From a phage, in the sequence record PZ386970.1: a DNA stretch of 64,000 nucleotides; one strand, given 5' to 3'. The notes beneath the pieces are model-generated. The model did no database searches. It was not told the DNA's origin and saw only the letters and a program-made list of their open reading frames with translations. The translations under genes and the position numbers were made by a program. Numbering within the stretch: the stretch's first letter is position 1; the number at the start of each line of letters is the position of its first letter. Below are positions 1 through 64,000 of this stretch, in pieces.

Positions 1-30
1 CCTCAATGGGAGCTTCGGCTCCCAGTTAAA

Positions 31-396
31 TTAGATATCAAATTCGTTAAGAACTACATCAAAGATTGCTTCGAGATGTTCATGTTTAGCTCGGTTACTC
101 AGGATATGACGAATCCAAGTTTTAACCAGAAGTTTACGATTAACACCGTTCCAGCAAGGATGAGTACCTAAATCACGTTGACGAAAATCATCATCCAGAG
201 CGATTTTAAAGTTGGAACCTTCCATCGTGATTGAAACCGTGATGCCATTTTCAAATCGCATATAAACGTAATTAGGAGTCATATACTGTTCAATTTCGCA
301 TACTGATCCATTTTGATGTTTCCATAAGCAAATAACTTCAGAAGAACCAGCGATACCGTTAGAAACATATTTGCGTTCGAAGTTGGTGTAGTTCAT
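31..396 (-). CDS. hypothetical protein (T4 30.x-region ORF)
   Basis: 121-aa ORF from track; early-type promoter immediately upstream; no recognisable domain. Confidence 0.5.
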   Translation of the reverse strand: MNYTNFERKYVSNGIAGSSEVICLWKHQNGSVCEIEQYMTPNYVYMRFENGITVSITMEGSNFKIALDDDFRQRDLGTHPCWNGVNRKLLVKTWIRHILSNRAKHEHLEAIFDVVLNEFDI

Positions 397-437
397 TTTA
401 TTCTCCAGATGTTTAAGTTGTTTGTTGGTACAGGTCT

Positions 438-466
438 ATAATATCATAACCTGTACCAAAGTAAAC
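438..466 (-). promoter_or_regulatory. T4 early-type promoter (GTTTAC -35, 17-nt spacer, TATTAT -10) flanked by inverted repeat GGTACAGG/CCTGTACC
   Basis: read on minus strand: GTTTAC tttggtacaggttatga TATTAT; drives ORF 31..396; coordinates approximate. Confidence 0.5.
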
Positions 467-470
467 ATTT

Positions 471-842
471 TTATTTGATTTTTGTCCACTTAGCTGAATC
501 AATAACACCTTTTGCTTTAATCTTCTTGATTAATGACTCTGCACGATTTCTGGCATTTTCGTACCATACAACATCTTCAGAGTAACCAGTTTCTTCATCT
601 TCGTAAGTTTTAGAACGAATACAACCATAAACTGTAGAATTCAGACGGTAAATTTCACCGGTGAAAAAGTTTTCTATTTCGATATGATAACAAAAATCAT
701 CTGAAGGACCATCAGGAGTTGTACAATAAACCACATCACCTTGAACTGAACGAACCATCCATTGTAACTCGTTAACAACTTGAGATTTATATCCATCATG
801 GTCACGGCATTTAATTGTAGCATTTAAATTGATAGTGTTCAT
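471..842 (-). CDS. hypothetical protein
   Basis: 123-aa ORF from track, Cys-containing, no recognisable domain. Confidence 0.5.
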   Translation of the reverse strand: MNTINLNATIKCRDHDGYKSQVVNELQWMVRSVQGDVVYCTTPDGPSDDFCYHIEIENFFTGEIYRLNSTVYGCIRSKTYEDEETGYSEDVVWYENARNRAESLIKKIKAKGVIDSAKWTKIK

Positions 843-942
843 TTTATTCTCCGGTTGTTTTATTGATTAGGTGGTACAAGACTATAGTAACACATCCTAC
901 AGGAGAGTAAACATCTTTTTTAAACTTTTTCTGCCCTAAACG

Positions 943-967
943 CACAAAAGGGAGACCGAAGTCTCCC
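943..967 (-). terminator. intrinsic terminator-like hairpin GGGAGAC-UUCG-GUCUCCC followed by U-tract
   Basis: perfect 7-bp stem with UUCG tetraloop then TTTTGTG on minus strand; approximate coordinates. Confidence 0.55.
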
Positions 968-972
968 TAAAA

Positions 973-1152
973 TTATGCAACAACCTTTCCAAAACGAGAA
1001 GCATCATCTCGAAGAACTGCACGTGCTCTGCGCATGATCTTCTCAACTGTTTGATTAATACGAGAGTTCGACCCACGCTTGTATCCAGCGCGTTTAGAGG
1101 TACCATCAACTTTCTTTTCAACTGCTTTCTTTGCTTTAGCTTGTTTTGCCAT
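973..1152 (-). CDS. small highly basic protein (~59 aa), hypothetical
   Basis: manually read ORF MAKQAKAKKAVEKK...RFGKVVA in a different frame from track ORF 936..1121; followed directly by the hairpin terminator; coordinates +/-2. Confidence 0.35.
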   Translation of the reverse strand: MAKQAKAKKAVEKKVDGTSKRAGYKRGSNSRINQTVEKIMRRARAVLRDDASRFGKVVA

Positions 1153-1164
1153 TATAAATTCTCT

Positions 1165-1398
1165 TTAAATGAAAATGCAGGACTTATTGACATTGCCTGC
1201 GCAAGCCCTCAAGGGGAACATAGGTTTTGGATATTTAACGACAGGATAACCATAAACCTCGTCATCATACCAACCACGACTTAAACAGATAACCCTTTTC
1301 TGACGCGTGATAGTACAAATACATTCAAGAGGTACACCGTAAAATTGTCGGGGCGGTACTTCTAAAACATACCGATTCGCAAATCGATAATCAGACAA
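1165..1398 (-). CDS. hypothetical protein
   Basis: 77-aa ORF from track; same strand and operon context as neighbours. Confidence 0.35.
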   Translation of the reverse strand: MSDYRFANRYVLEVPPRQFYGVPLECICTITRQKRVICLSRGWYDDEVYGYPVVKYPKPMFPLRACAGNVNKSCIFI

Positions 1399-1420
1399 TT
1401 CGACGGCTCCTCGATTTAAC

Positions 1421-1669
1421 TTACTTCAGGGTAATAATAAAATGACGTACTGCTTTACGAGCTGCTGAAGCCAAAGGCTTAGCATATTTCAGTTCATCTT
1501 TTGCTTCCAGTTCAGTAGCCAGTGCGGCCTGGGCTGGGTTCAGATGTTTGAAATAACGCAGGATTTCAAGAGCTTCGGCTTCAACATCAATAGATGCGCC
1601 ATAGTTTTCATGACCGTTATTCCATGCGTTGCGTTGCAGTTCAAGAGCGTGTTGTAATTGTTTAATCAT
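1421..1669 (-). CDS. rIII: RIII lysis-inhibition accessory protein
   Basis: 82-aa ORF, same length as T4 RIII, position immediately before gene 31 as in T4. Confidence 0.75.
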   Translation of the reverse strand: MIKQLQHALELQRNAWNNGHENYGASIDVEAEALEILRYFKHLNPAQAALATELEAKDELKYAKPLASAARKAVRHFIITLK

Positions 1670-1793
1670 TTTAAATTCTCAATTCGAGATAATATTTAGT
1701 AGCCACGTTCGTCTGAATTTCACCTTCTTTCGACAAGTCTCTCAGTTGTAGGCTACCGCTTAGAAGAGTGTTCTCTTCATATAGTTATTTATA

Positions 1794-2126
1794 TCACTTA
1801 TAAAGACACGGAATAGCTTTATAGTGGCATGTTACGAATTTCTGTTTAATTTCTTTAGGTTGTTTAAGTCCCAAAGCCACAAATGGATGTGGAACATTTC
1901 GAATTTGTCCAACCGGTAGTGGAGTCAAATCACCGACTTCAACAAAACCTTCAGGAACATCAGGACCTACAGAATGAACTACACATAGTTCAGGAACTTC
2001 ACCTTGAACACGTTTACCAATCACAAGTCCTGATTCGGTAACTTCTTCATCACCTGCTTGAGCGGGTTCAGAAACCAAAATGACATATTCACCAACAGCA
2101 CGAATTGGGAGTTGTACTTCAGACAT
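1794..2126 (-). CDS. 31: gp31 co-chaperonin (GroES-like) for major capsid protein folding
   Basis: 110-aa [31 protein letters not shown]... matching T4 gp31 nearly residue for residue (from memory). Confidence 0.85.
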
Positions 2127-2183
2127 CTTATTTCCTTGTTGTTTGACGATAGATTAATAATACCATACTATTCGTAAAGCATA

Positions 2184-2492
2184 TTACATAAGAAGCAAAC
2201 GTTCTACCGGAGTACCATCAACCGAAATTACTTTATCAAGACGGAAAGAACGCCACTGACCTAACTTGGTATCGAATGCTCGAACTGATTCGCGAGGTTC
2301 ATAACGAACTTCTGTTGCTGGATTGTTATTTTCATATTTGACTTCAAGTTCATCGCGCGAAGCAAACATAGTGCGTACCTCACCATTAGCCTTTTCAAAT
2401 ACAACACAATGAACGCCTACAGACAGAATAGTTTTAATACGTTCACGAAGAACCATAGTTTCTTGTTCAGTTAAAATCATATTATTCACCAC
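2184..2492 (-). CDS. hypothetical protein
   Basis: 102-aa ORF from track between gene 31 and cd. Confidence 0.5.
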   Translation of the reverse strand: MVNNMILTEQETMVLRERIKTILSVGVHCVVFEKANGEVRTMFASRDELEVKYENNNPATEVRYEPRESVRAFDTKLGQWRSFRLDKVISVDGTPVERLLLM

Positions 2493-3063
2493 AAAAGTTT
2501 CGAATTTGTTCCCAATTCAGAGAACGAAGATTATTACGAGAGTACTGAATTACTTCAATACCAGCTTGTTTTAGAATGTCTGCCCAATTTTCAGGAGATC
2601 GGTCATATAATTCTGCATATACAACCTTTTTAATACCTGACTGCGTAATAGCTTTAGTGCAATCAGGACACGGAGAAAGCGTAGTATATAACGTAGCACC
2701 TTCAATAGAATTACCTTTACGAGCTGCAAACAAAATTGCATTCAATTCCGCATGGATTTCGTTATTAGCAGACCATGCACTATGAGCGGCCCGATGTTCT
2801 TTAGCCAAAACAAAATTATCCACCCGTCCAAATGCTGTAGTGCCTTCTTTATGCCCGGCAACGATGACCGGGCTTGGTTTATTCTTCAACCAACCGTTTT
2901 CGGATGCATGTTCGCAACAGTTTGTACCACCTGAAGGAGAGCCGTTATACCCAGTAGAGATAATGCGTCCATCTTTTTCAATGACCGCACCAACTTTCCA
3001 TGAACAACATTTTGATTCTTGAGAAATCAGATATGCAATCTGAAGGTATGTGCTAGCTTTCAT
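2482..3063 (-). CDS. cd: dCMP deaminase
   Basis: 193-aa ORF with cytidine/dCMP deaminase zinc motifs (HAELNAI..., PCPDCTKAI); same length as T4 Cd. Confidence 0.9.
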   Translation of the reverse strand: MKASTYLQIAYLISQESKCCSWKVGAVIEKDGRIISTGYNGSPSGGTNCCEHASENGWLKNKPSPVIVAGHKEGTTAFGRVDNFVLAKEHRAAHSAWSANNEIHAELNAILFAARKGNSIEGATLYTTLSPCPDCTKAITQSGIKKVVYAELYDRSPENWADILKQAGIEVIQYSRNNLRSLNWEQIRNFCGE

Positions 3064-4055
3064 TATTGAACCTTATTAATATAAGTTAACAACTCTTTAG
3101 TTTGTTCCCAACTGATGCACGCATCGGTAATGGAAACGCCATAGGACATATTATCAGAAATTTTTTGATTTCCTTCATGTAGGAACGATTCTATCATAAT
3201 TCCTTTGACCAAATCATTAGCTGCTAAATTTTTACCAATACCAATTTGATTGCTATAATGCCCATCAGCGTTTGCATGGCTACAGTCAACCATTACATAA
3301 TGATTCAGACCTACTGCCCTTGCTTTGTTAGAAGCTTCTTGAATATCAGAAGAATGATAGTTCGGGCCGTTGGTCCCGCCACGCAATACGATATGCGTAT
3401 TCTGATTACCTTCAGCTTCAACAATGCCTACAGTACCATCGACGTCCATACCCATATACCGATGAGGCCAGGCGGCACTATACATCGCGTCTGTAGCTAC
3501 TTTAATAGAACCATTGGTTGCGTTCTTGAAGCCTACGCACATCGGTAGACCTGAAGCAATTTCACGATGTGTCTGACTTTCAGTCGTACGGGCGCCAATA
3601 GCAACCCATGAGAAAATACCAGAAAGATACTTAATCGTGAATGGGTCTAATACTTCAGTTGCTAATGGAAGTCCCATACGTAGAAGTTTACGACACAATG
3701 TTCGTGCAACTATAAGACCGTGGTTCATATCAAAACTTCCGTCAAGATATGGATCATTTACAAGACCTTTCCAACCTACGGTAGTTCGAGGCTTTTCAAA
3801 ATAAACGCGCATCACTAACAGAACATTAGGAAGACGAGTTTGAAGTTCAGCCAGACGTTTGCCGTATTCAACAGCAGCAATAGGGTCATGAATTGAACAA
3901 GGACCTACAACAATAAGTTTGCGTGGGTCTTCACCATTCATAATCGAATTAACTTGTTCGCGATGAGAAGCCACTTGTGATGCGTAAGCTTCCGACAAAG
4001 GAATAATCTCAGCCAGTTCTTTTGGAGAAATAAGTTTTCCGACGACAGGTAACAT
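3063..4055 (-). CDS. 3-deoxy-D-arabino-heptulosonate-7-phosphate (DAHP) synthase, class I (AroF/AroG-like)
   Basis: 330-aa ORF with DAHP-synthase signature blocks GPCSIHD, MRVYFEKPRTTVGWKGL, GARTTESQTHRE, VDCSH, IESFLHEGNQ, SITDACISW; all four metal ligands of E. coli AroG (Cys, His, Glu, Asp) conserved; ATGA overlap with cd start. Confidence 0.85.
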   Translation of the reverse strand: MLPVVGKLISPKELAEIIPLSEAYASQVASHREQVNSIMNGEDPRKLIVVGPCSIHDPIAAVEYGKRLAELQTRLPNVLLVMRVYFEKPRTTVGWKGLVNDPYLDGSFDMNHGLIVARTLCRKLLRMGLPLATEVLDPFTIKYLSGIFSWVAIGARTTESQTHREIASGLPMCVGFKNATNGSIKVATDAMYSAAWPHRYMGMDVDGTVGIVEAEGNQNTHIVLRGGTNGPNYHSSDIQEASNKARAVGLNHYVMVDCSHANADGHYSNQIGIGKNLAANDLVKGIMIESFLHEGNQKISDNMSYGVSITDACISWEQTKELLTYINKVQ

Positions 4056-4175
4056 AACAATCCTTAGGAGATATAAACAGATTCTGATTCAACAATACCT
4101 TTAACCGGATTAGACAGGCTAAGTTGGTAGTGCTCAGATTTATGACCATTCTCGATAGTAATGAGATAGCTCTCA

Positions 4176-4412
4176 TTATAGTGTTCCATATACTCGAGTT
4201 GCTTCAACAAGACCATCACTGCCTAATTTAAGATTAGTAATTTGGTCACCATCTTTAGGATTAACGATTATGAGAAAAGAACGTGGAGATTCTTGAATAA
4301 CTCGTAATGTTGCATCCTGGAAACGTTCAGACACTTTATTGATGAGTGCTTGAGCAAATTCTTTTACTTTAATCTGAAATTCGTGTACTGTAATTGGGGT
4401 TTCACTTAGCAT
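4176..4412 (-). CDS. hypothetical protein
   Basis: 78-aa ORF from track. Confidence 0.45.
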   Translation of the reverse strand: MLSETPITVHEFQIKVKEFAQALINKVSERFQDATLRVIQESPRSFLIIVNPKDGDQITNLKLGSDGLVEATRVYGTL

Positions 4413-4471
4413 TTCGATTTCCTCATTGTGTTGGTAGAGTTATAGTATCACAACTCCACCATGTTGTAAAC

Positions 4472-4747
4472 TTAAATTGCAAAACATTTAATTTCTTGTG
4501 AATCGAAATCAACTTCACACTGAATTACTAGATCAGCGTCAAGTCCAAACACAACAATCACATGAGCAGAGCTGGGCAACAATGTAACAGACACAGAATC
4601 CACTTGGTCAGGCACTAGCGTATTCAAAACATAGAGTAGTTCAGAGTGGACCTTAAGCTCAGTAGCCGTATCCAGCTTATCAAAGAAATGATTTGCAATA
4701 ATCTGGCTAAAAACTACCTTTACAATTTCAGAATATTTAGGGAACAT
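4472..4747 (-). CDS. hypothetical protein
   Basis: 91-aa ORF from track. Confidence 0.45.
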   Translation of the reverse strand: MFPKYSEIVKVVFSQIIANHFFDKLDTATELKVHSELLYVLNTLVPDQVDSVSVTLLPSSAHVIVVFGLDADLVIQCEVDFDSQEIKCFAI

Positions 4748-4754
4748 AATTACC

Positions 4755-4979
4755 TCAGTGCACAGTATTTACTTTAACTCGAACAACAAATCGCTCGGTC
4801 GGTTCACCTACAGGAACAAACTCTACATGATATTCGCCTTTGTATCGAGTATTCAGGTCATTACGAATTCCTGCGAGTTTGTTGATTAATGTAGGACTCA
4901 TATTAAGTCCCACTAGTTTACGAAGCATTTTGTATGCTTCATCTTCGATTTCATGATGTTTATCGTACATAGTTTTCAT
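4755..4979 (-). CDS. hypothetical protein
   Basis: 74-aa ORF from track. Confidence 0.45.
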   Translation of the reverse strand: MKTMYDKHHEIEDEAYKMLRKLVGLNMSPTLINKLAGIRNDLNTRYKGEYHVEFVPVGEPTERFVVRVKVNTVH

Positions 4980-5150
4980 TTAACCATTCAATTGCCTGGT
5001 CGACGTTATCAAATATACCACCGTCCAAACGTTCTTCATGCTCATAGTCCAGCACATCAATACCGAACTGTCCATTTACTAAAGGCCAGGCTACAAACAA
5101 ATATTCTTTATGCTGTTCGATGGCCTCAATCACTTCATATAATCGTTTCA

Positions 5151-5151
<1 letters not shown>
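4960..5151 (-). CDS. hypothetical protein
   Basis: 63-aa ORF from track, immediately upstream of pseT in the same operon. Confidence 0.4.
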
Positions 5152-6237
<1,086 letters not shown>

Positions 6238-6238
<1 letters not shown>

Positions 6239-6537
6239 TATTTTATTCCTAAGAAAGTTTCAAGAATACGAATGTTGAGTTCGCGCCGGTCTTTATTAAT
6301 TTCAGCAACGTTTTTATTAATTGACATACTTCTAACGTTTGAAGAAATAAATTTAATCATATGACTTTTGAGTTGTTGCAAATCCAACCCTTTTTCTTTA
6401 GCAGCTTTACGAAGAGCTTTACCTGCTTCATCTAGTGCCTTTGCTGCATCTTTGTCATAATTGCCAAGTGACATTCCACGACAGATATCAATATACTCAT
6501 CAGACCGTTTGATGTAATTCTCTAGTAATGTTTTCAT
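6238..6537 (-). CDS. hypothetical protein
   Basis: 99-aa ORF from track. Confidence 0.5.
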
Positions 6538-6594
6538 TTAGATTTCCTCAATTATCCATAGGAGCATTATACTCTGCTCCTGAGAGTTTGTAAA

Positions 6595-6819
6595 CTATTT
6601 TACTAAAGATTCAATATACTCGTGAAGAGCTTTAGTCGCTACTGCCCACTTATTCTGATATTCATTTTTCAGATTAGCACGAGACTGAACTAACAATCGG
6701 TCATTAGTCGGAGGCAAAGATTCTAATCGTTGAATCTGGCGCCCATAAATCATAGCCGCCATTTCAGATTCATAGATAAGCCCTTTAATGTATTCATGCT
6801 GTTCTTTAGTCATTGGCAT
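6595..6819 (-). CDS. hypothetical protein
   Basis: 74-aa ORF from track. Confidence 0.45.
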   Translation of the reverse strand: MPMTKEQHEYIKGLIYESEMAAMIYGRQIQRLESLPPTNDRLLVQSRANLKNEYQNKWAVATKALHEYIESLVK

Positions 6820-7100
6820 TTTTCCTCTTTTAAACCACTACGATAATAACATATCATAGTCTTCTGGTCATGTACATATCTTTTTACGTCGTTTAACCAG
6901 ATACGAAATTCTTGAGAGTCTTCAAATGGCATTCCAACCCATGGATTACCATCAATAACCTTTACTTGCCATTTCTGGTTATATTCAACAATAGATTCTG
7001 GCCACGGCGGATGTAAAGTTTCTTTAGGGCTTAAGGGCACATCCTGGGCACACCCAGCCAAAATACCAATAGATAATACAACTGCGGTTAATTTAATCAT
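6810..7100 (-). CDS. outer-membrane spanin (o-spanin) lipoprotein, T4 pseT.2-like
   Basis: 96-aa ORF with signal peptide and lipobox (ILAGC); 4-nt overlap with upstream i-spanin; position between pseT and alc as for T4 spanins. Confidence 0.6.
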   Translation of the reverse strand: MIKLTAVVLSIGILAGCAQDVPLSPKETLHPPWPESIVEYNQKWQVKVIDGNPWVGMPFEDSQEFRIWLNDVKRYVHDQKTMICYYRSGLKEEKCQ

Positions 7101-7453
7101 TCTGAGAGCTTCCTGAGGTCTTCTGCAAAGGAATCGAAGGACTTGTTGATTTGTTTTTCGACCAATCCTGGTTTACTTGCCACCACGTTCTTCTTCTTCG
7201 AATCCTTACGGAGCTTTTCATTTTCGGCCTTAAGTTGGTCAACTAAAACACGATTCTTATATGTCATTTCTTCTATAGACTGATATTGAATCTTGAAGTC
7301 GTCTAATACTTTAGCATTGTTTTTAGCAGTCTCTTTAACAGAAGCCAATTCAGTATTCAGCGAATCGACTTTATGGTTCAGAAATGCTATTGTTACAGTA
7401 GCAACAACCGCAAAAGCTGCCACTACAATATATGATGCATTTACTTTAAGCAT
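7097..7453 (-). CDS. inner-membrane spanin (i-spanin), T4 pseT.3-like
   Basis: 118-aa ORF: N-terminal transmembrane segment (YIVVAAFAVVATVTIAF) followed by predicted coiled-coil periplasmic domain. Confidence 0.6.
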   Translation of the reverse strand: MLKVNASYIVVAAFAVVATVTIAFLNHKVDSLNTELASVKETAKNNAKVLDDFKIQYQSIEEMTYKNRVLVDQLKAENEKLRKDSKKKNVVASKPGLVEKQINKSFDSFAEDLRKLSE

Positions 7454-7941
7454 GTTTGAATAATCTCAATGATTTCGTCTCGGGATAATCCATTGATAAG
7501 AACTGTTTTAGGCCCATCAGTTTGGATTTTGTACGATTCAAACAATACACACAACTCTTCTGCTGTATGATACGGGCTTGAAATTCCGAGACGGTTGAAT
7601 TTGTCGGTAAGAGGGTCGCAAATGATGTAGAATTTTATACCTGCGATATGTACGTTTGGTTGACTAATATTAATGAACACATTAGCGTCATATTTAGTCA
7701 AATTGTTTTGAAGAAATTCTACCATAGCATTAACTGCTTCTGGCATTGCTTCGCGTTTCTCTTCAGCGTATCGGGTGGAATATTCCTTTTGCTTTAACTT
7801 CTTTTTAGCATTTTTCGCTAGAGTAGTACGAAGGTCCGTAAGATAACCAACTGCACGGCCTTTCTTAAAGACCCGGATTCCATCTGTAGAATCACCAAAT
7901 GCTGCCACAACCATATCGTTAGTAATCAATTGCATATTCAT
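7441..7941 (-). CDS. alc: Alc, host transcription termination/unfolding protein
   Basis: 166-aa ORF at the T4 alc position between the spanins and rnlA; length matches T4 Alc (167 aa). Confidence 0.6.
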   Translation of the reverse strand: MNMQLITNDMVVAAFGDSTDGIRVFKKGRAVGYLTDLRTTLAKNAKKKLKQKEYSTRYAEEKREAMPEAVNAMVEFLQNNLTKYDANVFINISQPNVHIAGIKFYIICDPLTDKFNRLGISSPYHTAEELCVLFESYKIQTDGPKTVLINGLSRDEIIEIIQTCLK

Positions 7942-8003
7942 AATTTTCTCCTCGTGTTATTGATAAAAGCCATAGTAACACCTTCCTTGGTGTTTGTAAA
8001 CCA

Positions 8004-9137
<1,134 letters not shown>

Positions 9138-9184
9138 TCAGTTAGTTTTTTTTAAATTGTACCACAATCCTTGTGGTATGTAAA

Positions 9185-9595
9185 CTACTTTTTCTTATGT
9201 TGGATATTCCAAGGCGGGTTGAACTTTTTGATAAAAAGTGGTTCTTCAAGGTCCATTGTTGCGATGGTCATTGAACCAAGTTCATTGGTGACTGAAAGGT
9301 CAAAACATTGGCGGGCCCAGAATTCAACCTTTTTGCCTTGCATTAAGGCATCCAAAATCATAAGTGATTTTCTTGAATCTGAAGTCTGGTCTTTTCGATT
9401 TATGGCTGTTCGATAATAGTTAATGCGTTTCTTTAAATTCTTGGTTTTACCAATATACACAAGTTCGTCATCTATAGCAATAGCGTATATGACATTTTTC
9501 TTATTAGGGACATCAACTGTTTTAATTGTTGCATCTTCTAATAGCTCCAATTCTGTATATTTAATAAAGGAATATTCGGCGGCAATATCTTTCAT
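9185..9595 (-). CDS. denA: endonuclease II (GIY-YIG family)
   Basis: 136-aa ORF (same as T4 DenA) with GIY-YIG-like block VIYAIAIDDELVYIGKT; position between rnlA and nrdB. Confidence 0.8.
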   Translation of the reverse strand: MKDIAAEYSFIKYTELELLEDATIKTVDVPNKKNVIYAIAIDDELVYIGKTKNLKKRINYYRTAINRKDQTSDSRKSLMILDALMQGKKVEFWARQCFDLSVTNELGSMTIATMDLEEPLFIKKFNPPWNIQHKKK

Positions 9596-9621
9596 AATAA
9601 AGTGGGACCGAAGTCCCGTCC

Positions 9622-10797
9622 TTAGAAATATTTTTTGTATGAATTGATTACATTTTGGTCTACATCATTATCAATTTGTGCGACAAGATAAGAACTGATT
9701 TCAACTTCCTGAGGAGCTGCTTGAACTAAATCAGAGTTCAGATATTCACGAATCCAAGGATATGGATGCTTGGTCGGAGCATCAGTGATTGGGCATGGCA
9801 AACCGCACTGTTTCATACGAGACACAGTCAAGTAATCAACAAAAGCACACATACTCTGCGTATTGATACCTGGACATGTACCGTCTTTAAAGAGGTGTGC
9901 AGCCCATTCCTTCTCTTGACTATTTACTTCCATAAAAATGTCAACTGCTTCTTGTTCGCATTCTTTAGCAATTTGAACCCACTCATCACCGTCGGTACCA
10001 GATTGAAGTTGACGGATAATGTACTGAGTACCCTTGAGATGGAGTTGTTCGTCACGAGCAATGAACTTCATAATCTTTGCATTGCCTTCCATAATTTCCA
10101 TATTTTTATGGAAGTTGAAAGTACATGCAAATGACACGTAAAAACGAATAGCTTCTAAGGCGTTGATAACATGCAAACAGAGATAAAGAGACTTCATTAA
10201 ATCACGCTTGGCGTTAAACATTATTTCTTCGTACATCTCAATATCATTCTGCTGGCATGAGCCTAGTGAATACTCATAATTTTCCTTAGCATTTTCCCAA
10301 TGGCGAGTCTTGACTAGAACATCATCGTAATATTTACCTATTGATTCAGCTCGTTTCATGATTGCTTCGTCTAATACAATTTCATCAAATACCTTAGATG
10401 GATCTGTATAAAGATTTCGCATAATATGAGTATACGAACGAGAGTGAATAGTTTCACTGAATGTCCATGTTGCAACCCACGTATCTAATGAAGGGTCAGA
10501 AATCAGTGCCATAAGTACCGCAGATGGGGCCCTGCCTTGGATAGAATCTAATAATGATTGATACTTAAGATTGTTTGTAAAGATGTCCTGTTGGAACTGA
10601 GGAAGCTTATTGAACTGCGCAGAGTCCAACATCAAGTTTACCTCTTCTGGGCGCCAGAAAAACGACAATTGCTTTTCAATAAGTTCTTCGAAAACTTTAT
10701 GACGCTGAATATCATACCGTGCAAGACCAAGACCAGAACCAAAGAACATCGGTTCATTCAAAACATCGACTTGTTGTGTGTTAAAAACTGTACTCAT
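9622..10797 (-). CDS. nrdB: ribonucleotide reductase small subunit (aerobic)
   Basis: 391-aa uninterrupted ORF; class Ia R2 di-iron/tyrosyl radical fold by similarity to T4 NrdB; no intron detected. Confidence 0.9.
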   Translation of the reverse strand: MSTVFNTQQVDVLNEPMFFGSGLGLARYDIQRHKVFEELIEKQLSFFWRPEEVNLMLDSAQFNKLPQFQQDIFTNNLKYQSLLDSIQGRAPSAVLMALISDPSLDTWVATWTFSETIHSRSYTHIMRNLYTDPSKVFDEIVLDEAIMKRAESIGKYYDDVLVKTRHWENAKENYEYSLGSCQQNDIEMYEEIMFNAKRDLMKSLYLCLHVINALEAIRFYVSFACTFNFHKNMEIMEGNAKIMKFIARDEQLHLKGTQYIIRQLQSGTDGDEWVQIAKECEQEAVDIFMEVNSQEKEWAAHLFKDGTCPGINTQSMCAFVDYLTVSRMKQCGLPCPITDAPTKHPYPWIREYLNSDLVQAAPQEVEISSYLVAQIDNDVDQNVINSYKKYF

Positions 10798-10852
10798 TAT
10801 ATTTTCTCACTTAGTTATTAACTCATCCATGAGTAAATTATAATCAAAAGTC

Positions 10853-13108
10853 TTAAAGCTTACAAGCAGAGCAATCTTCGGCTTTAGGTGTTTCTAATTC
10901 GTAGTCATCTGTACCTGACCCATCACGAGTGTTATGATAGTAGAGGTTTTTTCCGCCAAAGTACCAGAAGTAAAGCAGATCGTCAAGCATTACCGACATT
11001 GGCACTTTACCTTTCTCAAATACTGCAGGGTCATAGTAAGTATTAGCAGAAGCAGATTGGCACACCCATTTCAACATGATAGCAACTTGGGACAAATAAG
11101 GTTTATTACCTTTCTTAGCAAGTTTCCACGCGTAGTCGTAAAGACTCATGTTATGTTCGATATTAGGAACAACCTGTCGGAAGTTGCCTTCTTTAGATTC
11201 TTTAATACTTACAGGTCCACGAGGTGGTTCTATACCGTTTGTGCTATTTGAGACTTGACTGCTTGATTCGCACGGCATGAGTGCAGACAACGTTGAGTTA
11301 CGAATTCCGTGTTCTTTGAGTTCAGCTCGAAGTTCTTCCCAGTCACAGACGTAGTTCGGGGCTGCGATTTGGTCAATCTTTTTATTGTACCAGTCAATAG
11401 GTAATTCGCCTCTAGACCATTTAGTGTCTGAATAATACTCACAAGGTCCTTTTTCTTTGGCGAGTTTGATTGAAGCTTTGATAAGGCCATATTGTAATCT
11501 CTCGAACAATTCATGAGTCAAATCGTTAGCGTCTTCATATGAAGCAAAGTTAGAAGCTAACCATGCAGCATAGTTCGTAACACCAATACCAAGATTACGA
11601 CGCTTTTTAGCTTTTAAAGCTTCTGGGACCGGATAATCTTGATAGTCTAACAGGTTATCAAGTGCACGTACTTGTACTTCAGCAAGTTCATTAATTTTAT
11701 CTTGGTCTTGCCAATCAAATTTATCTAATACAAAAGCAGATAATGTGCATAAACCAATTTCAGCATCAGGACCATTCACATCATTAGTTGGAATAGCGAT
11801 TTCACAACATAAGTTACTCTGTCGAATTGGAGCTTTTTCACGAATAAATGGAGTGTAGTTATTCGTGTTATCAACAAACTGTGGATAAATTCGAGCAGTA
11901 CCAGAACGTTCAGTCATGAACAATTCAAAGAGTTCTAGTGCTTTGATTCTTTTCTTTCTGATTGTTGGGTCTTTTTCAGCTTTCTCATAAAGCTCACGGA
12001 ATTTATCTTGATCTTCAAAGAACGAGTAGTATAGTTCGCCTGACATTTCGTGAGGGCTAAATAAAGTAATATAATCATTTTTACCAAGGCGTTCCATCAT
12101 AAGGTTATTAATCTGAATTCCGTAGTCCATATGTCGAATACGGTTTTCATCCACGCCTTTGTTATTTTTCAGAACTAATAGGTTCTCTACTTCTAAGTGC
12201 CACATCGGATAATACGCTGTAGCAGCACCACCACGAATACCACCTTGAGAACAAGATTTTACTGCAGTTTGGAAATGTTTCCAGAATGGAATAACACCCG
12301 TATGTCGAACTTCACCCATACCGATCTTAGAACCTTCTGCACGAAGCATACCAACGTTGATACCAATACCAGCTCGTTTAGAAATATATTCAATAATTGA
12401 TGCTGAAGTTTTGTTAATAGATTTTAACGAATCACCGGCTTCAATAACTACACAACTAGAGAACTGGCGAGTTGGAGTACGAGCACCTGCCATAATTGGG
12501 GTTGGCAATGAAACTTGATGAGTAGAAACGGCATCATAAAAACGAATAATATGTTTCAAACGGTCATGGGTTTCGTCTTGGTGTAAGGCCATACCAATAG
12601 CCATGATAGCAAACTGAGGAGTTTCATAAATCTTCCCAGTTGTTTTATCTTTAACTAGATATTTTTCTTTAAGCTGCATAGCACCAGCATAAGTCAGGTC
12701 AAAGTCTCGTTCATGTTTAATCTGTGAATCGAGATAAATGATTTCTTCTGCTGAATATTGAGACAACAGCTCAGGGTCGTATTTGCCTTCATTAACACAG
12801 TAAGAAATATGGTCGATAAAAGCAGGTGGTTCAAACTGCCCATATACATCTTTACGAAGTGCAAACATTAGCCCTTTGGCGGCGACATACTGATAATCAG
12901 GTTCTTCGACAGAAATCGAGTTAGCTGCAACTTTAATACAAATCTTCTGGATATCTTTGGTGCTCATCCCATCAACCAGATGAGTCTTAATTTCTTCATA
13001 CAATTCGTATGGGTCGATTTGTGTTCCTTCACACTGCCAAGTTAAGACTTGAATAATTTTCTGTGCATCAAAATTTTGGGATACACCACTGCTCTTAGTT
13101 ACTTGCAT
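10853..13108 (-). CDS. nrdA: ribonucleotide reductase large subunit (aerobic)
   Basis: 751-aa ORF; class Ia R1 with ATP-cone N-terminus and C-terminal active-site cysteines; size matches T4 NrdA. Confidence 0.9.
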   Translation of the reverse strand: MQVTKSSGVSQNFDAQKIIQVLTWQCEGTQIDPYELYEEIKTHLVDGMSTKDIQKICIKVAANSISVEEPDYQYVAAKGLMFALRKDVYGQFEPPAFIDHISYCVNEGKYDPELLSQYSAEEIIYLDSQIKHERDFDLTYAGAMQLKEKYLVKDKTTGKIYETPQFAIMAIGMALHQDETHDRLKHIIRFYDAVSTHQVSLPTPIMAGARTPTRQFSSCVVIEAGDSLKSINKTSASIIEYISKRAGIGINVGMLRAEGSKIGMGEVRHTGVIPFWKHFQTAVKSCSQGGIRGGAATAYYPMWHLEVENLLVLKNNKGVDENRIRHMDYGIQINNLMMERLGKNDYITLFSPHEMSGELYYSFFEDQDKFRELYEKAEKDPTIRKKRIKALELFELFMTERSGTARIYPQFVDNTNNYTPFIREKAPIRQSNLCCEIAIPTNDVNGPDAEIGLCTLSAFVLDKFDWQDQDKINELAEVQVRALDNLLDYQDYPVPEALKAKKRRNLGIGVTNYAAWLASNFASYEDANDLTHELFERLQYGLIKASIKLAKEKGPCEYYSDTKWSRGELPIDWYNKKIDQIAAPNYVCDWEELRAELKEHGIRNSTLSALMPCESSSQVSNSTNGIEPPRGPVSIKESKEGNFRQVVPNIEHNMSLYDYAWKLAKKGNKPYLSQVAIMLKWVCQSASANTYYDPAVFEKGKVPMSVMLDDLLYFWYFGGKNLYYHNTRDGSGTDDYELETPKAEDCSACKL

Positions 13109-13195
13109 ATATTCCTCAGTATAGGTTGATAGACATTACTCCAAACGGGATAGTATTTATCCCGTTAATTTATTATACACTTTTAAACTGAAGCG

Positions 13196-13450
13196 TTAAT
13201 TATCCTCAGCAATAATTTCTTCATATTCTTTAGGAGTCAAGACTGTAATATCGAAATAAACCAGAGGCTCTTTTTCCATACCGAATCCACCACAGAATTC
13301 ACGATATTCATAAATTCGTTCATGTGAATGGCAAATGAATCGTTCACCTTTAACTGTGATTTCACTATTCGGTGAAGGGATATCTAGTTCGGTAGGATTT
13401 TTCATTTCAAAAATTGTGGTGCCATATGAATTAATAAAACGTAAAATCAT
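13196..13450 (-). CDS. hypothetical protein (nrdA.1-position)
   Basis: track ORF 13196..13513 trimmed to first in-frame ATG after the td stop (start by codon arithmetic). Confidence 0.4.
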   Translation of the reverse strand: MILRFINSYGTTIFEMKNPTELDIPSPNSEITVKGERFICHSHERIYEYREFCGGFGMEKEPLVYFDITVLTPKEYEEIIAEDN

Positions 13451-13451
13451 T

Positions 13452-14312
13452 TTATACCGCCATTTTAGCTTTGATAGCTGGATGTGATTCGTAATTTTTA
13501 AGAATGAAATCACTCAGATTCATATGCTCTGTTACCCAATGAAGCTGTAATGTCGTGCTCCAATCAGAGAATCCTTCAGGCCAATCAATTTTAAGTTCAC
13601 ACAGTTCTTTAGGCTCACGACGTAAAACTTCTTTGCATTGCTCTACGTGGTTGCTGTAGATATGCGTATTGCCGCCTGAGAACACTAAATCACCCGGGAT
13701 AAGATTACACATCTTAGCCACAATATGCGTCAAGGCGGCGTACGAGGCAATGTTGAATGGCAAGCCCAAGAAAACATCAACACTTCTCTGGTACCATTGT
13801 AAATCAAGATGTCCATTACGCACATTGAACTGATAGAACATGTGGCAAGGAGGAAGAGCCATTTGATTTATTTCGGCCGGATTCCAGGCAGAAACAATTT
13901 GACGACGATCAGTTGGTAATTTTTTAATACGGTCGATTGTTTCAACTAATTGGTCCACACCACCGAAATCACGCCATTGTTTACCATATATAGGACCAAG
14001 TTCACCACTATGATAACCAAGGTCTTTTGCCTGATTTTCGTAATTATCGTCCCAAATAGTTTTACCTTCAATTAGGCTACCATGAGTACGAAGTCGTAAT
14101 TCATTAACATTAGTAGAACCAGACATGAACCACAGTAACTCGGCAATACAAGCTTTCCATGCTAATTTCTTAGTTGTTACTGCAGGGAATCCTTTAGTCA
14201 GGTCCCAACGTAATTTAGTTCCGAACAGGGCAATAGTGCCGGTACCTGTACGGTCGTCTGTTTCATAGCCATTTTCTAAGATATCTTTAATCAAATCTTG
14301 ATATTGTTTCAT
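13452..14312 (-). CDS. td: thymidylate synthase
   Basis: 286-aa uninterrupted ORF with TS motifs (PPCH, YQRSVDVFLGLPFNIASYA); same length as spliced T4 Td; no group I intron. Confidence 0.9.
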   Translation of the reverse strand: MKQYQDLIKDILENGYETDDRTGTGTIALFGTKLRWDLTKGFPAVTTKKLAWKACIAELLWFMSGSTNVNELRLRTHGSLIEGKTIWDDNYENQAKDLGYHSGELGPIYGKQWRDFGGVDQLVETIDRIKKLPTDRRQIVSAWNPAEINQMALPPCHMFYQFNVRNGHLDLQWYQRSVDVFLGLPFNIASYAALTHIVAKMCNLIPGDLVFSGGNTHIYSNHVEQCKEVLRREPKELCELKIDWPEGFSDWSTTLQLHWVTEHMNLSDFILKNYESHPAIKAKMAV

Positions 14313-14896
14313 TTATACACGCTCTCAGTAATTTCGGTGAGTTCATCGATTCTGTAGTAATGAGATTCTACCATAGAACGTTGAAGCATAATATCTTGGA
14401 CGAAATCTTTATCAAGTTGAACATCGGAATTAACCCGACATTTCTTAATGATTTTAGTCATCACGATTTCATCGGCATAAGGCAGTGCTTGTTTCAGTAA
14501 AGCAGGGCCACCGATAACAGATACATCAACATGTTCAGTAGAAAGTTTAAACGGTGCATCGGATGCAGGGCTAAACAGATTAATTTCACTACCCATTACC
14601 AAGGTAATAAATTCTGCTTGAGTGATATAGAAATGCGCAAGTTTGTTGGTTTTATTCCTAGGCAGTTTTCTGGCCATATCAGTGACAACCACATGAGTAC
14701 GATCCGGGAGTAGACGAGGTAATGATGCAAATGTCTTAGCACCCATAACCATTACGGTGTTTTTAGTACGAGCAACAAAGTTACTCATATCTTGTTTGAT
14801 ATGCTTCCATGGCAGCCCATCACCTAATCCAAAAGCATATTCCAGTTTATCATCAACGGCTTTAGACGGTGCGCATGCGAACACTAATTTAAGCAT
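14309..14896 (-). CDS. frd: dihydrofolate reductase
   Basis: 195-aa ORF directly upstream of td with 4-nt overlap; size and position as T4 Frd. Confidence 0.85.
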   Translation of the reverse strand: MLKLVFACAPSKAVDDKLEYAFGLGDGLPWKHIKQDMSNFVARTKNTVMVMGAKTFASLPRLLPDRTHVVVTDMARKLPRNKTNKLAHFYITQAEFITLVMGSEINLFSPASDAPFKLSTEHVDVSVIGGPALLKQALPYADEIVMTKIIKKCRVNSDVQLDKDFVQDIMLQRSMVESHYYRIDELTEITESVYK

Positions 14897-14898
14897 TT

Positions 14899-15147
14899 TT
14901 ATTTCCTCAGATTTTTCTTAACAACTTTCCAATCGGCTTTAAACGATTCAACATCAGAGTGGTGAATCCAGAATCCTGCGCTTTCACCATCTTCGTAGAG
15001 TGGACATCTGTCACATTCTTCGTTCCAACCCATTTCGCGTAAAGCTTCTTCAGCTTGTTCAAGGAGTTCGGCGTCTTTACCAATGATGTTGAAGTACCAT
15101 TTACCTCTAACTTCAGAATCTTTGATGCTCTGGCGTTGCAATCTCAT
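14899..15147 (-). CDS. hypothetical protein (frd.x-region)
   Basis: 82-aa ORF from track. Confidence 0.5.
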   Translation of the reverse strand: MRLQRQSIKDSEVRGKWYFNIIGKDAELLEQAEEALREMGWNEECDRCPLYEDGESAGFWIHHSDVESFKADWKVVKKNLRK

Positions 15148-15210
15148 TTTATTCTCCTCTTCACTTTTATTTGATAGGGCTATTATAACATAACCCTATC
15201 CGATTGTATA

Positions 15211-15615
15211 CTACTTTTTAAAAGTTTTTTGCAAAAGTTTGATGATTTCGTCGACGTTGGTTTCATCTACGATACAATGGATTTTTGTTACACCTAAAGT
15301 TATACCTTCGTTAGTAGGTTGAGGCTTTACTAAATCTACCTCAGTAAAGTACTCAATAAAGTATTTAAACTCGTCAGGATAAATCTCAAAATAAGTTTCA
15401 ATTTCACCACCGGCAGAACATACAGTACCATCTTCCATAGTTACACTTACTACGTTTGACGTATCGCTATCATAATCAGGTTCCATTCCGTTTACAACAA
15501 AACTAGGCCCGTGGAGTTCAATCAGTTTTAACATCTTAGCGTTATTATGTGGTGCTTCTTGAACAAAGTCGTCTTTAAATAAAGGGTTAATGATATAAGA
15601 TTTTCCGATTTCCAT
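15211..15615 (-). CDS. hypothetical protein (frd.x-region)
   Basis: 134-aa ORF from track. Confidence 0.5.
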   Translation of the reverse strand: MEIGKSYIINPLFKDDFVQEAPHNNAKMLKLIELHGPSFVVNGMEPDYDSDTSNVVSVTMEDGTVCSAGGEIETYFEIYPDEFKYFIEYFTEVDLVKPQPTNEGITLGVTKIHCIVDETNVDEIIKLLQKTFKK

Positions 15616-15696
15616 TTTGATTTCCTCATGTTGTTGATATGTCTATACTAATACATCCAGGGAAGAAGTAAACAACTTTTTCGGCAATTTACAGAT

Positions 15697-15721
15697 ACTC
15701 AAAAGGGAGACCGAAGTCTCC
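15697..15721 (-). terminator. intrinsic terminator hairpin downstream of gene 32 (GGGAGAC-UUCG-GUCUCCC + U-tract)
   Basis: same hairpin sequence as at ~950; located just after gene 32 stop. Confidence 0.6.
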
Positions 15722-15728
15722 CAATTTA

Positions 15729-16631
15729 TTATAGACCGGCTAACAGGTCATCGAGGTCACCATCATCAGAGGATGAGGTAGAGCTCATGAAGTCATCTTC
15801 AGTTTTTGCAGAACTAAAGGCTTCCATGTCTTTATCAAAATCGTCAAGGTCAGAAGCAACTTTATCTGCAACAGAAGCTGCTGCGGCTGCTGCACCACCA
15901 AGAGCGGCAGTACCAAGAACCTTAGCGAAAGATTCATTTAATTTTTCAAAAGATTTGAACTGGTCTTTAGCCGTCAAAGTAGTAAGGTCTACCATCTGGT
16001 CATATAGTTCTTTCTGGAATGCTTCGTCATTAATACGAGGAATTTCAGATTGACCCAAGAATTTAGATTCGTCATAGTTGCTAAAACCGGAAACCTGCTT
16101 AGCTTTCAGAACGAAGTTGGCACCTTCAAACGGACAAGTAACATCAACTGGAGTTTCACCCATTTCGGTATCAACTGCAATCATTGCATTGATTTTGTCC
16201 CAAATCTTTTTACCGAAACGATATTTAAATACTTTACCTTCGTTATCTGGAGCTTGAGGGTCTTTAACAACCAGAATATTAGCCCAATAAGAAGTTTTAC
16301 GTTTCAGTTGAGAATATTCAGTTTTGTTGGTATTGTACAGGTCATTTTTACTAATGTACTGACATACAGGACAAGAGTCGTAATCACCATGTGTAGAAGA
16401 GCAATTTTCAATATACCATTTACCATTTTTCTTGAAACCGTGGTTAACAAGAATTGCAAATGGTAGTGCGTCATCAGTTTTTGCTGGCAAGAAACGAATT
16501 ACCGCTTGACCATTACCTGATGCATCTAGCTTCAGCTTCCATTCGCCTTTATCTTCTGAAGAAAAACCTTTGTTACCGTTCAGTTTAGCCATTTGAGCAG
16601 CGAGGTCAGCAGTAGATTTACGTTTAAACAT
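15729..16631 (-). CDS. 32: gp32 single-stranded DNA-binding protein
   Basis: 300-aa ORF; N-terminus [35 protein letters not shown] and zinc-binding Cys/His region match T4 gp32; acidic C-terminal tail. Confidence 0.92.
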
Positions 16632-16747
16632 TATATTTACCTTTATTTAGATTATTTAATTTATTTACAGTTGGTTGCTACGACACTTATACCTCGTAGC
16701 TGGTATGATTTATTTATAAAGTAATTTTAACACACAAGAAATAAAGC

Positions 16748-17401
16748 TTAATACTTACATGATTTGATTGTTTCTATGAACAATTTCTTAGCAGCATTTC
16801 CATCGATTTGGAGTATTTTTCGATATGCCTTTAATTTGGTAGAATAATTTTGCCAGACTAAATTGTCAGTAAGTTCGTCGTGTTTATCTATAATATTCAA
16901 GAATGAATCCAACAACAAGAAGGTTTCAAACGAAATTATATTGCTTTGTAGCAATTTAAATATGTAGCTCGACTGAACTTTATTATTATAATCAAATATC
17001 TCTTGAAGCGCACTAACTTCCACTTTCTTACTGAAATAGTAGATGTTACGTACATCTTCAGCAAACGTCTCCTTGGCTTGTTTGAGACGTCCAATATATT
17101 CCCTATAGAAAACTAATGCATCAGCGTCTGATATCTCACCAATCCATGCATCTTGGTTAGCAACTAAGTTACTGATGAATATCAAGGTGAGTTCCTTTAA
17201 CTTATATTTCTCTGCTAGTTTCTCAAAGAAATATTTATCTCGGCGTTTTTGATACGCATTATCCGAAACACGCATGCACCAGTTATATTTGATTACGTCA
17301 TACCGACCATTAAAATGTTGTTTGCACATCAAGTATAGTTTGTATACCGATTTTCCGTTAATATAACGTTCTCCATCAGGAGGCATGCGTATTTTAATCA
17401 T
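16748..17401 (-). CDS. 59: gp59 helicase-loading protein
   Basis: 217-aa ORF (same as T4 gp59) directly upstream of gene 32. Confidence 0.8.
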   Translation of the reverse strand: MIKIRMPPDGERYINGKSVYKLYLMCKQHFNGRYDVIKYNWCMRVSDNAYQKRRDKYFFEKLAEKYKLKELTLIFISNLVANQDAWIGEISDADALVFYREYIGRLKQAKETFAEDVRNIYYFSKKVEVSALQEIFDYNNKVQSSYIFKLLQSNIISFETFLLLDSFLNIIDKHDELTDNLVWQNYSTKLKAYRKILQIDGNAAKKLFIETIKSCKY

Positions 17402-17736
17402 AATAAGAAATCTAACGTATTAGTTTTTTCACCACGAGCAACTGATGGGCGAAGCATGTTTTCGTCAATTGCTTCGCTTGTAATTTTTTCAACAATTCCT
17501 GTAGGAATAAATTTAGCAAATTGTGTTTCTGGAATAGAATTTTCTTCCAAGAAAGCAGTTGTTGCTTCTAAATAAGACATACCAAATTGTTCAACCATAG
17601 ATTCGATAATGAATCCATTTTCTTGGCGGTCAAGCAATTTAGCGATATCATCTTTATCGTGTTTTACTGCTAATTCTTGTTCAGATAAACCGGCCTCATC
17701 AACCGGTTTAATATCACTTAGTGAAAACTGTGTCAT
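17398..17736 (-). CDS. 33: gp33 late-transcription co-activator
   Basis: 112-aa acidic ORF (same length as T4 gp33) between 59 and dsbA. Confidence 0.75.
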   Translation of the reverse strand: MTQFSLSDIKPVDEAGLSEQELAVKHDKDDIAKLLDRQENGFIIESMVEQFGMSYLEATTAFLEENSIPETQFAKFIPTGIVEKITSEAIDENMLRPSVARGEKTNTLDFLL

Positions 17737-17983
17737 AAAGCTCGACTACCTCTTCGTTTTCAGCTTCAAATTGGTCACGAGCATCTTTATGATAAAGAGC
17801 TAACAAACGATTAAACATTTTTCCATCGACACCAAGCTCTTCTTTAGCACGAGTACGAATGTCTTTAATCAGTTCATTATAACCAGAAATTTTAAGTTTG
17901 TTATCGGAAGCTTCCTTGACTAGTTTAGCAAGTTCTTCACCATGCACATCTTGATTAAATTCAACTGCTTCTTTCTTAGCCAT
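17714..17983 (-). CDS. dsbA: DsbA double-stranded DNA-binding protein
   Basis: track ORF 17714..18001 trimmed to internal ATG (MAKKEAVEF...) 8 nt after rnh stop; ~89 aa as in T4. Confidence 0.65.
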   Translation of the reverse strand: MAKKEAVEFNQDVHGEELAKLVKEASDNKLKISGYNELIKDIRTRAKEELGVDGKMFNRLLALYHKDARDQFEAENEEVVELYDTVFTK

Positions 17984-17990
17984 GTTTACC

Positions 17991-18908
17991 TCAGAATTCA
18001 TTAATTACACTTGTTAATTTAGAAAGACCAGATTTTACAAAGTATGAATAAATCTTGCCTTTAGGTTGTTGTTTATATGAGTTATAATACTCTATAATGG
18101 TTGAAGCAATATTATCAGGGATATAATCAAAATCAATGAGAACCAAATTTTCTTGGTATCGTTTATATTCTTCAGCACTTAATAATACTTCAGCTTGAGA
18201 ACGGTCATTAGCAATTGCTTCAATAATCGTTGTTTTCATGCTCGGAGTTCGTTCACCTTCAACTCGAGTAAACCAGAAGTCACCACGAACTCGAACAGAT
18301 GCAACACCATCCTTACGGTCGCCTTTAAGAATTTTAGTCATGCAATCAATTTCAGCAGAACCGTTCTTAATTTTAACCCATTTTTTCTGTGGTGGCGACC
18401 ACTGTTTAACGTTAGGATATTTGTGTAATTGTGTAAAGTCACCATCTGATGCAACAATACATACCTTATGACCGGCTAATGACAAATATTTAGTTAATAC
18501 ACCGATATGGTCATCCGCTTCATACTTGTCAATATCCATTACAACGTATGGCATGTATTTCTTAATCTCATCAACAACTTGATGGAGTGCAGTAAAATAT
18601 CCTTCCCAATCCCACTTTGAAGCTTCACGATCGGTTTTACGATTTTTCTTGTAATAGTAAGCAAAGTCGCGTCGCCAATAACCTGAAGTAGCATTATCCA
18701 TACACAATACAAATTTTGTATAACCTTGCTTACGGAACATCACTACGTTTTTACGAATTGAATTCAAGATTACATGGCGAACCATTGGAACAGTAATTTT
18801 ATCACCGTCTTCAAAGTTGTTTAATGCGGCAGCCAATGCAATGTTACTAAAGTCAGCAAGTGCAATACCTTCTTTGTAATCTTCATCCAACATCATTTCT
18901 AAATCCAT
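17991..18908 (-). CDS. rnh: RNase H (5'-3' exonuclease, FEN family)
   Basis: 305-aa ORF, same length as T4 RNase H; FEN-1-like acidic clusters. Confidence 0.85.
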   Translation of the reverse strand: MDLEMMLDEDYKEGIALADFSNIALAAALNNFEDGDKITVPMVRHVILNSIRKNVVMFRKQGYTKFVLCMDNATSGYWRRDFAYYYKKNRKTDREASKWDWEGYFTALHQVVDEIKKYMPYVVMDIDKYEADDHIGVLTKYLSLAGHKVCIVASDGDFTQLHKYPNVKQWSPPQKKWVKIKNGSAEIDCMTKILKGDRKDGVASVRVRGDFWFTRVEGERTPSMKTTIIEAIANDRSQAEVLLSAEEYKRYQENLVLIDFDYIPDNIASTIIEYYNSYKQQPKGKIYSYFVKSGLSKLTSVINEF

Positions 18909-18939
18909 ATGAACCTCTTGTTCAGTTAGTCAACTTGTC

Positions 18940-18970
18940 TATAGTAACATACTCATTTGAAAGCGTAAAC
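18940..18970 (-). promoter_or_regulatory. early-type promoter for rnh
   Basis: minus strand GTTTAC ~18 nt TACTAT upstream of rnh start; approximate. Confidence 0.4.
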
Positions 18971-18973
18971 TGG

Positions 18974-18981
18974 TATAAATA
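18974..18981 (+). promoter_or_regulatory. T4 late promoter (TATAAATA) for gene 34
   Basis: exact TATAAATA ~30 nt upstream of gene 34 ATG, followed by AAGGA RBS. Confidence 0.7.
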
Positions 18982-19011
18982 AGTATTATTGAAACAATAA
19001 AGGAAAAACGA

Positions 19012-22000
19012 ATGGCCGACATCAAACGTAAGTTCAGAGCCGAAGACGGTCTGGACGCCGGTGGCGACAAGATTGTTAACGTAGCATTAGCCGACCGTAC
19101 AGTAGGTACTGATGGCGTAAACGTTGACTTCCTGGTACAAGAAAACACCGTTCAAGTATATGATTCTACGCGTGGATATAACAAAGGATTTGTTGTTCTT
19201 TATGACAACCGTTTATATCAAGCAATAAATGATATCGTGTCTCCTTCAGGGGCATTTAACCTTTTACAATGGCGTGCAGTTCGTACTGATGCACAATGGA
19301 TAACTGTCGCTTCTGGGGCTTATCAACTTTCTTCAGGTGAATCGATTTCGGTTAACACTGGTGCCGGCAATGATATGGTTTTCACGTTGCCAAATGCGCC
19401 GGTTGATGGCGATACTGTTGTTTTGGCTGATATTGGTGGAAGAACCGGGACAGTTAAAGTACAGATTAACGCGTCTGTACAGAGTATTTTAAACTTTAGA
19501 GGTGAACAGGTTCGTACGGTTTTAATGACGCGACCACGTTCACAACTATTGTTTGTGTTTAGTAATCGTTTGTGGCAGATGTATATTACCGATTATGGTA
19601 AAGAATCAATCACTGTTACACCTGCGACACCATATCAAGCACAAGCAAATGATTTTATCGTTCGTCGTTTTACTAGTGCAGCACCAATCAACATTACACT
19701 TCCACGTAATGCTAACAATGGTGATATAATCAGCCTAGTCGATTTAGATAGATTAAACCCACTGTATCATACATTTGTTAAAACATTTGATGATACAACG
19801 TCTATTGGTGAAGTCGGGACTCATATTGCCGAAGGCAGAAATGACTCTGACGCGTTTTTTGTTTTTGATGCTGCAAATAGTTTATGGCGTATATGGGAAG
19901 GCGACCAGAAATCGCGTCTTCGTATTATCCGTGCGGATTCAAATATTCGTCCAAATGAAGAAGTTCTTATTTTTGGCACAAATAACATTACTACAGGAAC
20001 TATTAATCTTACGCTGCCTTCCGGAATTTTGAGTGGTGACACTGTTAAAATTTCAATGAACTACATGCGTAAAGGCCAAACGGTAAAAATTAAAGCTGCC
20101 GAAGGTGATACAATTGCTTCCACTGTTGCATTGCTTCAGTTCCCTAAACGTTCTGAATATCCACCTGATGCTCAATGGGTTTCTGTTACTGAACTAGAAT
20201 TCAATGGCACTACTTCATATGTTCCTGTATTAGAATTAGCGTATATCGAAGACACCGTTGCTGGTACACGTTATTGGGTTGTTCAACAAAACGTCCCAAC
20301 CGTAGAACGTGTTGATGCTGGAACTGATGCTACACGAGCTCGTTTAGGTGTTATTGCTCTTGCTACTCAAGCGCAAGCAAATGTTGATTTAGAGAATACT
20401 CCTGCTAAAGAAGTTGCTATTACTCCTGAAACGTTGGCAAATCGTACAGCAACTGAAGCTCGACGTGGTATCGCTAAAATTGCTACAACAGCACAAGTTA
20501 ACCAGAATTCCACAGCAACATTTGTGGACGATACTATTGTTACGCCTAAAAAACTAAATGAGCGTACAGCAACTGAAACTCGCCGTGGTCTTGCTGAAAT
20601 TGCTACTCAGGCTGAAACCGATGCAGGTCTTGATGACACAACGATTATTACGCCTAAGAAATTACAGGCACGTCAGGGTTCTGAAACACTATCTGGTATA
20701 GTTAAATATGTATCAACTACTTCTGCTACTCCTGCTGAAACTCGTGGGACTGCAGGCACTAACGTTTATAATAAAACCGTAAATAATTTAACTATTTCTC
20801 CTAAAGCCCTTGACCAATATAAAGCAACTTATGCTCAACAAGGTGCAGTAATTTTAGCTGTTGATAGTGAAGTAATTGCTGGACAATCTCAGTCTGGATA
20901 CTCTCACGCTGTAGTAACTCCTGAAACACTACATAAGAAAACTTCTACTGATGGACGTATTGGTTTAATTGAAATTGCTACGCAAGCAGAAACTAATGCT
21001 GGGACTGATTATACACGTGCAGTAACGCCTAAGACGTTAAATGATAGGAAAGCTACGGAAGGATTATCCGGCATAGCCGAAATTGCTACGCAAGTTGAAT
21101 TTGATACTGGAACTGATGATACTCGTATCTCGACTCCACTGAAAATTAAAACTCATTTTGATTCTTCTGACCGTACCAGTGTTAATTCTGATTCCGGACT
21201 TATTGAAGAAGGAACCTTGTGGAACCATTATACTCTTGATATTTCTAAAGCAAATGAAACACAACGTGGTACACTTCGCGTAGCGACTCAGGCAGAATCT
21301 AATGCAGGAACTTTAGATGATGTTCTTATTACTCCTAAAAAGCTTTTAGGGACTAAGTCCACTGAAACGTCTGAAGGCGTAATTAAGGTTGCTACTCAGG
21401 CTGAAACTGTAACAGGAACTTCTGCTAATACTGCTGTATCTCCTAAGAATTTAAAATGGATTGTCCAAAACGAACCAACATGGGCTGCTACTACAGCAAT
21501 TCGCGGATTCGTTAAAACTTCATCCGGTTCAATTACATTCGTTGGCAACGATACTCAAGGTAGTACCCAGGACCTGAATCTTTACGAGAAAAATAGTTAT
21601 GCTATTTCTCCATATGAATTAAACCGTGTATTAGCAAATTATTTGCCATTAAAAGCAAAAGCTGCTGACGCAAATTTATTAGATGGACTAGATTCATCTC
21701 AGTTCATTCGTAGAGATATTGCACAGACGGTTAATGGTTCACTAACCTTAACCCAACAAACTAACCTGAGTGCCCCTCTTGTATCAACTAGTACTGCTAC
21801 GTTTGGTGGTTCGGTATCTGCCAATAGTACATTGACTATTTCTAATACGGGAACAGCTACTCGTCTGATTTTTGAGAAAGGACCTCAAACTGGAACTAAC
21901 CCAGCGCAGACGATGAGTATCAGAGTTTGGGGAAATCAGTTTGGTGGCGGTTCAGATACAACACGTTCTACTGTATTTGAAGTTGGTGATGAAACGTCTA

Positions 22001-22887
22001 ATCATTTTTATTCTCAACGTAATAAAGATGGGAATATAGCGTTTAGCATTAATGGCACTGTAATGCCAATAAACATTAATGCTTCCGGTTTGATGAATGT
22101 GAATGGTGTTGCAACATTCGGTCGTTCAGTTACAGCCAATGGTGAATTCATTAGTAAGTCTGCAAATGCTTTCAGAGCAATTAGTGGTGATTACGGATTC
22201 TTTATTCGTAATGATGCTGCTAATACCTATTTTATGCTTACTGCATCAGGTGATCAGACTGGCGGATTTAATGGATTACGTCCTTTAGCTATTAATAATG
22301 CATCCGGCCAAGTAACGATTGGTGAAGGCTTAATCATTGCCAAAGGTGCTACTATAAATTCAGGTGGTTTAACTGTTAACTCGAGAATTCGTTCTCAGGG
22401 TTCTAAAACTGCTGATTTATACACTCGTGCTCCTACTGCTGATACAGTCGGATTCTGGTCAATTGATATTAACGATTCAGCCACTTATAACCAGTTCCCA
22501 GGTTATTTTAAAATGGTTGAAAAAACTAATGAAGTGACTGGGCTTCCATACTTAGAACGTGGCGAAGAAGTTAAATCTCCTGGTACTTTGACTCAATTTG
22601 GTAATACGCTTGATTCTCTTTACCAAGATTGGATTACTTATCCAACAACTCCAGAAGCACGTACAACCCGTTGGACACGTACATGGCAGAAAACTAAAAA
22701 TTCTTGGTCAAGTTTTGTTCAGGTATTTGATGGTGGAAACCCTCCTCAACCTTCTGATATTGGTGCTTTACCTTCTGATAATGCAACAATCGGAAACTTG
22801 ACAATAAGGGATTTCTTAAGGATTGGTAATGTCCGCATTATTCCAGACCCTGTGAATAAGTCTGTTAAATTCGAGTGGATTGAATAA
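19012..22887 (+). CDS. 34: gp34 long tail fibre proximal subunit
   Basis: 1291-aa ORF (T4 gp34 1289 aa); repetitive beta-structure motifs; first gene of the 34-38 late block. Confidence 0.9.
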   Translation: MADIKRKFRAEDGLDAGGDKIVNVALADRTVGTDGVNVDFLVQENTVQVYDSTRGYNKGFVVLYDNRLYQAINDIVSPSGAFNLLQWRAVRTDAQWITVASGAYQLSSGESISVNTGAGNDMVFTLPNAPVDGDTVVLADIGGRTGTVKVQINASVQSILNFRGEQVRTVLMTRPRSQLLFVFSNRLWQMYITDYGKESITVTPATPYQAQANDFIVRRFTSAAPINITLPRNANNGDIISLVDLDRLNPLYHTFVKTFDDTTSIGEVGTHIAEGRNDSDAFFVFDAANSLWRIWEGDQKSRLRIIRADSNIRPNEEVLIFGTNNITTGTINLTLPSGILSGDTVKISMNYMRKGQTVKIKAAEGDTIASTVALLQFPKRSEYPPDAQWVSVTELEFNGTTSYVPVLELAYIEDTVAGTRYWVVQQNVPTVERVDAGTDATRARLGVIALATQAQANVDLENTPAKEVAITPETLANRTATEARRGIAKIATTAQVNQNSTATFVDDTIVTPKKLNERTATETRRGLAEIATQAETDAGLDDTTIITPKKLQARQGSETLSGIVKYVSTTSATPAETRGTAGTNVYNKTVNNLTISPKALDQYKATYAQQGAVILAVDSEVIAGQSQSGYSHAVVTPETLHKKTSTDGRIGLIEIATQAETNAGTDYTRAVTPKTLNDRKATEGLSGIAEIATQVEFDTGTDDTRISTPLKIKTHFDSSDRTSVNSDSGLIEEGTLWNHYTLDISKANETQRGTLRVATQAESNAGTLDDVLITPKKLLGTKSTETSEGVIKVATQAETVTGTSANTAVSPKNLKWIVQNEPTWAATTAIRGFVKTSSGSITFVGNDTQGSTQDLNLYEKNSYAISPYELNRVLANYLPLKAKAADANLLDGLDSSQFIRRDIAQTVNGSLTLTQQTNLSAPLVSTSTATFGGSVSANSTLTISNTGTATRLIFEKGPQTGTNPAQTMSIRVWGNQFGGGSDTTRSTVFEVGDETSNHFYSQRNKDGNIAFSINGTVMPININASGLMNVNGVATFGRSVTANGEFISKSANAFRAISGDYGFFIRNDAANTYFMLTASGDQTGGFNGLRPLAINNASGQVTIGEGLIIAKGATINSGGLTVNSRIRSQGSKTADLYTRAPTADTVGFWSIDINDSATYNQFPGYFKMVEKTNEVTGLPYLERGEEVKSPGTLTQFGNTLDSLYQDWITYPTTPEARTTRWTRTWQKTKNSWSSFVQVFDGGNPPQPSDIGALPSDNATIGNLTIRDFLRIGNVRIIPDPVNKSVKFEWIE

Positions 22888-22895
22888 GAGGTATT

Positions 22896-24023
22896 ATGGA
22901 AAAATTTATGGCTAAGTTTGGACAAGGATACGTCCAAACGCCATTTTTATCGGAAAGCAATTCAGTACGATTTAAATTAAGCATAGCGGGCTCTTGTCCG
23001 CTATCAACATCTCCTACTTATATTAAGTTCCAAGATAATCCACTCGGGTCCCAGGTTTTTTCCGTTGGATTAAACGTTCGTGTAATAAATCCTACAACAG
23101 GTGCAGTAGTTGAATCTAAGTCATATAATTTCTCTACTGAAAACGACGCCACGTCAAGTGCATTTGTTACTTACATGGACACATATGCTTCAAATTTTAT
23201 ATTTGCTCTTGTTACTAACGCTAAAACAAACTTTCCTCCTGAAGTTCTTGCATGGTTTACTAAAGCTGGAAGTTCTGTTATTCCATTAGCTCAACAAGTT
23301 TTAAATATAGTGGACATTTCTTATTCGGCATTTTATATTTCTGGTAAGAATGCTATAGCACTAGAACATATTAAGTATAGTAATAAGAAAACTTCAACTG
23401 ACTATAGTACACCACTTGATGTTGTGTACGACACTATCAATGATATCGGTGCTACCGGCTTCCCTAGTCGTACGTATGAATCGACAGACACATTTTTATC
23501 TGCTGTTGGGGGTACTAATAATGAAATTAAAAGGATGCCTACAACATCCCTTATTACACCTCTCGCCGGGTATAAATTGAAGCCTGGAGATTTCCTTTAT
23601 ACGAAATTCCAACTAACAGCAGATGCTGATTTGTTAGCACAAGGGACGACACGACTTTCTATTCGTTTCTTTAAATCTCCTTCTACTTCACCTATTTCAT
23701 TTAAGGATATAAACTTTGATGGGAACGCAGGTGAATGGAAGATATATGAAGACTACATAGAAATTCCTGCTGGTGCTGACGGGTTCACGATTTATTGTTA
23801 TCGTACAGCTCCAGTCGGGCAAGGTGGATTAAGAAACGTTATATTCACTGAAGTATCATGTAATGGAAGCGTTTCAAAACCTGCCGAGTTTGGTATAAAT
23901 GGTATTCGTGTAAATTATGTTTCAGAATCTTTAAGTGCCCCAGACATAATGACATTACCTACTCAATCTTCAACCGATACTGGTAAGGTATTTGGACAAG
24001 AATTTAAAGAAGCATCAGAATAA
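22896..24023 (+). CDS. 35: gp35 long tail fibre hinge connector
   Basis: 375-aa ORF immediately after 34. Confidence 0.85.
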   Translation: MEKFMAKFGQGYVQTPFLSESNSVRFKLSIAGSCPLSTSPTYIKFQDNPLGSQVFSVGLNVRVINPTTGAVVESKSYNFSTENDATSSAFVTYMDTYASNFIFALVTNAKTNFPPEVLAWFTKAGSSVIPLAQQVLNIVDISYSAFYISGKNAIALEHIKYSNKKTSTDYSTPLDVVYDTINDIGATGFPSRTYESTDTFLSAVGGTNNEIKRMPTTSLITPLAGYKLKPGDFLYTKFQLTADADLLAQGTTRLSIRFFKSPSTSPISFKDINFDGNAGEWKIYEDYIEIPAGADGFTIYCYRTAPVGQGGLRNVIFTEVSCNGSVSKPAEFGINGIRVNYVSESLSAPDIMTLPTQSSTDTGKVFGQEFKEASE

Positions 24024-24028
24024 ATTTA

Positions 24029-24053
24029 GGGAGACTTCGGTCTCCCATTTTTG
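24029..24053 (+). terminator. intrinsic terminator hairpin after gene 35 (GGGAGAC-UUCG-GUCUCCC + U-tract)
   Basis: perfect hairpin followed by ATTTTTG; directly upstream of gene 36 late promoter. Confidence 0.6.
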
Positions 24054-24061
24054 TATAAATA
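24054..24061 (+). promoter_or_regulatory. T4 late promoter (TATAAATA) for genes 36-37
   Basis: exact TATAAATA ~25 nt upstream of gene 36 ATG. Confidence 0.7.
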
Positions 24062-24085
24062 TGGTATACATATAAGGAGACAACT

Positions 24086-24745
24086 ATGGCCGATTTAAAA
24101 GCTGGTAGTACAACTGGTGGTGCCGTTATATGGCATCAAGGTAATTTCCCTTTAATGCCAGCAGGTGATGACGTCCTGTATAAAACGTTTAAACTCTATT
24201 CAGAATATAATAAACCACAAGCTGTTGATAACGATTTCGTTTCTAAAGCAAATGGTGGTACTTATTTAAATAAGGTAATTTTTAATAAAGGAATGACTGT
24301 CCCTGGCGCAGGATCAGGTGACAATGGTATTTTTGCTGGTCCTGGTGATAATGCCACGTATGATACTACAAATATGGATATTGTTTCGTGGTACGGTATT
24401 GGTTTTAAATCATCACAAGGTTCAGCAGCCCGAACTGTTGTAATTAATACACGTAATGGTGATATTAGCACAAAAGGTGTTGTATCAGCATCAGGTCAAG
24501 TAAGAAGTGATGCGGCTGCTCCTATAGCAGCAAATGACCTTACTCGTAAAGATTATGTTGATGGACGAATAAATATTGTTACGGATAACGCAAATTCCCG
24601 TGTATTGCGTAAAGGCGATACCATGACTGGTACTTTAACAGCACCAAACTTTTTCTCACAGAATCCGGCCTCCGAGGCTAATCATGTTCCTCGTTTCGAC
24701 CAGATTGTAATTAAAGATTCTGTTCAAGATTTCGGCTATTATTAA
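24086..24745 (+). CDS. 36: gp36 long tail fibre distal connector
   Basis: 219-aa ORF (T4 gp36 221 aa). Confidence 0.85.
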
Positions 24746-24753
24746 GAGGACTT

Positions 24754-27700
24754 ATGGCTACATTAAAACAGATACAATTTAAAAGAAGCAAAGTGGCAGG
24801 AGTTAATCCTACTGCAGCACAATTAGCCGAAGGCGAATTAGCGATAAACTTAAAAGACCGAACTCTTTTTACTAAAGATGACCTCGGTAATATTATTAGC
24901 CTAGGCTTTGCTAAGGGCGGGGATATTAACGGTAATGTAACTCAAACCGGCGATTATTTACAAAACGGCACATATAATCTTAATGGAAACCAGTTTGTTT
25001 ATGCAGGAAAGTATATTGAATTCTTGCCAAAAACTGCTGGAAACGGCGCCTGGGCTAACCAACATCTGAATAAAGCCCCTATCTTTACAGATTTGAGTTC
25101 AACTACTTCAACTTCTGAATATCATCCGCTGATTAAACAACGCTATAAAGATGGAACTTTTTCTGTCGGTACATTAGTAAATGAAGGAAGTTTTAAGATT
25201 CATTATATCAATGAATCTGGGGATTCGAAATATTGGACTTTTAATCGAAACGGTAATTTCATCGTAGATTCTGGTAGTATTGAAGTTCGTGCTGGTAATA
25301 TTTCCGCTTCTGGAAATATTAATTCAGCTACTGGTGTAATTTCTGCACCTCGTGTTATCACAAAAAATATTAATTTAAGTACAAAGACTTTTATTCCTAA
25401 TAACGACGCTGGGTATGATTTAGTTTCTTTGCCTACTTGGATTTATAATCCGCCGGCAGATGGTTCTGACCGTAATACAAATGGTCTTAACTACATCCGT
25501 AAGATGAGGGCTTCAAATACTTCTAGTATTTTCCATGAAATAGTTGATTGTCGTTCAGGAAAGCCACAAGAAATTTCTTGGTGGACAGGCGTAGGTCCAG
25601 AATCTTTCCAATGGGCGTTTGATACTTCTGGGCGTATTACCGCAGGTAAATCTATTTCAGTAGGTCTTCCTGATAACGGTTCAAATGGACGTTATCCTTT
25701 AGATTCTGCCATTTCTATTGGTATTGCAATTGGTGATAACGACACCGGTATTAAATGGGTCCGCGACGGTGTTATTGATTTCATGGCTAACGGTATTTCA
25801 TCCGCTACCATTTTGAATAACGGTATTAACAGCACCAAGAAATTGATGGTTGGTTATAGCCGAGATTCAGGTTCTACTTGGGATTTCCCAAATAACAACC
25901 AAGCAATGTTTACTGCTCGTACTGATATTGATGGCAATAATAACGGTGATGGTCAGACTCATATCGGTTATAACAGCAATTCTAAAATGTATCACTATTT
26001 CCGTGGCACGGGTCGTATGGCTGTTGGTATGGCAGAAGGTTTAATTGTTGAGCCTGGCATTTTAGATATTAAAACCGGTTCAAATTCGTTAAATTTGCGT
26101 GCTGATGGTACCATCGCTTCGGTTCAAACGTTAAAACTTAATAATGGATTATATTTTAATGGTGATGGAACTAATGCTTCTCTAGTTTTTAAAGCAGCTT
26201 CAGGTATTGATGGTACTAAGCAAATAATGTGGGAAGGTGGTACTCGTGCTGGGCAGAATAAAAGCTACGTAACTGTTAAAGCATGGGGTAATTCATTTAA
26301 CGCATCCGGCGATCGTAATCGTGAAACTGTATTTGAAGTTAGTGACGGGCAAGGATATTATTTTTATTCACAGCGTGTGGCTCCAAGTGGCTCTGAAACT
26401 ACTGGGCCTGTTGTAACCCAGTTCAATGGACAAGTTAATGCTAGAGGAAGCTTAATAACCGACGGAAGTCTTAGAGTTAACGGATTAAGCACTCTAGTTG
26501 GCAACGTTACAATGAATAATGGATTGTTTGTTCAAGGTGGTGCCTCAATTACCGGACAGGTTAAAATTGGTGGAACAGCTGATGCATTAAGAATTTGGAA
26601 TGCTGAATACGGGGCTATTTTCCGCCGCTCGGAAGCATCATTATATATTATTCCGACTCCTAAAGATGCTGGTGAAAGCGGTGGAATAAGTAATCTTAGA
26701 CCATTGATAATAGAACTGAACACTGGCACAGTTAAAATGTCGCATGATGTTCATTTAGGAGATTCTGGATCTGGTACAGGATTATTACAAGTAAGTAATA
26801 GTCTTAAAACTATTAAAATGATATGCCCAGTAACTATTAACGAACGTAATGCAGCGCTTACTCTAGATTCTCCTTCATCTTCTTCTGCTAATTATTTACA
26901 GGGTTCTAAAGCTGGAACTAGATCGTGGTATGTTGGTCTTGGTGGCTCAGGAAATGATTTATCACTTTATAGTCAATCTTATGGCCATGGTATTGTTATA
27001 AGCGATAATTTCGTGTCAATTACTAAACCATTAAAAGTTGGTAATGCTCAATTCGGTACCGATGGTAACATCACTGGCGGTACTGGTAATTTTGCTAACT
27101 TGAATACCACAATAAATAACCTTAAGACGGATATTGTGTCGAGTTACCCAATTGGTGCTCCGATTCCTTGGCCTACTGATACACCTCCTGAAGGTTATGC
27201 CATAATGGAAGGCCAGACGTTTGATGTTGGCTTGTATCCTAAGTTAGCTGCGGTGTATCCTTCTGGCGCTCTGCCTGATATGCGTGGTCAGACGATTAAA
27301 GGTAAACCATCTGGGCGTGCTGTATTGAGTACAGAAGCAGACGGTGTTAAGTCACATAGTCATAGTGCAAGTGCATCAAGCACAGATTTGGGTACTAAGA
27401 CCACTTCTAGTTTTGATTACGGTAGCAAAACGACTTCAAGCTTTGATTATGGTACTAAGACCAGTAATACCACTGGCAACCACAACCATACAGTGAGTGG
27501 TAATACTAGTTCAGCAGGAGCTCACCAACACGCTCGTTCAGGCCCTCAAATGCAAGGCGGCATACCAACTAGCATATTCTATGATGGATACAATAGCGCG
27601 GGTCCAAACGGCAACGCTAAAATCACTGGAACCGTGAGTGGTGCTACTGCATCGTCGAATATGGCCAAAACTTCTTCAGATGGTGCCCACACCCACAGTT

Positions 27701-27900
27701 GGTCAGGAACCACTAGTGCTACGGGTAACCATGCTCATACCGTGGGTATTGGTGCTCATACCCATTCGGTAGGTATTGGTGCTCATACTCATACTGTTGC
27801 AATTGGTTCCCATGGACATACAATAACTGTAAATGCCACAGGAAATACAGAAAACACAGTTAAAAACGTTGCTTTTAACTATATCGTTCGTTTAGCATAA
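24754..27900 (+). CDS. 37: gp37 long tail fibre distal subunit (receptor-binding)
   Basis: 1048-aa ORF; C-terminal His-x-His boxes ([34 protein letters not shown]) and terminal [11 protein letters not shown] as in T4 gp37. Confidence 0.9.
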
Positions 27901-27906
27901 GGAGAA

Positions 27907-27925
27907 GGGACTTCTGTCCCTTTTT
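27907..27925 (+). terminator. hairpin + U-tract after gene 37
   Basis: GGGAC-TTCT-GTCCC followed by TTTTT. Confidence 0.5.
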
Positions 27926-27930
27926 ATAAT

Positions 27931-28482
27931 ATGAAACTCTATCACTATTATTTTGACACTAAAGAATTTTACAAAGAAGAAAATTATAAACCATTAAAAG
28001 GCGTAGGATTTCCGGCTCATTCGACACCAAAAAAACCTTTAGACCCTAAAGAAGGCTATGCTGTTATATTTGACGAACGCGAACAAGAATGGGTATATGT
28101 TGAAGACCATCGCGGAAAAACAGTATGGACTTATGATAAACAAAAAATTGTTATTGACACTCCAGGTGCTCTTCAAAATGTTACTACAGAAGAACCTGGT
28201 GAATTTGACATTTGGACCGACGACGGGTGGAAGGAAGATGAAGCATATAAACGTGTAGTTCAACGTGATAAGAAAATTCATGAACTCTATAAATTATTCA
28301 GTGTTTTAAGTTCTCTTATTGACGCAGAGGTTGCTAATAGAGAAGAAAAACGAAAATTTAAAGAGCTCAAAAAATTCTTTGCCCTTTTAGAAAAACATGA
28401 ACATCTTGGCGGCGAATTCCCTAAATTCCCTGACCTTGAAAACAAATCTATTATCAAAGCGATTATAAATATCTTTAAGTAA
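27931..28482 (+). CDS. 38: gp38 tail fibre assembly chaperone (T4-type)
   Basis: 183-aa ORF MKLYHYYFDTKEFYKEENYKP... equal in length and N-terminus to T4 gp38. Confidence 0.85.
   Translation: MKLYHYYFDTKEFYKEENYKPLKGVGFPAHSTPKKPLDPKEGYAVIFDEREQEWVYVEDHRGKTVWTYDKQKIVIDTPGALQNVTTEEPGEFDIWTDDGWKEDEAYKRVVQRDKKIHELYKLFSVLSSLIDAEVANREEKRKFKELKKFFALLEKHEHLGGEFPKFPDLENKSIIKAIINIFK
28464..28471 (+). promoter_or_regulatory. T4 late promoter (TATAAATA) for holin t
   Basis: exact TATAAATA followed by AAGGAGG RBS and ATG at 28492. Confidence 0.7.
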
Positions 28483-28491
28483 GGAGGTATT

Positions 28492-29151
28492 ATGGCAACA
28501 CCAAAAGTGTCATTTTCGCCTAGTGATATTCTATTTGGGTTGCTAGATCGTATTTTCAAAGATAACGCTACTGGAAAGGTTTTAATGTCCCGAGTAGCGG
28601 TAATTATTCTTTTGTTCCTAATGGCACTAATATGGTACAAAGGAAGTATTTTGCTGGATTATTATGTAAGATCTAAGTATGATACTTATACTGAAATAAT
28701 CCAAAAAGAACGAGCTTTACGTTTTGAATCTGCGGCTCTAGAACAACTGCAAATAGTTCATATCTCATCTGGTGCAGATTTTAGTGCTGTGTATTCTTTC
28801 AGACCTAAAAACTTAAATTATTTCGTCGACCTTATAGCTTATGAAGGCAAACTGCCTAGCACAATTTCTGAAAAGTCCCTTGGAGGATTCCCAGTAGATA
28901 AAACGGCCAATGAATATATAATTCATTTAAGTGGCCGTCATTTCTCGTCTAAATCAGAATTTGCATTTTTGCCTACAAAATCTAAGACTGCCGAACTTTC
29001 TTATATGTATAGTTGTCCATACTTTAATTTGGATAACATCTATGCTGGAACTGTGACGATGTATTGGTATAAGGGGAATAATATACTTGAGGAAGATCGC
29101 TTAGCGGCTATATGCAACCAAGCGGTCCGAATACTAGGAAGGGCTAAATAA
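28492..29151 (+). CDS. t: holin
   Basis: 219-aa ORF with single N-proximal transmembrane segment and large periplasmic domain; sequence closely matches T4 T. Confidence 0.9.
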   Translation: MATPKVSFSPSDILFGLLDRIFKDNATGKVLMSRVAVIILLFLMALIWYKGSILLDYYVRSKYDTYTEIIQKERALRFESAALEQLQIVHISSGADFSAVYSFRPKNLNYFVDLIAYEGKLPSTISEKSLGGFPVDKTANEYIIHLSGRHFSSKSEFAFLPTKSKTAELSYMYSCPYFNLDNIYAGTVTMYWYKGNNILEEDRLAAICNQAVRILGRAK

Positions 29152-29424
29152 TTAGTTGTTAGAATACATCGCTAAATGACGATAAATATTTTCAAAACCT
29201 TCATTGAATTCACTAATCAGTGTTTTCTTTTCTTCGGCAGTTAAATTTGTAATTAGTTTTCTGAACGAATTCTGATTTAGCTGCCGACCATCTTTTTTAA
29301 TTCCAATCTCATTCAAGAATCCGATGAAACTTGCTCGGTCTTCAACAATATCTTCCCTAGAGAATTTAATCAAAATAGAAGCAATAGTAATAATTTCACG
29401 TACGATTTCAATATCTTTATTCAT
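29152..29424 (-). CDS. asiA: AsiA anti-sigma70 factor
   Basis: 90-aa ORF MNKDIEIVREIITIASILIKFSREDIVE... matching T4 AsiA. Confidence 0.88.
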   Translation of the reverse strand: MNKDIEIVREIITIASILIKFSREDIVEDRASFIGFLNEIGIKKDGRQLNQNSFRKLITNLTAEEKKTLISEFNEGFENIYRHLAMYSNN

Positions 29425-29470
29425 AACGTTTTATTCATTCCACTTAATTGATAGGAGTATAGTACCATTA

Positions 29471-29632
29471 TCAGTGTTGATTGTAAACGACTTTTTCTAC
29501 GCTTTTAACGTAATCAATGTAGTCTTCCTGTTCGTACGAGTTTAAGGCTAAGAACGAGGCTAATAGTTCATTATAGACTAAAGCCTCACGCTCACGTTCG
29601 GCCTCTACTACGTTCTGAAGATTATGACTCAT
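29471..29632 (-). CDS. hypothetical protein
   Basis: track ORF 29471..29686 trimmed to internal ATG with AAGGAA RBS. Confidence 0.4.
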   Translation of the reverse strand: MSHNLQNVVEAEREREALVYNELLASFLALNSYEQEDYIDYVKSVEKVVYNQH

Positions 29633-29921
29633 ATCGTTCCTTATAGCTATCAATGTAGTCCTGTATGTCAAAGAATGACATTTCATATTCTAGGACATTA
29701 AGAGCCCGTTCTTCAGTATAGTCAGAACCAAAGACGATAGTGATTTCACCAGGCTTCATATGGTTGAAATCGACACTAAAAGGAATACGAGAACACACTT
29801 CGTCTGCCATATCTACGATAACACTACGGCACACTTCTCGGTTAACCTGATAAAGCTCTGCAAGTTCTTCACAACGAATAACAAGTTCAGTGGCAGGATT
29901 TTCTTTGATTTTAGTAAACAT
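29622..29921 (-). CDS. hypothetical protein (occupies T4 arn/motA.1 region)
   Basis: 99-aa acidic ORF from track; T4 Arn sequence not recalled so no homology claimed. Confidence 0.45.
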   Translation of the reverse strand: MFTKIKENPATELVIRCEELAELYQVNREVCRSVIVDMADEVCSRIPFSVDFNHMKPGEITIVFGSDYTEERALNVLEYEMSFFDIQDYIDSYKERYES

Positions 29922-29995
29922 AGTCTTTACCCTTATGTTTTTGTTTGCGTTTAGATTGAAGTTCTGATTTCTTCTTGTCCTTATGGACAGAAGCC

Positions 29996-30223
29996 TTATT
30001 GAAATCGTGTTTTGCTACAAGATTGTTCATAATGATTTATAACCTCGTTTAAACATTTATCGGTAAAAGAAAACTTTTTAGCCACAGAACATTCGATAAT
30101 GTGCTCTTTCAAATCTTTAGGGTCGGTATAACCCATCTCAGTAATAAAGTGGCGAATTAAAGCTTTATTCTTATCATTAACAGAATTAAAATAATCTGCT
30201 TTAGAATCAATTATTCTCATCAT
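29996..30223 (-). CDS. hypothetical protein
   Basis: 75-aa ORF from track. Confidence 0.4.
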   Translation of the reverse strand: MMRIIDSKADYFNSVNDKNKALIRHFITEMGYTDPKDLKEHIIECSVAKKFSFTDKCLNEVINHYEQSCSKTRFQ

Positions 30224-30488
30224 CTAATTTCCTTAATTGATATTGCAACGAGCTAATAATTTCTTCGTTCATTTTAATATACATGTCGCGCAAGAAAGGT
30301 TTTAACCCATCACGAATAATTGCTAACGTATCACCTTTACATAAATTAACCAAATAAGGATGATCTAAAGCATCCCAACCAGGCTGATTAGCATACATAC
30401 CATAATTTTCTTCCATCATAGCATTCAGGCGTTTGATATGATTAATGTGGGCTTCAATAGCATCAATCTGGAGTTGTTTAAGATTCAT
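30207..30488 (-). CDS. hypothetical protein
   Basis: 93-aa ORF from track. Confidence 0.45.
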   Translation of the reverse strand: MNLKQLQIDAIEAHINHIKRLNAMMEENYGMYANQPGWDALDHPYLVNLCKGDTLAIIRDGLKPFLRDMYIKMNEEIISSLQYQLRKLDDENN

Positions 30489-30949
30489 TAGTAAAGGTCC
30501 TCAGAGTAAAGTTCTTTTTCATTACCACCACGTTCAATACGTACTTGTCCAGCGTAAGTTGCAATAATCATTGCTTCTTCACGTGTCCAATAATTACTAT
30601 ATTGGTCAATAAACCCTTGGTCATCATCACAAACTTGTTGAGTAACTAATTGAGGTTTAACTACATCTAAAACTTCTGCCATATCTTTAGAATAATGACG
30701 AGCACCTGGAATAATAAGAGTTCGTCCATCTTTTAATTTAAAACGGTTGGCTGCACAGACAATTCGTCGTTGATACTTTTGGTTTTCATCCCAATACAAA
30801 GTCTGCCAACAGATTTCAGGAACTTCATCTAAAACATTTTGTTCTGTATATTCACCACCATAAGAAGCTAATTTGGCAGCCAGACTTTCCGGGGTCTCAC
30901 GCGACAAAGCTTTATCTAACAGAGCTAAACGTTCTTTAAAAGTTTTCAT
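30488..30949 (-). CDS. hypothetical protein
   Basis: 153-aa ORF from track. Confidence 0.5.
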
Positions 30950-31290
30950 TTAAACCATCCTTTAATACGTTGCCACAAAGTTTTCTGCTGAGCTTTGTTA
31001 ACACCAATTGAACGAATAACCGGTTGTGACTGCTGATATTCTTTATAATCTTCTTTATAGATTTCGTAAGCTGCATCAACAAATGAACTGATCGCTGCCA
31101 TGTAGTTTTTACGTATACCGCCAGGAGCTACTCCATTAGGGAATTCAGAATTTTCGCGAATAATTAAATATAGCCCAGCTCTAACTTTAACGATAGTTCC
31201 AAGATAAGCCCCGTGGTACCAAATATCCCATCCTTCCTGAGTAGGTTCTGCACATTTACGAAGTTCGTTAATAATATTCAGCTTATTCAT
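30946..31290 (-). CDS. hypothetical protein
   Basis: 114-aa ORF from track. Confidence 0.5.
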
Positions 31291-31300
31291 TATGTATTCC

Positions 31301-31933
31301 TCACAGTACGTTAGTTACAAGGGTAATGATTTCTTTGGACACATTAGGGAAGTCAATGTAAGTATATTTACCACCGATTTTAATCTTAACATCATTTTCA
31401 AGAGAAGTAAACAGCTTTGATTCAGTTTCTGACATGTTGTATGCAAAGATTCTAAGAGCGCCATCTCGTCGAATTTCAATTTGGCGAATACCTAGAACTC
31501 GTTTTGCAAATCGAACTTCTAAGTTACTACGGTTTTCACCAATTTCTTTAACTTCAACTTTATCTTTAATATTTTCAAAAACAAAGTTTGCTAGTTCATG
31601 CATTTCAGGAGTAACTCCACGTGCTTTTCTAGTGTTACGTTTCTGAAGAAGTTCTGGAGCATTTTCTTGGGCAAAGAGGTCTGCAGCTTTTTGGATAATA
31701 TCCATTGCTTCGCCTGTTGCTACAAGTCCATCACCGGATTTTTCGACTAAACCTTTCTTAATCAATACACCAATGTTAGAGTTAACAACTGATGCATTGT
31801 ATTCTGCTTCCAGAGCTTCACGGACATTGGCAGCAGTGGTGAAGTTGTTCTTAATGATATAAACCATTATTGCAGCAGTTTTTTCATTCAGAGCGTTTTC
31901 AGAAGCTTTGATGATGTAAGTAACTTTAGACAT
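31301..31933 (-). CDS. motA: MotA middle-transcription activator
   Basis: 210-aa ORF (T4 MotA 211 aa), N-terminus MSKVTYIIKAS... and GVLIKKGLVEKSGDGL block as in T4. Confidence 0.85.
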   Translation of the reverse strand: MSKVTYIIKASENALNEKTAAIMVYIIKNNFTTAANVREALEAEYNASVVNSNIGVLIKKGLVEKSGDGLVATGEAMDIIQKAADLFAQENAPELLQKRNTRKARGVTPEMHELANFVFENIKDKVEVKEIGENRSNLEVRFAKRVLGIRQIEIRRDGALRIFAYNMSETESKLFTSLENDVKIKIGGKYTYIDFPNVSKEIITLVTNVL

Positions 31934-31970
31934 TTTATTTCTCCAAATTAGTATTTGTTTTGATAGGTCT

Positions 31971-31999
31971 ATAATATCATGTTTGAAGCAAAAGTAAAC
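31971..31999 (-). promoter_or_regulatory. T4 early-type promoter upstream of motA
   Basis: minus strand GTTTAC, 17-nt spacer, TATTAT; nearly identical copy at 32292-32320. Confidence 0.55.
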
Positions 32000-32036
32000 T
32001 TTATTTTGGGCTCTTTTTCAAAAGCCCTGGTAAAAT

Positions 32037-32252
32037 TTACAAACTCATTTCTTTAATAAGGCCAATAAGTTTTGCCTTTTTAGAACGAAGCTTTTCTAAA
32101 TGATATCCGTTTGAACCGCGAACAACTAAAGAATTGATTTCAACTTCTAAGAAATTTAATTCTTCAACAAGTGCTTTACGGGGAGCATTCATACCAGGTT
32201 TAGCTTTACCGAAACGAGTAGTTGTGTTTTGGGTTAATTTCATTTTAGACAT
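32037..32252 (-). CDS. hypothetical small basic protein
   Basis: 71-aa ORF from track with own duplicated promoter/5'UTR. Confidence 0.5.
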   Translation of the reverse strand: MSKMKLTQNTTTRFGKAKPGMNAPRKALVEELNFLEVEINSLVVRGSNGYHLEKLRSKKAKLIGLIKEMSL

Positions 32253-32291
32253 TTTATTTCTCCAATTTGGTTGTTTTGTTTTGATAGGTCT

Positions 32292-32320
32292 ATAATATCA
32301 TGTTTGAAGCACATGTAAAC
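32292..32320 (-). promoter_or_regulatory. T4 early-type promoter (duplicate of motA promoter cassette)
   Basis: ~70 bp of promoter and leader nearly identical to 31931-31999. Confidence 0.55.
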
Positions 32321-32336
32321 TGTTTTGTGAGAAAAA

Positions 32337-32361
32337 TGCACAAAAGGGAGCCGAAGCTCCC
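32337..32361 (-). terminator. terminator hairpin after gene 52 (GGGAGC-UUCG-GCUCCC + U-tract)
   Basis: perfect 6-bp stem, tetraloop, TTTTG on minus strand. Confidence 0.55.
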
Positions 32362-32437
32362 TAATCATGTTTGTCCAACCAATACAACCAAATCACTAGT
32401 GCAGCTATTGCACCGAGAAATCCTAAGGCTAGGGCAC

Positions 32438-33763
32438 TCAAAGTGCCTCCAAGTCTTTAGTGTACTCTGTCACAACATCAGTAGACTTCCAATACTCATT
32501 TTCTTCTTTCTTAGCTTTAGCTTCTTCTGCTAGTTTACGTGCTTCGTCAGAAGTGATATGGAAGATGTTAAGACCTACCAGCTTATCGACATGTTCTTTA
32601 TACATTTCTATTTGTGCTAGCTCTTCAGTCAAAGCTTTACGAGTCTTGCCTTGAATCACAATTTCGCCACTGATAACTTTTTTGATGAAGTGTGCCTTAG
32701 CAAAAGCCAGTTTAAATGCTTTTTCAGATTCAAGAATTTTGTTGTCGATACGTTTCTGAACGTAAGTCTTACGGACTTCAACAAAATCTTTGATTAAGTC
32801 TACTACATTATCGTAGACCGCTAATTTACCTTTTTCATTAATCACTGTGATGTTTTGTGAACGACGTTCGATGAGACTAAAATCTTTCATGATTTTTTCA
32901 TGACGTAGCTCTTCATCGTCTGGAAGCGAGTACTCTTTACGGAACTTCACCTTAAACCCAAAGCCGTGTTCACCACAATCATCTTCCCATGAGATTAGAC
33001 CTTTGTCTTCCAACGGGTCAAGAACCTTACTCACATACGTTTCACGGTCGAATTTATATGGTATTTCAGTTATCTGCATTTGAGTACGAGATGTGAACTT
33101 ATATGTTCCGTGAATCTCATAACGCCCATCAACTTCATGCACTTCACCACGGAATTCTGGGAATTCAACTTTTGGCTTAGCGACATTTTTACCTTGAAGA
33201 GCTTGTAATACAGCCTTTTTGACAGATTTAAAACTATGAGGCAGAATATTTGTTGCGTAACCGGTTGCAATACCAGAGACACCATTCAAAAGAACTGTCG
33301 GAATAATAGGAAGATAGAATTTTGGTGGAACGTGTTCTTTATCTTCATGAGCTGGAGCATATTCAGTATCTTTATAGACATTATAGAAATTTTTACTTAC
33401 ACGAGCAAAAATATAACGAGATGCTGCAGCTTTTTGGACTGTTCGAGAACCAAAGTTGCCTTGACCATCTAATAGTGGATAGTTGTTATTCCATGTGTTA
33501 GCCATCAATGCACCTGCATCTTGTGCAGAAGATTCACCATGGTGATAACCTAAATCTGCAACACCGCCTGCAATTGACGCAAGTTTATGAAATTTTTCTT
33601 TATTACCACGAGCCAAATCTAATGCACGATGAACCACAAAACGTTGAACCGGCTTAAATCCATCAATCATATTTGGGATTGCACGGTTTTCAACGGTGTA
33701 CATCGCATATGCTAAGGCTTCGTTATCAATAATACTTTTTAGATTACGAGAATTCAATTGCAT
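32438..33763 (-). CDS. 52: DNA topoisomerase II medium subunit (GyrA-like)
   Basis: 441-aa ORF (T4 gp52 442 aa); GyrA-type catalytic domain with active-site Tyr region. Confidence 0.9.
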   Translation of the reverse strand: MQLNSRNLKSIIDNEALAYAMYTVENRAIPNMIDGFKPVQRFVVHRALDLARGNKEKFHKLASIAGGVADLGYHHGESSAQDAGALMANTWNNNYPLLDGQGNFGSRTVQKAAASRYIFARVSKNFYNVYKDTEYAPAHEDKEHVPPKFYLPIIPTVLLNGVSGIATGYATNILPHSFKSVKKAVLQALQGKNVAKPKVEFPEFRGEVHEVDGRYEIHGTYKFTSRTQMQITEIPYKFDRETYVSKVLDPLEDKGLISWEDDCGEHGFGFKVKFRKEYSLPDDEELRHEKIMKDFSLIERRSQNITVINEKGKLAVYDNVVDLIKDFVEVRKTYVQKRIDNKILESEKAFKLAFAKAHFIKKVISGEIVIQGKTRKALTEELAQIEMYKEHVDKLVGLNIFHITSDEARKLAEEAKAKKEENEYWKSTDVVTEYTKDLEAL

Positions 33764-33906
33764 ATTTTCACCATATTAATGAACGAATATCCATTATAAC
33801 ATCTGAAATGAAAAGCACTACTTGGATTAGTCCAAACATCACACCGTAGTACAGAACCGTAAGCAACAACAAGAGCCCGAAGGCTCCTGCTAAGATTTTC
33901 TTAATC

Positions 33907-34053
33907 ATTACTCGCCTTTTAGCACGTTAATAAGAGCTAAGACCGCTAAGGTACCTTGTGATACGGCCTGTTGAAATACTGTTGTTTCGCCTGTAACTAA
34001 AGTGTTAACGAATAAAAACGACCAACACAGCAATGCAATAATCCATGCTACCA
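33907..34053 (-). CDS. small hydrophobic protein (~48 aa), possible membrane protein
   Basis: manually read ORF MVAWIIALLCWSFLFV... with GAGGT RBS; below track length cut-off; coordinates +/-2. Confidence 0.3.
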
Positions 34054-34075
34054 TTTTAATTACCTCAAAAATAAA

Positions 34076-34098
34076 TTAAAGGCCCTATTAAGTTGGGC
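34076..34098 (-). terminator. hairpin + U-rich tract downstream of ndd
   Basis: GGCCC-9 nt loop-GGGCC followed by T-rich run on minus strand. Confidence 0.4.
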
Positions 34099-34107
34099 CT
34101 GTATAAA

Positions 34108-34554
34108 TTAGTAACTCTGCAGAATGAATTTGAAATTATCAGCCAGAAGACGGTTCATTTCAGTGAGTGTTTGATATTCTGATGTATGGTTGCGAGTGAA
34201 TGCCAGAGCCAATTGACCTTTACCATAACCAGTGGTCAGTGGTTTCATGTTCTTAGCTGCAACAAAGATTACATCATATTCAATATTGTTAGTGCCCATG
34301 GTACGGGCTAGTTGCGAACGGCCTTGACGAATGTGAGAAAGAATTGCATCCAACCCTTGTTTAGAACGTTGACGTCCTACAAAGAATCGTGCTGCTACTT
34401 GTCGCCAATCAGATGAACCTTTAACGAAGAAGTAAAAACCTTCACGAGAACGAAACTCTTTAGAAACTTCAGAACCGTATTCGCCATTACGAACTACTGC
34501 AACAACTTCACCGCCAACTGCCAGAAGGTCTTTACGAGTTAAATATTTGGACAT
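34108..34554 (-). CDS. ndd: Ndd nucleoid disruption protein
   Basis: 148-aa ORF; central/C-terminal blocks ARFFVG.QRSKQG..A.LSHIRQ.RSQLART and [36 protein letters not shown] match T4 Ndd. Confidence 0.85.
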
Positions 34555-34630
34555 GCTAATTTCCTCAATTGATTAATGTTTTTGTAATCCATGAGAGCAT
34601 TATACTCTGCTCTCAAGAGTTTGTACAATT

Positions 34631-34831
34631 TTATTCGGCTATATCAGAACGTTCAAAAAGCTCTTCAACAGTTAAACATTCAGTGTCATCTTCAATAAAG
34701 AATCGAGTCCAACACGTTGGGGCGATACAGTTATGAGTTTGTCCGGCGATAGAAGCTACACGAATAAGCTGCTGACCATTATTCAGAACAAATTTTTCAC
34801 CAATTTCAACATCTTTAAAAAGCTTAGCCAT
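34631..34831 (-). CDS. hypothetical protein
   Basis: 66-aa ORF from track with upstream early promoter. Confidence 0.45.
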   Translation of the reverse strand: MAKLFKDVEIGEKFVLNNGQQLIRVASIAGQTHNCIAPTCWTRFFIEDDTECLTVEELFERSDIAE

Positions 34832-35081
34832 TTTGTATTCCTCGTGTTTTGATAGGTCTACTATACCATAATCCTACCGTGATGTAAACAATTAAATTAC
34901 ATTAAAATACGTTAAAGCCAACCATGTTCCAGTGAACGAACATGCGATGTAAAAACCCGTATCACAAATTGTTCTTAGTACAATAAGAAGTGCATTTTTC
35001 ATAAGTACCTCAATGCAATTGAAAATATTATACAAATCATAGGGATACTAAGCAACCATATTCCGATCCACATTTTAGAAC

Positions 35082-35345
35082 TCATATCTCAACTTCCGCG
35101 AGTTCCATATATCCTTTGTTGATAACCTCTTTAAGGTCTTTAGAAAGAATAACATTAAAATGGTCGTTCATATGCCCGTTAACCAGACGAGTTATTTCGG
35201 CTTCAGATGACATATAAGGCACGTCTGAGTCCCAATGAGATAGACCTAAATGAGTATAAATCATCCCTTCGTCATCTGCGGTGTTGTACATTGAAACAAA
35301 CTCACCAGTCACTTTATGTTTTGCGTAGAAAAATTTAAATTTCAT
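35082..35345 (-). CDS. hypothetical protein
   Basis: 87-aa ORF from track. Confidence 0.45.
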   Translation of the reverse strand: MKFKFFYAKHKVTGEFVSMYNTADDEGMIYTHLGLSHWDSDVPYMSSEAEITRLVNGHMNDHFNVILSKDLKEVINKGYMELAEVEI

Positions 35346-35413
35346 GGTGTTATCCTCTTTTAGATAGGACTACTATATCATAGACCTACTTAGGTGTAAA
35401 CACTTTTATGAAA

Positions 35414-35971
35414 TTAAAGATGAAGATACCACCCGTTGTAGTTGCTCTTGCGGACGATTTTCTTTAGGTCTTCATGGTCTCCCACAAACTTTATAGAATA
35501 AGAGAAGACGTCAGGTGAGGTTTCTTTGACATCTAATATAATAATGCAATCTGCGACTCGATGGTTCAAGAAGGGCCCTATATTGATTCCATTACCACCC
35601 GGATAATCACCACTGTATCCTGTGGTAACCGAAATCCATTTAGAATCTATCTGGTGTGTCTTGACTTCGACACGCAGCCCGCAGTATTTAGGATGAGCTA
35701 ACACGTCCCATGCATACGTGTACGGGTCTTCTACGTCTTCAATACCTTTATTAACATATCCGTCTAGCCAATTTGCTACTACATACTCGGCAAAGACTGC
35801 AACCTTACAACGTCGAACTACGTCTTCTTTTATTTGACCTGGATCTTGTTTCAACGAGTACCGAGCGGTATCAGCGATCTTCACCTTCATTTCGCTAGTC
35901 AAAAACTCATTCGACAGGATAAATGTCGGAAGATTCTTCAGTCTCAACAGCCCCAAGTTCGTCTTTACCAT
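35414..35971 (-). CDS. denB: putative endonuclease IV (DenB) at the T4 denB position
   Basis: track ORF 35414..36034 trimmed to internal ATG with GAGGT RBS gives 185 aa, the length of T4 DenB; assignment by position and size only. Confidence 0.45.
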   Translation of the reverse strand: MVKTNLGLLRLKNLPTFILSNEFLTSEMKVKIADTARYSLKQDPGQIKEDVVRRCKVAVFAEYVVANWLDGYVNKGIEDVEDPYTYAWDVLAHPKYCGLRVEVKTHQIDSKWISVTTGYSGDYPGGNGINIGPFLNHRVADCIIILDVKETSPDVFSYSIKFVGDHEDLKKIVRKSNYNGWYLHL

Positions 35972-36194
35972 AGATACCTCTGATGTGTAGTTCGCCAAAA
36001 TAAATGCGGTCACCTTCTTCAAGATATTCTGCATCTACAGGCGGAATTTCAATAACAACTTCGTCGCATTCTAACCAGCCGTAGTGTGCGTCGCCAGGAT
36101 GTTTTACCAATTTAGCGCAATAAACTGATTTACACTTATGATGACCACGAAGATTAGCAATTTTGGATTCTGATACGTCAAATGGATGAATCAT
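35907..36194 (-). CDS. hypothetical Cys/His-containing protein
   Basis: track ORF 35907..36248 trimmed to internal ATG downstream of rIIB terminator. Confidence 0.4.
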   Translation of the reverse strand: MIHPFDVSESKIANLRGHHKCKSVYCAKLVKHPGDAHYGWLECDEVVIEIPPVDAEYLEEGDRIYFGELHIRGIYGKDELGAVETEESSDIYPVE

Positions 36195-36206
36195 AATTAC
36201 CCCTAA

Positions 36207-36232
36207 AGAAAAAAAAGGGGACCGAAGTCCCC
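36207..36232 (-). terminator. terminator hairpin after rIIB (GGGGAC-UUCG-GUCCCC + U8)
   Basis: perfect hairpin followed by 8 T on minus strand. Confidence 0.6.
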
Positions 36233-36237
36233 AATTA

Positions 36238-37185
36238 TTATTCTGCAAATAATTCAGTAACGTCTGAAATTACTTCATAACGACAAGTACGCATCTTAGC
36301 ATCACCATAGTCAACTGGGATGGATACAACATCACGCGGATGAACTTTAACCTTAACAACTTTATCTGAGCTAGAACCAAAGTAACGAATATATGATTTA
36401 GCGCAAACATGTAGACCACGGGAGCAGGTTTGAGTATCATCATCGTTAACACGAGTACGAGGCATTGAAACAACTTTACCTGGTGAGTTATCAAATGTAC
36501 CACTATAACAGTCTAAATAGTCCTTACGAACTACTTTCCATGCATAGAAATGTCCATCTTCAGTGATTTCAATGTCATTTGCAACCAAGAAGTCGAATAA
36601 ACGTTGTACAGCTTTTTCGCTTGGGTTTTCTAACAGGTTTTCAAGGAACGGCAGATAGAATTTAAAGTCTTCACCTTTTTCCATGGAATCAATAATACGA
36701 TTAACCAGTCCTGAACGAATTTCTATACCTTGATAAAATAAACTACCACCTTCAATAGTAACATTACCGTCAACAAACTTACTAATAGCTTTCTTGATGT
36801 TAATAAGTTCGACAGCTTTACTAAGGTTTCCTGCGACCAGATTAGCTTTAATTTCTTCAAAATTTGCATGACTTGATGGGGTCGCATTGTATGCTACGCG
36901 TCCTTCAATAATTGAAATAAATTTAGATGACGCGTTCCATACGATTTCAGGACGATGTCCGCCGATAATAGGTTCATCATTTTCTGGAACTTCTTCGATT
37001 ACATAAGAGGCATCGTTTGCTTCAGGGACAACGCCTTCTGCTTTAAAATTCTTAACAATCTTACGAAGAGTATCTGTTGAAATGTCGAAGTAATCGGCAA
37101 TTTCTTTACGAGTCCATTTGCCTGATTCAACCAGGCCGTAAGCTTCTAACTGTTCTTCTTGGGACAAGCATTTGATATTGTACAT
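36238..37185 (-). CDS. rIIB: RIIB rapid-lysis/membrane-integrity protector
   Basis: 315-aa ORF; N-terminus MYNIKCL and long blocks (GGSLFYQ.IE.RSGLV.RI.DSMEKGE.F.FY.PFLENLLENPS.KAV.RLFDFLVANDIEITEDG) match T4 RIIB. Confidence 0.9.
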   Translation of the reverse strand: MYNIKCLSQEEQLEAYGLVESGKWTRKEIADYFDISTDTLRKIVKNFKAEGVVPEANDASYVIEEVPENDEPIIGGHRPEIVWNASSKFISIIEGRVAYNATPSSHANFEEIKANLVAGNLSKAVELINIKKAISKFVDGNVTIEGGSLFYQGIEIRSGLVNRIIDSMEKGEDFKFYLPFLENLLENPSEKAVQRLFDFLVANDIEITEDGHFYAWKVVRKDYLDCYSGTFDNSPGKVVSMPRTRVNDDDTQTCSRGLHVCAKSYIRYFGSSSDKVVKVKVHPRDVVSIPVDYGDAKMRTCRYEVISDVTELFAE

Positions 37186-37194
37186 AATGTTTCC

Positions 37195-39408
37195 TTATTT
37201 GGCTGCTTCCACAGCCTTCATGAATTTAACGATTTGAGCGACCTGTTCTTTGGAAAGAGTACCACGTCGTCCCATGTATTCTGACACAATATGATAATTG
37301 GTTTCGAATTCAATAACCATTTTATCATCATTATCGTAAGCATTATCTTTAAGCTTATCGAAAATTTTAGCACACAATTCTAACTTCCTGTTCAGGTCTG
37401 TATTAGTAGCACCTGCGAATCGATTCCATCCCCAACGATTATTTACTGTTGAGAGTTTTGCAAAGTCTTTACTGATTTCTTTGTTCTTAGAGCTAAAATA
37501 CTTACTAAGGAAATTAAGCTCTTCATTACGAGTAATATGATTCAAATAAGGCTGTGCTCTACGACTTGGTGATACATACTCATCATAATCTACTTTATCG
37601 ATTAGCATAATATAGTCATTAATTGATTTTTCAAACAAACATTCTACTTCACCGAGTTTACGAACTTTCTTAGCAATCTGTGGGCGGACTACAGTGAACT
37701 CTTTAATACCTGACAAATCGGCAATACGGGTCAAGAAATTAGAGTCATAGTTCAACCAACCTTTATCTGCGTCAAGACATTCAGCATTAGAACGATTACG
37801 AACTATAGCATAACCTTGGATTTCATCAGCTTCACTCGCTGGAATAAAGAGATCTTCTGATACCCAAACATCGTTTTCATTCTTAAAGAACCGATGAGCA
37901 CTTGGGGATTTAGGACGAGGCTCATTAGTCCGTTTCCTGACTTCAATCCATGGCTTAACGATTTGTAAAAGCTCTGAAGTCTTGTACATGTTAATGTTGT
38001 CGCCATCAAAGATAACTTTAAGGCGTTCCAGAAGTTTCATTGCATCTTCGTCTGTAGGGTCAACGAATAGTACGCTTTTACCAAAACCACGTGGAACTTT
38101 ACCTGATAATTTAACCTCGTCTTTAGACATTTCAATTGAATTAAGAGCTCGCATTAATGGAACGCGTCCCTTAACGTCGTCAATAACAATTTCAACGTTT
38201 TTAATGTTAATGCCGATCAGGCTGTTAATTGAAATGGTTGATGATGAGCTACCACTTTCACGAATACGACGAAGACGAGGAGATTCAACGATATCGTATA
38301 CGACGCCAAGATTACACCACTCAGGCCCCATTTTAAAACGTTTGTACAACTCAGAATAAGTTAGTTGTTCTTTAGAGTATTTCAGTGATTCAATATTAGA
38401 CCCAGCCTTTTCCATGTATTTACGAGCGGTATAGCCAAGAGAATCAATTTCGCGGAACACATGACGTGGGTATTTACAATCAATCCATTTCTTAGAATCT
38501 TCAGCGAACAATTTAGCATCGATTTCTGCAACGCGTTTATGGATATTTGCTACTGTACGTTTATCAAATGACAATGCTTCACGAGACGGGGCTACATCTA
38601 GTTCACCCATAGGGAATTTAATATAAGCTGTAGTGCATCGCGTCATCATCCATGTTTGTTCTTTAATAACACTTCCGATTGGATATACAATGCCGCCATA
38701 AACAGCCATGATATTACCACGTTCACCCCATGGAGCTTCCTTGGCTAAATAAACATCATCGAATTCCGGGAAGTATTTGATATCTTTAACACCACGAACT
38801 TCTGCAATATCGCCGAGAGGACGCATAACATAAGCAATTTCGGATGCAAACTTTTCAAAATCTTCCGGGTTAACCGGTACAACTACTTCTACACCCGTAC
38901 GGTCATCAGGACCCATCTTATCTACAAAGGTCGGCTTAATCTGTGGACCACTGTCATCTTGATAAATTACATAACCACGAACTTCACCATTATGATAAGA
39001 CGTAAGGTTAAACGTATCAGTATATGCTAATGGAGCTTTAGAGCCGAGTCCGAATCCACCAATGAAATCGTTACTCGATGTTTTAGTTGAAGCAAAATAT
39101 GAGTTATAAATTCCTGGCTCTTCGTCATTACCACGAATAGTGAAATCACTCATACCCGGACCAAAGTCTCGAACTACAAAACGTGGGTCTAAACGACCTG
39201 GAGCCTGAACAATAAACTTATCAGTGCAACCATTAAGAATTTGCCCATCAATACAGTTTGTGATTAATTCACGTACACAAGCCAATTCTTTGTTTGTATA
39301 AAGGTCATTAGACAAAATCTTATAAACTTTGCTATTGCCTTGAATAGTGAATGCTGTGCTCTTACCGCCTGAACCAATAATCGTTTCTTTAGCCGTTTCG
39401 ATAATCAT
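37195..39408 (-). CDS. rIIA: RIIA rapid-lysis protein
   Basis: 737-aa ORF directly upstream of rIIB on same strand; N-terminal GHKL-like ATPase region similar to T4 RIIA. Confidence 0.9.
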   Translation of the reverse strand: MIIETAKETIIGSGGKSTAFTIQGNSKVYKILSNDLYTNKELACVRELITNCIDGQILNGCTDKFIVQAPGRLDPRFVVRDFGPGMSDFTIRGNDEEPGIYNSYFASTKTSSNDFIGGFGLGSKAPLAYTDTFNLTSYHNGEVRGYVIYQDDSGPQIKPTFVDKMGPDDRTGVEVVVPVNPEDFEKFASEIAYVMRPLGDIAEVRGVKDIKYFPEFDDVYLAKEAPWGERGNIMAVYGGIVYPIGSVIKEQTWMMTRCTTAYIKFPMGELDVAPSREALSFDKRTVANIHKRVAEIDAKLFAEDSKKWIDCKYPRHVFREIDSLGYTARKYMEKAGSNIESLKYSKEQLTYSELYKRFKMGPEWCNLGVVYDIVESPRLRRIRESGSSSSTISINSLIGINIKNVEIVIDDVKGRVPLMRALNSIEMSKDEVKLSGKVPRGFGKSVLFVDPTDEDAMKLLERLKVIFDGDNINMYKTSELLQIVKPWIEVRKRTNEPRPKSPSAHRFFKNENDVWVSEDLFIPASEADEIQGYAIVRNRSNAECLDADKGWLNYDSNFLTRIADLSGIKEFTVVRPQIAKKVRKLGEVECLFEKSINDYIMLIDKVDYDEYVSPSRRAQPYLNHITRNEELNFLSKYFSSKNKEISKDFAKLSTVNNRWGWNRFAGATNTDLNRKLELCAKIFDKLKDNAYDNDDKMVIEFETNYHIVSEYMGRRGTLSKEQVAQIVKFMKAVEAAK

Positions 39409-39420
39409 GTTTTTCTCTCA

Positions 39421-39621
39421 TCACAAGTTACGTTTAAAAATTTCTGCTACTTCAAGAAGTTCTTCTTTAGTAGCTGTGTCGGTTTGTATTTTATATCGAA
39501 TTTCCTTAAAGCGTTCTTTAAAGGCTTCAGCTGATTCGATATCAAAAAATCTTTGGATAAGCCGGAATTCCCGGAGCACTGCTTTATCAAAAAGTTCCAA
39601 GTCCACGTTATATGTTCTCAT
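39421..39621 (-). CDS. hypothetical protein (rIIA.1-position)
   Basis: 66-aa ORF from track. Confidence 0.5.
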   Translation of the reverse strand: MRTYNVDLELFDKAVLREFRLIQRFFDIESAEAFKERFKEIRYKIQTDTATKEELLEVAEIFKRNL

Positions 39622-39713
39622 AATATTCTCTTCAGTAGATTCCTAGGGCACTATTACTAAAGACCATATAATCTATCATCTTATGTGTAATAGTGCCTCA
39701 GGCGATTCAGGAT

Positions 39714-40814
39714 TTACGCTGTGAAGATTTTATCCCACATCGCAACAACTGCATCTCGATTATACTTCTTCCATACTGCTTCAGCACGTTTAACTCGAGC
39801 TTCGTATGTGTCAGTGAATTCTAATACAGCTTTTGTGTAAAGCGCAACTACTTCTTTCTTAGGAGTAGAAGAATCAATTTCTACACGCACAGTATCTGGG
39901 TCATATTCGAATGTCGCATGAGGATAATCCTTAAAAACTAACTGGATTACAGGGACACCTTTAGAGATGGCTTCAATAGAACTATTCTCTACCGTACCTG
40001 TGTCAGGACACGTATTAATAAGTGCTTTAGCTGTTTTAAGACGTTCCATAATTTCACTGTGTGGAGCATCAATAATAACAGGATATTTAGCTGGTGGTGC
40101 CCATTTACTAGGACAGTATCCTGCACCATTTTCGCCTAGTGCTTTAATCGCTTCAAGAGCAACATCAGTACGACGCATTTTAGTGTCATAACGTTGTGCA
40201 CTAATAATCAGATCAGTCGCCGGAAGAACTTCAGGTTTCTCATTCAAACAAATAACCGGATAATCTTCGGCTTCAAACAACGGATTTGCTCGCCAATAAT
40301 CATAATCAATTTTGTCAGTCAGTCCCGAAGTCATATAACAATATTTACGTTCAAATTCACGGAAGGCTTTAGTAGGAGCATAACTCTTACCACCATTCTT
40401 ATGAATTTGAATAGTCTGGTCCCAAATTTGAACAATGCCACGAGATACCGGCTCAAATGGTGTTGCCATAAAATTCTTATGAACTTTAGAGAGACCTGCG
40501 TCTTTAATTGCCTGAACGGTTAGTTTGGTCGGTTCCATTGTAACAACGAAATCGTACTCATTAATGCCGGCTAGTTCAACAATCTTACGAGCCATAGTAT
40601 AACTCATACCTAGACTGAATTTAGTCAGATGACCAACAGGATGATGATTAACCTTCCAATCACCAAATGTGTCATTATCAAAGCCGATATAATCAATATC
40701 AGCACCGATGGACACAAGATATTTCAACACATTTAAATGTACTGCTTCAAGACCACCTTGTACACGTTCTGGGTTAAATGGGACTGCGCGAGATGGGATA
40801 AACATAACTTTCAT
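39714..40814 (-). CDS. putative GT-B-fold glycosyltransferase (candidate DNA hydroxymethylcytosine sugar transferase)
   Basis: 366-aa ORF; N-terminus MKVMFIPSRAVPFNPERVQGGLEAV...IGADIDYIG and C-terminal block TGTVENSSIEAISKGVPVI resemble GT-B donor-binding motifs; not similar to T4 alpha- or beta-gt as recalled; sits where T4 carries gene 60. Confidence 0.5.
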   Translation of the reverse strand: MKVMFIPSRAVPFNPERVQGGLEAVHLNVLKYLVSIGADIDYIGFDNDTFGDWKVNHHPVGHLTKFSLGMSYTMARKIVELAGINEYDFVVTMEPTKLTVQAIKDAGLSKVHKNFMATPFEPVSRGIVQIWDQTIQIHKNGGKSYAPTKAFREFERKYCYMTSGLTDKIDYDYWRANPLFEAEDYPVICLNEKPEVLPATDLIISAQRYDTKMRRTDVALEAIKALGENGAGYCPSKWAPPAKYPVIIDAPHSEIMERLKTAKALINTCPDTGTVENSSIEAISKGVPVIQLVFKDYPHATFEYDPDTVRVEIDSSTPKKEVVALYTKAVLEFTDTYEARVKRAEAVWKKYNRDAVVAMWDKIFTA

Positions 40815-40837
40815 AATTAAGCCTTATTAAAATTAAA

Positions 40838-40858
40838 ATGAAGCTCCCGAAGGAGCTT
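40838..40858 (-). terminator. hairpin (AAGCUCC-UUCG-GGAGCUU) downstream of HNH endonuclease gene
   Basis: perfect stem with tetraloop followed by AT-rich tract. Confidence 0.45.
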
Positions 40859-41669
40859 AGGACATCCAACACATTTTATAACCTTTGCAGGTTCTGTTAG
40901 GATTATTTAATGCTTTCAATATATTAGAAGACCCTATACCTAAATACTCCCTTAATTCATAAAGATAGTTAAAATCAATAGTTTCACCTGTTTTTACACT
41001 TGTGATTCTTATAGGCCTTCTTTCATATTTAGATTTATACAACTCTCTAGTCTTAGCTTTAGTTTCTTCTGACCTAGGAGTGTATGGTTTAAATCCTTTT
41101 GTTTTAAATGTTTCCATTCTTGATTTAGTTATTTTATCCTGGTGTTCTTTTGTTTTTACAGGTGCTTTTCGCCCATTCTCCCAAGATAACTTGTTGGCCT
41201 GTATTATTTTATCTATTGCTTCTTGCGTATGAGTTTTACCATAAAATGGATTTAATTCGCCTATACGTTGTGAAGCAATATGTGACATTAATTCTCTTGT
41301 TGCTTTAGTATGTTTTTTACCTTTAAATGGGTTGCCATTTTTAGCAATCCATTCTTTCATAAATCTAGAGTGCTCTTTAGAGAATTCTTGTTTAAGCCAA
41401 TCATAATCTCTAGAATTTCTAGCTCCCATGTAAAAAGCTCTAATAGCCATAAGCGTAGAACGGTTCTTATGAATTTTATAAAGCAATAAATGGGCGATAA
41501 AATGCTCTCTAGGGGTCATTTTAACTAGATTTGATTTAGCATTACTCCCGCCCATAGATTTAGGCAAAATATGGTGAGTTTCAGTATAATTAGGAATAGT
41601 GCTGCGGTTTTTAGCCGCAGCGATAAGTTTATCATAAATTTTACGATAATTCATTATCCTAGCATCCAA
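40857..41669 (-). CDS. HNH-family homing endonuclease with NUMOD3 repeats (MobA-like position)
   Basis: 270-aa ORF; HNH motif ETHHILPKSMGGSNAKSNLVKMTPREHFIAH; repeated NUMOD3-like units NPFKGKKHTKATRELM / NPFYGKTHTQEAIDKI; probable start at internal ATG overlapping gene 39 stop. Confidence 0.8.
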   Translation of the reverse strand: MDARIMNYRKIYDKLIAAAKNRSTIPNYTETHHILPKSMGGSNAKSNLVKMTPREHFIAHLLLYKIHKNRSTLMAIRAFYMGARNSRDYDWLKQEFSKEHSRFMKEWIAKNGNPFKGKKHTKATRELMSHIASQRIGELNPFYGKTHTQEAIDKIIQANKLSWENGRKAPVKTKEHQDKITKSRMETFKTKGFKPYTPRSEETKAKTRELYKSKYERRPIRITSVKTGETIDFNYLYELREYLGIGSSNILKALNNPNRTCKGYKMCWMS

Positions 41670-43474
41670 TCTTTACGGAGTTCAGGGTCGTTACCCATGA
41701 GCATTTCAAATAGTTCTTTCCAATTTTCAGGAAGTTTAACTACGTCGTACACAGGGTTTTGAATCATTTCTTTATATTCATCCCGCTGAAGTGAGCCCAA
41801 TCCCTTGATGTATCGAATACTATGCTTAGGCAGTGTATCTTTAGCTTCTTCATACTCAGCTACAGTATAAAACCATTTTTGAGATTTGCCAATTTGTGCA
41901 ATAATTACAGGTGTTTTAACAAAGCGAATACGTCCTTGTTCAAACAATTCAGGCCAATTACTAAAGAAAGCAAGCAAAGCCGGATAGATACTTCCAAGAC
42001 CGTCATGATCGGCATCGGTCATAATTGCAATATTACGATAGTTCGTATTCTCTGCCTTTTCACCAAGAATAAGACCTGTGATAGCACAGATATCAAAGAG
42101 CTCTTTGTTCTTCATCATATCAGCATATGACATACCCCAGCTATTCATCACCTTACCACGTAACGGGAATCCACCATGTAGTTCACGGTCACGAACATCA
42201 ATGAGATAACCAATTGCCGAATCACCTTCTGTTAAGAACAATGTCGTATCTGCATCTTTACCACATTGGTTAGCTTTAATATGCTTATGAACCTTAGCTT
42301 TAGTTGCCTTTTTAGCTGCTTTAGTTTCTGCAGCCTTTTCTGCTGCCAATTTACGAGCTAATGCTGCTTCAACAATAGGCATAATCAAGGCTTCGTTTTT
42401 AAGAAGCGCCTGAGCAATTTTCTTAGCATCTAATTGGATATGATTACGAATATCACCATACGTTGACGTTAAACGTTCTTTAGTCTGAGAATCAAAACGC
42501 ATGTTGCTCATGTCTCTAATAAACATCAACATTGTGAGACATTCTTTAACACGAGCTTTAGTGACTTCAATACCCTTATATTTCTTTTTAATACCCGGCA
42601 AAAGATGTTCGCAGATATCATCCATTACACATTCAACATGATGACCGCCATTTTTAGTATGGATGTTATTAACATAAGTTAAATGACGGAAGCCATCTGG
42701 TGATGTTGTGAATGCTATAGAGACTTTATCATTTTCTTGAATGATGTTATCTTCACCAAATTGTTTAGCAAATCGTTTAAAATTACCATCAACCTTTTTA
42801 CCATTAAATGTGAACTTGATATCAGGATAAACGACTGCCAATGTTTGAAGTCGGTCTAAAGTAATATCTAAATAAATTTGAGATAAATTATGCTCTTCAA
42901 ATGAAGAGAAATCAGGAGTGAAGATTACTTTAGTGCCTTTACCTTTAGATTTCTTAGAAGACCATGATTTGTTTTCCATTCCATTTGAACAGTTAACAGT
43001 GATTTCATTTTCACCATCTGACGTGATGCCTGTAAACAACGTAGAGAAGATATTAGTTAAACTACTCCCGACGCCGTTCATACCACCAGTCTTGCGTTCA
43101 GAATCATCACCAAAGTTACCACCAGCTTTTGGAATAGTCCAGGCTGCTACAGGCCCAGGAATTTGTTCACCTGTTTGGTCGGTAACTAAACCTTGAGGAA
43201 TACCACGTCCGTTATCTTCAACCGAAACTTGATTATTTTTAATTTGCACATCAATTTTATTTGCAAACTTAAATGATGTACGAATAGCTTCATCAACTGA
43301 GTTGTCAATAATCTCATCGATTAATTTAACCAGGCCAGGAACATATTCAACTTGTTGATATTTACCAAACAAAAAACGCTCATGTGCTTCTTTGGCCGAA
43401 GAACCAATATACATACCACTACGTTTCTTAATATGTTCTACATCTGACAATACCTTAATTTCATTTTTAATCAT
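41654..43474 (-). CDS. 39: DNA topoisomerase II large subunit (GyrB-like ATPase + TOPRIM), unsplit 39/60
   Basis: 606-aa continuous ORF with GHKL ATPase N-terminus and TOPRIM C-terminus; no separate gene 60. Confidence 0.9.
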   Translation of the reverse strand: MIKNEIKVLSDVEHIKKRSGMYIGSSAKEAHERFLFGKYQQVEYVPGLVKLIDEIIDNSVDEAIRTSFKFANKIDVQIKNNQVSVEDNGRGIPQGLVTDQTGEQIPGPVAAWTIPKAGGNFGDDSERKTGGMNGVGSSLTNIFSTLFTGITSDGENEITVNCSNGMENKSWSSKKSKGKGTKVIFTPDFSSFEEHNLSQIYLDITLDRLQTLAVVYPDIKFTFNGKKVDGNFKRFAKQFGEDNIIQENDKVSIAFTTSPDGFRHLTYVNNIHTKNGGHHVECVMDDICEHLLPGIKKKYKGIEVTKARVKECLTMLMFIRDMSNMRFDSQTKERLTSTYGDIRNHIQLDAKKIAQALLKNEALIMPIVEAALARKLAAEKAAETKAAKKATKAKVHKHIKANQCGKDADTTLFLTEGDSAIGYLIDVRDRELHGGFPLRGKVMNSWGMSYADMMKNKELFDICAITGLILGEKAENTNYRNIAIMTDADHDGLGSIYPALLAFFSNWPELFEQGRIRFVKTPVIIAQIGKSQKWFYTVAEYEEAKDTLPKHSIRYIKGLGSLQRDEYKEMIQNPVYDVVKLPENWKELFEMLMGNDPELRKDWMLG

Positions 43475-43521
43475 GTTGTCTCCTCGTTATGAAGGTATTC
43501 TATCATCCGAAATCTAAAGCA

Positions 43522-43537
43522 AAAAGGGCCGAAGCCC
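43522..43537 (-). terminator. hairpin GGGC-UUCG-GCCC + U-tract
   Basis: short GC stem with tetraloop followed by TTTTTGC on minus strand, between 141-aa ORF and gene 39. Confidence 0.4.
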
Positions 43538-43963
43538 TTATTTAAATTTAATTTTCTGAAGTGCATCAATTGCAGCCAAACGCCCTTGTTCACTTTTAAC
43601 TGTAATGACCACATCGCCGGATACGATCACCGAACCATCAACAAATTCTATAGAGCCTTTTTTGAAATCGACAGCTGTATCTGGTTCCGGAACTTCTTCA
43701 AAGAATTTAAATTCTGCACCATAAAGCAGAATATCACCTTGCATACTATGAATAGTTCGGCCATAATCGCCTACGGCTTCTACAGCAATAACCGAAACGC
43801 CGTAACCAATCATCTCTTCCACAATAAAATCTTTGGACAATAAAGTAGTATGCAGATTAGTATTAAGACGTTTACCAGTTGTATTAAGAATTCTCAAGAA
43901 ATTATCTTCTTGACCTTTGATAATACGATATTTCTTACCAACTTCAAAACCTTTAAAAGCCAT
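43538..43963 (-). CDS. hypothetical protein
   Basis: 141-aa ORF from track. Confidence 0.5.
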   Translation of the reverse strand: MAFKGFEVGKKYRIIKGQEDNFLRILNTTGKRLNTNLHTTLLSKDFIVEEMIGYGVSVIAVEAVGDYGRTIHSMQGDILLYGAEFKFFEEVPEPDTAVDFKKGSIEFVDGSVIVSGDVVITVKSEQGRLAAIDALQKIKFK

Positions 43964-43965
43964 AA

Positions 43966-44145
43966 TTAACCCTTCTTAAGTAAGTCGTAAAAACCGCCGT
44001 TCACATGTTTAGGAGCAGAAACCCGACGAGTAGACAGACGATGACATTCAGGGCAAACATCATTTTCTCGTTCAGAAATCCTTTTAATTTTTTCATATTC
44101 ATGACCACAATCTTCAGATTGACATTTATAGTCGTATAACGGCAT
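43966..44145 (-). CDS. small zinc-ribbon protein (FmdB-like CxxC...CxxC), ~59 aa
   Basis: manually read [40 protein letters not shown]...; start overlaps upstream stop; coordinates +/-2. Confidence 0.4.
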   Translation of the reverse strand: MPLYDYKCQSEDCGHEYEKIKRISERENDVCPECHRLSTRRVSAPKHVNGGFYDLLKKG

Positions 44146-44558
44146 TATTGTTCCTTAAAGTGAGCTTTCAACATTTGATACAAAGACCATGCCTGGTCGT
44201 TATTTTCGATAGTAATCGTCATCACCGGAAATTCAGACAATTCGTCAAGTTCACTAGAATCTTGCTCTTCGGGCGCTTGATATGGATTTCCAACTTCGTC
44301 AAAGAACTCTGCTTCATTCGTGGAGAGCCAGATAAAGTTTTCATCAAGAATATCACCACCTGTTGCGTATCCAACCATGCCAGTAGATGTCACAATTTTA
44401 GTAGGTCGTCCAAGATGGTCAACATCTAATACTTTAAATGGTTCCATGCCAAGACGTCGTGCATAAATCCCATTATCAGTGTGGTCTTTAATAAACTCTT
44501 CTTGGGCACGTTTATCTTTAAATTGGTACCATGAGTTAACACGGAATTTATTAGCCAT
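44145..44558 (-). CDS. hypothetical protein
   Basis: track ORF 44145..44576 trimmed to ATG (MANKFRV...) overlapping upstream stop. Confidence 0.5.
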
Positions 44559-44785
44559 TAGTAAGTTTCCTTCCAATAAGTTGTACCGTTTTCAGTGATT
44601 TCACGGAAGATACCATAGATAGGCATTTCATCACCAAGTTTTTCGTAAACGTAAACCACTTCAGTGTAGCATAAAAATTCGGTCCAGTTTTTCTGTACAA
44701 CAACTAAATCAGGATTAAACAAAACATCTTCAAACTCATCGATGTTTGAATCAGTAGTTACGTTTTTAATGATTTGACGTTTCAT
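44558..44785 (-). CDS. hypothetical protein
   Basis: track ORF 44558..44830 trimmed to ATG with GAGGAGA RBS; track start lies inside an early promoter. Confidence 0.5.
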
Positions 44786-44842
44786 AATATTCTCCTCTTG
44801 TTTTGATAGGTCTATAGTATCATAGACCATAGTTGTTGTACA

Positions 44843-45367
44843 TCATTTTAGCAAAATAAAATCAACTTGTTCTGCCAATGAACGTCTAAACATTAATTGA
44901 CAACTTCCGAGTATGAAATCAGGTGCTTCATAGACCGCGATGTAGTATCCTTTAGCTTTCAAGAGTTCAACATCCACTTGGTCATCAAACCATGCATAAA
45001 CCGCGTCAACACTTTCAAATCCAAAATAGAACCCTTGAGCCCAATCTTCGCTCAATTCAAATGTGTGCTCAATTCTATAGTATCTTAAGATATTTTGTTC
45101 AAGGAGTTTGTCTTCATTTACTGTAGGACGATTAGGGACGTTATAGTTGTCGCCGTGATGGTAGAAGTTACCTGAGAGTATTCCATGCTTATCAAGGAAC
45201 TCCCATGTTTCTTCAGAGTTGTCGGTGCCCGACCAACCGTATGGTGAGCGAGGTTCTTTATTCCAAGAGGTTTCCCAAATTCTGACGGCTTTGCCGTCTT
45301 CGATAGCAATTCCTGGTAATGATTCACGTTGAGTACAAAAACTACGTTCTACGCGGTAAACTAACAT
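44843..45367 (-). CDS. hypothetical protein
   Basis: track ORF 44843..45436 trimmed to ATG with GAGGAGA RBS downstream of early promoter. Confidence 0.5.
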   Translation of the reverse strand: MLVYRVERSFCTQRESLPGIAIEDGKAVRIWETSWNKEPRSPYGWSGTDNSEETWEFLDKHGILSGNFYHHGDNYNVPNRPTVNEDKLLEQNILRYYRIEHTFELSEDWAQGFYFGFESVDAVYAWFDDQVDVELLKAKGYYIAVYEAPDFILGSCQLMFRRSLAEQVDFILLK

Positions 45368-45428
45368 ATTATTCTCCTCTGGTTGATATGGCTCTATAAT
45401 ATCAAATCCAGAGGAGAAGTAAACAACT

Positions 45429-45848
45429 TTATGCAAAAGATGCTGGACAATATTTTTTGATTCGGAACTCAGGAACTACCATGAACTGCCCGGCAAAAAC
45501 AATGTTGTAAAGCTTGACACCATCTTCAACCCATTGGTCGCTAATAAATCCGGCAATTTGCTTAGTTTTCCATGGTGTTCCATCAGTTGCAGCAGAAATA
45601 GTAAATTCATGGTCTTTTACAACTAAAACAGACCTGCACAGTTTCCATTTGAATGCTTTTTCTTCTGGTTCAATGAACCGGCTTTTAACGTAACCAATGT
45701 TACCATCAGCGTCACGAACTTTAACTTCGTTACGTCCAAAAACCGGATCACTTACATAAAGGACTTCAACCAACTTCCCAGCAACTTTAGAGCGAGAAGC
45801 ATCTGATACGTGTACATAATCACCAATAGAGAGATTTGCAATATTCAT
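45429..45848 (-). CDS. paralog family member A (conserved C-terminal GFISDQWVEDG...LYNIVF.G.F.VV motif)
   Basis: 139-aa ORF; shares N-terminal S.ASRSK.AG.LVEV and C-terminal motif with the next gene. Confidence 0.55.
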   Translation of the reverse strand: MNIANLSIGDYVHVSDASRSKVAGKLVEVLYVSDPVFGRNEVKVRDADGNIGYVKSRFIEPEEKAFKWKLCRSVLVVKDHEFTISAATDGTPWKTKQIAGFISDQWVEDGVKLYNIVFAGQFMVVPEFRIKKYCPASFA

Positions 45849-45857
45849 AATAATTCC

Positions 45858-46313
45858 TTAAGCTTTACGAGGAGATACATAGCGAGTGATTTCAGATTCT
45901 TTAACAACTCGGAAGTCACCTAAGAATACGATATTGTATAACTTTTCACCATCTTCAACCCATTGGTCACTAATGAAGCCACACATAGTATCAGTTTTGC
46001 TTGGATAACCGTATTCATCGATGAAGTCAAATTCTTTATCAGTCTGGAATTCAACACCTTTACACAAGACCCATTTGAACTGTACATTAGGTTCAGTAGA
46101 AGCAAAATGAGCGCTCACATGAGTTTCCAAGAATTTAGGACTTACGTAAGCGTACTGAGTTTCAGTTTTTCCAGAACTAGGAATGATTCGAACTTTAACT
46201 TCTTTAACACGACCAGTACCATTAGTACGAAGTCCTACCACTTCAACTAGACGACCTGCAGCTTTAGAACGAGATGCAGACGATACACGCTTAATTTCAC
46301 CAATAGTAATCAT
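45858..46313 (-). CDS. paralog family member B
   Basis: track ORF 45858..46376 trimmed to ATG (MITIGEIKRVSSASRSKAAGRLVEV...) downstream of its own promoter. Confidence 0.55.
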   Translation of the reverse strand: MITIGEIKRVSSASRSKAAGRLVEVVGLRTNGTGRVKEVKVRIIPSSGKTETQYAYVSPKFLETHVSAHFASTEPNVQFKWVLCKGVEFQTDKEFDFIDEYGYPSKTDTMCGFISDQWVEDGEKLYNIVFLGDFRVVKESEITRYVSPRKA

Positions 46314-46375
46314 AATTTCTCTCTCTTTGTTTAAATTGAATTCACTATACTCCATCCATCCTTGGATGTACAACA

Positions 46376-46870
46376 TTAATTTAGAATATTAACCACAGCA
46401 CTACGTGGAACTACACTAAAATCACCTGCATGAACAACGTTCAGAAGTTCAACACCGTCTTCAATCCACTGATCAGTTACCCATCCACTCACTGGTCCTG
46501 CGAACGGACGACGAATTGAAACAGCTTTACACAACAAATCAGTAGGCTCAATAGGCTTAATCAGAGTACCGTACATACAAGCGATATCCATATCAAAGTG
46601 GAGACCATCTTTAACAGGTGCTTCTTCAATCAACAGTTCAAAGTCGGTGCTTGGAAGGGCGGTAGTAGAAATTGTACCGTATGAATTTTTAATTTCTAAG
46701 AATAACCAAGGGCCTTCAGCTTGTTTGATGAAGTTAACAATAGTGAAACTATTACCTTGAGTGGCACCTAAAATTTCACAAAACTTTTCATAAGCTCGCA
46801 CTGAAGCACCGTACCAGTTGATTTGTTTTTCGTCTTTCAGGATGTAAGTAGCCGTAGTATTGATATTCAT
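46376..46870 (-). CDS. paralog family member C (divergent N-terminus, conserved C-terminal motif)
   Basis: track ORF 46376..46912 trimmed to first ATG (MNINTTATY...) after promoter; C-terminus GWVTDQWIEDGVELLNVVHAGDFSVVP. Confidence 0.55.
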   Translation of the reverse strand: MNINTTATYILKDEKQINWYGASVRAYEKFCEILGATQGNSFTIVNFIKQAEGPWLFLEIKNSYGTISTTALPSTDFELLIEEAPVKDGLHFDMDIACMYGTLIKPIEPTDLLCKAVSIRRPFAGPVSGWVTDQWIEDGVELLNVVHAGDFSVVPRSAVVNILN

Positions 46871-46900
46871 AATGGTTTCCCGTTTGGTTAAGATAGAAAG

Positions 46901-46930
46901 ATTATACTCCAACCATCCTTGGTTGTAAAC
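46901..46930 (-). promoter_or_regulatory. early-type promoter with palindromic spacer (CCAAGGATGG) upstream of paralog C
   Basis: minus strand GTTTAC aaccaaggatggttggag TATAAT; similar promoter upstream of paralog B. Confidence 0.5.
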
Positions 46931-46935
46931 TGTTT

Positions 46936-47613
46936 TTATCGCTGTTTTACACTTAACGGGTCAGGATTCTCAGGGACATCTTCAAGGCCAAGCGCATAAC
47001 GCTGAGCATATTTTAACATCAAAATATCTTTAGCACAATCATGAATACTATCATGGGCAACGAATCCTTTTAGCGTACCCATCGGTAATGGACACATACT
47101 TAATCCTCGTGTCAACGAGTAAGCTTCGATTGCTGTACGAATATCACGTTGAGCCCAGAATTTAACCGGTTCTAATTTATCAGTATCAATATCTGGTTCA
47201 AGAACACCTTCATCACGATAGAGGTCACGAATCAAATCGACCAAGATTGGGAAGTCAAAGCTCATACCACGGCACCACATCTGTGATTTCCATTGGTCAA
47301 CTTTATTAGCTCGGCAATAGTCTAAAAAGATTTTAATGCCTTCAAGCGTAGTGACATCGTCTTCAGACGGGGCCAAGTTTTTACGTGCTTCAGCCGATTG
47401 TTCTTTCCACCATTTCATAGTGGATTTAGCGAAAACTCGCTTCCCTTTCTGAGAAGCTAAATTAAATTTAATTCGTTTACCTCGTTGAACAAGTTCTTCA
47501 AATGATTCAACAACTTCAGGGTCGGAATTATATGCAATAACCGCAAGGTCAATAACAGCCGCTTTTGATGTATTGCCGAATGTTTCAAAATCTATAATAA
47601 CATCAGTGCTCAT
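46936..47613 (-). CDS. dexA: exonuclease A (DEDD 3'-5' exonuclease)
   Basis: 225-aa ORF with DEDD motif I (IIDFETFG) at N-terminus; position adjacent to dda. Confidence 0.85.
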   Translation of the reverse strand: MSTDVIIDFETFGNTSKAAVIDLAVIAYNSDPEVVESFEELVQRGKRIKFNLASQKGKRVFAKSTMKWWKEQSAEARKNLAPSEDDVTTLEGIKIFLDYCRANKVDQWKSQMWCRGMSFDFPILVDLIRDLYRDEGVLEPDIDTDKLEPVKFWAQRDIRTAIEAYSLTRGLSMCPLPMGTLKGFVAHDSIHDCAKDILMLKYAQRYALGLEDVPENPDPLSVKQR

Positions 47614-47622
47614 AATTTTCTC

Positions 47623-48936
47623 TCAAATAAAATGGACGTCAAAACGACCACGAGTTGTGCCTACATACAATAATTGTTTAGCTAATTCTGAATCGGCATA
47701 ATGGATACACGGTGTATAAACAAAGGCCGTGTCAACAGACATACCTTGGGCCTTATGGAAGGTTGATACTGGTAGTGCCTTCACCTTAGTGAACATACGT
47801 TTAGCATCCCAGAATTCGCTCCATGGAGCTTTACCACCTTTATTCCAAAATTTGTATGTTTCTGCGGTCTTAGCCAAAAACAAATTGAATTTATAAAGCT
47901 CTTCTTCGGAAGAAATAACCTTTATATCCTCGCGGACATATTCTTCGTCATCCCCATATGTTTCTACTGTAAGATTCCAGTATCGTATCATATATTCGCC
48001 TGAAACACCACGTGCTTTAACAAATGTAGACGTTTCTACAGCATCTCGAATACGAACGAATTGCCCGTTATTGAAAAGCATTTCAGTCATATTTTTGCCA
48101 TCTAGCTTGTACGTCTTAGTAAACGGCTCTTGTAGAACAATGACTTCGTCTTTAATAAATGGCTTTTCTGTTTCAAGAAGTTTTCGGCGAATAATTGAAT
48201 TTAACTTGTCCACCGACTTATTTGTGAATGCCATCATTCGATTTTCGAAAAGGTCTTCAGGAGTTTTAACGACGTTAAAATAGTTCATCATATACGATTT
48301 AAGGTCTGTATATCCATGAACACCGTGTCCATCAACTACTTTATCGTAAATCCATTTGCCATTACGAATATCAGTCGCAACATCAATAATTGGTGCATTG
48401 CTACGTTTAACTTCTGTAAGGTTGCATTGCACGAAGTCTTTGTGAGTGAAGAAAGGACTTAGATACGCAGTTGATTCGCCTGGGTCGACCGGACGAATCT
48501 GACATCGGTCACCAATTCCAATTACTGTACACCATTTAGGGATACTAGCTAACATTATTTTAAACAGAGAACGGTCACACATTGACGCTTCATCAAATAA
48601 CAGTACACGGCACAAGGCTAAGTCGGGAACCTTTTTCTGTTCAAACAATACGTTTTCTTCGTATGTAGTTGGGTTGATTTTAAGAATGCTATGAATAGTC
48701 GATGCTTCTTGACCCGCAAGTTTGCTTAGAACCTTTTTAGCAGCATGTGTAGGGGCTGCTAAAATAATACCTGATTCTCCAGAAGAAATAAGGGCTTCAA
48801 CGATGAATCTAGTGAGGGTTGTTTTACCTGTACCAGCAGGCCCATTAATAGTTACGTGATGTTTCTTTTCTTTAATAGCGTTCATAACAACGTTGAAGGC
48901 GTTTTTCTGGCCTTCAGTCAAATCATCAAATGTCAT
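47623..48936 (-). CDS. dda: Dda DNA helicase (SF1B)
   Basis: 437-aa ORF; Walker A GPAGTGKTT; N-terminus MTFDDLTEGQKNAFN.VMNAIKEKKHHVTINGPAGTGKTTLT matches T4 Dda. Confidence 0.9.
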   Translation of the reverse strand: MTFDDLTEGQKNAFNVVMNAIKEKKHHVTINGPAGTGKTTLTRFIVEALISSGESGIILAAPTHAAKKVLSKLAGQEASTIHSILKINPTTYEENVLFEQKKVPDLALCRVLLFDEASMCDRSLFKIMLASIPKWCTVIGIGDRCQIRPVDPGESTAYLSPFFTHKDFVQCNLTEVKRSNAPIIDVATDIRNGKWIYDKVVDGHGVHGYTDLKSYMMNYFNVVKTPEDLFENRMMAFTNKSVDKLNSIIRRKLLETEKPFIKDEVIVLQEPFTKTYKLDGKNMTEMLFNNGQFVRIRDAVETSTFVKARGVSGEYMIRYWNLTVETYGDDEEYVREDIKVISSEEELYKFNLFLAKTAETYKFWNKGGKAPWSEFWDAKRMFTKVKALPVSTFHKAQGMSVDTAFVYTPCIHYADSELAKQLLYVGTTRGRFDVHFI

Positions 48937-49244
48937 CGTAAAGTCCCTGCAATTGGAATACTAACAATACGGCCTGTATCCAGGATTCGTTGATACAATT
49001 TTTGCGTCTCCGCATCTAGTTTAATGTGTTTCATTTCAAGCTTATTAAACCAGAACTTACGCGGAGTTTCGACCATTCTTAGAACTCCCATTTTTAAATC
49101 TGTTTTATACTGGGTTTTCAAAGTATCGAAAACTTTATCTGCAATATCCTTTCTAAAAAATACTGCAGGACGATGCTCATCAAGTGGAACCGGGACAGTA
49201 AATCCTTCCATATCTCGATAAACTATTGCATATACATAAACCAT
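48933..49244 (-). CDS. hypothetical protein (dda.1-position)
   Basis: 103-aa ORF from track. Confidence 0.5.
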   Translation of the reverse strand: MVYVYAIVYRDMEGFTVPVPLDEHRPAVFFRKDIADKVFDTLKTQYKTDLKMGVLRMVETPRKFWFNKLEMKHIKLDAETQKLYQRILDTGRIVSIPIAGTLR

Positions 49245-49246
49245 AA

Positions 49247-49993
49247 TTAACCTTTAATAAGTTGGAATAATGATGCGCTAAGTGGTAAGCCACGTTTCAA
49301 TTTTAATTTACCAATGAAACCGATCTTTTCAAAACGTTGCAGACCTTGGATAACTTTATCATATGTATCGAAAAGCGATTCAGCGTCAGTTAATTTAGTT
49401 TTAGTTTTCCAGTCAGAGCCTTTAAGAAGAACGTTGAGTTTAGTAAGTTCATGGCCTTCTGCTTGATGTGAGCCATTAATGCGTGCTTTCAAAGCAACAA
49501 TTCTAAGTTTAGATTCGTTAGATAAAGGTTGATTTTTCGTCATGTTCGCCATATGCTTAACACGATTTTCACGTTTTGCTCGGATTTTTAAAATAGTACC
49601 ATAAACCTTTTTGATTTGGGCCCATTTCTTCTCGTCGAGATTAAGTTTCTCTACTTTACGGGCAGAAGGATTAGCGATACGCCTTGCAATGGCATCACGT
49701 TTCTCAATAAGTTCTTCTAATGTTAAATCAGAACGAGCAGTGTTATATTTTTTCTTAACTGGGATAACATTACCTTTAATGTAGCCGATATCGTTATTAA
49801 AACGTTCTAAGGATAATTTCTCACCTTCAACAGAGTTATTGAAAGATTCACCTGAGTAAGCGCAGACCTTTTGATCAAGAATGTTTTTAAGGTAATTAAA
49901 GTCTAAGTTAAAATCCTTAGAGCGTCTCTTCGCAGAAGCTCTGGTGTGGTCAAGACGACGATTGATTTTGTTAATTTTATTATTTGATAACAT
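49247..49993 (-). CDS. hypothetical protein (position equivalent to T4 srd)
   Basis: 248-aa basic ORF from track between dda.1 and modA-like gene; identity to Srd not verifiable from memory. Confidence 0.45.
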   Translation of the reverse strand: MLSNNKINKINRRLDHTRASAKRRSKDFNLDFNYLKNILDQKVCAYSGESFNNSVEGEKLSLERFNNDIGYIKGNVIPVKKKYNTARSDLTLEELIEKRDAIARRIANPSARKVEKLNLDEKKWAQIKKVYGTILKIRAKRENRVKHMANMTKNQPLSNESKLRIVALKARINGSHQAEGHELTKLNVLLKGSDWKTKTKLTDAESLFDTYDKVIQGLQRFEKIGFIGKLKLKRGLPLSASLFQLIKG

Positions 49994-50146
49994 AATATTT
50001 TCCTCTGTCTTACGGACGTTAAGGTCATTTAGCTGATAAGTCTATAATATCATGCCCTCAGGTAGTGTACACTCTTTTTTCATAAAATGCTTTAATTTTT
50101 TATGTGTTATAATGGTTCTGAGTTCCATCCGGTTATTCCAATTCAG

Positions 50147-50755
50147 TCAGTAACTGACAATAGACAGATTCCAGATTGTATAACGTCCATTTTGAATAAT
50201 AGAATCTACACGCAGTGTAGTCCCTATAGGGAGCATAAATTCACATTCGTCAGATATAAGTCTAGCATTAGACCGTCTTGTCGCTTCAGGGAAAGCTCCA
50301 TTGAACTCACAAGATGGCGCAGCCAGAATCATGTTAAGCATATGTTCACGGAAGTTGAAAGCAAATGGTGCATCTTTGATGCAGAACATATTAAATGTTC
50401 CATAAAAATTATACGAAGCAAAGTTACGTGCTACACTGAACACTGGGCTGAAGCTCATTACTCTGTCAAATTTAATAATACTACCAATGCCTTTATCATC
50501 GAGTGTGGCCATAGTTTTCTTAGAGATTCCACGATACATTGTCTCAGGAACAGAAGACGTCCAATTTCTACGAACAATTGAACTTAAATCTTGTTGGATG
50601 CTATCAGGCTTGTTTTCCATACACTGCCACAGTACACTTTGTTCAATGTCGCTGAATTGACTATCAATTTCATACTGCAATTCATCTTGATATTCAGGGT
50701 TTTGAGCACGACGAACCATTTCTTCAATTTCACACTCGTTATACGGCATAAACAT
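50147..50755 (-). CDS. modA: ADP-ribosyltransferase, ModA-like
   Basis: 202-aa ORF; paralogous to next gene; position and size as T4 ModA. Confidence 0.55.
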   Translation of the reverse strand: MFMPYNECEIEEMVRRAQNPEYQDELQYEIDSQFSDIEQSVLWQCMENKPDSIQQDLSSIVRRNWTSSVPETMYRGISKKTMATLDDKGIGSIIKFDRVMSFSPVFSVARNFASYNFYGTFNMFCIKDAPFAFNFREHMLNMILAAPSCEFNGAFPEATRRSNARLISDECEFMLPIGTTLRVDSIIQNGRYTIWNLSIVSY

Positions 50756-50812
50756 TTAGGTTTCTCCTGTGGTTGATAAAGGTATAGTATCATCATCGGA
50801 AGAGTTTGTAAA

Positions 50813-51394
50813 CTAAAAATTCAACATCTTTAAGTGAATGATTTTGTATACTCGAGACAAAGGGTCATACTCTAACTCTTCGATTTCCACAATCTCAAAT
50901 CTAGAGATGCCTGAGACCATGTACTCTTGTTCAGATTCAATCATATCTAGGACGTCAACACGCGTTTCTTCCATAACATGCTTAGGATTCTTTCCGGCAA
51001 GTACAATGTTAACCATGTTTTGGTAGTAATCAAAAATGAATGGAGCATTCCTGAGACTAAGAATAGTGTACGTCTGATATTCCCATCTCCCAGAGAATTG
51101 ACGAGCTGTACTGAAATCAGTTGTGAACGATGTTACTCGTCCAGGAGACCAATGGCATCCAACAGAAAGAAGGGAAAGACGTTCTACTTCTTCTGGAGTT
51201 ACACCACGGTAGAGTTCTACTGGTACTGTAGAAGTCATATGCTTACGAACAAGATGGTCTAATTCATAGTGGAAATCTGGGTCTTCCTTAGAATCAGTGC
51301 AAGCCCAGAGAATGTTTTGTTCTTGGCGGGTGAATTTACTATCAATCAGATTTGTTAGGTATTCGCGTTCTTGAAGTTCAGATTGACATGTCAT
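50813..51394 (-). CDS. modB: ADP-ribosyltransferase, ModB-like
   Basis: 193-aa ORF; paralog of the preceding gene (shared blocks ...ILWAC.D.K.D....L..LVR...TS.VP...YRG...). Confidence 0.55.
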   Translation of the reverse strand: MTCQSELQEREYLTNLIDSKFTRQEQNILWACTDSKEDPDFHYELDHLVRKHMTSTVPVELYRGVTPEEVERLSLLSVGCHWSPGRVTSFTTDFSTARQFSGRWEYQTYTILSLRNAPFIFDYYQNMVNIVLAGKNPKHVMEETRVDVLDMIESEQEYMVSGISRFEIVEIEELEYDPLSRVYKIIHLKMLNF

Positions 51395-51610
51395 GATAGA
51401 CCTCCATTTAAAGATAAGTCTATCATAACACGAGAGGAGGGAATGTAAACTACTTTTTAAGCTTTCCTACTAAAGGACCGTCAGGACCGGGTTGTTCTAA
51501 CATGAATAAAGATGCTTTAAAAAGCAATGTCAACCCTTTCACCATTCGATACCATGTCTCAAAGTCTTTTTCCTTGATTTCTAGTAAGAATTTCTCTTTA
51601 AATTTCTCTT

Positions 51611-51799
51611 TCATTTCCAAGGACTCCATGGCGGAGGGTCGTCATAATAAGAGGCAAGGTCTTTCAGGGCTTCAACAGGTAAACTAAAGCCGTGTCGTTG
51701 TATAATACTATCTAGTTCATCAACAAGTTCACTACGATGCACTTTAGGAGCCTTGACTTCAGGCTCGTCAAACATACTCATAAGGTCCATATTATTCAC
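51611..51799 (-). CDS. hypothetical protein
   Basis: 62-aa ORF from track. Confidence 0.4.
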   Translation of the reverse strand: MNNMDLMSMFDEPEVKAPKVHRSELVDELDSIIQRHGFSLPVEALKDLASYYDDPPPWSPWK

Positions 51800-52256
51800 C
51801 TAAATAAAAACTAGCAGGTTCAGAGAATGTTTCTAGTGCTACACCTTTTGTCTTAAAAAATTTCCAAATAGCTCGTTGCAAATGGGTTAAATCTGCTAAT
51901 GATGTAATAAAGTATTTTTTGGCAAAATACTTATGGTCTCGCTTTTCAAACAAGTCTAAACGCTTTTCAGGATTCACATAAACGGCATTTTCCGTAGATT
52001 CATAACCTAAGTCCTTTATGCCTTCTTCAAGACTAAACGGAGAATTTTTAGAATGAGTAATAGCTCCAACTCGTTCTACACGAATTTTGTAACCTTTAGG
52101 AATCTGCAATTTGTAGAATTCTTCTACAATATATTGCGGATTATTTAGACTTTTGTTAATGAGAATAGCTATTTCTAGTGGAGTCTTATCTTCTACCGGT
52201 ATATGTTTAAATGACTTGGCTTCAAGCAAATACATTTTAAATAGCATAGCATCCAT
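51792..52256 (-). CDS. hypothetical protein
   Basis: 154-aa ORF from track. Confidence 0.5.
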   Translation of the reverse strand: MDAMLFKMYLLEAKSFKHIPVEDKTPLEIAILINKSLNNPQYIVEEFYKLQIPKGYKIRVERVGAITHSKNSPFSLEEGIKDLGYESTENAVYVNPEKRLDLFEKRDHKYFAKKYFITSLADLTHLQRAIWKFFKTKGVALETFSEPASFYLGE

Positions 52257-52648
52257 TATAATTTCCTCGATGGTTCACCCATATAAAGTTTTACAATACG
52301 TTCGCCTTCATCTTCGACGAGCTTTTCTTCATGTTTCTGGAATTCTTTAGCCATATTCTCTTCAAGAACATCCAGCCAATCTTCTGGACCGACACCATCG
52401 TCCCAGCTTTTAAACCATTTTACTATTCTGTTCATTAATCACAACTCCCGGAGCTTGAACTACAATCAGAATAACTTGACCCAGAATCTCCAGACCAGGA
52501 TGATACGTAAGAATGATTATAACTTGAAGAGCTTGAAGCATTCGCCTGTTTTGTTTTTGGGCGAATAACTTCTTCCATCATTCCGTCACCAATATATTCC
52601 CAACTTTTTTCATGTGTATCAGGAATAGGCATCATACCTTCGCCTGGT

Positions 52649-52876
52649 TTAACAGCAAATAACTTCTTCAGTATCGTAAGCATTAATTGTTCCTCGAACA
52701 AAACGAACACCACCATCATCCCAACGGATTTCGGCGTTAAATTTGACGTCTTCACCATCCATCATGAATGAGTGTACGACTACATCATCGTAATATCCAA
52801 GACCATATTTCAACGAAACTTCTTGAGCAATCAAAGCACCTAATGTGTTATTAGGTTTAATCCAACGATTTAACAT
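52649..52876 (-). CDS. hypothetical protein
   Basis: 75-aa ORF from track. Confidence 0.45.
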   Translation of the reverse strand: MLNRWIKPNNTLGALIAQEVSLKYGLGYYDDVVVHSFMMDGEDVKFNAEIRWDDGGVRFVRGTINAYDTEEVICC

Positions 52877-52942
52877 ATTGTTCTCCTCTTGAGTAAGTAA
52901 GAATATCTTAACATAGTTTTTAGTGGTTGTAAACTCTAGAAA

Positions 52943-52968
52943 CGAAAAAAGGAATCCTTCGGGATTCC
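52943..52968 (-). terminator. terminator hairpin after soc (GGAAUCC-CGAA-GGAUUCC + U-tract)
   Basis: perfect 7-bp stem, tetraloop, TTTTTT on minus strand. Confidence 0.55.
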
Positions 52969-52977
52969 TTAAATTAT

Positions 52978-53214
52978 TTAACCACTTACTGGTGTAGGGG
53001 TAAACATTGCAGCGTTCTTAGTACGCCAATCTGCTGCGTCAGTCACCACAGTAGTGTAAGCAGCTTTTTCAGATGGGAAAGTCTGATAATGAGCATCAGC
53101 AATCCGATGTTCGTTTGAATAAATCTCAAACGGTACAGAAACTTCCATACCTTTAACTTCTTTACCTTCACCAGCAGGATGCGTAAAGGTTTTGATGTTT
53201 ACATAACCACCCAT
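52978..53214 (-). CDS. soc: Soc small outer capsid protein
   Basis: 78-aa ORF; GYVNIKTF...AHYQTFPSEKAAY matches T4 Soc. Confidence 0.85.
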   Translation of the reverse strand: MGGYVNIKTFTHPAGEGKEVKGMEVSVPFEIYSNEHRIADAHYQTFPSEKAAYTTVVTDAADWRTKNAAMFTPTPVSG

Positions 53215-53245
53215 AATTAACTCCTTTGTTGTTTAATTACAGGTG

Positions 53246-53253
53246 TATTTATA
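53246..53253 (-). promoter_or_regulatory. T4 late promoter (TATAAATA) for soc
   Basis: plus strand reads TATTTATA = TATAAATA on minus, ~30 nt upstream of soc ATG. Confidence 0.6.
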
Positions 53254-53259
53254 ACTTAA

Positions 53260-53781
53260 TTAGTAACCATTATCCTGACGTTCAAAGTTGTGTTGGTTTT
53301 TCAGATAATACAGTTTGAAGATTTCTTCAGCAGAAAGTCCTAGACCTTGGAACATATTTAGAACGAAATGCAGAATATCAATCATTTCGAATTTAATTTC
53401 AAGCTGGTCTTCAGGAGACAGTTCATCGATACGACGATTACGATATTCAGCATGCTGTGCCTTCCACGGCTTCCATACACTGCTGGCGGCTTTTTCACCA
53501 TTGCTCATACCACCAAGTGAAGTCAGCAGTTCACGGAATTCATCATCAATATAATCTTTCTGATTACGCAGCCAATCAACAACATCACCAGCAGTAGCCA
53601 ATTCATCAGGATGTTTGTTATGTTCAGGCTTGTCATTTGCCAGACGAACCTGTAAAGATTTCTGCATATCAAGCATTACCTGCAGTGGGTCTTTATCTTC
53701 GTGAATCAGAGCATTAAAATAAGCTTCTTCTGCTTTATCAACACCAGAAATAAGTTGTGAACATTCGTTAAAGTGTGCCAT
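53260..53781 (-). CDS. 56: dCTP pyrophosphatase (dCTPase/dUTPase, MazG-like)
   Basis: track ORF 53260..53796 trimmed to MAHFNEC... start with AAAGGA RBS; sequence closely matches T4 gp56. Confidence 0.85.
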   Translation of the reverse strand: MAHFNECSQLISGVDKAEEAYFNALIHEDKDPLQVMLDMQKSLQVRLANDKPEHNKHPDELATAGDVVDWLRNQKDYIDDEFRELLTSLGGMSNGEKAASSVWKPWKAQHAEYRNRRIDELSPEDQLEIKFEMIDILHFVLNMFQGLGLSAEEIFKLYYLKNQHNFERQDNGY

Positions 53782-53870
53782 TATTTTTCCTTTCAATTCA
53801 GTATAAGAGAGTTAATTCTAACATTAATTTTATAAAGCGTAATAAATAATAAGGTAACTAAGGAGATATT

Positions 53871-54068
53871 ATGTTTAAACTTCCATCGTTAATCAACGCT
53901 ATTAAAGGCAATAAAAAGAAAACTGCTATCGCTGCAATAGTTGTAGGTGGCATTATTTCATGGAACTTCGGGATTGCACCATTGTTAGTTGCCCATGGTA
54001 TTATAGTTCCTTCTGTTCCATTGGATACTGTTGTTGACCTAGCTTTTGCTGTTATAGGGCTAGTCTAA
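53871..54068 (+). CDS. small hydrophobic protein (65 aa), plus strand
   Basis: track ORF with strong RBS (TAAGGAGAtattATG); two predicted hydrophobic segments; lies in the 56-61 intergenic region antisense to flanking genes. Confidence 0.4.
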   Translation: MFKLPSLINAIKGNKKKTAIAAIVVGGIISWNFGIAPLLVAHGIIVPSVPLDTVVDLAFAVIGLV

Positions 54069-55087
54069 ATTTTAGAATACCGAGATAATCTCATTTTAGC
54101 ATGCAACCCACTTGAAATATTCTGTTTCATATATTCTAAAATTTCTTGTGGTGTTGCATTTTCTTTCATTACCATATCATTCACATCCTTTGAACTCCAT
54201 GGAGCTCTATCCCAGAACATAACACGTTCACCTGCATCTACTAATCGCTTCATACGAGCTATAGTATCCGGATGCCTAGGTTCATTATCCATTACCCATA
54301 CCCGACGTTCTTTAAATGGTACCACATCTAAATCTATTGAGCCGCCTGTAATAGCGATTGCATTGGGTATGAATAAACTATCAATAGGGCCTTCCATTAC
54401 CCAGACGTCTCCTTCCTTAACACGTTCAACACCATAAATTTTTGTTGCGGTCTCAAACGCTTTAATAGTGATATATTTTTGAGGAGCATCTTTACGAAGT
54501 GCACGTCCTTGGAATGACTCAGCCTTCCCATCTTTATTAAAAATAGGAATAACTAAACGTGGTTCTGGAATCTCTTTCTTATACGTACCAGGTTGAATCT
54601 TGTTGACCAATTTGGGCCATTCTAATGTGAACCATAATCTGTTCCATGATTCTTTAGGAATACACCGAGACTTAACATATTTCACAATAGGATGCTCTTC
54701 AGGCAACTTGTCCAGACGAGAACAAGACGGCAAAGAATTTATAGTCTTTTTCTCTGGCTCCGGCTTAGCTTCAGGAACCTTTTCAATCTTTGGTTCCATT
54801 CTAGCTTTTTCTTTACGAACTTCCATTAGATACTCGCGATAAAGCTCTTCATCGTACTCTTTTAAGTATCCGGAAATTGTATTGTGGTATTGACAGTTAT
54901 AGCAATGTACATTACCAGGAGTACCACCGTAATACCAACCGCGGGCTTTCATTGCATCTGTCTGAGAGTCGCCACAAACTGGACAACGAAATGTTAATTT
55001 AAATGTGCTTGAATTATTGATTTGTCTAAAACGAGGGAGGTGAGAAAACGCACGATAAGCAAATTCATTATCTATCCATTCAGCCAT
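54065..55087 (-). CDS. 61: gp61 DNA primase
   Basis: 340-aa ORF; zinc ribbon FRCPVCGDSQTD...ARGWYYG and TOPRIM region; closely matches T4 gp61. Confidence 0.9.
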   Translation of the reverse strand: MAEWIDNEFAYRAFSHLPRFRQINNSSTFKLTFRCPVCGDSQTDAMKARGWYYGGTPGNVHCYNCQYHNTISGYLKEYDEELYREYLMEVRKEKARMEPKIEKVPEAKPEPEKKTINSLPSCSRLDKLPEEHPIVKYVKSRCIPKESWNRLWFTLEWPKLVNKIQPGTYKKEIPEPRLVIPIFNKDGKAESFQGRALRKDAPQKYITIKAFETATKIYGVERVKEGDVWVMEGPIDSLFIPNAIAITGGSIDLDVVPFKERRVWVMDNEPRHPDTIARMKRLVDAGERVMFWDRAPWSSKDVNDMVMKENATPQEILEYMKQNISSGLHAKMRLSRYSKI

Positions 55088-55126
55088 AGTATTCTCCAGA
55101 GGCCTTAAATTAATAAGGCCATCTTA

Positions 55127-55621
55127 TCACAACTTATTAATATTTACTTTAATTCGCTTTCTTTTCTTGGAAGGAATTTGTTCTGGACCTTTATTTACAA
55201 TTGCGCCTGTAGTAGTTCCTGATGCAATAGCTTGAGGACTGCCGCCTGAATCACCAGCAACCATATCCTCAAATAAAGGGAGTTCTTTAAATATTTCTTT
55301 CTGCTGTTCTTCTGTAATGTTATAGCGGGATGCTACAGCACTCCAGGCAGACATCATTGAGGCCATTCCATTAAGACCTGGAACAGTACTCATCATTCGC
55401 TTCATTGAACGAACTGAAGCATGAAAAGGTGTATAAGCCACTTTCTCTTCGGGAGTAGAAGGACGTTTAAGAACACTTCCACGTTCGTCGATGATTTTGG
55501 CTTCGTATGCTTTCCATTCGGTAAAAGGTTTTTGCATTAGTCGAATAAACTTATATGCGTAAACAGAATCTATTGCAGTGTTAATAATACCCATAGGTAC
55601 CTCCTGAGTATATTTAATCAA
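55127..55621 (-). CDS. hypothetical protein (61.1-position)
   Basis: 164-aa ORF from track (true start may be internal ATG). Confidence 0.5.
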   Translation of the reverse strand: MIKYTQEVPMGIINTAIDSVYAYKFIRLMQKPFTEWKAYEAKIIDERGSVLKRPSTPEEKVAYTPFHASVRSMKRMMSTVPGLNGMASMMSAWSAVASRYNITEEQQKEIFKELPLFEDMVAGDSGGSPQAIASGTTTGAIVNKGPEQIPSKKRKRIKVNINKL

Positions 55622-55811
55622 TCACAAAGATCGCTTTATCACCGTTCGCATCTGTGACTTCATATGTAGTGCCTTCATACTGTGGAATATTCCAAATTAC
55701 ACCGTCATTAGCTTTTACGCTAATATGGCATTGGTGTTTTGAAACAACTTCATAATCTTCAAAACTTGTAAAAACACTAATTTTAGAACCAGTGCAAATT
55801 GCAGTAGTCAT
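55614..55811 (-). CDS. hypothetical protein
   Basis: 65-aa ORF from track. Confidence 0.45.
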   Translation of the reverse strand: MTTAICTGSKISVFTSFEDYEVVSKHQCHISVKANDGVIWNIPQYEGTTYEVTDANGDKAIFVID

Positions 55812-55812
55812 T

Positions 55813-56472
55813 TTAACCTCGATTCATAAATGCATTAAATATTTGGTCATCAACAGAAATTTCTAATTCGACTTCAATTGTTTCAGCCTTTTCTTCAGGT
55901 GGTAATTCGTATCCACACACTACAATTTTTTCATCGATATCAAAATATACAGAAGCAATACGATTAATGTTACTTTCAGTTAAGTCTAAATCAACATCAA
56001 CATCTTTTTGACCTACACTTAAAGGATAACTAATACGGGTTATTTTATTATCTTTAACAAAGAGTCCGCCAACATACTCTGTACTACGTTTGAAGTTTAC
56101 ACGTTTCCGAATTGAAAGATATGATACATCTTTACCATGAGCTCGGCTCATAGGACATAATGAATAGCTAGAATAAGAGATGTCAAATCCTACGCCTTCA
56201 ACATGTGCTAGAGTATCATGAGTAAACCAATTATAGTCGTATGCCAAATCCATTAAATTATAATATGTGAAAGGCACTGGATTAACATCGTATGTTGTAC
56301 CTTTAAAATCTGCCCAGGCGACGATTTCGTTATCTTTAACAATTACAAAAATTACACCAATATGATATCCGTTATTATTTTCATTCGGCGTTATATTATA
56401 ACATTGTGCATTAGGAAATTTACCATATTTAAATGGCGCATTTTTGTGCATATAATAAATCATATTATTCAC
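55813..56472 (-). CDS. hypothetical protein (61.2-position)
   Basis: 219-aa ORF from track. Confidence 0.5.
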   Translation of the reverse strand: MNNMIYYMHKNAPFKYGKFPNAQCYNITPNENNNGYHIGVIFVIVKDNEIVAWADFKGTTYDVNPVPFTYYNLMDLAYDYNWFTHDTLAHVEGVGFDISYSSYSLCPMSRAHGKDVSYLSIRKRVNFKRSTEYVGGLFVKDNKITRISYPLSVGQKDVDVDLDLTESNINRIASVYFDIDEKIVVCGYELPPEEKAETIEVELEISVDDQIFNAFMNRG

Positions 56473-56758
56473 CTGTGATTTCGGTTACGATATCTTTGTT
56501 ATCGAAATTAGGGTCACAATACAAAACATAGTTGTACTGCATGATACCGCCAGACTTAAGTTGTTCAACAACTTTATTAACCATATTAGGACGGTCTCGT
56601 TTAGTGATGTTCATGATATCAGAGAAGATTTGTTGTTCAACATCTTCTTGATTTGCAGTCATTGACCACTCACAGAGGTCTTTATCATAACCTGCCGTAA
56701 CTGGAGCTGGTGCACATGATACTGCAAGTAAGATTGCTGCCAATGATAACTTTTTCAT
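56465..56758 (-). CDS. sp: Spackle periplasmic protein (superinfection exclusion / lysozyme inhibitor)
   Basis: 97-aa ORF with signal peptide; mature region AGYDKDLCEWSMTA...GG.MQYNYVLYCD.NF.NK.I matches T4 Sp. Confidence 0.8.
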   Translation of the reverse strand: MKKLSLAAILLAVSCAPAPVTAGYDKDLCEWSMTANQEDVEQQIFSDIMNITKRDRPNMVNKVVEQLKSGGIMQYNYVLYCDPNFDNKDIVTEITGE

Positions 56759-56821
56759 TTTAACTCCTTAGTTGATTTGATAGGACTACTATACTATAGT
56801 CCATCTATAATGTAAACAAAT

Positions 56822-57070
56822 TTATTCTTTTTCGCGAATAATAATTACTTGTTGAGGCTGCTGAGCCGATTTCTTTTCGGCAACGATAGACCAAATTAAA
56901 GTTCCAATCCAACCAACCATCGTCCAGTTAAAGAGTAAAGATACAAAGAAGATTGCTGTTGTGCTTTTTGTGCCACGAATAAGTGCGATTACCCAAGGCA
57001 ACATGTAAATGATGATTGAACCAATACCTGCGATTAAAACTGCTACTGAACTAGCTACGAATAATTCCAT
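56822..57070 (-). CDS. small integral membrane protein
   Basis: 82-aa ORF with two hydrophobic segments. Confidence 0.5.
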   Translation of the reverse strand: MELFVASSVAVLIAGIGSIIIYMLPWVIALIRGTKSTTAIFFVSLLFNWTMVGWIGTLIWSIVAEKKSAQQPQQVIIIREKE

Positions 57071-57131
57071 GTTAATTTCCTCTTGATTTGTTATGTTTAT
57101 AATATCTTGTTTTAACTTTGGTGTAAACCAA

Positions 57132-57500
57132 TTAATTAAATTTGTTTAAACGTTCAATACACTGGACGTAGTTATTCGCGATTTGTTTCTGGGTAGGCTC
57201 TTTACCAGTTGTTTCAACATAGCGAATGAATGCGATTTCAGTAGCCTGTAGGCAATGTTCTTTAACGCGTTGTTCTTTTGACAATGCGACAGTATCAGAA
57301 TCACGATAACGTTGAGCATGAGCATCAGCTTGAATCATTCGATTACCTACAGTAACCGGGTCTTCCACTTCAACTTTAGGTTGGTCGTACTGTTTAACAT
57401 TCGGATTGTAAATCAGTTGGCCAACGTTATTAGGGATAAAGCCATGAGCACCACATCCAGTTAATCCAAATACCATTGCTAAAGCGATTAATTTTTTCAT
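57132..57500 (-). CDS. putative lipoprotein
   Basis: 122-aa ORF with signal peptide and lipobox LTGC. Confidence 0.55.
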   Translation of the reverse strand: MKKLIALAMVFGLTGCGAHGFIPNNVGQLIYNPNVKQYDQPKVEVEDPVTVGNRMIQADAHAQRYRDSDTVALSKEQRVKEHCLQATEIAFIRYVETTGKEPTQKQIANNYVQCIERLNKFN

Positions 57501-57560
57501 TTCAATTTCCTCTGTAGTTGATAGAAAGATAGTAACACAGTACGTGGTGCTTGTAAACAG

Positions 57561-57773
57561 CTATTTTAAACTTTTGCGAAATTTGCGTTTTTCTTGACGA
57601 ATCTGTCGTTTAGTCGGACGTACAGCAAATTTAACGAAGTCCACTTTGCCGTGTGGAAACTTTTCAGATGCTTCACAGTCCATCATTAGTTCCCATCCTT
57701 CCAGAATAAGAGCTTTCCATGGAGTGGTTGACACAAATTCGTACGGGGATGGTTTAAATACTGTTGAATACAT
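57561..57773 (-). CDS. hypothetical basic protein
   Basis: track ORF 57561..57818 trimmed so as not to overlap dmd; start uncertain. Confidence 0.35.
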   Translation of the reverse strand: MYSTVFKPSPYEFVSTTPWKALILEGWELMMDCEASEKFPHGKVDFVKFAVRPTKRQIRQEKRKFRKSLK

Positions 57774-57774
57774 A

Positions 57775-57966
57775 TTAACCTCTGAAATCAGCTTCGAAAA
57801 CTTTCTCGTCATTAACAAATGCTTTAACTAATGCTTTGTTCACTTCAGCAAGTTGTACCGTAACCCACTCGATTTCTTCACGATCACCTGATAACATGAT
57901 ATCTTTAGTGAACATCTCACCGCTTTTAAACCAGCCAATAAAAGTAACTTTAGTTAATTTGCTCAT
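57775..57966 (-). CDS. dmd: Dmd antitoxin (discriminator of mRNA degradation)
   Basis: track ORF trimmed to internal ATG; ~63 aa; blocks F.GWFK...MFTK.I and AEVNKALVKAF..D.KV.E.D.RG match T4 Dmd as recalled. Confidence 0.7.
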   Translation of the reverse strand: MSKLTKVTFIGWFKSGEMFTKDIMLSGDREEIEWVTVQLAEVNKALVKAFVNDEKVFEADFRG

Positions 57967-58280
57967 ATTTCCTCGCAAAAGGCCCATTCAGCGTGATAAA
58001 CTGTAGCACCTTTAGTATCATTCATTTGAACTACGTCTACCGGAGAAATTACTCGATAGAGACGTGGTTCACCTCCATAAGAGCGTGCTGCTCGTCCTGC
58101 ATAAATCTTTGCTAAACCGATATCTTCAGTAAAGAATACACGATCCAAGTTTTTCTTACGTCCAGTTTCAGACAGAACTCCTGTTTCTTCAGGAGGACAA
58201 AGCATGTTTTCGATGTTAGCTGAACTACTTGAACCGTGATAAAAAATCTTAAATTCTGCTTTACAATCGATGGTTTTCAT
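57963..58280 (-). CDS. hypothetical protein with weak Arr-like ADP-ribosyltransferase features
   Basis: 105-aa ORF; FYHGSSS near N-terminus and later Y/E-containing blocks loosely resemble rifampin ADP-ribosyltransferase (Arr) family; own early promoter. Confidence 0.45.
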   Translation of the reverse strand: MKTIDCKAEFKIFYHGSSSSANIENMLCPPEETGVLSETGRKKNLDRVFFTEDIGLAKIYAGRAARSYGGEPRLYRVISPVDVVQMNDTKGATVYHAEWAFCEEI

Positions 58281-58306
58281 TTTGTTCTCCAGTAGTTGAT
58301 AGGTCT

Positions 58307-58336
58307 ATAGTAACATGATTTAGGAGTGTTGTAAAC
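58307..58336 (-). promoter_or_regulatory. early-type promoter adjacent to gene 41 terminator hairpin
   Basis: minus strand GTTTAC ~18 nt TACTAT; hairpin AGGAGAC-UUCG-GUCUCCU immediately upstream at ~58343-58360. Confidence 0.5.
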
Positions 58337-58365
58337 CCCGAAAGGAGACCGAAGTCTCCTTTCTA

Positions 58366-59808
58366 TTAAAATTTTAACTCATTGGCTAAGCTATCTAGGT
58401 CAGCACGTGTTGCTTTGGCTTTACCTACGCGTTCCGTACGATTCACCTCTGCCTGACGCATCTGAGCACCTGCGTTTTCATTTACTGTGTTAGGTGTGTT
58501 CATTCCTTCTTGCTCAATCTCAACCCATTTCTGATTGCCTTTACGTACACCCATCAGGAATTTATTCCACTTATTCTTATCACCATATCGTGATTTGATT
58601 TGTTTGATAAGTTGTTGTTCAGCTTGTGCAAGTTCTTCGGTTTCAATTACGGCCAACATGAAATCTGCCGTTGCTGGTAAACCTGCTGATTCTGCGATAT
58701 CACTCATGTTCATGTCTGAAGCATCCCATGCTGCACGTCCTACTTGAGCTGCAGTCCATAGAACTGTTTCAGATTCTACTGCTAATGCACGAAGTTCTTC
58801 TGCGATAGCTTTAACTAATGTGTAGCTATTTTCAGTGTAAACTCTGATACGACAAGACCCACAAATACCTAAGTAATCGACTATAATTACAGACGGCACA
58901 AAGTTCTTCTTGAGTTTTAACTCATTAAGCAATGCACGGAATGTATTAGCATTAGCTCCACCAGTAGGATACTGTTTGACTACTAAACGTCCTAATGTGG
59001 ATTTTGAACGCCATTTTTCCATTTTGGCTTTATATTCAGCATAAGATACGTTACCATCATCGATATCATCGAGTGATACGTCAAGCATGTTTGCATCTAT
59101 ACGCTTAGCACAAACTTCTTCAGCCATTTCCATGGAAATATAAAGAACATTATGGCCTGTTTGAAGATAATCTGCAGCAAGTGAACAAAGGCCTAAAGAT
59201 TTACCAACGTTAACACCGGCCATTAAAACATTCAGTGTACCGGTTTCAGCACCACCTTTAGTGATTTTATTCAAAATGTTTAATTTGAACGGGACCTTAC
59301 GTGCTTTGTTCAGATAAGAAAGCCAGCGTGCTTCGTAGTCTTCCATCCAGTCATGTCCAACATAACTATCAAACGAAATTGAAAGTGCTTGACGCATAAT
59401 ATCAGGAATAGCTCCTACGTCAGGCATTTTCTTGTTACGTTGTTCTGGAGGTAATTCAGCATTAGACTGAATCTCAATGATTTTGGATGTAGCATTATAC
59501 ATCGCTTTTTGCTGGACATATTTCTCAGTTTCTTTAACCAACCATTCGTGGTCTTCAGGAGTATCAGCCAATTTTTCAATTAGGTCTGAAGTTCCTTTAT
59601 ATTCGGCTTCAGTTAAAGAACTGTTATCTAAAGCCACCTTTAACGCATTGATAGACGGCATTGCATTATATTCGTTAACGTGGCTCTTTATAATTTTAAA
59701 GACATTTTTTGCCGGTCCACGCTCAAAATACTCAGAATCCATATAAGGCCAGACCTTAGAAAAATAAGCCTGGTCGTATACTAGATGAGACAAAATAATT
59801 TCTACCAC
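58366..59808 (-). CDS. 41: gp41 replicative DNA helicase (DnaB-like)
   Basis: 480-aa ORF; Walker A GVNVGKS, DnaB-family architecture; size as T4 gp41. Confidence 0.9.
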   Translation of the reverse strand: MVEIILSHLVYDQAYFSKVWPYMDSEYFERGPAKNVFKIIKSHVNEYNAMPSINALKVALDNSSLTEAEYKGTSDLIEKLADTPEDHEWLVKETEKYVQQKAMYNATSKIIEIQSNAELPPEQRNKKMPDVGAIPDIMRQALSISFDSYVGHDWMEDYEARWLSYLNKARKVPFKLNILNKITKGGAETGTLNVLMAGVNVGKSLGLCSLAADYLQTGHNVLYISMEMAEEVCAKRIDANMLDVSLDDIDDGNVSYAEYKAKMEKWRSKSTLGRLVVKQYPTGGANANTFRALLNELKLKKNFVPSVIIVDYLGICGSCRIRVYTENSYTLVKAIAEELRALAVESETVLWTAAQVGRAAWDASDMNMSDIAESAGLPATADFMLAVIETEELAQAEQQLIKQIKSRYGDKNKWNKFLMGVRKGNQKWVEIEQEGMNTPNTVNENAGAQMRQAEVNRTERVGKAKATRADLDSLANELKF

Positions 59809-59817
59809 GATAACTCC

Positions 59818-60186
59818 TTAAAAGAATTTAAATTTTTTCTTGGTCCGTTCATTAAAAGCTTGTTGTACTTGCATTGTAACACATTTTTCAACATGTGGTG
59901 CAAGTTCTGCTTTTCTGTCTTGGTCAAGAACTGCAAAGTCCATTACGATTTTACCATCAACCCAGTCTAGTTTTGTAATATAGACTATATGATGAGAACC
60001 ATCTTCAAGTGTAATCAGAATCTCTTGAATGACATTTTCCATTGCTGAACGGATAATTTTAAGAGATTCATTAAACACTCGTTCTTTGCGAATGTCTTCC
60101 CCTTCCGAAGAAGGGGATTCATCAACGATTTCTAGATTTAAATCATCAAGATTATTCATCGAAATCTTCCATTTCGTCAAGGTCAT
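59818..60186 (-). CDS. 40: gp40-position protein (head vertex assembly chaperone in T4)
   Basis: 122-aa ORF between uvsX and 41 as in T4 (uvsX-40-41 operon); assignment by synteny and size. Confidence 0.5.
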   Translation of the reverse strand: MTLTKWKISMNNLDDLNLEIVDESPSSEGEDIRKERVFNESLKIIRSAMENVIQEILITLEDGSHHIVYITKLDWVDGKIVMDFAVLDQDRKAELAPHVEKCVTMQVQQAFNERTKKKFKFF

Positions 60187-61324
60187 TTTCTATATCTGCT
60201 GCAGACGGAGCATCAGAAGTTTTAACCGGAACTTTAGTTGTTGCTTTGCAATTAATAAGGTCGTTAACAGCGTCATCAACTTCTTTAATAGAAGAGATAG
60301 CACCTAGTTTATATTTAGTTTCAATTGCATCTCGGAAAGGTTTGTGTTTAAACAACGGTCCCCAGAATTCTACACAATCAGTAGCTTTAGCACGCCACGA
60401 TTTCTCTTCACGAATCATTTCACCTGTTTCTTCGTCAAGGAATTCACGAGCATACCAACCAGCTTTAGGCTTAACAACAAATCCAATTTCAGTTGCCATT
60501 TCTAACAAGCCACTGAATGGGTCGATACCACCATCAAAATTAACTGTGATTGGGAAAGTAGATTTTTCTTTAACAGTACGAGATTTTTCTGCTTTCAACG
60601 TGAAGTCATAACCTGTCAATTCTGTACCTTCTTTAACCTGACGTTTAGAGATAAAGAATACAGTGTTAGCAGAGTAAAGAATACCTGTACCACCACCCAT
60701 AATCTCTTTAGGATACAATCCACCAATTTCCATTGCGGTATGGTTAATTGCAACACACGGAATATCTTTAATAGTCAGATACGGGGTCACAATACGGAAA
60801 AGAGATTTAAGTGCCTTAGCACGAGACATATCACCTACGACTTTCTCGTTCAATGCATCTTCGGTTTCTTTCTTAGATGCAGTATTACCGATTGAATCGA
60901 TAAAGATAATAACTTTATCACCGCGTTCAATTGCATCAAGCTGATTAGTCATATCAACTTTAAGTTGTTCGACGGACTGAATTGGTGTATGAACTACACG
61001 GTCTAAATCAACACCCATTGAACGGAAGTAAGATTCTGAAGCACCGAATTCCGAGTCATAAAACAAACAGATTGCATCTTTATATTTCTTCATATACGCT
61101 GCAACCATGGTCAGCCCAAACAATGTTTTAAAGTGTTTAGAAGGAGCAGCAAAAATAGTTAAGCCTGATTGCAACCCGGCATTCAGTGCACCACCTAATG
61201 CAATATTCAACATCGGAATACGAGTAGGGACTTCATCACGATTATTAAACAGCTTAGACTTAGTCAAGTCGGCAGTCATTTTAGAAGTAGAAGCTTTAAT
61301 CAGACGAGATTTTAAATCAGACAT
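60152..61324 (-). CDS. uvsX: UvsX recombinase (RecA-like)
   Basis: 390-aa ORF; N-terminus MSDLKSRLIKASTSK and long blocks (DAIERG.KV..FIDS.GN.ASKKETEDALNEKVV.DM.RAK..KSLFRIVTPY) match T4 UvsX. Confidence 0.9.
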   Translation of the reverse strand: MSDLKSRLIKASTSKMTADLTKSKLFNNRDEVPTRIPMLNIALGGALNAGLQSGLTIFAAPSKHFKTLFGLTMVAAYMKKYKDAICLFYDSEFGASESYFRSMGVDLDRVVHTPIQSVEQLKVDMTNQLDAIERGDKVIIFIDSIGNTASKKETEDALNEKVVGDMSRAKALKSLFRIVTPYLTIKDIPCVAINHTAMEIGGLYPKEIMGGGTGILYSANTVFFISKRQVKEGTELTGYDFTLKAEKSRTVKEKSTFPITVNFDGGIDPFSGLLEMATEIGFVVKPKAGWYAREFLDEETGEMIREEKSWRAKATDCVEFWGPLFKHKPFRDAIETKYKLGAISSIKEVDDAVNDLINCKATTKVPVKTSDAPSAADIENDLDEMEDFDE

Positions 61325-61422
61325 TGTATTTTTCCATAGGCATCATTATATTTTACTCATGTTTAAAAGATAAGATGATTATATACTAAGGGTTATACAG
61401 CATTTAAAACTTTAAATGGCTC

Positions 61423-61971
61423 TTAACGAGCCCATTTAATGATTTCTGTAATCAAATAATTACGTTCGCTTGCATTAAATCCTATAACTTTGTTAGCACC
61501 ATCATGATTAAGTAATTGATACGTTTGGATTTTGTTATGAATTGCAAACTCTTCAAAATATGAAATGACTGTATTAAAACCGAATGAAGACAAAGTAATA
61601 AGGTCGTCTTCAAAACTTTCAGTCATTTCGTTACGTGTTAAAATAATTGTGAACACATCATGGTTTTGGCAAAGACGAACATAATCCTGTTCATAAACGT
61701 CAAGAACCGAGTCCACATCTTGTCGAATACGTCCATAAACCCAGTTACTAATATATCCACGGTCTAACAGATAAATCTTAGTAGGGTCTAAATAATTCAA
61801 CATCGTTTCGAAACAACCAACTTCATTTCGAGACTTAACATCGAAACGCCCATCAACTGTTCGTTTAGGGAAATCAATCTTTACATATCTTTCACTAATT
61901 TCCATTATGTCATTAATGAAAGTTGTTTTACCAGCATTATCTGGGCCGTCTACTAAAATAATTTTAGCCAT
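61423..61971 (-). CDS. P-loop nucleoside/nucleotide kinase-like protein
   Basis: 182-aa ORF with N-terminal Walker A (ILVDGPDNAGKTT); occupies part of the locus where T4 encodes beta-glucosyltransferase. Confidence 0.5.
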   Translation of the reverse strand: MAKIILVDGPDNAGKTTFINDIMEISERYVKIDFPKRTVDGRFDVKSRNEVGCFETMLNYLDPTKIYLLDRGYISNWVYGRIRQDVDSVLDVYEQDYVRLCQNHDVFTIILTRNEMTESFEDDLITLSSFGFNTVISYFEEFAIHNKIQTYQLLNHDGANKVIGFNASERNYLITEIIKWAR

Positions 61972-61972
61972 T

Positions 61973-62872
61973 TTATTCCTCGATTACGACATCTTCGTAT
62001 TTAGGTATATTATACGGTGAAGAAATTAAAGCATTAAAGTAGATGAACTCACCAAGACCTGGATGGAATACTTCTTCAGGATTTTCGAAATATTGAATTT
62101 TCGGACGTCCTTTAAGAATTTGATAGTACTCAGTTTTAGTTGGATTAAAAATTCGAATCAGCGCTTCTTCAGGATACTTATTTCTGTCGAAACTATTATT
62201 TGGATCAGTTATATAAAGCGGTTGACCTAATTGAATTGCGCATTCAACAACTTGTTCAAAACGATAGCATGGGTCACTAATTCGAAATGGATGAAAAATA
62301 CCATCTAGATGAATAGGAGCCAAATCACCTACAAGACGCTGCATGATGGAAGGACGTATAACTTTCTGAGTTACGATAATCTTATTACCATCTGCACCTG
62401 CGTTAACCAGCACTTCTTTTTGACGTTCATTCAACACAGTAGTTTGAAGTGAACGATTAACTGACAACATATCGGTTTTTAAGAATTCGTCAATATAAAA
62501 ACGTGGTTTATTAGGGTCTGCCGTGATATTGAAATTGAATTCTACATCAAAAGCGCCGTCATATCCAGTGATATCTGTTATTAGAAAATCACAATCATAA
62601 TAAGCAATTAATGAATCAACCACAAATTCATTTTCAGACCAGAAATATTTACGAGTGTTATACGCGTTATCTTTATACCATAATGGAACAAACTTAAATT
62701 CCGGGAAAAGACGTTCACATTCTTTAATATCAGATGCATTACGTGGATATGTAATCACATCACCCGGATTAGCACGGTGCAAATGAAGTTGGAAGTTGCC
62801 ATCCTTAAGGATAGCATACTGTCCAGTTTCATAAGACCGCATACTCAAGATTGGTACGCGGAAAATAGCCAT
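61973..62872 (-). CDS. hypothetical protein (non-T4 gene at beta-gt locus)
   Basis: 299-aa ORF; no similarity to T4 beta-gt as recalled. Confidence 0.5.
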   Translation of the reverse strand: MAIFRVPILSMRSYETGQYAILKDGNFQLHLHRANPGDVITYPRNASDIKECERLFPEFKFVPLWYKDNAYNTRKYFWSENEFVVDSLIAYYDCDFLITDITGYDGAFDVEFNFNITADPNKPRFYIDEFLKTDMLSVNRSLQTTVLNERQKEVLVNAGADGNKIIVTQKVIRPSIMQRLVGDLAPIHLDGIFHPFRISDPCYRFEQVVECAIQLGQPLYITDPNNSFDRNKYPEEALIRIFNPTKTEYYQILKGRPKIQYFENPEEVFHPGLGEFIYFNALISSPYNIPKYEDVVIEE

Positions 62873-63588
62873 TAGTCAAGGAATCCTTTAACATAATCAA
62901 AATCACGTTCAAACACATGGGCACTTACCATGGTATGAGTATAATCACCAACTTCTACACCACATTCGTTAGCGATATAATGAAGTAATTTTCCTTGGAG
63001 ATAAAAATCCAACTGCATAACAACAGCACAATTCTGAGAACGCATATGACAGTGGGTATAAAGCTTACCATCACGAATATAATAAGTCACTGAGTCAGTA
63101 CATGGATATTCAAGCGTTTCGTCCGAATCAAGCAAAGCCTGATCAGAACTTTCTAGAATTTGGAACACAACTCTTCGGGAGTTAGGCTTCTCTTTAAGTT
63201 CTTTTAGAAGAGCTGGTAATTGGGCCGCAATTCGAGGACCATAGAAAGTGTTGAAGTTCGCAGGCAAAGCATCTGATTTTGGTTTAGAAATAAATTTAGC
63301 GACATTAGGATATGCCTTAAACGCTTCTTCTGCATCAGTACCACCAGAAATCATAAACTTCCAGAAATCTTCGGCATATTCATAAGAGATGCGGTTAATA
63401 CGTGGGTCGGTCATTTTGAATGATGATGGAGTGTCAACAACTACTGTCATGGACCCAATTTCATTACAACGTCCAATACGAGAATCAGTTACGAATTCCG
63501 GGTTTTCTAAAATTTCACGATTGACTGCTTTAAATGCGGCTTGAAAATCTGCTGCTTTGATATATTTCATTGTGTTATGTTTTCCCAT
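62872..63588 (-). CDS. thymidylate-synthase-fold pyrimidine hydroxymethylase, divergent gene 42 homologue
   Basis: 238-aa ORF; catalytic Cys block EYPCTDSVTYYIRD and downstream Asp (QLDFY) align with T4 dCMP hydroxymethylase Cys148/Asp179, but overall similarity to T4 gp42 is only ~30% by eye. Confidence 0.6.
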   Translation of the reverse strand: MGKHNTMKYIKAADFQAAFKAVNREILENPEFVTDSRIGRCNEIGSMTVVVDTPSSFKMTDPRINRISYEYAEDFWKFMISGGTDAEEAFKAYPNVAKFISKPKSDALPANFNTFYGPRIAAQLPALLKELKEKPNSRRVVFQILESSDQALLDSDETLEYPCTDSVTYYIRDGKLYTHCHMRSQNCAVVMQLDFYLQGKLLHYIANECGVEVGDYTHTMVSAHVFERDFDYVKGFLD

Positions 63589-63630
63589 GTTTACCTCAAT
63601 ACAATTTATTATATACTCAATTCGTAAAGC

Positions 63631-63870
63631 TTATTTGAATTTCTTGGCAATGTTGATATAACGTAAAGCTTCAGAATCTATACTTCCAAGAACACTATGA
63701 AGGAATGCATCAGTGTAGTATTCCAATTGAACAGGTTCTTTAATCACTTTAGCCGCTTTGGTTTCAAACAGGCCCATCAGGGCCTTTTTAAGAATTTGTT
63801 CGTTAGTGTTCAGTTTTATAGTCAAAATCTCTTCATTAAGTTTATAATTAAAAGTTTTTCTAGAAATCAT
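63631..63870 (-). CDS. hypothetical protein
   Basis: 79-aa ORF from track. Confidence 0.4.
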   Translation of the reverse strand: MISRKTFNYKLNEEILTIKLNTNEQILKKALMGLFETKAAKVIKEPVQLEYYTDAFLHSVLGSIDSEALRYINIAKKFK

Positions 63871-63931
63871 TCCGGGTACCTCAAAGCGTCATCAGAGTTA
63901 GTTATATCAATAATAGATATAGAGTTTTCTG

Positions 63932-64000
63932 CTAACCCGTTTTTAGATAATTGACGTTTATAATACCTTTCACAATATGTACACGTTGACCCACAGATTT
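63932..64000 (-). CDS. 3' end of a gene extending beyond the window (partial)
   Basis: open minus-strand frame running into the window edge, ending ...HIVKGIINVNYLKTG*; identity unknown. Confidence 0.25.
   Translation of the reverse strand, partial: KSVGQRVHIVKGIINVNYLKTG

What the first reader, a model, noticed from the sequence alone, without database searches (positions are those of the whole stretch)
3063..4055. Host-like DAHP synthase (shikimate pathway entry enzyme) embedded in the cd-pseT early operon
The 330-aa ORF carries every signature block and all four metal ligands of class I DAHP synthases (AroF/AroG/AroH) and is translationally coupled to cd (ATGA overlap). To my knowledge the T4 reference has no such gene. 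It lacks the ~20 N-terminal residues that in E. coli AroG contribute to feedback inhibition, so it may be deregulated. It could act as an auxiliary metabolic gene boosting aromatic amino acid or chorismate-derived metabolite supply during infection. It could also have been recruited for a different aldol condensation, since the fold is shared with KDO8P synthase, which uses arabinose-5-phosphate.
Basis: partly seen in the sequence, partly recalled or inferred. Interest (0 to 1): 0.75.

Follow-up and report, generated by a model that had tools for sequence, protein, structure and literature searches.

The report
Phage DAHP synthase with rebuilt regulatory site
A T4-like (RB69-group) coliphage carries an intact copy of the enzyme that opens the aromatic amino-acid pathway; the gene is already annotated in over 200 phage genomes, but its feedback-inhibition pocket has been specifically rewritten, so it probably runs without the normal brake.

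Summary
The ORF is real. It lies at window 3063-4055 on the minus strand, encodes 330 aa, and is an intact type I-alpha DAHP synthase. It scores 428 bits against TIGR00034 (cut-off 173). All metal, PEP and E4P residues are present, and the AF2 model matches DAHPS crystal structures at TM 0.96.

Its presence is not new. The window is a Mosigvirus (RB69-group T-even phage), and the protein is 100% identical to PhAPEC2 gp185. The gene is annotated in 213 phage records, forms PHROG 5045, and was discussed as an auxiliary metabolic gene in a 2025 paper. T4 and RB69 lack it.

It is not a recent host capture. It is 51% identical to E. coli AroF and has phage-like codon composition. It belongs to a monophyletic phage clade that occupies the same pseT-cd slot in at least five T4-like genera.

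What I add:
- 109 positions are at least 95% conserved in the 98 nearest bacterial homologues.
- Only five of these are fixed to another residue in the phage clade: Q151K, D155G, S180P, F209Y and T223A (AroG numbering).
- All five lie in the allosteric-site region.
- The first 8-9 N-terminal residues are deleted.
- Q-to-K at this position is the yeast ARO4 Q166K feedback-resistant allele.

Best reading: an early-expressed, naturally feedback-insensitive DAHPS. This is untested biochemically.

The parts
3063..4055 (-). DAHP synthase CDS (330 aa), type I-alpha and AroF-like. Catalytic residues: C53, R83, K88-P89-R90-T91, A155, R156, K177, R225, H260, E289, D311. Remodelled allosteric positions: I141, K142, G146, P171, Y200, A214.
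2482..3063 (-). cd, dCMP deaminase (193 aa), immediately downstream of the DAHPS gene.
3061..3065 (-). TAATG stop/start overlap between the DAHPS gene and cd (one shared base). This is a translational-coupling-type junction.
4061..4065 (-). AAGGA Shine-Dalgarno-like motif, 5 nt upstream of the DAHPS ATG.
   Evidence: read from sequence
4064..4189 (-). 41-codon ORF in the cd.2-DAHPS spacer. It is homologous to the C-terminal half of the Kanagawavirus/Marfavirus-type cd.2, so it is a remnant carried in with the DAHPS cassette. Its stop lies 8 nt before the DAHPS ATG, as the intact cd.2 does in PEi20.
4176..4412 (-). cd.2 homologue (78 aa, DUF7320), 97% identical to RB69 Cd.2. It is the first gene of the transcription unit.
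4442..4470 (-). Sigma-70-type early promoter (GTTTACA, 17 nt, TG-n-TACTAT). It aligns with the T4 stretch between cd.3 and cd.2, where the T4 record notes an early promoter.
4161..4179 (-). Upstream copy of an imperfect 19-bp direct repeat (ATAATGAGAGCTATCTCAT) that flanks the 1.1-kb DAHPS segment.
3048..3066 (-). Downstream copy of the repeat (ATAATGAAAGCTAGCACAT, 16/19 identical). It spans the DAHPS stop and the cd start. RB69 has a single copy at its cd.2/cd junction.

Best explanation
The gene encodes a catalytically competent type I-alpha DAHP synthase (E4P + PEP -> DAHP). It is transcribed early from the promoter upstream of cd.2, as part of the cd.2-DAHPS-cd unit.

It belongs to a phage-only clade that sits in the pseT-cd slot of several T4-like genera. 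In that clade the catalytic barrel has been kept intact, while the aromatic amino-acid binding pocket has been rewritten and the N-terminal residues that close the pocket have been deleted. The enzyme is therefore most likely insensitive to Tyr, Phe and Trp.

During infection it would keep carbon flowing into the shikimate pathway (aromatic amino acids and chorismate-derived cofactors). At that time host transcription is shut off and the host isozymes are feedback-throttled.

Shown: gene integrity, family membership, residue pattern, synteny and purifying selection. Inferred: early expression, loss of feedback, and the physiological benefit.
For: Family membership and fold:
-.
- AF2 model pLDDT 93.6, TM 0.96 and rmsd 1.3 A to N. 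meningitidis and E. coli DAHPS structures.
- All catalytic residues are invariant in 29 phage and 98 bacterial sequences.

Unbiased residue scan:
- 109 columns are at least 95% conserved in the 98 nearest bacterial homologues.
- Only five of them are fixed to another residue in the phage clade: Q151K, D155G, S180P, F209Y, T223A. All lie in the inhibitor-site region.
- P150I also occurs in 28 of 29 phage sequences.
- AroG residues 6-8 are deleted in 29 of 29 phage sequences.
- No bacterial sequence in the set has more than one of these changes.

Literature on these positions:
- Q151/Q152 and S180/S181 side chains bind the inhibitor main chain, and P150L, S180F and F209A/S are feedback-resistant (PMC9529685).
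- Yeast Aro4 Q166 aligns with AroG Q151, and ARO4 Q166K is a feedback-resistant allele (PMC7513737).

Selection and history:
- Purifying selection: Entb_45 vs PEi20 gives dS 0.71, dN 0.10, omega 0.145.
- The same locus is occupied in Mosig-, Marfa-, Kanagawa-, Winkler- and Bragavirus and on a metagenomic T4-like contig.
- About 140 of about 152 Mosigvirus records keep the gene.

Expression:
- The promoter region aligns with the T4 stretch between cd.3 and cd.2 where the T4 record notes an early promoter.
Against: - No biochemical or genetic test of any phage DAHPS was found.
- The replacement residues are themselves strictly conserved. That fits a stabilised active state, but equally fits a pocket that now binds some other effector.
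- In a broader sample of 150 family representatives, individual substitutions such as S180P (22) and F209Y (18) occur in cellular lineages. The kind of change is therefore not unique.
- RB69 and about 10% of Mosigviruses do without the gene.
- Within Mosigvirus the few differences are mostly nonsynonymous, giving omega 0.4-2.7 on only 5-12 substitutions. This is too few to interpret, but it is not a clear sign of constraint.
- I did not check the rest of the phage genome for other shikimate-pathway genes.
Confidence: 0.55

Rival explanations
1. It is an ordinary, still-regulated DAHPS that simply adds enzyme capacity. Alternatively, its conserved new pocket (I141, K142, G146, P171, Y200, A214) binds a different effector, so it is regulated differently rather than unregulated.
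For: - The replacement residues are fixed in 28-29 of 29 sequences that span 56-100% identity, rather than drifting.
- The beta6a/beta6b hairpin and most hydrophobic pocket residues are kept: L179, G178, V221, and Gly at AroG position 211.
Against: - Every residue reported to contact the inhibitor's amino-acid main chain is gone: Q151, S180, and the N-terminal D6/D7 or N8 region.
- Single substitutions at these positions already abolish inhibition in AroG and Aro4.
- 111 of 330 columns are invariant in the phage clade anyway, so fixation of five sites is weak evidence for a new ligand.
Confidence: 0.2
2. Its main role is as an irreversible sink for erythrose-4-phosphate (and PEP). This would pull the reversible non-oxidative pentose-phosphate pathway towards pentose phosphates, which these phages need in excess for nucleotides and for UDP-arabinose to make arabinosyl-5-hydroxycytosine DNA.
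For: - The window phage carries the 5-hydroxy-dCMP synthase, arabinosyltransferase and kinase genes (61423-63588).
- Published work shows that this phage group diverts ribulose-5-P through a phage arabinose-5-P isomerase (PMC13326640).
- Four of the DAHPS-bearing genera seen here (Mosig-, Marfa-, Kanagawa-, Bragavirus) are on the published list of 5hoC genera. Serratia Winklervirus-host phages are reported separately to have the modification.
Against: The two traits are not co-distributed:
- RB69 makes the modification without a DAHPS.
- 57 Acinetobacter phage records have the isomerase, but essentially none have a DAHPS.
- 25 Klebsiella and 7 Proteus phage records have a DAHPS but do not appear among the isomerase hits.

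No published hint of this role was found: the terms erythrose, DAHP and shikimate occur zero times in PMC13326640.
Confidence: 0.08
3. It is a dispensable passenger or decaying gene in a hyperplastic slot, with no significant function in present-day Mosigviruses.
For: - RB69 and about 12 Mosigvirus records lack it.
- The cassette arrived with a remnant of a foreign cd.2.
- Within-genus omega is near 1 on very few substitutions.
Against: - The ORF is intact in all 213 records at 80% coverage or more, as single pieces in all rows shown.
- Omega is 0.13-0.25 between genera.
- All catalytic residues are invariant.
- The composition is fully ameliorated to that of the phage.
- The gene sits in an early operon with SD and coupling signals.
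Confidence: 0.07
4. It has been recruited for a different aldol condensation, such as arabinose-5-P + PEP to KDO8P.
For: - DAHPS and KDO8P synthase share the Pfam family PF00793.
- The phage produces arabinose-5-P.
Against: - The KPRT motif is invariant, and there is no KANRS-type motif. That this motif distinguishes the two enzymes is from my own knowledge.
- Every E4P/PEP/metal residue is identical to AroF/G/H.
- Only DAHPS models match in NCBIfam at E <= 1e-3.
- Making KDO8P would compete with the phage's own use of arabinose-5-P.
Confidence: 0.03

Closest known systems
E. coli AroF, Tyr-sensitive type I-alpha DAHP synthase (PDB 6AGL/6AGM); also AroG (1KFL/1QR7) and N. meningitidis DAH7PS
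   Same: - Best PDB sequence match, E 7e-105.
- Same fold, TM 0.96 to Nme/AroG structures.
- Identical metal, PEP and E4P residues.
- AroF-type Pro at AroG position 147 and Gly at position 211.
- Scores above the NF009395 subfamily cut-off.
   Different: - Only 51% identical.
- 9 residues shorter at the N-terminus (lacks the N8 region).
- Q152K, S181P, P151I, F->Y and D156G in the inhibitor site (AroF numbering).
- Two short deletions in the C-terminal half.
- Encoded by a phage, with GC3 of 30% against 50% for aroF.
Engineered or selected feedback-resistant DAHPS alleles (yeast ARO4 Q166K and K229L; E. coli AroG P150L, S180F, F209A/S, L175D)
   Same: The phage clade carries substitutions at the same positions, including the identical Gln-to-Lys change of ARO4 Q166K.
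   Different: - The phage changes are natural, combined and fixed across a clade, and are accompanied by an N-terminal deletion.
- Their effect on inhibition has not been measured.
DAHP synthetase of Klebsiella Kanagawavirus KLB31, reported as an amino-acid AMG (PLoS One 2025, PMC11845039); PHROG 5045
   Same: It is in a Kanagawavirus, a genus whose DAHPS falls in this clade. The same AMG interpretation was already proposed.
   Different: That report gives the annotation and the hypothesis only. It does not analyse regulatory residues, origin or locus.
KDO8P synthase (KdsA)
   Same: Same Pfam family and the same PEP-aldol chemistry.
   Different: The phage protein has the DAHPS KPRT motif and the type I-alpha extensions. 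It matches no KdsA model.
Naturally unregulated type I-beta DAHPS of some archaea (from my own knowledge; not tested here)
   Same: These are a precedent for DAHPS enzymes that lack feedback control.
   Different: Those enzymes lack the regulatory elements altogether. The phage enzyme keeps the I-alpha hairpin and most of the N-terminal extension, and changes only the ligand-contact residues.

Membership tests
Type I-alpha DAHP synthase (AroF/G/H, TIGR00034, EC 2.5.1.54) | Score above the curated family HMM cut-off | tested here: met
   TIGR00034 428 bits vs cut-off 173; PF00793 252.6 bits vs 25.5.
Type I-alpha DAHP synthase (AroF/G/H, TIGR00034, EC 2.5.1.54) | (beta/alpha)8 barrel with an N-terminal extension and the beta6a/beta6b hairpin | tested here: met
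   AF2 model pLDDT 93.6. Strands 198-203 and 209-214 form the hairpin. TM 0.96 and rmsd 1.3 A to 4HSO, 8E0U and 1GG1.
Type I-alpha DAHP synthase (AroF/G/H, TIGR00034, EC 2.5.1.54) | Metal ligands Cys61, His268, Glu302, Asp326 (AroG numbering) | tested here: met
   Window C53, H260, E289, D311. Invariant in 29 phage and 98 bacterial sequences.
Type I-alpha DAHP synthase (AroF/G/H, TIGR00034, EC 2.5.1.54) | PEP-binding residues R92, K97, A164, R165, K186, R234 and the KPRT E4P-phosphate motif | tested here: met
   Window R83, K88, A155, R156, K177, R225 and K88-P89-R90-T91, all invariant.
Type I-alpha DAHP synthase (AroF/G/H, TIGR00034, EC 2.5.1.54) | Aromatic amino-acid inhibitor site (Q151, S180, P150, F209, D155, plus N-terminal D6/D7 of the partner subunit) | tested here: not met
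   Window has K142, P171, I141, Y200, G146, and residues 1-8 are absent. This state is fixed in 28-29 of 29 phage sequences, against Q 98/98, S 96/98, P 88/98, F 98/98 and D 96/98 in the nearest bacterial homologues.
Type I-alpha DAHP synthase (AroF/G/H, TIGR00034, EC 2.5.1.54) | Catalyses E4P + PEP -> DAHP | not testable with these tools
   Needs an enzyme assay or complementation of an aroFGH mutant.
AroG (NF006723) and AroH (NF009396) isozyme models | Score above the curated cut-off | tested here: not met
   AroG model 363 bits vs cut-off 568; AroH model 387 bits vs 463.
AroF-like subfamily (NF009395 / PRK12755) | Score above the subfamily cut-off; Pro at AroG position 147 and Gly at position 211 | tested here: met
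   455 bits vs cut-off 343. P138 and G202 match 94/98 and 96/98 of the bacterial homologues.
KDO8P synthase (KdsA) | KANRS-type motif in place of KPRT; match to KdsA models | tested here: not met
   KPRT is invariant. Only DAHPS models were returned by NCBIfam at E <= 1e-3. The motif criterion is from my own knowledge.
Phage auxiliary metabolic gene (PHROG 5045) | Member of a phage protein family homologous to a host metabolic enzyme, retained under purifying selection across phage lineages | tested here: met
   PHROG 5045 at 606 bits; 213 phage records; syntenic in five genera; omega 0.145; monophyletic in 40/40 NJ bootstraps.
Phage auxiliary metabolic gene (PHROG 5045) | Alters host metabolism during infection | not testable with these tools
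   Needs infection metabolomics with a knockout phage.

The most novel reading that the evidence does not exclude
The rewritten pocket (I141, K142, G146, P171, Y200, A214) is strictly conserved. It may not be a dead regulatory site but a new one. In that reading the phage enzyme is controlled by a non-aromatic, infection-specific metabolite. Alternatively it may work mainly as an irreversible erythrose-4-phosphate drain that re-routes the pentose-phosphate pathway for pentose-hungry, arabinosylated-DNA phages. Either way, shikimate entry would be coupled to phage nucleotide and DNA-modification metabolism.
Probability: 0.1. Interest if true: 0.7.

Novelty: new variant of a known kind. Interest (0 to 1): 0.38.

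Why it matters
The gene's presence is ordinary database knowledge. The residue pattern, however, turns a vague 'AMG' label into a sharp and cheap prediction: T4-like phages carry a DAHP synthase that evolution has made feedback-resistant, using the same positions that metabolic engineers mutate.

If that is confirmed, three things follow:
- It would show that phages take over a biosynthetic pathway by replacing its control point, not merely by adding enzyme.
- It would give a natural, stable feedback-resistant type I-alpha scaffold for aromatic-compound production.
- It would supply a clean knockout phenotype for asking when amino-acid supply limits phage yield.

Tried and rejected
1. Strict coupling to the arabinosyl-5-hydroxycytosine pathway. 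tblastn with the phage arabinose-5-P isomerase, compared with the DAHPS distribution, shows presence and absence mismatches in both directions. RB69 has the modification without a DAHPS. Rejected as an obligatory link.

2. Recent capture from the host. Rejected on three grounds: 44-51% identity to AroH/G/F, GC3 of 30% against 50-57%, and a monophyletic phage clade with a 0.16 stem branch.

3. KDO8P-type re-use. Rejected on motif and model evidence.

4. Pseudogene. Rejected. The ORF is intact everywhere it was sampled.

5. RB69 simply lost the gene. Not resolved. The junction repeat allows deletion. The foreign cd.2 remnant upstream of the DAHPS gene argues that the cassette was inserted into a Mosigvirus backbone from a Kanagawa/Marfa-like phage.

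6. Literature searches for an experimental study of a phage DAHPS found only annotation-level mentions.

7. Within-Mosigvirus dN/dS was uninformative because there are too few substitutions.

8. The broad representative search showed that single pocket substitutions also exist in divergent cellular lineages. The uniqueness claim is therefore limited to the combination and to the nearest homologues.

9. Antisense ORFs and the plus-strand promoter-like and terminator-like hits inside the gene are at chance level: 13 found against 14.1 expected.
Full report
**Observation.** Window 3063-4055 holds a 330-codon ORF on the minus strand, and no longer frame is available. It matches several DAHPS models:
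- PF00793 DAHP_synth_1, E 4e-75.
- NCBIfam TIGR00034 aroFGH, 428 bits against a cut-off of 173.
- The AroF-like subfamily NF009395, 455 bits against 343.
- It falls below the AroG and AroH isozyme cut-offs.

The best solved relative is E. coli AroF (6AGM/6AGL, E 7e-105). An AlphaFold2 model built from 45 homologues has pLDDT 93.6 and pTM 0.92. It superposes on N. meningitidis and E. coli DAHPS crystal structures at TM 0.96 and rmsd 1.3 A.

The downstream gene is cd (dCMP deaminase, 2482-3063). The junction reads TAATG, so the stop and the start share one base. It is not an ATGA four-base overlap. An AAGGA motif sits 5 nt before the DAHPS ATG.

**What the window is.** The DNA is 98% identical to many Mosigvirus genomes (RB69-group T-even phages). 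The protein is 100% identical to vB_EcoM_PhAPEC2 gp185.
- tblastn finds the gene in 213 phage records, most of them annotated as DAHP synthase, phospho-2-dehydro-3-deoxyheptonate aldolase or aroF.
- It is PHROG 5045 in the 'moron, auxiliary metabolic gene' category, at 606 bits.
- T4 has cd.1 in this slot.
- In RB69, cd.2 abuts cd directly.
- About 140 of about 152 Mosigvirus records carry the gene.
- The literature mentions it only in passing for phiC120 (PMC8022965). It is proposed as an aromatic amino-acid AMG for a Klebsiella Kanagawavirus (PMC11845039).
- I found no experimental study.

**Origin.** The gene occupies the same pseT-cd interval in several phages:
- Marfavirus F48 (Klebsiella)
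- Kanagawavirus PEi20 and Entb_45
- Winklervirus X20 (Serratia)
- Bragavirus PM2 (Proteus)
- an unnamed metagenomic T4-like contig

Protein identity to the window ranges from 57% to 77%. In X20 and PM2, cd.1 homologues lie between the DAHPS gene and cd.

Twenty-nine phage-clade sequences form a monophyletic group in a neighbour-joining tree, with 40/40 bootstraps and a stem branch of 0.16. Their sister group consists of AroF-like sequences, including several named as Pseudomonadota MAGs. No cellular protein exceeds about 55% identity, and E. coli AroF, AroG and AroH are at 51%, 47% and 44%. The best cellular hit sits in a bacterial context next to NfuA and MetH. GC is 41% and GC3 is 30%, matching the neighbouring phage genes and not E. 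coli aroF/aroG (GC3 50-57%). This is therefore an old phage gene, not a recent host capture.

Within Mosigvirus, the 1.1-kb segment is bracketed by an imperfect 19-bp direct repeat (16/19 identical). The copies lie at 4161-4179 and 3048-3066, and RB69 has only one copy. The 120-bp spacer upstream of the DAHPS gene encodes a 41-residue remnant of the C-terminal half of a Kanagawa/Marfa-type cd.2. That points to transfer of a 'half-cd.2 + DAHPS' cassette between T4-like phages.

**Is it functional?** All catalytic positions are present and invariant in 29 phage and 98 bacterial sequences:
- Metal ligands: C53, H260, E289, D311.
- PEP site: R83, K88, A155, R156, K177, R225.
- KPRT motif: residues 88-91.

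Between genera, omega is 0.13-0.25. The one pair with unsaturated dS (Entb_45 vs PEi20) gives dS 0.71, dN 0.10 and omega 0.145. Within Mosigvirus there are only 5-12 differences per pair, which is too few to interpret.

The promoter-like site at 4442-4470 (GTTTACA, 17 nt, TG-TACTAT) aligns with the T4 sequence between cd.3 and cd.2, where the T4 record notes an early promoter. No terminator-like site intervenes on the minus strand. Early co-expression with cd.2 and cd is therefore inferred.

**The regulatory site.** I asked, without choosing positions in advance, which columns are at least 95% conserved in the 98 nearest bacterial homologues yet fixed to a different residue in the phage clade. 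Of 109 such conserved columns, only five qualify:

| AroG numbering | Window residue |
|---|---|
| Q151K | K142 |
| D155G | G146 |
| S180P | P171 |
| F209Y | Y200 |
| T223A | A214 |

In addition:
- P150 is Ile in 28 of 29 phage sequences.
- AroG residues 6-8 are absent from all 29.
- Phage N-termini have 8-12 residues before the conserved Pro, against 16-53 in bacteria.
- No bacterial sequence in the set carries more than one of these changes.

According to PMC9529685:
- The side chains of AroG Q151/AroF Q152 and of S180/S181 bind the main chain of the inhibitor.
- D155 forms a salt bridge that supports the site.
- P150L, S180F, F209A/S, L175D, L179A and V221A are feedback-resistant.

Yeast Aro4 Q166 is the same column as AroG Q151. 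I verified the numbering against PDB 1HFB. ARO4 Q166K is used as a feedback-resistant allele (PMC7513737). The phage lineage has thus left the catalytic machinery untouched and changed essentially only the inhibitor-contact residues, including the same Gln-to-Lys change.

Two caveats apply. In a wider sample of 150 family representatives, single changes such as S180P (22) or F209Y (18) also occur in cellular lineages, although none has more than two of the six phage residues. No enzyme data exist.

**Alternatives considered.**
- A link to the arabinosyl-5-hydroxycytosine DNA modification of this phage group is attractive on paper (PMC13326640). The window itself carries the 5-hydroxy-dCMP synthase, transferase and kinase genes at 61423-63588. 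The distributions do not match, however. RB69 and 57 Acinetobacter phage records have the arabinose-5-P isomerase without a DAHPS. Klebsiella and Proteus phages have a DAHPS without appearing among the isomerase hits.
- A KDO8P-type activity is contradicted by the invariant KPRT motif and by the model matches.
- A decaying passenger gene is contradicted by the intact ORFs and by purifying selection between genera.

**Verdict.** The identification as a DAHPS is secure. The gene's existence and its AMG reading are already in databases and in one paper. The new element is the clade-specific rewriting of the allosteric site, which predicts a naturally feedback-insensitive enzyme. That makes this a modestly interesting variant of a known kind, with a direct biochemical test available.

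Noticed in passing
window 4064-4189 (minus strand): A 41-codon ORF in the cd.2-DAHPS spacer is homologous to the C-terminal half of Kanagawavirus/Marfavirus-type Cd.2 (47-55% identity). It is identical at protein level in five Mosigviruses. The three nucleotide differences seen are all synonymous in its frame. It could be a remnant or a small expressed protein. Only SHSML-52-1 annotates it.
   Followed up: partly
window 4161-4179 and 3048-3066: An imperfect 19-bp direct repeat (16/19) flanks the DAHPS segment, and RB69 has one copy at its cd.2/cd junction. It probably marks the recombination junction of cassette gain or loss.
   Followed up: yes
window 61423-63588 (minus strand): This stretch holds a thymidylate-synthase homologue (62872-63588), a 299-aa protein (61973-62872) and a 182-aa kinase-like protein (61423-61971). 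They correspond to RB69 gp48, gp46:47 and gp45 of the published arabosyl-5-hydroxycytosine pathway, i.e. the arabinosyl-5-hydroxycytosine pathway. The rest of the cluster lies beyond the window end.
   Followed up: partly
window 55813-56472 (minus strand): A 219-aa protein matches Pfam AdfA (Anti-DarT factor A) at E 2e-118. This is a known counter-defence gene.
   Followed up: no
L007 2899-4062 (Aeromonas phage HJ05, 79-kb non-T4-like phage): This is an independent, 387-aa DAHPS homologue, 37% identical to the window protein. It also has non-canonical inhibitor-site residues (Q151H, S180P, P150A, F209V) alongside intact catalytic residues. It may represent a convergent loss of feedback control in another phage lineage.
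   Followed up: partly
L006 3498-3839 (Serratia phage X20); L005 3457-3732 (Proteus phage PM2): Homologues of T4 cd.1 lie between the DAHPS gene and cd in these genera. The ancestral order may therefore have been cd.2-DAHPS-cd.1-cd, with different lineages losing different members.
   Followed up: partly
window 4038-4040 (codon 6 of the DAHPS gene): The window and PhAPEC2 have Gly6 where four other Mosigvirus alleles have Arg. Among the five Mosigvirus alleles compared, nonsynonymous differences outnumber synonymous ones (for example 9 to 1) and cluster at residues 4-6 and 231-266.
   Followed up: partly
P0121 (799 aa) and P0123 (730 aa) from the representative search: These cellular proteins contain two DAHPS-like stretches each (tandem or fused forms). 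They were the top-scoring hits in the 50%-clustered library.
   Followed up: no
P0120 (Pasteurella multocida DAHPS): This is the only one of the 98 nearest bacterial homologues with Pro at the AroG S180 position.
   Followed up: no

Follow-up and report, generated by a model that had tools for sequence, protein, structure and literature searches.

Repeated early promoter cassettes and the gain and loss of small genes in an RB69-like T4-type phage

The window analyzed here, the whole 64,000-nucleotide stretch of phage DNA in record PZ386970.1, comes from an RB69-like (Mosigvirus) T4-type coliphage with its early genes on the minus strand. Sequence identity of the region with the Mosigvirus JS09, APCEc01, a20 and p000v is 96-98%. 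Relatives were drawn from GenBank phage records, and a scan of IMG/VR with MotA gave only two loci. The gene starting at 31933 is motA, as it is also annotated in the relatives, and a 71-aa ORFan (ORF71) lies between it and gene 52, the upstream neighbour. The motA locus contains the following features.

31301..31933, minus strand: motA, 210 aa, middle transcription activator (Pfam MotA_activ, 2.4e-39, and MotCF, 2.2e-08; phrog_1345)
31925..32008, minus strand: copy B of the cassette, before motA; -35 TTTACT 31993-31998, TG 31978-31979, -10 TATTAT 31971-31976, then leader, GGAG Shine-Dalgarno sequence 31941-31944, and ATG 31931-31933 with two more codons
32008..32027, minus strand: hairpin (8-bp stem, GAAA loop) in the gap from the ORF71 stop to the motA promoter -35 (-12.3 kcal/mol, z -3.3)
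32037..32252, minus strand: ORF71, cargo of a 319-bp repeat unit (phrog_6200)
32244..32329, minus strand: copy A of the cassette, before ORF71; -35 TTTACA 32314-32319, -10 TATTAT 32292-32297, then leader, GGAG Shine-Dalgarno sequence and ATG 32250-32252
32345..32362, minus strand: terminator-like C(UUCG)G hairpin that follows gene 52 and precedes the copy A -35 by 25 nt (-15.5 kcal/mol, z -4.4)
32438..33763, minus strand: gene 52, topoisomerase II medium subunit (from comparison with relatives)

The two copies, 31925-32008 and 32244-32329, are direct repeats with 76 of 86 alignment columns identical and one 2-nt gap, and their longest exact run is 37 nt (31954-31990 = 32275-32311). On the minus strand each consists of a T4-type early promoter, a leader, a GGAG Shine-Dalgarno sequence and three codons, and the promoter motif GTTTAC(T/A)-N16-TGATATTAT is present in both. 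A preliminary description of this DNA had reported a nearly identical cassette of about 70 bp before motA and before the next small gene. The alignment confirmed this and made the repeat slightly longer, with 86 columns that take in codons 1-3 (ATGTCTAAA) of both genes. Both copies also contain TTGGAGAAATAAAATG, and GGAG occurs in 13 of the 26 early promoter cassettes of the window, which by sequence makes these leaders candidate targets of RegB. Cleavage of the T4 motA Shine-Dalgarno sequence by RegB has been reported (PMC2988021).

A two-block position matrix found 26 sites, all of them on the minus strand; at an equal threshold, shuffled sequences gave 0.1 sites each. Because the matrix was trained on these very sites, the true controls are the shuffles and the asymmetry between strands. 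Besides the two at the motA locus, the sites are as follows.

438..465, minus strand: early promoter, 11-bp inverted repeat (TTGGTACAGGT/ACCTGTACCAA) enclosing the -10 (matrix; fold -17.4 kcal/mol, z -5.7)
884..911, minus strand: early promoter, UUCG hairpin 949-968 at 37 nt upstream (matrix, fold)
4442..4470, minus strand: early promoter (matrix)
6566..6594, minus strand: early promoter, 7-bp inverted repeat around the -10 (matrix, fold)
7972..8000, minus strand: early promoter (matrix)
9156..9184, minus strand: early promoter (matrix)
15182..15210, minus strand: early promoter, 7-bp inverted repeat (GATAGGG/CCCTATC) around the -10 (matrix, fold)
15645..15672, minus strand: early promoter, UUCG hairpin 15705-15722 upstream (matrix)
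18941..18969, minus strand: early promoter (matrix)
29459..29487, minus strand: early promoter before the asiA homologue (matrix)
34599..34627, minus strand: early promoter before ndd, 8-bp inverted repeat around the -10 (matrix, fold)
34860..34888, minus strand: early promoter (matrix)
35372..35400, minus strand: early promoter (matrix)
44814..44842, minus strand: early promoter, inverted repeat GGTCTAT/ATAGACC around the -10 (matrix, fold)
45396..45423, minus strand: early promoter (matrix)
46901..46929, minus strand: early promoter (matrix)
50044..50071, minus strand: early promoter (matrix)
50784..50812, minus strand: early promoter (matrix)
51422..51449, minus strand: early promoter (matrix)
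52905..52933, minus strand: early promoter, hairpin 52949-52970 at 15 nt upstream (matrix, fold)
56788..56816, minus strand: early promoter, 6-bp inverted repeat around the -10 (matrix)
57099..57127, minus strand: early promoter (matrix)
57529..57557, minus strand: early promoter near a 205-bp indel of the relatives (matrix)
58307..58335, minus strand: hybrid early promoter, UUCG hairpin 58340-58363 abutting the -35 (matrix, comparison with relatives)

The family consensus is aaAaA.taGTTTACA ... taTG.TAttATAgaccTATcaaa. From its upstream end a cassette consists of an A-rich UP-like element (aaAaA before GTTTAC; on average, 4.4 of 8 positions are A), G-TTTAC(A/T), a spacer of 17 nt (18 sites) or 16 nt (8 sites), TGnTA(T/C)TAT and a AGACCTATCAA start region, and it continues through a short leader to a Shine-Dalgarno sequence and the ATG. 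The TG extension is present in 20 of 26 promoters. In 25 of 26 the -10 lies 32-56 nt from an ATG that is preceded by a Shine-Dalgarno sequence, and the remaining one lies about 35 nt before the asiA start. The orientation is that of the coding strand in every case. Two of the cassettes are paralogues of others: that at 884..911 of the 465 cassette (104 nt, 72% identical) and that at 6566..6594 of the 34627 cassette, where the stem shows compensatory changes.

This layout agrees with the early promoter consensus of T4 and RB69, which has GTTTAC at -36 to -31, an A-rich segment at -40 to -44, a TG-extended -10 and C-rich positions -3 to -1 (Nolan 2006, PMC1524935; Hinton 2010, PMC2988021). In RB69 itself, 57 early promoters have been predicted 5′ of early genes and novel ORFs (PMC1524935). 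The cassettes of the window, which belongs to a different Mosigvirus isolate about 96-97% identical to those already sequenced, are the same in all essentials, and the consensus supports the assignment of the 26 sites as putative T4/RB69-type early (sigma-70) promoters. Start sites, termination and RegB cleavage are predicted from T4 and from matches to the consensus. The regulatory role proposed for the repeats in the preliminary description was upheld by this match, by the 26 sense-oriented sites before start codons with Shine-Dalgarno sequences, and by the identity of the 31933 gene as motA. The promoter core had been placed on the plus strand, which is incorrect; what was taken for the core corresponds, in reverse complement, to the extended -10 and start region (ATGATATTATAGACCTATCAA) and does not include the -35; on the minus strand, GTTTAC sits another 16-17 nt upstream. 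A recurrence of more than ten times had been stated; it holds for the matrix sites but not for the literal 21-mer TTGATAGGTCTATAATATCAT, which occurs seven times at up to three mismatches.

It is extremely improbable that the repeats resemble one another by chance in AT-rich intergenic DNA. Scanning 29-36.5 kb with a generic sigma-70 consensus gave no enrichment over shuffles (26 found, 25.6 expected), as chance would predict; such a scan therefore cannot support a promoter family, and a T4-specific matrix is needed. Chance is refuted by the 21-mer, whose seven occurrences compare with none in 100 shuffles, by the 37-nt exact run at the motA locus and by the 26:0 strand asymmetry.

The repeats had also been described as frequently abutting GC-rich tetraloop hairpins. 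The hairpins are real and stable, but "frequently" was an overstatement, since only 5-6 of 26 promoters have a GC-rich hairpin within 40 nt upstream. Folds of the tetraloop or upstream hairpins range from -12 to -16 kcal/mol (z -2.4 to -4.4), and those of the folded C(UUCG)G hairpins from -13 to -16 kcal/mol (z -3.4 to -4.4). The loop given as CGAA is that of the complementary strand; in the mRNA sense it reads UUCG, the classic T4 hairpin, and UUCG with a C-G closing pair was found in 9 of 12 minus-strand tetraloop hairpins. Hairpins of the C(UUCG)G type were first found in T4 mRNA (PMC4371310). Those of the window share with them the UUCG loop, the C-G closing pair, the intercistronic position and a loop sense that follows transcription, but differ in that only some are followed by a U-tract. 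The 36217-36232 hairpin satisfies the intrinsic-terminator rule on the minus strand, and the 52949-52970 hairpin, which has a CGAA loop on the minus strand, is followed by a U6 tract (six T in eight bases after the stem). At 32345-32362 the minus strand has only UUUUGUG after the stem and the terminator rule is passed only on the plus strand, while no U-tract follows the stem of 32008-32027. A search of the whole window gave no match to an Rfam family at or above the gathering threshold. The tetraloop scan also found C(UUCG)G hairpins away from early promoters.

60098..60117, minus strand: C(UUCG)G hairpin
43524-43539, 40841-40858, 36217-36232 and 9604-9617: further C(UUCG)G hairpins

An inverted repeat around the -10 with a stem of at least 7 bp was present in 5 of 26 promoters, compared with 0.8 expected when spacers were paired with the downstream regions of other promoters (P~2e-4). 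Stems spanning the -10 were seen in 5-6 promoters, with folds of -9.5 to -17.4 kcal/mol. The inverted repeat noted earlier is thus promoter-specific in a subset, but the exact CATAGACC was seen after the core at just two places (35379, 44821). About 14 of 26 promoters have no obvious stem-loop. The motA promoter core was considered as a hairpin and rejected (-1.1 kcal/mol, z -0.1).

Comparison with relatives showed that what a20, p000v and mobillu are missing is precisely the 319-bp unit, ORF71 with one cassette. Among about 158 close Mosigvirus records, about 76 have the long form and about an equal number the short form; ORF71 was found in 77 Mosigvirus-level and 17 Dhakavirus records. The single cassette of the short forms aligns to both window copies over 86-91 nt. 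In these genomes the copy A promoter and leader are fused to motA, which indicates a crossover within the shared TTGGAGAAATAAAATGTCTAAA. Flanking SNP haplotypes of the deletion are mosaic and fit either one deletion spread by recombination or recurrent deletion.

The two copies also evolve in concert. Both have GCTTC/TATTAT in Mosigvirus and GCTTT/TACTAT in Dhakavirus. VR5 has TTATGC in both copies, whereas TTCTGC is found in both copies of JS98 and C6 and in the motA copy of Bp7. In Mosigvirus the motA leader and first codons have been copied onto ORF71 (MNKM becomes MSKM).

Three further events have junctions inside cassettes. At 58307-58335 the window has a hybrid promoter whose -35 side is orthologous to one cassette of the relatives and whose -10 side is orthologous to another; in about 150 relatives a 124-aa gene lies between these two cassettes, and it is missing here. 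The 14-nt spacer of the hybrid (58315-58330) is unlike either a20 cassette, indicating that the exact parents were not sampled. In LF82-33 the 15210 cassette is duplicated around an extra 352-bp gene (74-nt overlap), and in S143_2 an extra 233-bp gene at the 15672 cassette is bounded by a 30-nt repeat of leader, Shine-Dalgarno sequence and ATG. The comparison of variable-block junctions with cassette positions that had been proposed as a check thus yielded four events, including that at the motA locus. The proposal that the cassettes act as recombination substrates is borne out by the absence of the 319-bp unit in about half of the relatives, by the three other cassette junctions and by the lineage-specific substitutions shared between copies.

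We consider it quite unlikely that the cassettes are purely regulatory, with their likeness due to shared selection or descent, the adjoining indels merely intergenic and no meaningful recombination between them. All 26 sites do look like functional promoters before genes, and many indels have nothing to do with cassettes: among the 16 distinct ones of at least 50 bp, only four are clean cassette-cassette events, 4-5 are homing-endonuclease insertions and the rest are unrelated. Three candidates were rejected as cassette-mediated, namely 57570-57785 (microhomology at gene 3′ ends), 50847-51351 (an internal deletion inside modB) and 53254-53259 (adjoining a late promoter). One end of the 205-bp indel of the relatives lies 13-24 nt upstream from the -35 in the 57529..57557 promoter, and the junction of this indel is a microhomology rather than a cassette repeat. 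Breakpoint position alone is weak evidence for recombination, because viable indels must be intergenic and cassettes probably make up a sizeable part of the intergenic sequence; the enrichment of breakpoints in cassettes seems significant against the whole sequence but is not expected to be so against an intergenic-only null. Our case rests instead on junction homology. In pure insertion/deletion junctions all homologies of at least 30 nt lie in cassettes, and those outside cassettes are at most 13 nt. A purely regulatory origin also gives no reason for the leader, from start site to Shine-Dalgarno sequence, and the first three codons to converge. What the deletion removes is precisely one unit of the repeat, and the single cassette left behind can be aligned to both copies. 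Substitutions specific to VR5 and to each of the two genera are common to both copies, and the hybrid promoter lies where the relatives have two cassettes.

It is very unlikely that the cassettes form the termini of an active mobile element (MITE-like or integron-like) whose dedicated site-specific recombinase recognizes the hairpin or promoter core. The cargo is a single small gene between conserved repeats of about 90 nt, some of which have hairpins, and a possible helper protein was raised by Arbiol et al. (PMC2839356). However, the crossover points vary (Shine-Dalgarno to ATG, spacer, start region to Shine-Dalgarno), whereas a site-specific enzyme would use one fixed site; the cassette cores at the motA locus do not form a hairpin; no linked recombinase gene is present; and junction homologies of 30-90 nt fit homologous recombination.

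In all likelihood, the repeats are T4-type early promoter cassettes that also serve as homology patches for the gain and loss of small genes, the mechanism described for promoter-early stem-loop (PeSL) cassettes. By analogy with T4, host sigma-70 RNA polymerase would fire the cassette promoters right after infection. The upstream C(UUCG)G hairpins and the stem-loops enclosing the -10 would form in read-through mRNA of the preceding gene and may terminate, attenuate or stabilize this transcript, which would insulate the units from each other. As the GGAG Shine-Dalgarno sequence of motA is a site of the RegB endonuclease in T4, the duplicated leader may give ORF71 the same burst-then-shut-off expression. 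The recombination role is shown by the comparison with relatives. Cassettes are nearly identical over 30-90 nt and lie in direct orientation, which allows the homologous recombination machinery of the phage to cross over between them. A crossover between the motA-locus copies removes the 319-bp unit that the short-form relatives lack, gene conversion maintains the likeness of the two copies, and like exchanges at other cassettes add or remove single small genes.

PeSL cassettes and their role in modular shuffling have been described in T4-type phages (Arbiol 2010, PMC2839356; Comeau 2014, PMC4122927), specifically for RB49/phi1, T4/PST and KVP40/nt-1; no mention of PeSLs together with RB69 was found in the literature searched. 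As in PeSLs, the window cassettes combine a sigma-70-like early promoter with an AT-rich region, a stem-loop that lies ahead of the promoter or overlaps the -10, and a 3′ Shine-Dalgarno sequence with ATG, and they match the T4/PST consensus TTTACW-N17-TAYWAT. In PeSLs the stem-loop may also sit between the two boxes. Each motA-locus copy has an upstream hairpin (32008-32027 and 32345-32362). Single small ORFans lie between two cassettes, and indel junctions fall between the -10 and ATG or inside the promoter, also as published. Two differences are that only about half of the promoters here have a recognizable stem-loop and that the motA-locus pair adds gene conversion into coding sequence and a polymorphism of about 50:50 across about 158 genomes. 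The published description of PeSLs also includes mini-circles formed by recombination between neighbouring cassettes. Lambdoid "morons" are similar in that one accessory gene moves together with a promoter and terminator of its own, but here the substrate of recombination is the repeated regulatory cassette itself.

RB69 early promoters, UUCG hairpins and PeSL shuffling are already published, and the window is a clean Mosigvirus example that opens no new question. It illustrates how repeated promoter cassettes let T4-type phages gain and lose single accessory genes with regulation unbroken. A deletion polymorphism seen across the population and clear concerted evolution are part of this example, which backs the published PeSL model. 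The cassettes, as natural insertion and deletion points, are useful for annotating and engineering RB69-like phages.

Both motA-locus spacers contain TGCTTCA, only 7 nt from the -10. The cassettes were rejected as MotA-dependent middle promoters, defined by a MotA box, (a/t)3TGCTT(t/c)A, located 11-13 nt upstream of the -10. We also considered a more speculative reading, which we regard as unlikely, in which ongoing gene conversion gave the ORFan the promoter, RegB-sensitive GGAG leader and first codons of motA and thereby brought the two genes under co-regulation. The MotA-box-like TGCTT(C/T)A conserved in both spacers, too near the -10 to activate, would let MotA repress early transcription of motA and ORF71, and the approximately 50:50 occurrence of ORF71 would be a maintained polymorphism recurrently generated by the repeats. 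Elsewhere on the minus strand, six MotA-box candidates with proper spacing were observed.

The 4 kb around the motA locus were 96-98% identical to the Mosigvirus RB69-like coliphages JS09, NBG1, APCEc01, a20 and p000v, and no identical database record was found for this segment. Genes lie on the minus strand throughout the window except in the tail-fibre block (about 19-29 kb). The locus comprises:

ORF ending at 31933, minus strand: motA (Pfam MotA_activ 2.4e-39, MotCF 2.2e-08)
31925-32008, minus strand: copy B of the cassette, before motA
32037-32252: 71-aa ORFan (ORF71; phrog_6200, function unknown), next upstream of motA
32244-32329, minus strand: copy A of the cassette, before ORF71
32438-33763: gene 52, beyond ORF71

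The duplication of a promoter-leader cassette before motA and its neighbour, reported in the preliminary description, is real: copies A and B were identical at 76 of 86 alignment columns with a single 2-nt gap, and their longest exact common core was 37 nt. On the minus strand both read G-TTTAC(T/A), 16 nt, TGA-TATTAT and AGACCTATCAAAAC, then a short leader, TTGGAGAAATAAA and ATG TCT AAA, so that each copy consists of a -35, an extended -10, a start region, a leader, a GGAG Shine-Dalgarno (SD) and the first three codons. The plus-strand "core" described previously corresponds to the -10 and start region in reverse complement, and lacks the -35.

The spacers of both motA-locus promoters contain a MotA-box-like heptamer, TGCTTCA (31984-31990 and 32305-32311, minus strand), whose counterpart in JS98, C6, Bp7 and VR5, the Dhakavirus phages examined, is TGCTTTA, again in both copies. 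Because it lies only 7 nt from the -10 in both copies, too near for middle-promoter activation, we rejected the cassettes as MotA-dependent middle promoters. The heptamer was absent from the remaining 24 early promoters of the window, and the background rate of such motifs is about 1 per 2 kb on each strand; it may serve in autorepression or have arisen by chance.

The promoter core does recur across the window, as a degenerate family more than as the literal 21-mer, which gave only 7 matches at up to 3 mismatches (0 in 100 shuffles). A two-block matrix built iteratively from the early-promoter sites found 26 strong sites on the minus strand versus 0 on the plus strand and 0.1 in Markov shuffles at equal threshold; because the matrix was trained on its own sites, its meaningful controls are the asymmetry between strands and the shuffles. 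No enrichment was seen in a generic TTGACA/TATAAT scan, and the cassettes matched no Rfam family. The consensus was aaAaA.taGTTTACA ... taTG.TAttATAgaccTATcaaa, with TG in 20/26 promoters and a spacer of 17 nt at 18 sites and 16 nt at 8. At 25 of the 26 sites the promoter lay 32-56 nt 5′ of an SD plus ATG coinciding with an ORF start; the other is the asiA promoter. The family fits the T4/RB69 early promoters of Nolan et al. 2006 (PMC1524935), who described GTTTAC at -36 to -31, an A-rich -40 to -44 and a C-rich -3 to -1, and predicted 57 early promoters in RB69.

GC-rich tetraloop hairpins on the minus strand had a UUCG loop with a C-G closing pair in 9/12 cases and a CGAA loop in 3/12. One CGAA hairpin (24029-24046) lies within the plus-strand late genes and is UUCG in the mRNA sense. 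The previously noted GGGAGAC-CGAA-GTCTCCC thus represents the complementary strand of the C(UUCG)G hairpin, a classic structure originally discovered in T4 mRNA (PMC4371310). Predicted energies were -12 to -16 kcal/mol (z-scores -2.4 to -4.4). That such hairpins frequently abut promoters was overstated, since only 5-6 of the 26 promoters have one within 40 nt upstream of the -35:

949-968, 15705-15722, 32345-32362 and 58340-58363: UUCG hairpins
52949-52970: CGAA hairpin
32008-32027: GAAA hairpin, before the motA promoter

The proposed inverted repeat around the -10 held in a different form. Literal CATAGACC followed the core only twice, and in 5/26 promoters the spacer formed a perfect stem of at least 7 bp with its own start region, compared with 0.8 expected from pairing spacers with the start regions of other promoters (P~2e-4). 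The stem sequence varied from promoter to promoter:

438-465: TTGGTACAGGT/ACCTGTACCAA
15182-15210: GATAGGG/CCCTATC
34599-34627: TGAGAGCA/TGCTCTCA
6566-6594: AGGAGCA/TGCTCCT, in a paralogue of the 34599-34627 cassette

These stems had predicted folds of -9.5 to -17.4 kcal/mol (z-scores to -5.7), and no promoter had both an upstream hairpin and a -10-spanning stem. In the relative LF82-33 (L009, about 16380-16420), the -10 of an extra cassette is enclosed by a perfect inverted repeat of 10 bp, ACAGGGTAAT/ATTACCCTGT; this repeat is unrelated to GATAGGG/CCCTATC at the orthologous site of the window, indicating conservation of the structure but not of the sequence.

In a20 the motA-52 gap measures 187 bp, versus 504 bp in the window. 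This phage lacks exactly one repeat unit of 319 bp, that is, ORF71 plus one cassette, and its sole cassette can be aligned with either window copy over 86-91 nt, in agreement with the suggestion that cassettes act as recombination substrates. The same short arrangement occurs in p000v and mobillu. Of about 158 records sharing at least 90% identity, 76 covered the whole interval and a similar number had a 532-535-bp short form. The short forms examined were a20 and two IMG/VR contigs; in these, the promoter and leader of copy A are fused to the motA coding sequence, placing the crossover in the shared TTGGAGAAATAAAATGTCTAAA. A tblastn search detected ORF71 in 77 records at the Mosigvirus level and 17 from Dhakavirus, and nowhere beyond these. 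Because Dhakavirus ORF71 occupies the same position with divergence resembling that of its flanks, the short form probably arose by deletion from an ancestral long form. T4 differs: its motA.1, of 49 aa, is unrelated and has no promoter of its own, and its motA is preceded by a hairpin and an early promoter.

Both copies read ...TGCTTCAAACATGATATTAT in Mosigvirus and ...TGCTTTAAACATGATACTAT in Dhakavirus (JS98, Bp7 and VR5). TTATGC is present in both VR5 copies, and TTCTGC in both copies of JS98, both copies of C6 and the Bp7 motA copy, whose SD-ATG spacer equals that of the Bp7 ORF71 copy. The two leaders are unlike in Dhakavirus, where ORF71 begins MNKM; Mosigvirus ORF71 shares the leader, SD and ATG-TCT-AAA of motA and now begins MSKM. 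Because paralogous copies group by genome and not by position, these comparisons indicate gene conversion between copies A and B.

We surveyed indels of 50 bp or more by chained BLAST against eight relatives. When variable-block junctions were compared with cassette positions, as had been proposed, those at the motA locus, 58307-58335, 15210 and 15672 fell in cassettes. At 58307-58335 the window lacks a 124-aa gene, which in about 150 Mosigvirus records separates the gene 41 helicase from the following ORF and is flanked by two cassettes; this short form is common only to the window and LF82-1-type records. The window's promoter here is a hybrid whose hairpin and -35 match the upstream one of these cassettes, and whose -10, leader and ATG match the downstream one. 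Its 14-nt spacer occurs in neither cassette of a20, which leaves the exact parents of the hybrid unsampled. At 15210, two cassettes of LF82-33 enclose an additional gene of 352 bp (74-nt overlap), and at the 15672 leader, SD and ATG, S143_2 has an additional gene of 233 bp with a 30-nt repeat at its boundaries. The other indels, including a few beyond those listed here, were not cassette-mediated:

10124, 10798, 17398, 40868-41663 and probably 4410: homing-endonuclease genes
50847-51351: 503-bp deletion in the p000v modB ADP-ribosyltransferase gene, 5-bp microhomology at the junction
adjoining the 57557 promoter: 205-bp loss by microhomology
adjoining a late promoter: soc.1/soc.2 indel

Where an indel lies is not decisive by itself: viable indels have to fall between genes, and cassettes appear to make up a sizeable share of the intergenic DNA. 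At pure insertion/deletion junctions, homologies of at least 30 nt were all within cassettes, and the remainder were 13 nt or less.

The 794-bp homing-endonuclease gene at 40868-41663, beside gene 39, is present in the window, a20 and p000v and absent from APCEc01, ST0 and mobillu; its left edge abuts a UUCG hairpin (40841-40858). A 105-bp segment at 1313-1421 is missing from LF82-33 and S143_2, and three relatives have a 232-419-bp insertion at the frd gene boundary (14889-14907; overlaps of 9-13 nt), neither at a cassette. The segment most divergent from all relatives, with replaced blocks, is the distal tail-fibre gene (gp37, 24900-27700). Other repeats are three tandem His-rich repeats of 27 nt (27730-27810), families of 28-48 nt in the proximal fibre gene (20.3-21.4 kb), and an 80-nt direct repeat, 74% identical (45496-45575 and 45925-46004), in two adjacent MotB-like genes; these are tandem paralogues with small ST0 and a20 insertions nearby (46096-46101).

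The analysis establishes the anatomy, strand, recurrence, stem stability, junctions and concerted evolution of the cassettes, confirming with corrections the observation of repeated promoter cassettes, and supports their reading as both regulatory elements and recombination substrates. By analogy with T4, host sigma-70 polymerase would fire their promoters at once after infection, and in read-through RNA the stems may bring about termination, attenuation or stabilisation. RegB cleaves T4 mRNA at the GGAG of the motA SD (PMC2988021); if the window's GGAG is likewise cleaved, the duplication of the leader would put ORF71 under the burst-and-shut-off expression of motA. Repeats of 30-90 nt would presumably be used by the phage's homologous recombination system.

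In architecture, stem-loop positions and proposed role, the cassettes match promoter-early stem-loops (PeSLs; Arbiol 2010 PMC2839356, Comeau 2014 PMC4122927), and they match the T4/PST PeSL consensus TTTACW-N17-TAYWAT. Arbiol et al. (PMC2839356) defined five subclasses by stem-loop position, one "overlapping the -10 box". The window cassettes are therefore a further example of PeSLs and not a new kind; the example is new in that a link between PeSLs and RB69-like phages was absent from the literature searched. Upstream of gene 39, a UUCG hairpin (43524-43539, minus strand) is directly followed by TTTTGCTTTA-N12-TAGAAT, and this hairpin plus middle-promoter composite (43490-43539) resembles the "PmSL" described for phage nt-1.

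Follow-up and report, generated by a model that had tools for sequence, protein, structure and literature searches.

The window analysed here is a stretch of 64,000 nucleotides of DNA from a Mosigvirus (sequence record PZ386970.1). Between rIIA.1 and gene 39 it contains an open reading frame of 366 amino acids, ORF366, which is the subject of this study; the features of the locus, and those of a second region considered below, are collected in Table 1. A sequence-only reading of the same DNA had noted this frame by its N-terminus and a C-terminal block, had placed it between rIIA.1 and gene 39, and had pointed out that T4 has gene 60 and mobA at this position. The frame is present as described, beginning with MKVMFIPSRAVPFNPERVQGGLEAV (MKVMFIPSR...GGLEAV) and carrying TGTVENSSIEAISKGVPVI near residue 272 and the C-terminal block VENSSIEAISKGVPVI, and the T4 order at the equivalent locus is indeed rIIA, rIIA.1, 60, 60.1, mobA, 39. 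The placement is correct but incomplete, since an additional HNH/NUMOD3 gene, which that reading did not mention, lies between ORF366 and gene 39.

The frame is preceded by a Shine-Dalgarno sequence. With the base composition of the window, 366 stop-free codons would arise by chance with a probability of about 3.5e-11 per start position, and about 4e-6 such frames would be expected over the whole window. The GC content of ORF366 (0.39) and its GC3 (0.26) are in the same range as those of the neighbouring core genes. It should be noted that gene 39 is here a single frame, corresponding to the undivided topoisomerase large subunit of RB69; unlike in T4, there is neither a gene 60 split nor a translational-bypass element.

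Table 1. Position of the features discussed in the text, numbered from the first letter of the window.
Feature	Position	Strand	Description
rIIA.1	39421-39621		Downstream of ORF366, followed by rIIA; Pfam T4_RIIA1 E = 3.7e-30
ORF366	39714-40814	minus	366 aa, ATG start
Spacer before ORF366	40815-40858	minus	42-nt intergenic; hairpin, T-run, then AAGG Shine-Dalgarno 8 nt upstream of the ATG
GC-rich hairpin AAGCTCCTTCGGGAGCTT and T-run	40841-40858	minus	UUCG-type tetraloop; overlaps HNH stop codon; terminator-like site
HNH/NUMOD3 homing endonuclease gene	40857-41654/41669	minus	PHROG 655; 265-270 aa; free-standing
Gene 39	41654-43474	minus	606 aa; upstream of ORF366 and the HNH gene
MotA-box middle-promoter-like site (TTTTGCTTTA-N12-TAGAAT)	43497-43524	minus	Pattern match, upstream of gene 39
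uvsX	60152-61324		
RB69 gp45 ortholog, predicted nucleotide kinase	61423-61971	minus	182 aa; 178/182 (98%) to RB69p045
RB69 gp46:47 ortholog, proposed first (alpha) arabinosyltransferase	61973-62872	minus	299 aa
RB69 gp48 ortholog, thymidylate-synthase homologue, 5-hydroxy-dCMP synthase	62872-63588	minus	238 aa; 237/238 to RB69p048

The HNH gene, which separates ORF366 from gene 39 in the window and is found in neither RB69 nor phage CAU_ECP01, is more AT-rich than its neighbours (GC 0.32). Its true start is likely the ATG at 41654, which overlaps the stop codon of gene 39; in T4 the slot is occupied by the defective mobA. Of 166 matching phage records, 28 contain the gene, among them that of Yersinia phage fPS-90, a Tequatrovirus, whose DNA is 99.8% identical to that of the window over the whole 886-nt query. 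So high an identity indicates that the gene has recently moved by homing from one genus to another, into the site that follows gene 39 in both. The homing endonuclease is named 'gene 003c' in fPS-90 and vB_EcoM_F1, and it was on this account suspected that some Mosigviruses are without ORF366. This was rejected: fPS-90 is annotated as a Tequatrovirus, so that the absence of ORF366 there is expected, and vB_EcoM_F1/FN is assumed, from its near-identical coordinates, to be the same case.

In fPS-90 a terminator is annotated at the position corresponding to the hairpin in the ORF366 spacer. Lying upstream of the ORF366 ribosome-binding site, the hairpin may act as a partial terminator or as an mRNA-stabilising element. 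A 'predicted middle promoter' is likewise annotated in fPS-90 at the place equivalent to the MotA-box-like site, and a pattern search found no late promoter (TATAAATA) between this site and ORF366. We infer that the site is the putative source of a transcript shared by gene 39, the HNH gene and ORF366; ORF366 would then probably be expressed early or middle, together with gene 39.

The second region of interest lies directly after uvsX, at the place taken in T4 by segA, beta-gt and gene 42. Here the window contains three genes of the RB69 modification cluster, the orthologs of gp45, gp46:47 and gp48, which thus co-occur with ORF366 in the window (61423-63588); the window stops short of the genes for sugar activation (RB69 gp51-55). 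In Mosigvirus, ORF366 is about 21 kb from this arabinosylation cluster. The RB69 record annotates gp45 as a thymidylate kinase, and Table 1 of PMC13326640 gives it as a nucleotide kinase. The 299-residue frame is intact and matches both RB69p047 (99%) and RB69p046 (98%) in one frame, which is independent confirmation that the division into gp46 and gp47 comes from a frameshift or a sequencing error in the RB69 reference record; it is also called an error in PMC13326640. The gp46:47 ortholog has no Pfam match, and the idea that it and ORF366 are paralogues was rejected as there is no similarity between them (BLASTP E = 1.6). The gp48 ortholog matches Pfam Thymidylat_synt (E = 2.4e-15), and the activity of RB69 gp48 has been shown experimentally (PMC13326640). 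Where beta-gt would normally lie, between uvsX and the homologue of gene 42, the window has the gp45 and gp46:47 orthologs, and tblastn with the T4 beta-gt and alpha-gt proteins found no homologue of either in the window (best E 3.8 and 1.5; none on ORF366), as the sequence-only reading had said of beta-gt at its usual locus.

Identity and distribution of the family

ORF366 is identical to RB69p003 (RB69 ORF003c/gp3, NP_861693.1) at 363 of 366 positions (99%). It shares 98% of its residues, from end to end, with the PDB sequences 9IQZ and 9IR0, and all of them (100%) with a protein of phage CAU_ECP01 that is annotated as 'hypothetical protein'. The two PDB entries, 9IQZ being the apo form and 9IR0 the form with UDP, are named 'phage HY126 glycosyltransferase' in the Foldseek library and were released on 2025-07-16. 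The RB69 and HY126 proteins have the length and the locus (rIIA.1 - gene 39) of ORF366, and differ from it by three to eight conservative substitutions. Judged by these likenesses, ORF366 is the ortholog of both.

The comparison with RB69, which had been suggested on first inspection, also bears on a statement made at that time, namely that a putative hmC arabinosyltransferase had been reported from about this position in RB69-type phages. One half of it stands: arabinose is present in RB69 DNA, and ORF003c, at 99% identity the ortholog of ORF366, was proposed as the arabinosyltransferase on the basis of HHpred and Phyre2 (Thomas et al. 2018, PMC6024577). The other half does not, as the modified base of RB69-type phages is not hmC; it is 5-hydroxycytosine, which is made by gp48 and carries the arabinose (Lee et al. 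2026, PMC13326640; PMC13390438). The finding of ORF366 is thus already known, the protein having been predicted in 2018, a 98%-identical ortholog crystallised in 2025, and the pathway published in 2025-2026.

The whole of ORF366 (residues 1-366 of 366) matches PHROG 8302, a group of unknown function, with E = 1.6e-222. A tblastn search of 50,697 phage records found the family in 212. About 156 of these are Escherichia or Shigella phages, with at least 95% identity to ORF366, and 55 are Acinetobacter phages, with about 43% identity and two places per record. One record, with an organism name starting 'Tegunavirus', also matches and lies outside both Mosigvirus and the Acinetobacter phages; apart from it, the family is found in Mosigvirus (one copy) and Acinetobacter phages (two copies) only. 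The family is tiny, its profile matching 12 proteins at E <= 1e-3 among 1.84 billion cluster representatives; its most divergent members, P0008 and P0010, lie on short contigs. It is confined to phages with the 5-hydroxy-C arabinosylation cluster.

Among the Mosigvirus matches listed, all but one label the gene 'hypothetical protein', the exception being 'ATP-binding protein', and some of the Acinetobacter homologues are annotated as 'putative DNA alpha-glucosyltransferase'. Set against the literature of 2025-2026, these labels are out of date, and the practical value of the present analysis is the correct annotation of the approximately 156 near-identical Mosigvirus records.

Fold and relation to GT4 enzymes

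Family databases give little indication of what ORF366 is. No Pfam family matched at E <= 1, the GT4 models (Glyco_transf_4 and Glycos_transf_1) included, and no NCBIfam family matched at E <= 10; members of the ORF366 family give only sub-threshold GT4-conflict matches in Pfam. A HMMER profile of the family, run against PDB sequences, found the HY126 entries only. The affinity to GT4 is visible only by fold search or by HH-type comparison, and HHpred E values of 1e-24 to 1e-27 against GT4 structures were reported for RB69 ORF003c (Thomas et al. 2018, PMC6024577).

For the fold search an AlphaFold2 model was made from a 6-sequence alignment and used at the level of fold only. Its mean pLDDT is 62, with a good C-terminal domain, a poorly modelled N-domain and residues 115-188 below 50; strands and helices alternate in both halves. 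Foldseek returned 190 matches at E <= 1e-3. First came 9IR0 and 9IQZ (E ~1e-52), followed at E ~1e-8 mainly by glycosyltransferases of the GT4 type, among them BshA, PimA, WaaG, BGluT (tetrahydrobiopterin glucosyltransferase), LmbT and SenB. In the top 50, all 48 matches after the HY126 entries have the GT-B fold (46 glycosyltransferase chains, the remainder being UDP-GlcNAc 2-epimerases).

A second line of evidence is the alignment of the family profile with P0015, one of two weak outliers, which itself matches Pfam Glyco_transf_4 (PF13439) with 31.9 bits against a cut-off of 28.5. In hhalign the two align over 344 columns with a probability of 98.3% (E = 1.7e-14). Aligned are the N-terminal GG loop (G20, G21) and the 'GR...K' motif, the latter with the invariant R208 and R214, while the second Glu of EX7E corresponds to the invariant E281; invariance was judged across 10 members of the family that are 35-43% identical. 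The first Glu of EX7E falls on an invariant glycine, Gly273, and an invariant glutamate, Glu276, lies three residues further on, giving an E-x4-E spacing. Glu94 is the invariant acid of the N-domain.

The GT-B-like fold proposed from the letters alone is therefore borne out by Foldseek, and by an HH comparison with a protein that Pfam places in GT4, these being the checks that had been recommended. A relation of ORF366 to GT4 at the level of the superfamily is supported by profile and model together. ORF366 nevertheless differs from GT4 as formally defined in two respects, in that it does not match the Pfam models and does not have the canonical EX7E motif.

A probable role in adding the second sugar, and the alternatives

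Arabinosylated 5-hydroxycytosine is a recently recognised hypermodification of phage DNA. In RB69 it takes the form beta-D-Araf-(1-3)-alpha-D-Araf-5-O-dC, together with a mono form (Lee et al. 2026, PMC13326640), the disaccharide being the major modification in virions of the RB69 type. Mosigviruses in general carry mono- plus di-arabinosyl-5-hydroxy-dC (PMC13326640, PMC13390438, PMC12923530), and Bas46 and Bas47 are doubly arabinosylated (PMC12923530); the DNA of Acinetobacter phage DLP3 is tri-arabinosylated (PMC13326640). For RB69 it has been proposed that gp46:47 is the first transferase and that gp3 is 'beta-arabinosyltransferase 2' (Lee et al. 2026, PMC13326640). In the literature searched we found no assay of RB69 gp3 or of the ORF366 protein, and in PMC13326640 the role is a proposal only. 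It has also been reported that deletion of an arabinosyltransferase, Aat, sensitised Bas46 to a defence system (PMC13216743).

Amongst the evidence for a role in chain extension is the distribution of the two candidate transferases. Members of the gp46:47 family are present in 349 phage records, from Escherichia, Acinetobacter, Klebsiella, Serratia, Enterobacter, Proteus, Yersinia and other genera, and about 137 phage records have a gp46:47-type gene and the cluster without an ORF366 homologue. The number of ORF366-family copies (0, 1, 2) tracks the reported chain length, which is 1 in Thanatos, 2 in RB69, NP and Bas46/47, and 3 in DLP3. This, with the distribution being narrower than that of gp46:47, supports chain extension and argues against the suggestion of 2018 that the protein is the primary transferase. 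Added to this is the arrangement in Acinetobacter phage Maestro, in which two homologues of ORF366, 077 (41%) and 078 (43%), which are 56% identical to each other, are inside the arabinosylation cluster and adjoin the kinase, a gp46:47-like gene and a ThyA-like gene. By gene order, these correspond to DLP3 gp76 and gp77. Supplied with UDP-Araf in vitro, the two DLP3 proteins jointly extend the sugar chain on RB69 DNA by a third arabinose; each is inactive alone, and the pair is inactive on bare 5-hydroxy-C DNA (PMC13326640).

Taken together, the phyletic pattern, the synteny and what the Acinetobacter paralogues do make it probable that the product of ORF366 is the second, chain-extending arabinosyltransferase. 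For the fuller reading, that it is a soluble GT-B glycosyltransferase, distantly related to GT4, which adds the second arabinose on phage DNA in a pathway as has been proposed, we would put the probability at roughly 0.7.

The pathway would then run as follows. Deoxycytidine would be replaced by 5-hydroxy-dC, which the gp48 ortholog would synthesise at the level of the mononucleotide, as has been shown for RB69 gp48. Another enzyme would attach a first alpha-D-arabinofuranose to the 5-OH, and the gp46:47 ortholog is the candidate proposed for this step. The ORF366 protein would bind UDP-arabinofuranose in its C-terminal Rossmann domain, where R208 and R214 are the putative diphosphate pair, E281 would contact the ribose of the nucleotide and E276 would lie near the sugar, and would transfer a second arabinofuranose to O3 of the arabinose already on the DNA, giving beta-D-Araf-(1-3)-alpha-D-Araf-5-O-dC. 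According to the literature, the thicker sugar coat makes the DNA resistant to restriction enzymes, DNA glycosylases and CRISPR nucleases.

The best surviving alternative is that ORF366 is the primary enzyme, which joins the modified cytosine directly to its first arabinose, as was proposed by Thomas et al. (2018). HHpred and Phyre2 found ORF003c to be the sole GT-like protein of RB69 at that time (PMC6024577), and TH1_063, the gp46:47 homologue of Thanatos, has been reported to be a UDP-xylose pyrophosphorylase, that is, a sugar-nucleotide enzyme and not a transferase (PMC12838424). The latter report conflicts with the proposal made for gp46:47, whose place as the first transferase is therefore less than certain. 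The alternative is nevertheless unlikely, given the 137 or so records that have the cluster and no ORF366 homologue, the single pentose on the DNA of Thanatos, which has no member of the family, the relation of copy number to chain length, and the fact that the Acinetobacter paralogues extend arabinosylated RB69 DNA and leave bare 5-hydroxy-C DNA unchanged (PMC13326640).

A further suggestion is that the ORF366 protein has little activity alone and works only in a complex with another transferase, as is the case for DLP3 gp76 and gp77, which are active only together (PMC13326640). There being one family member per Mosigvirus, a heterodimer of paralogues is impossible, although a partnership with gp46:47 would be compatible with what is known; the residues presumed to serve in catalysis and in binding the donor do not vary within the family, and one of the two HY126 crystal structures contains UDP. 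We consider an obligate complex quite improbable. Least probable of all, and hardly to be credited, is an acceptor other than DNA (be it a glycan of the host envelope, a protein or some small molecule) with no role in DNA modification: the closest structural neighbours (PimA, WaaG, BshA, BGluT) do use lipids, LPS or small molecules, and the Mosigvirus gene is far from the cluster, but both Acinetobacter homologues are embedded in it, DNA is the substrate of the DLP3 paralogues in vitro (PMC13326640), and the family occurs solely in phages possessing this cluster.

If ORF366 does extend the chain, there is a stereochemical difficulty. The linkage attributed to the second-sugar step is beta-D-Araf (PMC13326640). 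With the first arabinose alpha and the second beta, both presumably from one UDP-Araf donor, and with both candidate enzymes resembling retaining GT4 enzymes, one of the two must have the opposite stereochemical outcome. The altered EX7E motif might be related to this puzzle. It may be speculated, although the odds are against it, that ORF366 is an inverting enzyme, in which a scaffold of the GT4 kind has been adapted to the furanose-specific extension of a sugar carried on DNA, with Gly273/Glu276 and Glu94 as its marks; if true, this would amount to a new family at the level of CAZy.

The question is important because DNA with arabinosyl-5-hydroxycytosine is resistant to many restriction enzymes, to the Brig1 glycosylase and to certain CRISPR systems, and because arabinosylation affects candidates for phage therapy and the sequencing of their genomes. 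Once the gene that sets the chain length is known, the mono, di or tri state can be predicted from the genome alone.

Comparison with known systems

Apart from its orthologs in RB69 and HY126, the closest known counterparts of ORF366 are DLP3 gp76 and gp77 (beta-arabinosyltransferases 2/3), which belong to the same family, with 41-43% full-length identity and the same invariant motifs, and which act on arabinosylated 5-hydroxy-C DNA with UDP-Araf (PMC13326640). The differences are in arrangement and outcome. The DLP3 genes are a duplicated pair inside the cluster, both of which are needed for the third arabinose, whereas the Mosigvirus gene is single and distant from the cluster, and the chain ends at two sugars.

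Amongst cellular enzymes, the retaining GT4 proteins PimA, WaaG, BshA and MshA align with ORF366 in the GG loop, the basic pair and the second Glu of EX7E, at an identity of 11-14%. They have the first Glu of EX7E, where the ORF366 family has Gly273 with Glu276 nearby, and the acceptor proposed for ORF366, unlike theirs, is a sugar on DNA.

The alpha- and beta-glucosyltransferases of T4 (GT72 and GT63, respectively) are similar to ORF366 in having the GT-B fold and, if its proposed role is right, in using UDP-sugar donors and protecting phage DNA, and differ from it in acceptor, sugar and genomic locus. ORF366 has no detectable sequence similarity to either, and as an ortholog of RB69 ORF003c it agrees with the original suggestion of a DNA sugar transferase of a different family. 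The beta-glucosyl-HMC-alpha-glucosyltransferase of T2 and T6 is the gentiobiose-forming second transferase of the T-even phages. By analogy, ORF366 would follow the same logic, in which a sugar is added onto a sugar already present on a modified cytosine in duplex DNA; the T2/T6 enzyme works with hmC and UDP-glucose, whereas 5-hydroxy-C and UDP-arabinofuranose are proposed for ORF366.

Follow-up and report, generated by a model that had tools for sequence, protein, structure and literature searches.

How does a homing endonuclease gene come to stand at the stop codon of a phage topoisomerase gene that it leaves whole, where is the enzyme aimed, and what has moved with it from phage to phage? 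We addressed these questions for one locus in a stretch of 64,000 nucleotides of phage DNA (sequence record PZ386970.1; 'the window'), in which gene 39, the large subunit of DNA topoisomerase II, is followed by an endonuclease gene and a glycosyltransferase-like gene. The source phage is a Mosigvirus (RB69-like) that is ~98% identical to p000v, phiE142, and phiC120. All genes of this stretch, from rIIA through gene 39, are on the minus strand; the features used below are as follows.

37195-39408, minus strand: rIIA, 737 aa
39421-39621, minus strand: rIIA.1, 66 aa
39714-40814, minus strand: homologue of ORF003c, a putative DNA arabinosyltransferase (GT-B fold), 366 aa; outside the element
40766-40814, minus strand: first 49 nt of ORF003c; the AV109-type version travels in Tequatrovirus carriers
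40841-40858, minus strand: terminator-like hairpin AAGCUCCUUCGGGAGCUU, then a U-rich tail
40857-41669, minus strand: the flagged ORF as listed from TTG, 270 aa
40857-41654, minus strand: homing endonuclease CDS from ATG, 265 aa
40863-41662, minus strand: 800-bp insertion relative to endonuclease-free Mosigviruses (alignment with APCEc01 and the NHEP36 empty site)
41654-43474, minus strand: gene 39, unsplit DNA topoisomerase II large subunit, 606 aa; host gene and presumed target gene
41654-41704, minus strand: variant cluster 2, the last 51 nt of gene 39, carrier allele
41771-41788, minus strand: variant cluster 1, candidate immunity determinant and cleavage region

The endonuclease and its gene

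The original prediction, a free-standing HNH/NUMOD3 endonuclease gene at 40857-41669, is borne out: the ORF matches NUMOD3 (Pfam, E = 5e-9) and PHROG 655 'homing endonuclease' (E = 3.5e-53), and its HNH residues (H27, H28, N42, H51, and H55) are intact. All of the invariant and near-invariant positions of the HNH domain in a 34-sequence alignment are kept (Y23, E25, H27, H28, I29, P31, G35, G36, N42, H51, and H55), that is, the protein has the beta-beta-alpha metal-finger motif with its conserved His, Asn, and His. The AlphaFold model (pLDDT 87) has an N-terminal beta-beta-alpha unit, long NUMOD3 helices, and a small C-terminal domain; the HNH domain is predicted to occupy residues ~1-70 at the N-terminus, followed by the helical NUMOD3 region and, at residues ~215-263, by a small DNA-binding domain at the C-terminus, so that the putative DNA-binding modules (NUMOD3 and the HTH-like C-terminal domain) are separate from the catalytic one. 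A sequence search of the PDB with the endonuclease returned only a marginal match to the HNH domain of McrA (E = 0.39), and the gene has no paralogue elsewhere in the 64-kb window. It is free-standing, in neither an intron nor an intein, with the stop codon of gene 39 on one side and the terminator of that gene on the other. The gene is already annotated in GenBank and receives a brief mention, as 'homing endonuclease (ORF 117) with NUMOD3', in the paper on the phiC120 genome (PMC8022965); our literature search found no paper characterizing the endonuclease or reporting a functional study.

The gene had also been predicted to begin within the last codons of gene 39. The coupling to the end of gene 39 stands; the start itself is refined, as the TTG at 41669 is merely the first in-frame start reported by the ORF lister. 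The likely start is the ATG at 41654 (41652-41654), which is favored by the RefSeq annotation of p000v and by the alignment of all family members from MNY.... This ATG, which annotations should use as the start of the element, overlaps the TAA of gene 39 (41654-41656) by one base (TAATG), and an AGGA at 41657-41660 is located four bases upstream of it.

In endonuclease-free relatives, a terminator hairpin (UUCG) stands directly behind gene 39; here it stands behind the endonuclease gene, which thus lies inside the gene 39 transcription unit. A promoter scan near the endonuclease gene gave no promoter-like excess, and no exact TATAAATA is found near it. (A carrier-specific change makes TATAAAGA ~120 nt upstream of the ATG; a late promoter was considered here and dropped for these two reasons.) We infer that the gene, having no promoter of its own, would be cotranscribed with gene 39 from a position ahead of that gene's terminator, and that its translation would be coupled to the gene 39 stop codon through the TAATG overlap and the AGGA. 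Around the start codon, the predicted mRNA fold is more stable than those of shuffled controls (z = -3.4; 1/200 shuffles as stable), and the Shine-Dalgarno sequence at 41657-41661 is predicted to pair with UCCUA ~65 nt downstream, at 41590-41599.

An 800-bp insertion at the gene 39 stop codon

In the endonuclease-free Mosigviruses APCEc01 and RB69, gene 39 ends …AAAGAATGGATG TCC TAA and is followed by the terminator and then by the 366-aa gene. In the window, 800 bp (40863-41662) are placed between TGGATG and TCCTAA. The insertion begins CTAGGATAATG; these bases provide both a new Leu-Gly-stop ending for gene 39 and the Shine-Dalgarno sequence and ATG of the endonuclease. At the other end of the insertion is TGGATG, repeating the TGGATG at 41663-41668, and beyond it the endonuclease ORF continues through the last codon and stop codon that originally belonged to gene 39 (TCC TAA, 40857-40862). 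The C-terminus of the gene 39 product is altered only from S to LG, and the ORF stays whole. The insertion has a G+C content of 32.2%, below the values of its neighbors gene 39 (36.5%) and the 366-aa gene (39.3%).

The endonuclease gene is present in 28 phage records with 98.4-99.7% nucleotide identity; these records, which are not independent samples, represent ~16 Mosigviruses and six Tequatroviruses (fPS-90, F1, FN, FL12, BYEP01, and CJY920), that is, phages of two genera from several countries. More than 100 Mosigvirus records with flanks that are 97-98% identical are without exactly the 800 bp. The element is therefore present or absent at one fixed site, with the same junctions throughout, as expected of a homing endonuclease gene. 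The full 798-nt match is found in 26/28 carrier records, and in the eight carrier copies that we translated the ORF is intact and the catalytic residues are conserved. The copies in AV118 and ECO111 5-P are frameshifted (+1 and -1, respectively) in the same A6 run, which is either early decay or homopolymer sequencing error. Two findings that had been named in advance as refuting the prediction, a degenerate ORF and an arrangement that is universal and invariant among relatives, are thus not what we observe: the ORF is intact, and its presence is polymorphic among close relatives.

The mobA site, the unsplit gene, and the glycosyltransferase-like gene

The locus had been proposed to be the hotspot at which T4 carries mobA; the continuous gene 39 would then either predate the split or reflect a different result of invasion at that hotspot, and the endonuclease might have brought in the glycosyltransferase-like gene as cargo. 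Two Mob-type HNH genes have indeed hit gene 39, and the N-terminal 71 residues of their proteins are 59% identical; nevertheless, we consider this model extremely improbable, for the following reasons.

First, the positions differ. Gene 39 is one ORF (41654-43474; 606 aa) with no gene 60 and no bypass, as predicted, and its product has the HATPase_c, DNA_gyraseB, and Toprim domains. Residues 1-473 of T4 gp39 align to residues 1-474 here (79% identity over residues 1-474), and residues 27-158 of T4 gp60 align to residues 473-604 (83% identity); the alignment is continuous, with neither extra tails nor a coding gap relative to T4 gp39 and gp60. The mobA split is therefore at ~codon 474, ~132 codons (~400 nt) upstream of the present insertion, which is at codon 605/606, directly before the original last codon. 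The MobA insertion has been placed at nt 1399-1419 of the gene (Manning & Atkins, bioRxiv 10.1101/2022.08.31.505936); the ORF in the window is not split at nt ~1399-1419, and it has neither the extension tails nor the 50-nt bypass cassette of the bypass element.

Second, one phage holds both elements. In CJY920 (T4-type), gene 39 is split (517 aa), MobA is intact (272 aa), and the present endonuclease gene stands behind gene 60, so MobA and the present endonuclease are independent. Their proteins are unrelated outside the HNH domain: only residues 1-71 of the endonuclease align with the intact MobA of CJY920, and beyond residue 71 it has no significant similarity to MobA, that is, the two are not full-length orthologues. 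Matches to annotated mobB, mobD, and mobE are likewise confined to the N-terminal part (~23-47% of the length).

Third, the unsplit gene is no special state: it is the normal state of gene 39, found in RB69, PST, and hundreds of other phages. Finally, the 366-aa gene is not cargo. It is identical at 364/366 residues to ORF003c of RB69 (RB69p003), the proposed DNA arabinosyltransferase of RB69-like phages (PMC6024577; PMC13326640), and it matches PHROG 8302. ORF003c is present in the endonuclease-free phages RB69, APCEc01, TH12, OLB35, NHEP36, and JM17, in the same place and with the same spacer; conversely, it is absent from the Tequatrovirus carriers save for a 49-nt stub. We therefore recommend that ORF003c not be annotated as cargo of the element.

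Metagenomic relatives of the endonuclease

A search among 5.8 billion proteins identified only three full-length relatives of the endonuclease (P0002-P0004; 42-45% identity), all metagenomic. The contigs that encode them are T4-like and divergent, gene 39 is unsplit in all, and the endonuclease gene is located at its stop codon. The arrangements are as follows.

Contigs L015-L017: a GTG start overlaps the TGA of gene 39 (GTGA); a small ORF and then rIIA.1 are downstream
Contig L018: a 34-nt gap with a hairpin follows gene 39; RNA ligase 2 is downstream
Contigs L019-L021: an ATGA overlap with gene 39; another gene is downstream

Because the downstream genes differ between contigs, gene 39 is the only flank common to the family, so the homing target would have to lie in gene 39. 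In L015, the end of gene 39 is duplicated and overlaps the endonuclease stop codon; the best matches when we sought a cultured relative of this contig are only ~71% identical (Karamvirus), too distant for an endonuclease-free comparison. For P0003 and P0004, the best matches among cultured phages are the present endonuclease gene, and tblastn with these two proteins found no other cultured phage with another variant of the family. A scan of IMG/VR with the subfamily alignment yielded generic Mob-like HNH domains alone; none was a close member of the family over its full length.

Traveling flanks and transfer between genera

The last ~160 nt of gene 39 are identical in all carriers that we checked, whatever their backbone (the Mosigviruses of the window, p000v, and AV109; the Tequatroviruses fPS-90, F1, FL12, BYEP01, and CJY920). 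When the window is compared with the endonuclease-free APCEc01, gene 39 is 95-100% identical over nt 1-1680 vs 78-85% over the last 140 nt. When it is compared with the carrier AV109, the first 1.1 kb of gene 39 is 61-82% identical vs 94-100% for a 1.8-kb block centered on the endonuclease; in this comparison the endonuclease gene is far more conserved than its flanks. The flanking sequence has thus been co-converted with the gene, with outer boundaries that vary (about -160, -350, -400, and -730 nt).

In Tequatrovirus carriers, gene 39 turns Mosigvirus-type 160-400 nt upstream of the endonuclease, and the boundary varies by phage: ~-400 nt in fPS-90, F1, and BYEP01, ~-350 nt in FL12, and ~-160 nt in CJY920. 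The downstream junction is identical in all five Tequatrovirus carriers examined; behind the endonuclease come a 42-nt piece with the terminator and spacer of Mosigvirus, the first 49 nt of ORF003c in the AV109-type version, and the native end of gene 39, with the microhomology AAT(C/G)CTGACC as the fusion point. The last 32 nt of the native gene 39 (CTGACCTTCGTAAAGAATGGATGAGCCAGTAG) are kept as a duplicate downstream, and the insert is 914 nt relative to PST. Tequatrovirus is a genus without the downstream homology, and the element entered it through this microhomology junction. The one shared illegitimate junction together with the variable homologous boundaries indicates, from the sequences compared, that the element entered Tequatrovirus once, from an AV109-like Mosigvirus, and then spread within the genus. 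Such an exchange is noteworthy because a statement in PMC6024577 describes RB69 as unable to recombine with T4. The junction is datable, and it documents that DNA has passed between genera whose DNA hypermodifications differ.

A homing endonuclease, probably active or recently active

From the intact catalytic motif, the fixed site, the traveling flanks, and the association with the end of gene 39, we conclude that the element is probably a free-standing Mob-type homing endonuclease, active or recently active and aimed at the 3' end of gene 39, in which an HNH domain is fused to its own DNA-binding region; it would represent an uncharacterized family whose fixed location is the gene 39 stop codon. 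When a carrier and a phage without the endonuclease infect the same cell, the enzyme would nick or cut the 3' part of gene 39 in the latter, and recombinational repair templated by the carrier would then copy in the endonuclease gene with the neighboring part of gene 39. The carrier would be protected by the recoding of the last ~160 nt of its own gene 39.

The same patchiness and shared flanks could be attributed to ordinary recombination among co-infecting T4-like phages, in which case the gene would be a passive passenger, a remnant that is inactive or has lost its mobility. Between the window and AV109 there is a mosaic block unrelated to the endonuclease (79-86% identity inside ORF003c); also, carrier-type gene 39 alleles occur without the endonuclease (vide infra), and two copies are frameshifted. 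This explanation is improbable in our view, given the intact ORF and catalytic residues in the eight translated copies and the full 798 nt in 26/28 records. A passenger would also be at odds with a gene far more conserved than its flanks, with the microhomology entry into a genus without downstream homology and the subsequent spread with variable upstream boundaries, and with an association with the end of gene 39 that persists to 42% protein identity.

Gene 39 alleles and the candidate target

If the element is an active homing endonuclease, as we prefer, where in gene 39 would it cut? Two variant clusters distinguish the carriers. Cluster 1 comes right behind the KGLGS codons, at 117-134 nt before the endonuclease ATG; the carriers have CAGCGGGATGAATATAAA (QRDEYK), and the naive genomes of both genera have GAAAAGTCAGAATATCGT (EKSEYR), that is, naive Mosigvirus and naive Tequatrovirus are the same at this position and the carriers differ from both. 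All 28 carrier records are at least 99.4% identical in the region of the gene 39 end that holds cluster 1, and none of the 28 has the endonuclease with a naive cluster 1. The corresponding residues in the metagenomic contigs are QRSEYG, SQDEYG, and TEDEYS. Cluster 2 reads …MLMGNDPELRKDWMLG* in carriers vs …MGDDSELRKEWMS* in naive Mosigvirus and …MGDNADLRKEWMSQ* in naive Tequatrovirus.

A carrier-like end of gene 39 is found in 37/1077 matching records, 28 of which are the carriers; the other nine have no endonuclease. In two of these (JM17, a Mosigvirus, and SP21535, a Tequatrovirus with a Mosigvirus-type patch), cluster 1 is converted and cluster 2 is naive. NHEP36 is an exact empty site, with both clusters converted and the sequence …GATTGGATG|TCCTAA. 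The remaining phages (TH12, OLB35, LF82-4, phiEC1, TH58, and CCU7) are of a footprint type in which both clusters are converted and a 19-nt insert is present; we read the sequences of TH12 and OLB35, and the other four are assigned from BLAST matches only. The insert (CTTGGTTAATTGATAGATG) resembles both ends of the 800-bp element, and in TH12 and OLB35 it is either a deletion scar or the ancestral state. The allele series (naive, cluster-1-only, empty site, 19-nt footprint, and full insertion) constitutes a natural mapping experiment for the target and for immunity.

The patches in JM17 and SP21535, with cluster 1 and without cluster 2, are as would be left by repair tracts that start at cluster 1 and stop short of the endonuclease gene. 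Together with the uniform conversion of cluster 1 in the carriers, they point to cluster 1 as a possible cut or immunity region; we put its chances somewhat short of even because ordinary recombination in the conserved stretch between the clusters gives the same patches. If this is correct, the protective site would most likely be the QRDEYK-for-EKSEYR cluster.

An active endonuclease could instead have its target, and the carrier its immunity, at the insertion site or in cluster 2 (the last ~50 nt, disrupted by the insertion). Many homing endonucleases cut at or beside their insertion site; here the native …GAATGGATG|TCCTAA is interrupted by the insertion, every carrier has a recoded cluster 2, and the FEMLMG and RKEWM codons are conserved in the host genes across the family. 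However, the Tequatrovirus carriers retain the native last 32 nt intact with no apparent harm, and a tract started at cluster 2 would not give the JM17 and SP21535 patches, which include cluster 1 and exclude cluster 2. We regard this location of the target as rather unlikely, though a good deal less so than a passive passenger.

T4-like phages recombine very often, so the mosaic blocks and the JM17 and SP21535 patches could arise with no cleavage at all. Also, the variant clusters may be the natural allele of the lineage that was first invaded, since the carrier-type allele is found without the endonuclease in NHEP36 and in the six footprint-type phages. For MobA, Manning & Atkins (bioRxiv 10.1101/2022.08.31.505936) state that nicking was not blocked by polymorphisms in the flanks alone, so immunity in the present case may not depend on recoding.

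A broader proposal joins the candidate target to the transfer between genera. The family would be dedicated to the last ~160 nt of gene 39, with self-immunity by non-synonymous recoding (EKSEYR to QRDEYK) beside KGLGS; break-and-repair would have moved DNA from the arabinosyl-modified Mosigvirus to the glucosyl-hmC Tequatrovirus, with the arabinosyltransferase stub as its footprint. On this view, differently hypermodified phage genera, otherwise genetically isolated, would exchange DNA by way of homing endonucleases. We offer this proposal as tentative, and would not wager on it at even odds.

Comparison with known systems

Among the closest counterparts are the Mob endonucleases of T4 (MobA-MobE, especially MobE at nrdA/nrdB, and MobA). 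The T4 mob genes are promoterless cassettes that overlap the upstream ORF, and their products share an HNH head that is joined to distinct DNA-binding bodies (PMC2988022). The present element has the same HNH N-terminus with a distinct C-terminal DNA-binding region, the same form of a no-promoter cassette in an existing transcription unit with a start that overlaps the upstream ORF, and the same patchy distribution with co-converted flanks. It differs in its new address, the gene 39 stop codon, where the host gene is not split.

Two other systems may be compared. I-HmuI (PDB 1U3E), the intron-encoded HNH nicking endonuclease of Bacillus phage SPO1, is only 14% identical and has another target gene, and the present gene, unlike that of I-HmuI, is free-standing. 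The proposed logic resembles the marker exclusion by SegF and SegG of T4, in which a cut in a conserved neighbor gene is followed by repair that co-converts the intervening segment (PMC2988022); however, SegF and SegG are GIY-YIG enzymes, whereas the enzyme here is of the HNH type and its cut site is a candidate deduced from alleles.

The MobA/gene 60 bypass element resembles the present element in context: the host gene is the same (the topoisomerase II large subunit), spread within clades is recurrent and recent, and the carrier gene differs near the presumed target. According to the summary of Bonocora et al. 2011 given in bioRxiv 10.1101/2022.08.31.505936, MobA inserts in the Toprim domain, splits the ORF, adds C- and N-terminal extension tails, and is protected by a 50-nt bypass insert. 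The present element is inserted at the stop codon, with a whole ORF and no bypass. The two would represent independent Mob-type endonuclease families that use the same phage topoisomerase gene, the second of which, in contrast to mobA and the gene 60 bypass, leaves that gene whole.

Endonuclease-free alleles of gene 39

In TH12 and OLB35, Mosigviruses without the endonuclease, the end of gene 39 is carrier-type (that is, the variant of its last ~160 nt found in endonuclease-bearing phages) and terminates in …WMLG*. A short insert occupies the place of the 800-bp endonuclease element:

TH12 (L010) and OLB35 (L011), equivalent to window ~41654-41668: 19-nt insert, CTTGGTTAATTGATAGATG

This insert is similar to both ends of the element and may be a deletion scar or, alternatively, the ancestral state. 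In other endonuclease-free phages the carrier-type conversion is partial: NHEP36 (L012), an exact empty site, is converted at both cluster 1 (41771-41788) and cluster 2 (41654-41704); JM17 (L013) and the Tequatrovirus SP21535 (L006) are converted at cluster 1 only.

Other mobile elements at gene 39

The window-type endonuclease also occurs in the T4-type phage CJY920, located behind gene 60:

L009 (Escherichia phage CJY920, PQ349265), 900-4559: split gene 39, MobA, gene 60, endonuclease

In this record, which is flagged UNVERIFIED, gene 39 is split (517 aa), MobA is intact (272 aa), and gene 60 is present; thus, as read from the sequence, one topoisomerase gene hosts two different Mob-type elements. 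A further homing site may exist at the 5' end of gene 39, where nuclease-like ORFs are found directly upstream in AV109 and in a metagenomic T4-like contig (L015):

L008 (AV109), 4214-4897: nuclease-like ORF, 227 aa, three NUMOD3 stretches
L015, 1144-1851: nuclease-like ORF, 235 aa, Endonuclease_7 domain

The 5' part of AV109 gene 39, which adjoins the 227-aa ORF, shares only 61-82% identity with the window.

Integrity and expression of the endonuclease gene

The endonuclease gene contains a homopolymeric run:

Window 41310-41321, minus strand: segment with the A6 run, GGTAAAAAACAT

AV118 has one A more in this run (A7) and ECO111 5-P one fewer (A5), each change shifting the frame. Such indels of opposite sign in a single run point to a hotspot of slippage by which the gene is inactivated, or else to errors in sequencing. 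Around the endonuclease start (41590-41740, minus strand), the predicted mRNA fold is unusually stable (MFE -34.8 kcal/mol, z=-3.36). The Shine-Dalgarno UAGGA is predicted to pair with UCCUA ~65 nt downstream, enclosing a pair of hairpins, of which one has a perfect 7-bp stem (41601-41621); such a fold may restrict translation.

The proposed arabinosyltransferase gene

The gene downstream of the endonuclease has a close counterpart in RB69:

Window 39714-40814, minus strand: ORF003c homologue, 366 aa, 364/366 identical to RB69 ORF003c

Between the window and AV109, a 400-nt block within this gene (40187-40586, minus strand) is only 79-86% identical and both of its flanks are 96-100% identical; the block is a mosaic patch within the proposed arabinosyltransferase gene. 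Sequence comparison identifies the 366-aa ORF as homologous to RB69 ORF003c, a proposed DNA arabinosyltransferase, so the window's phage probably has arabinosylated cytosines, as in RB69.
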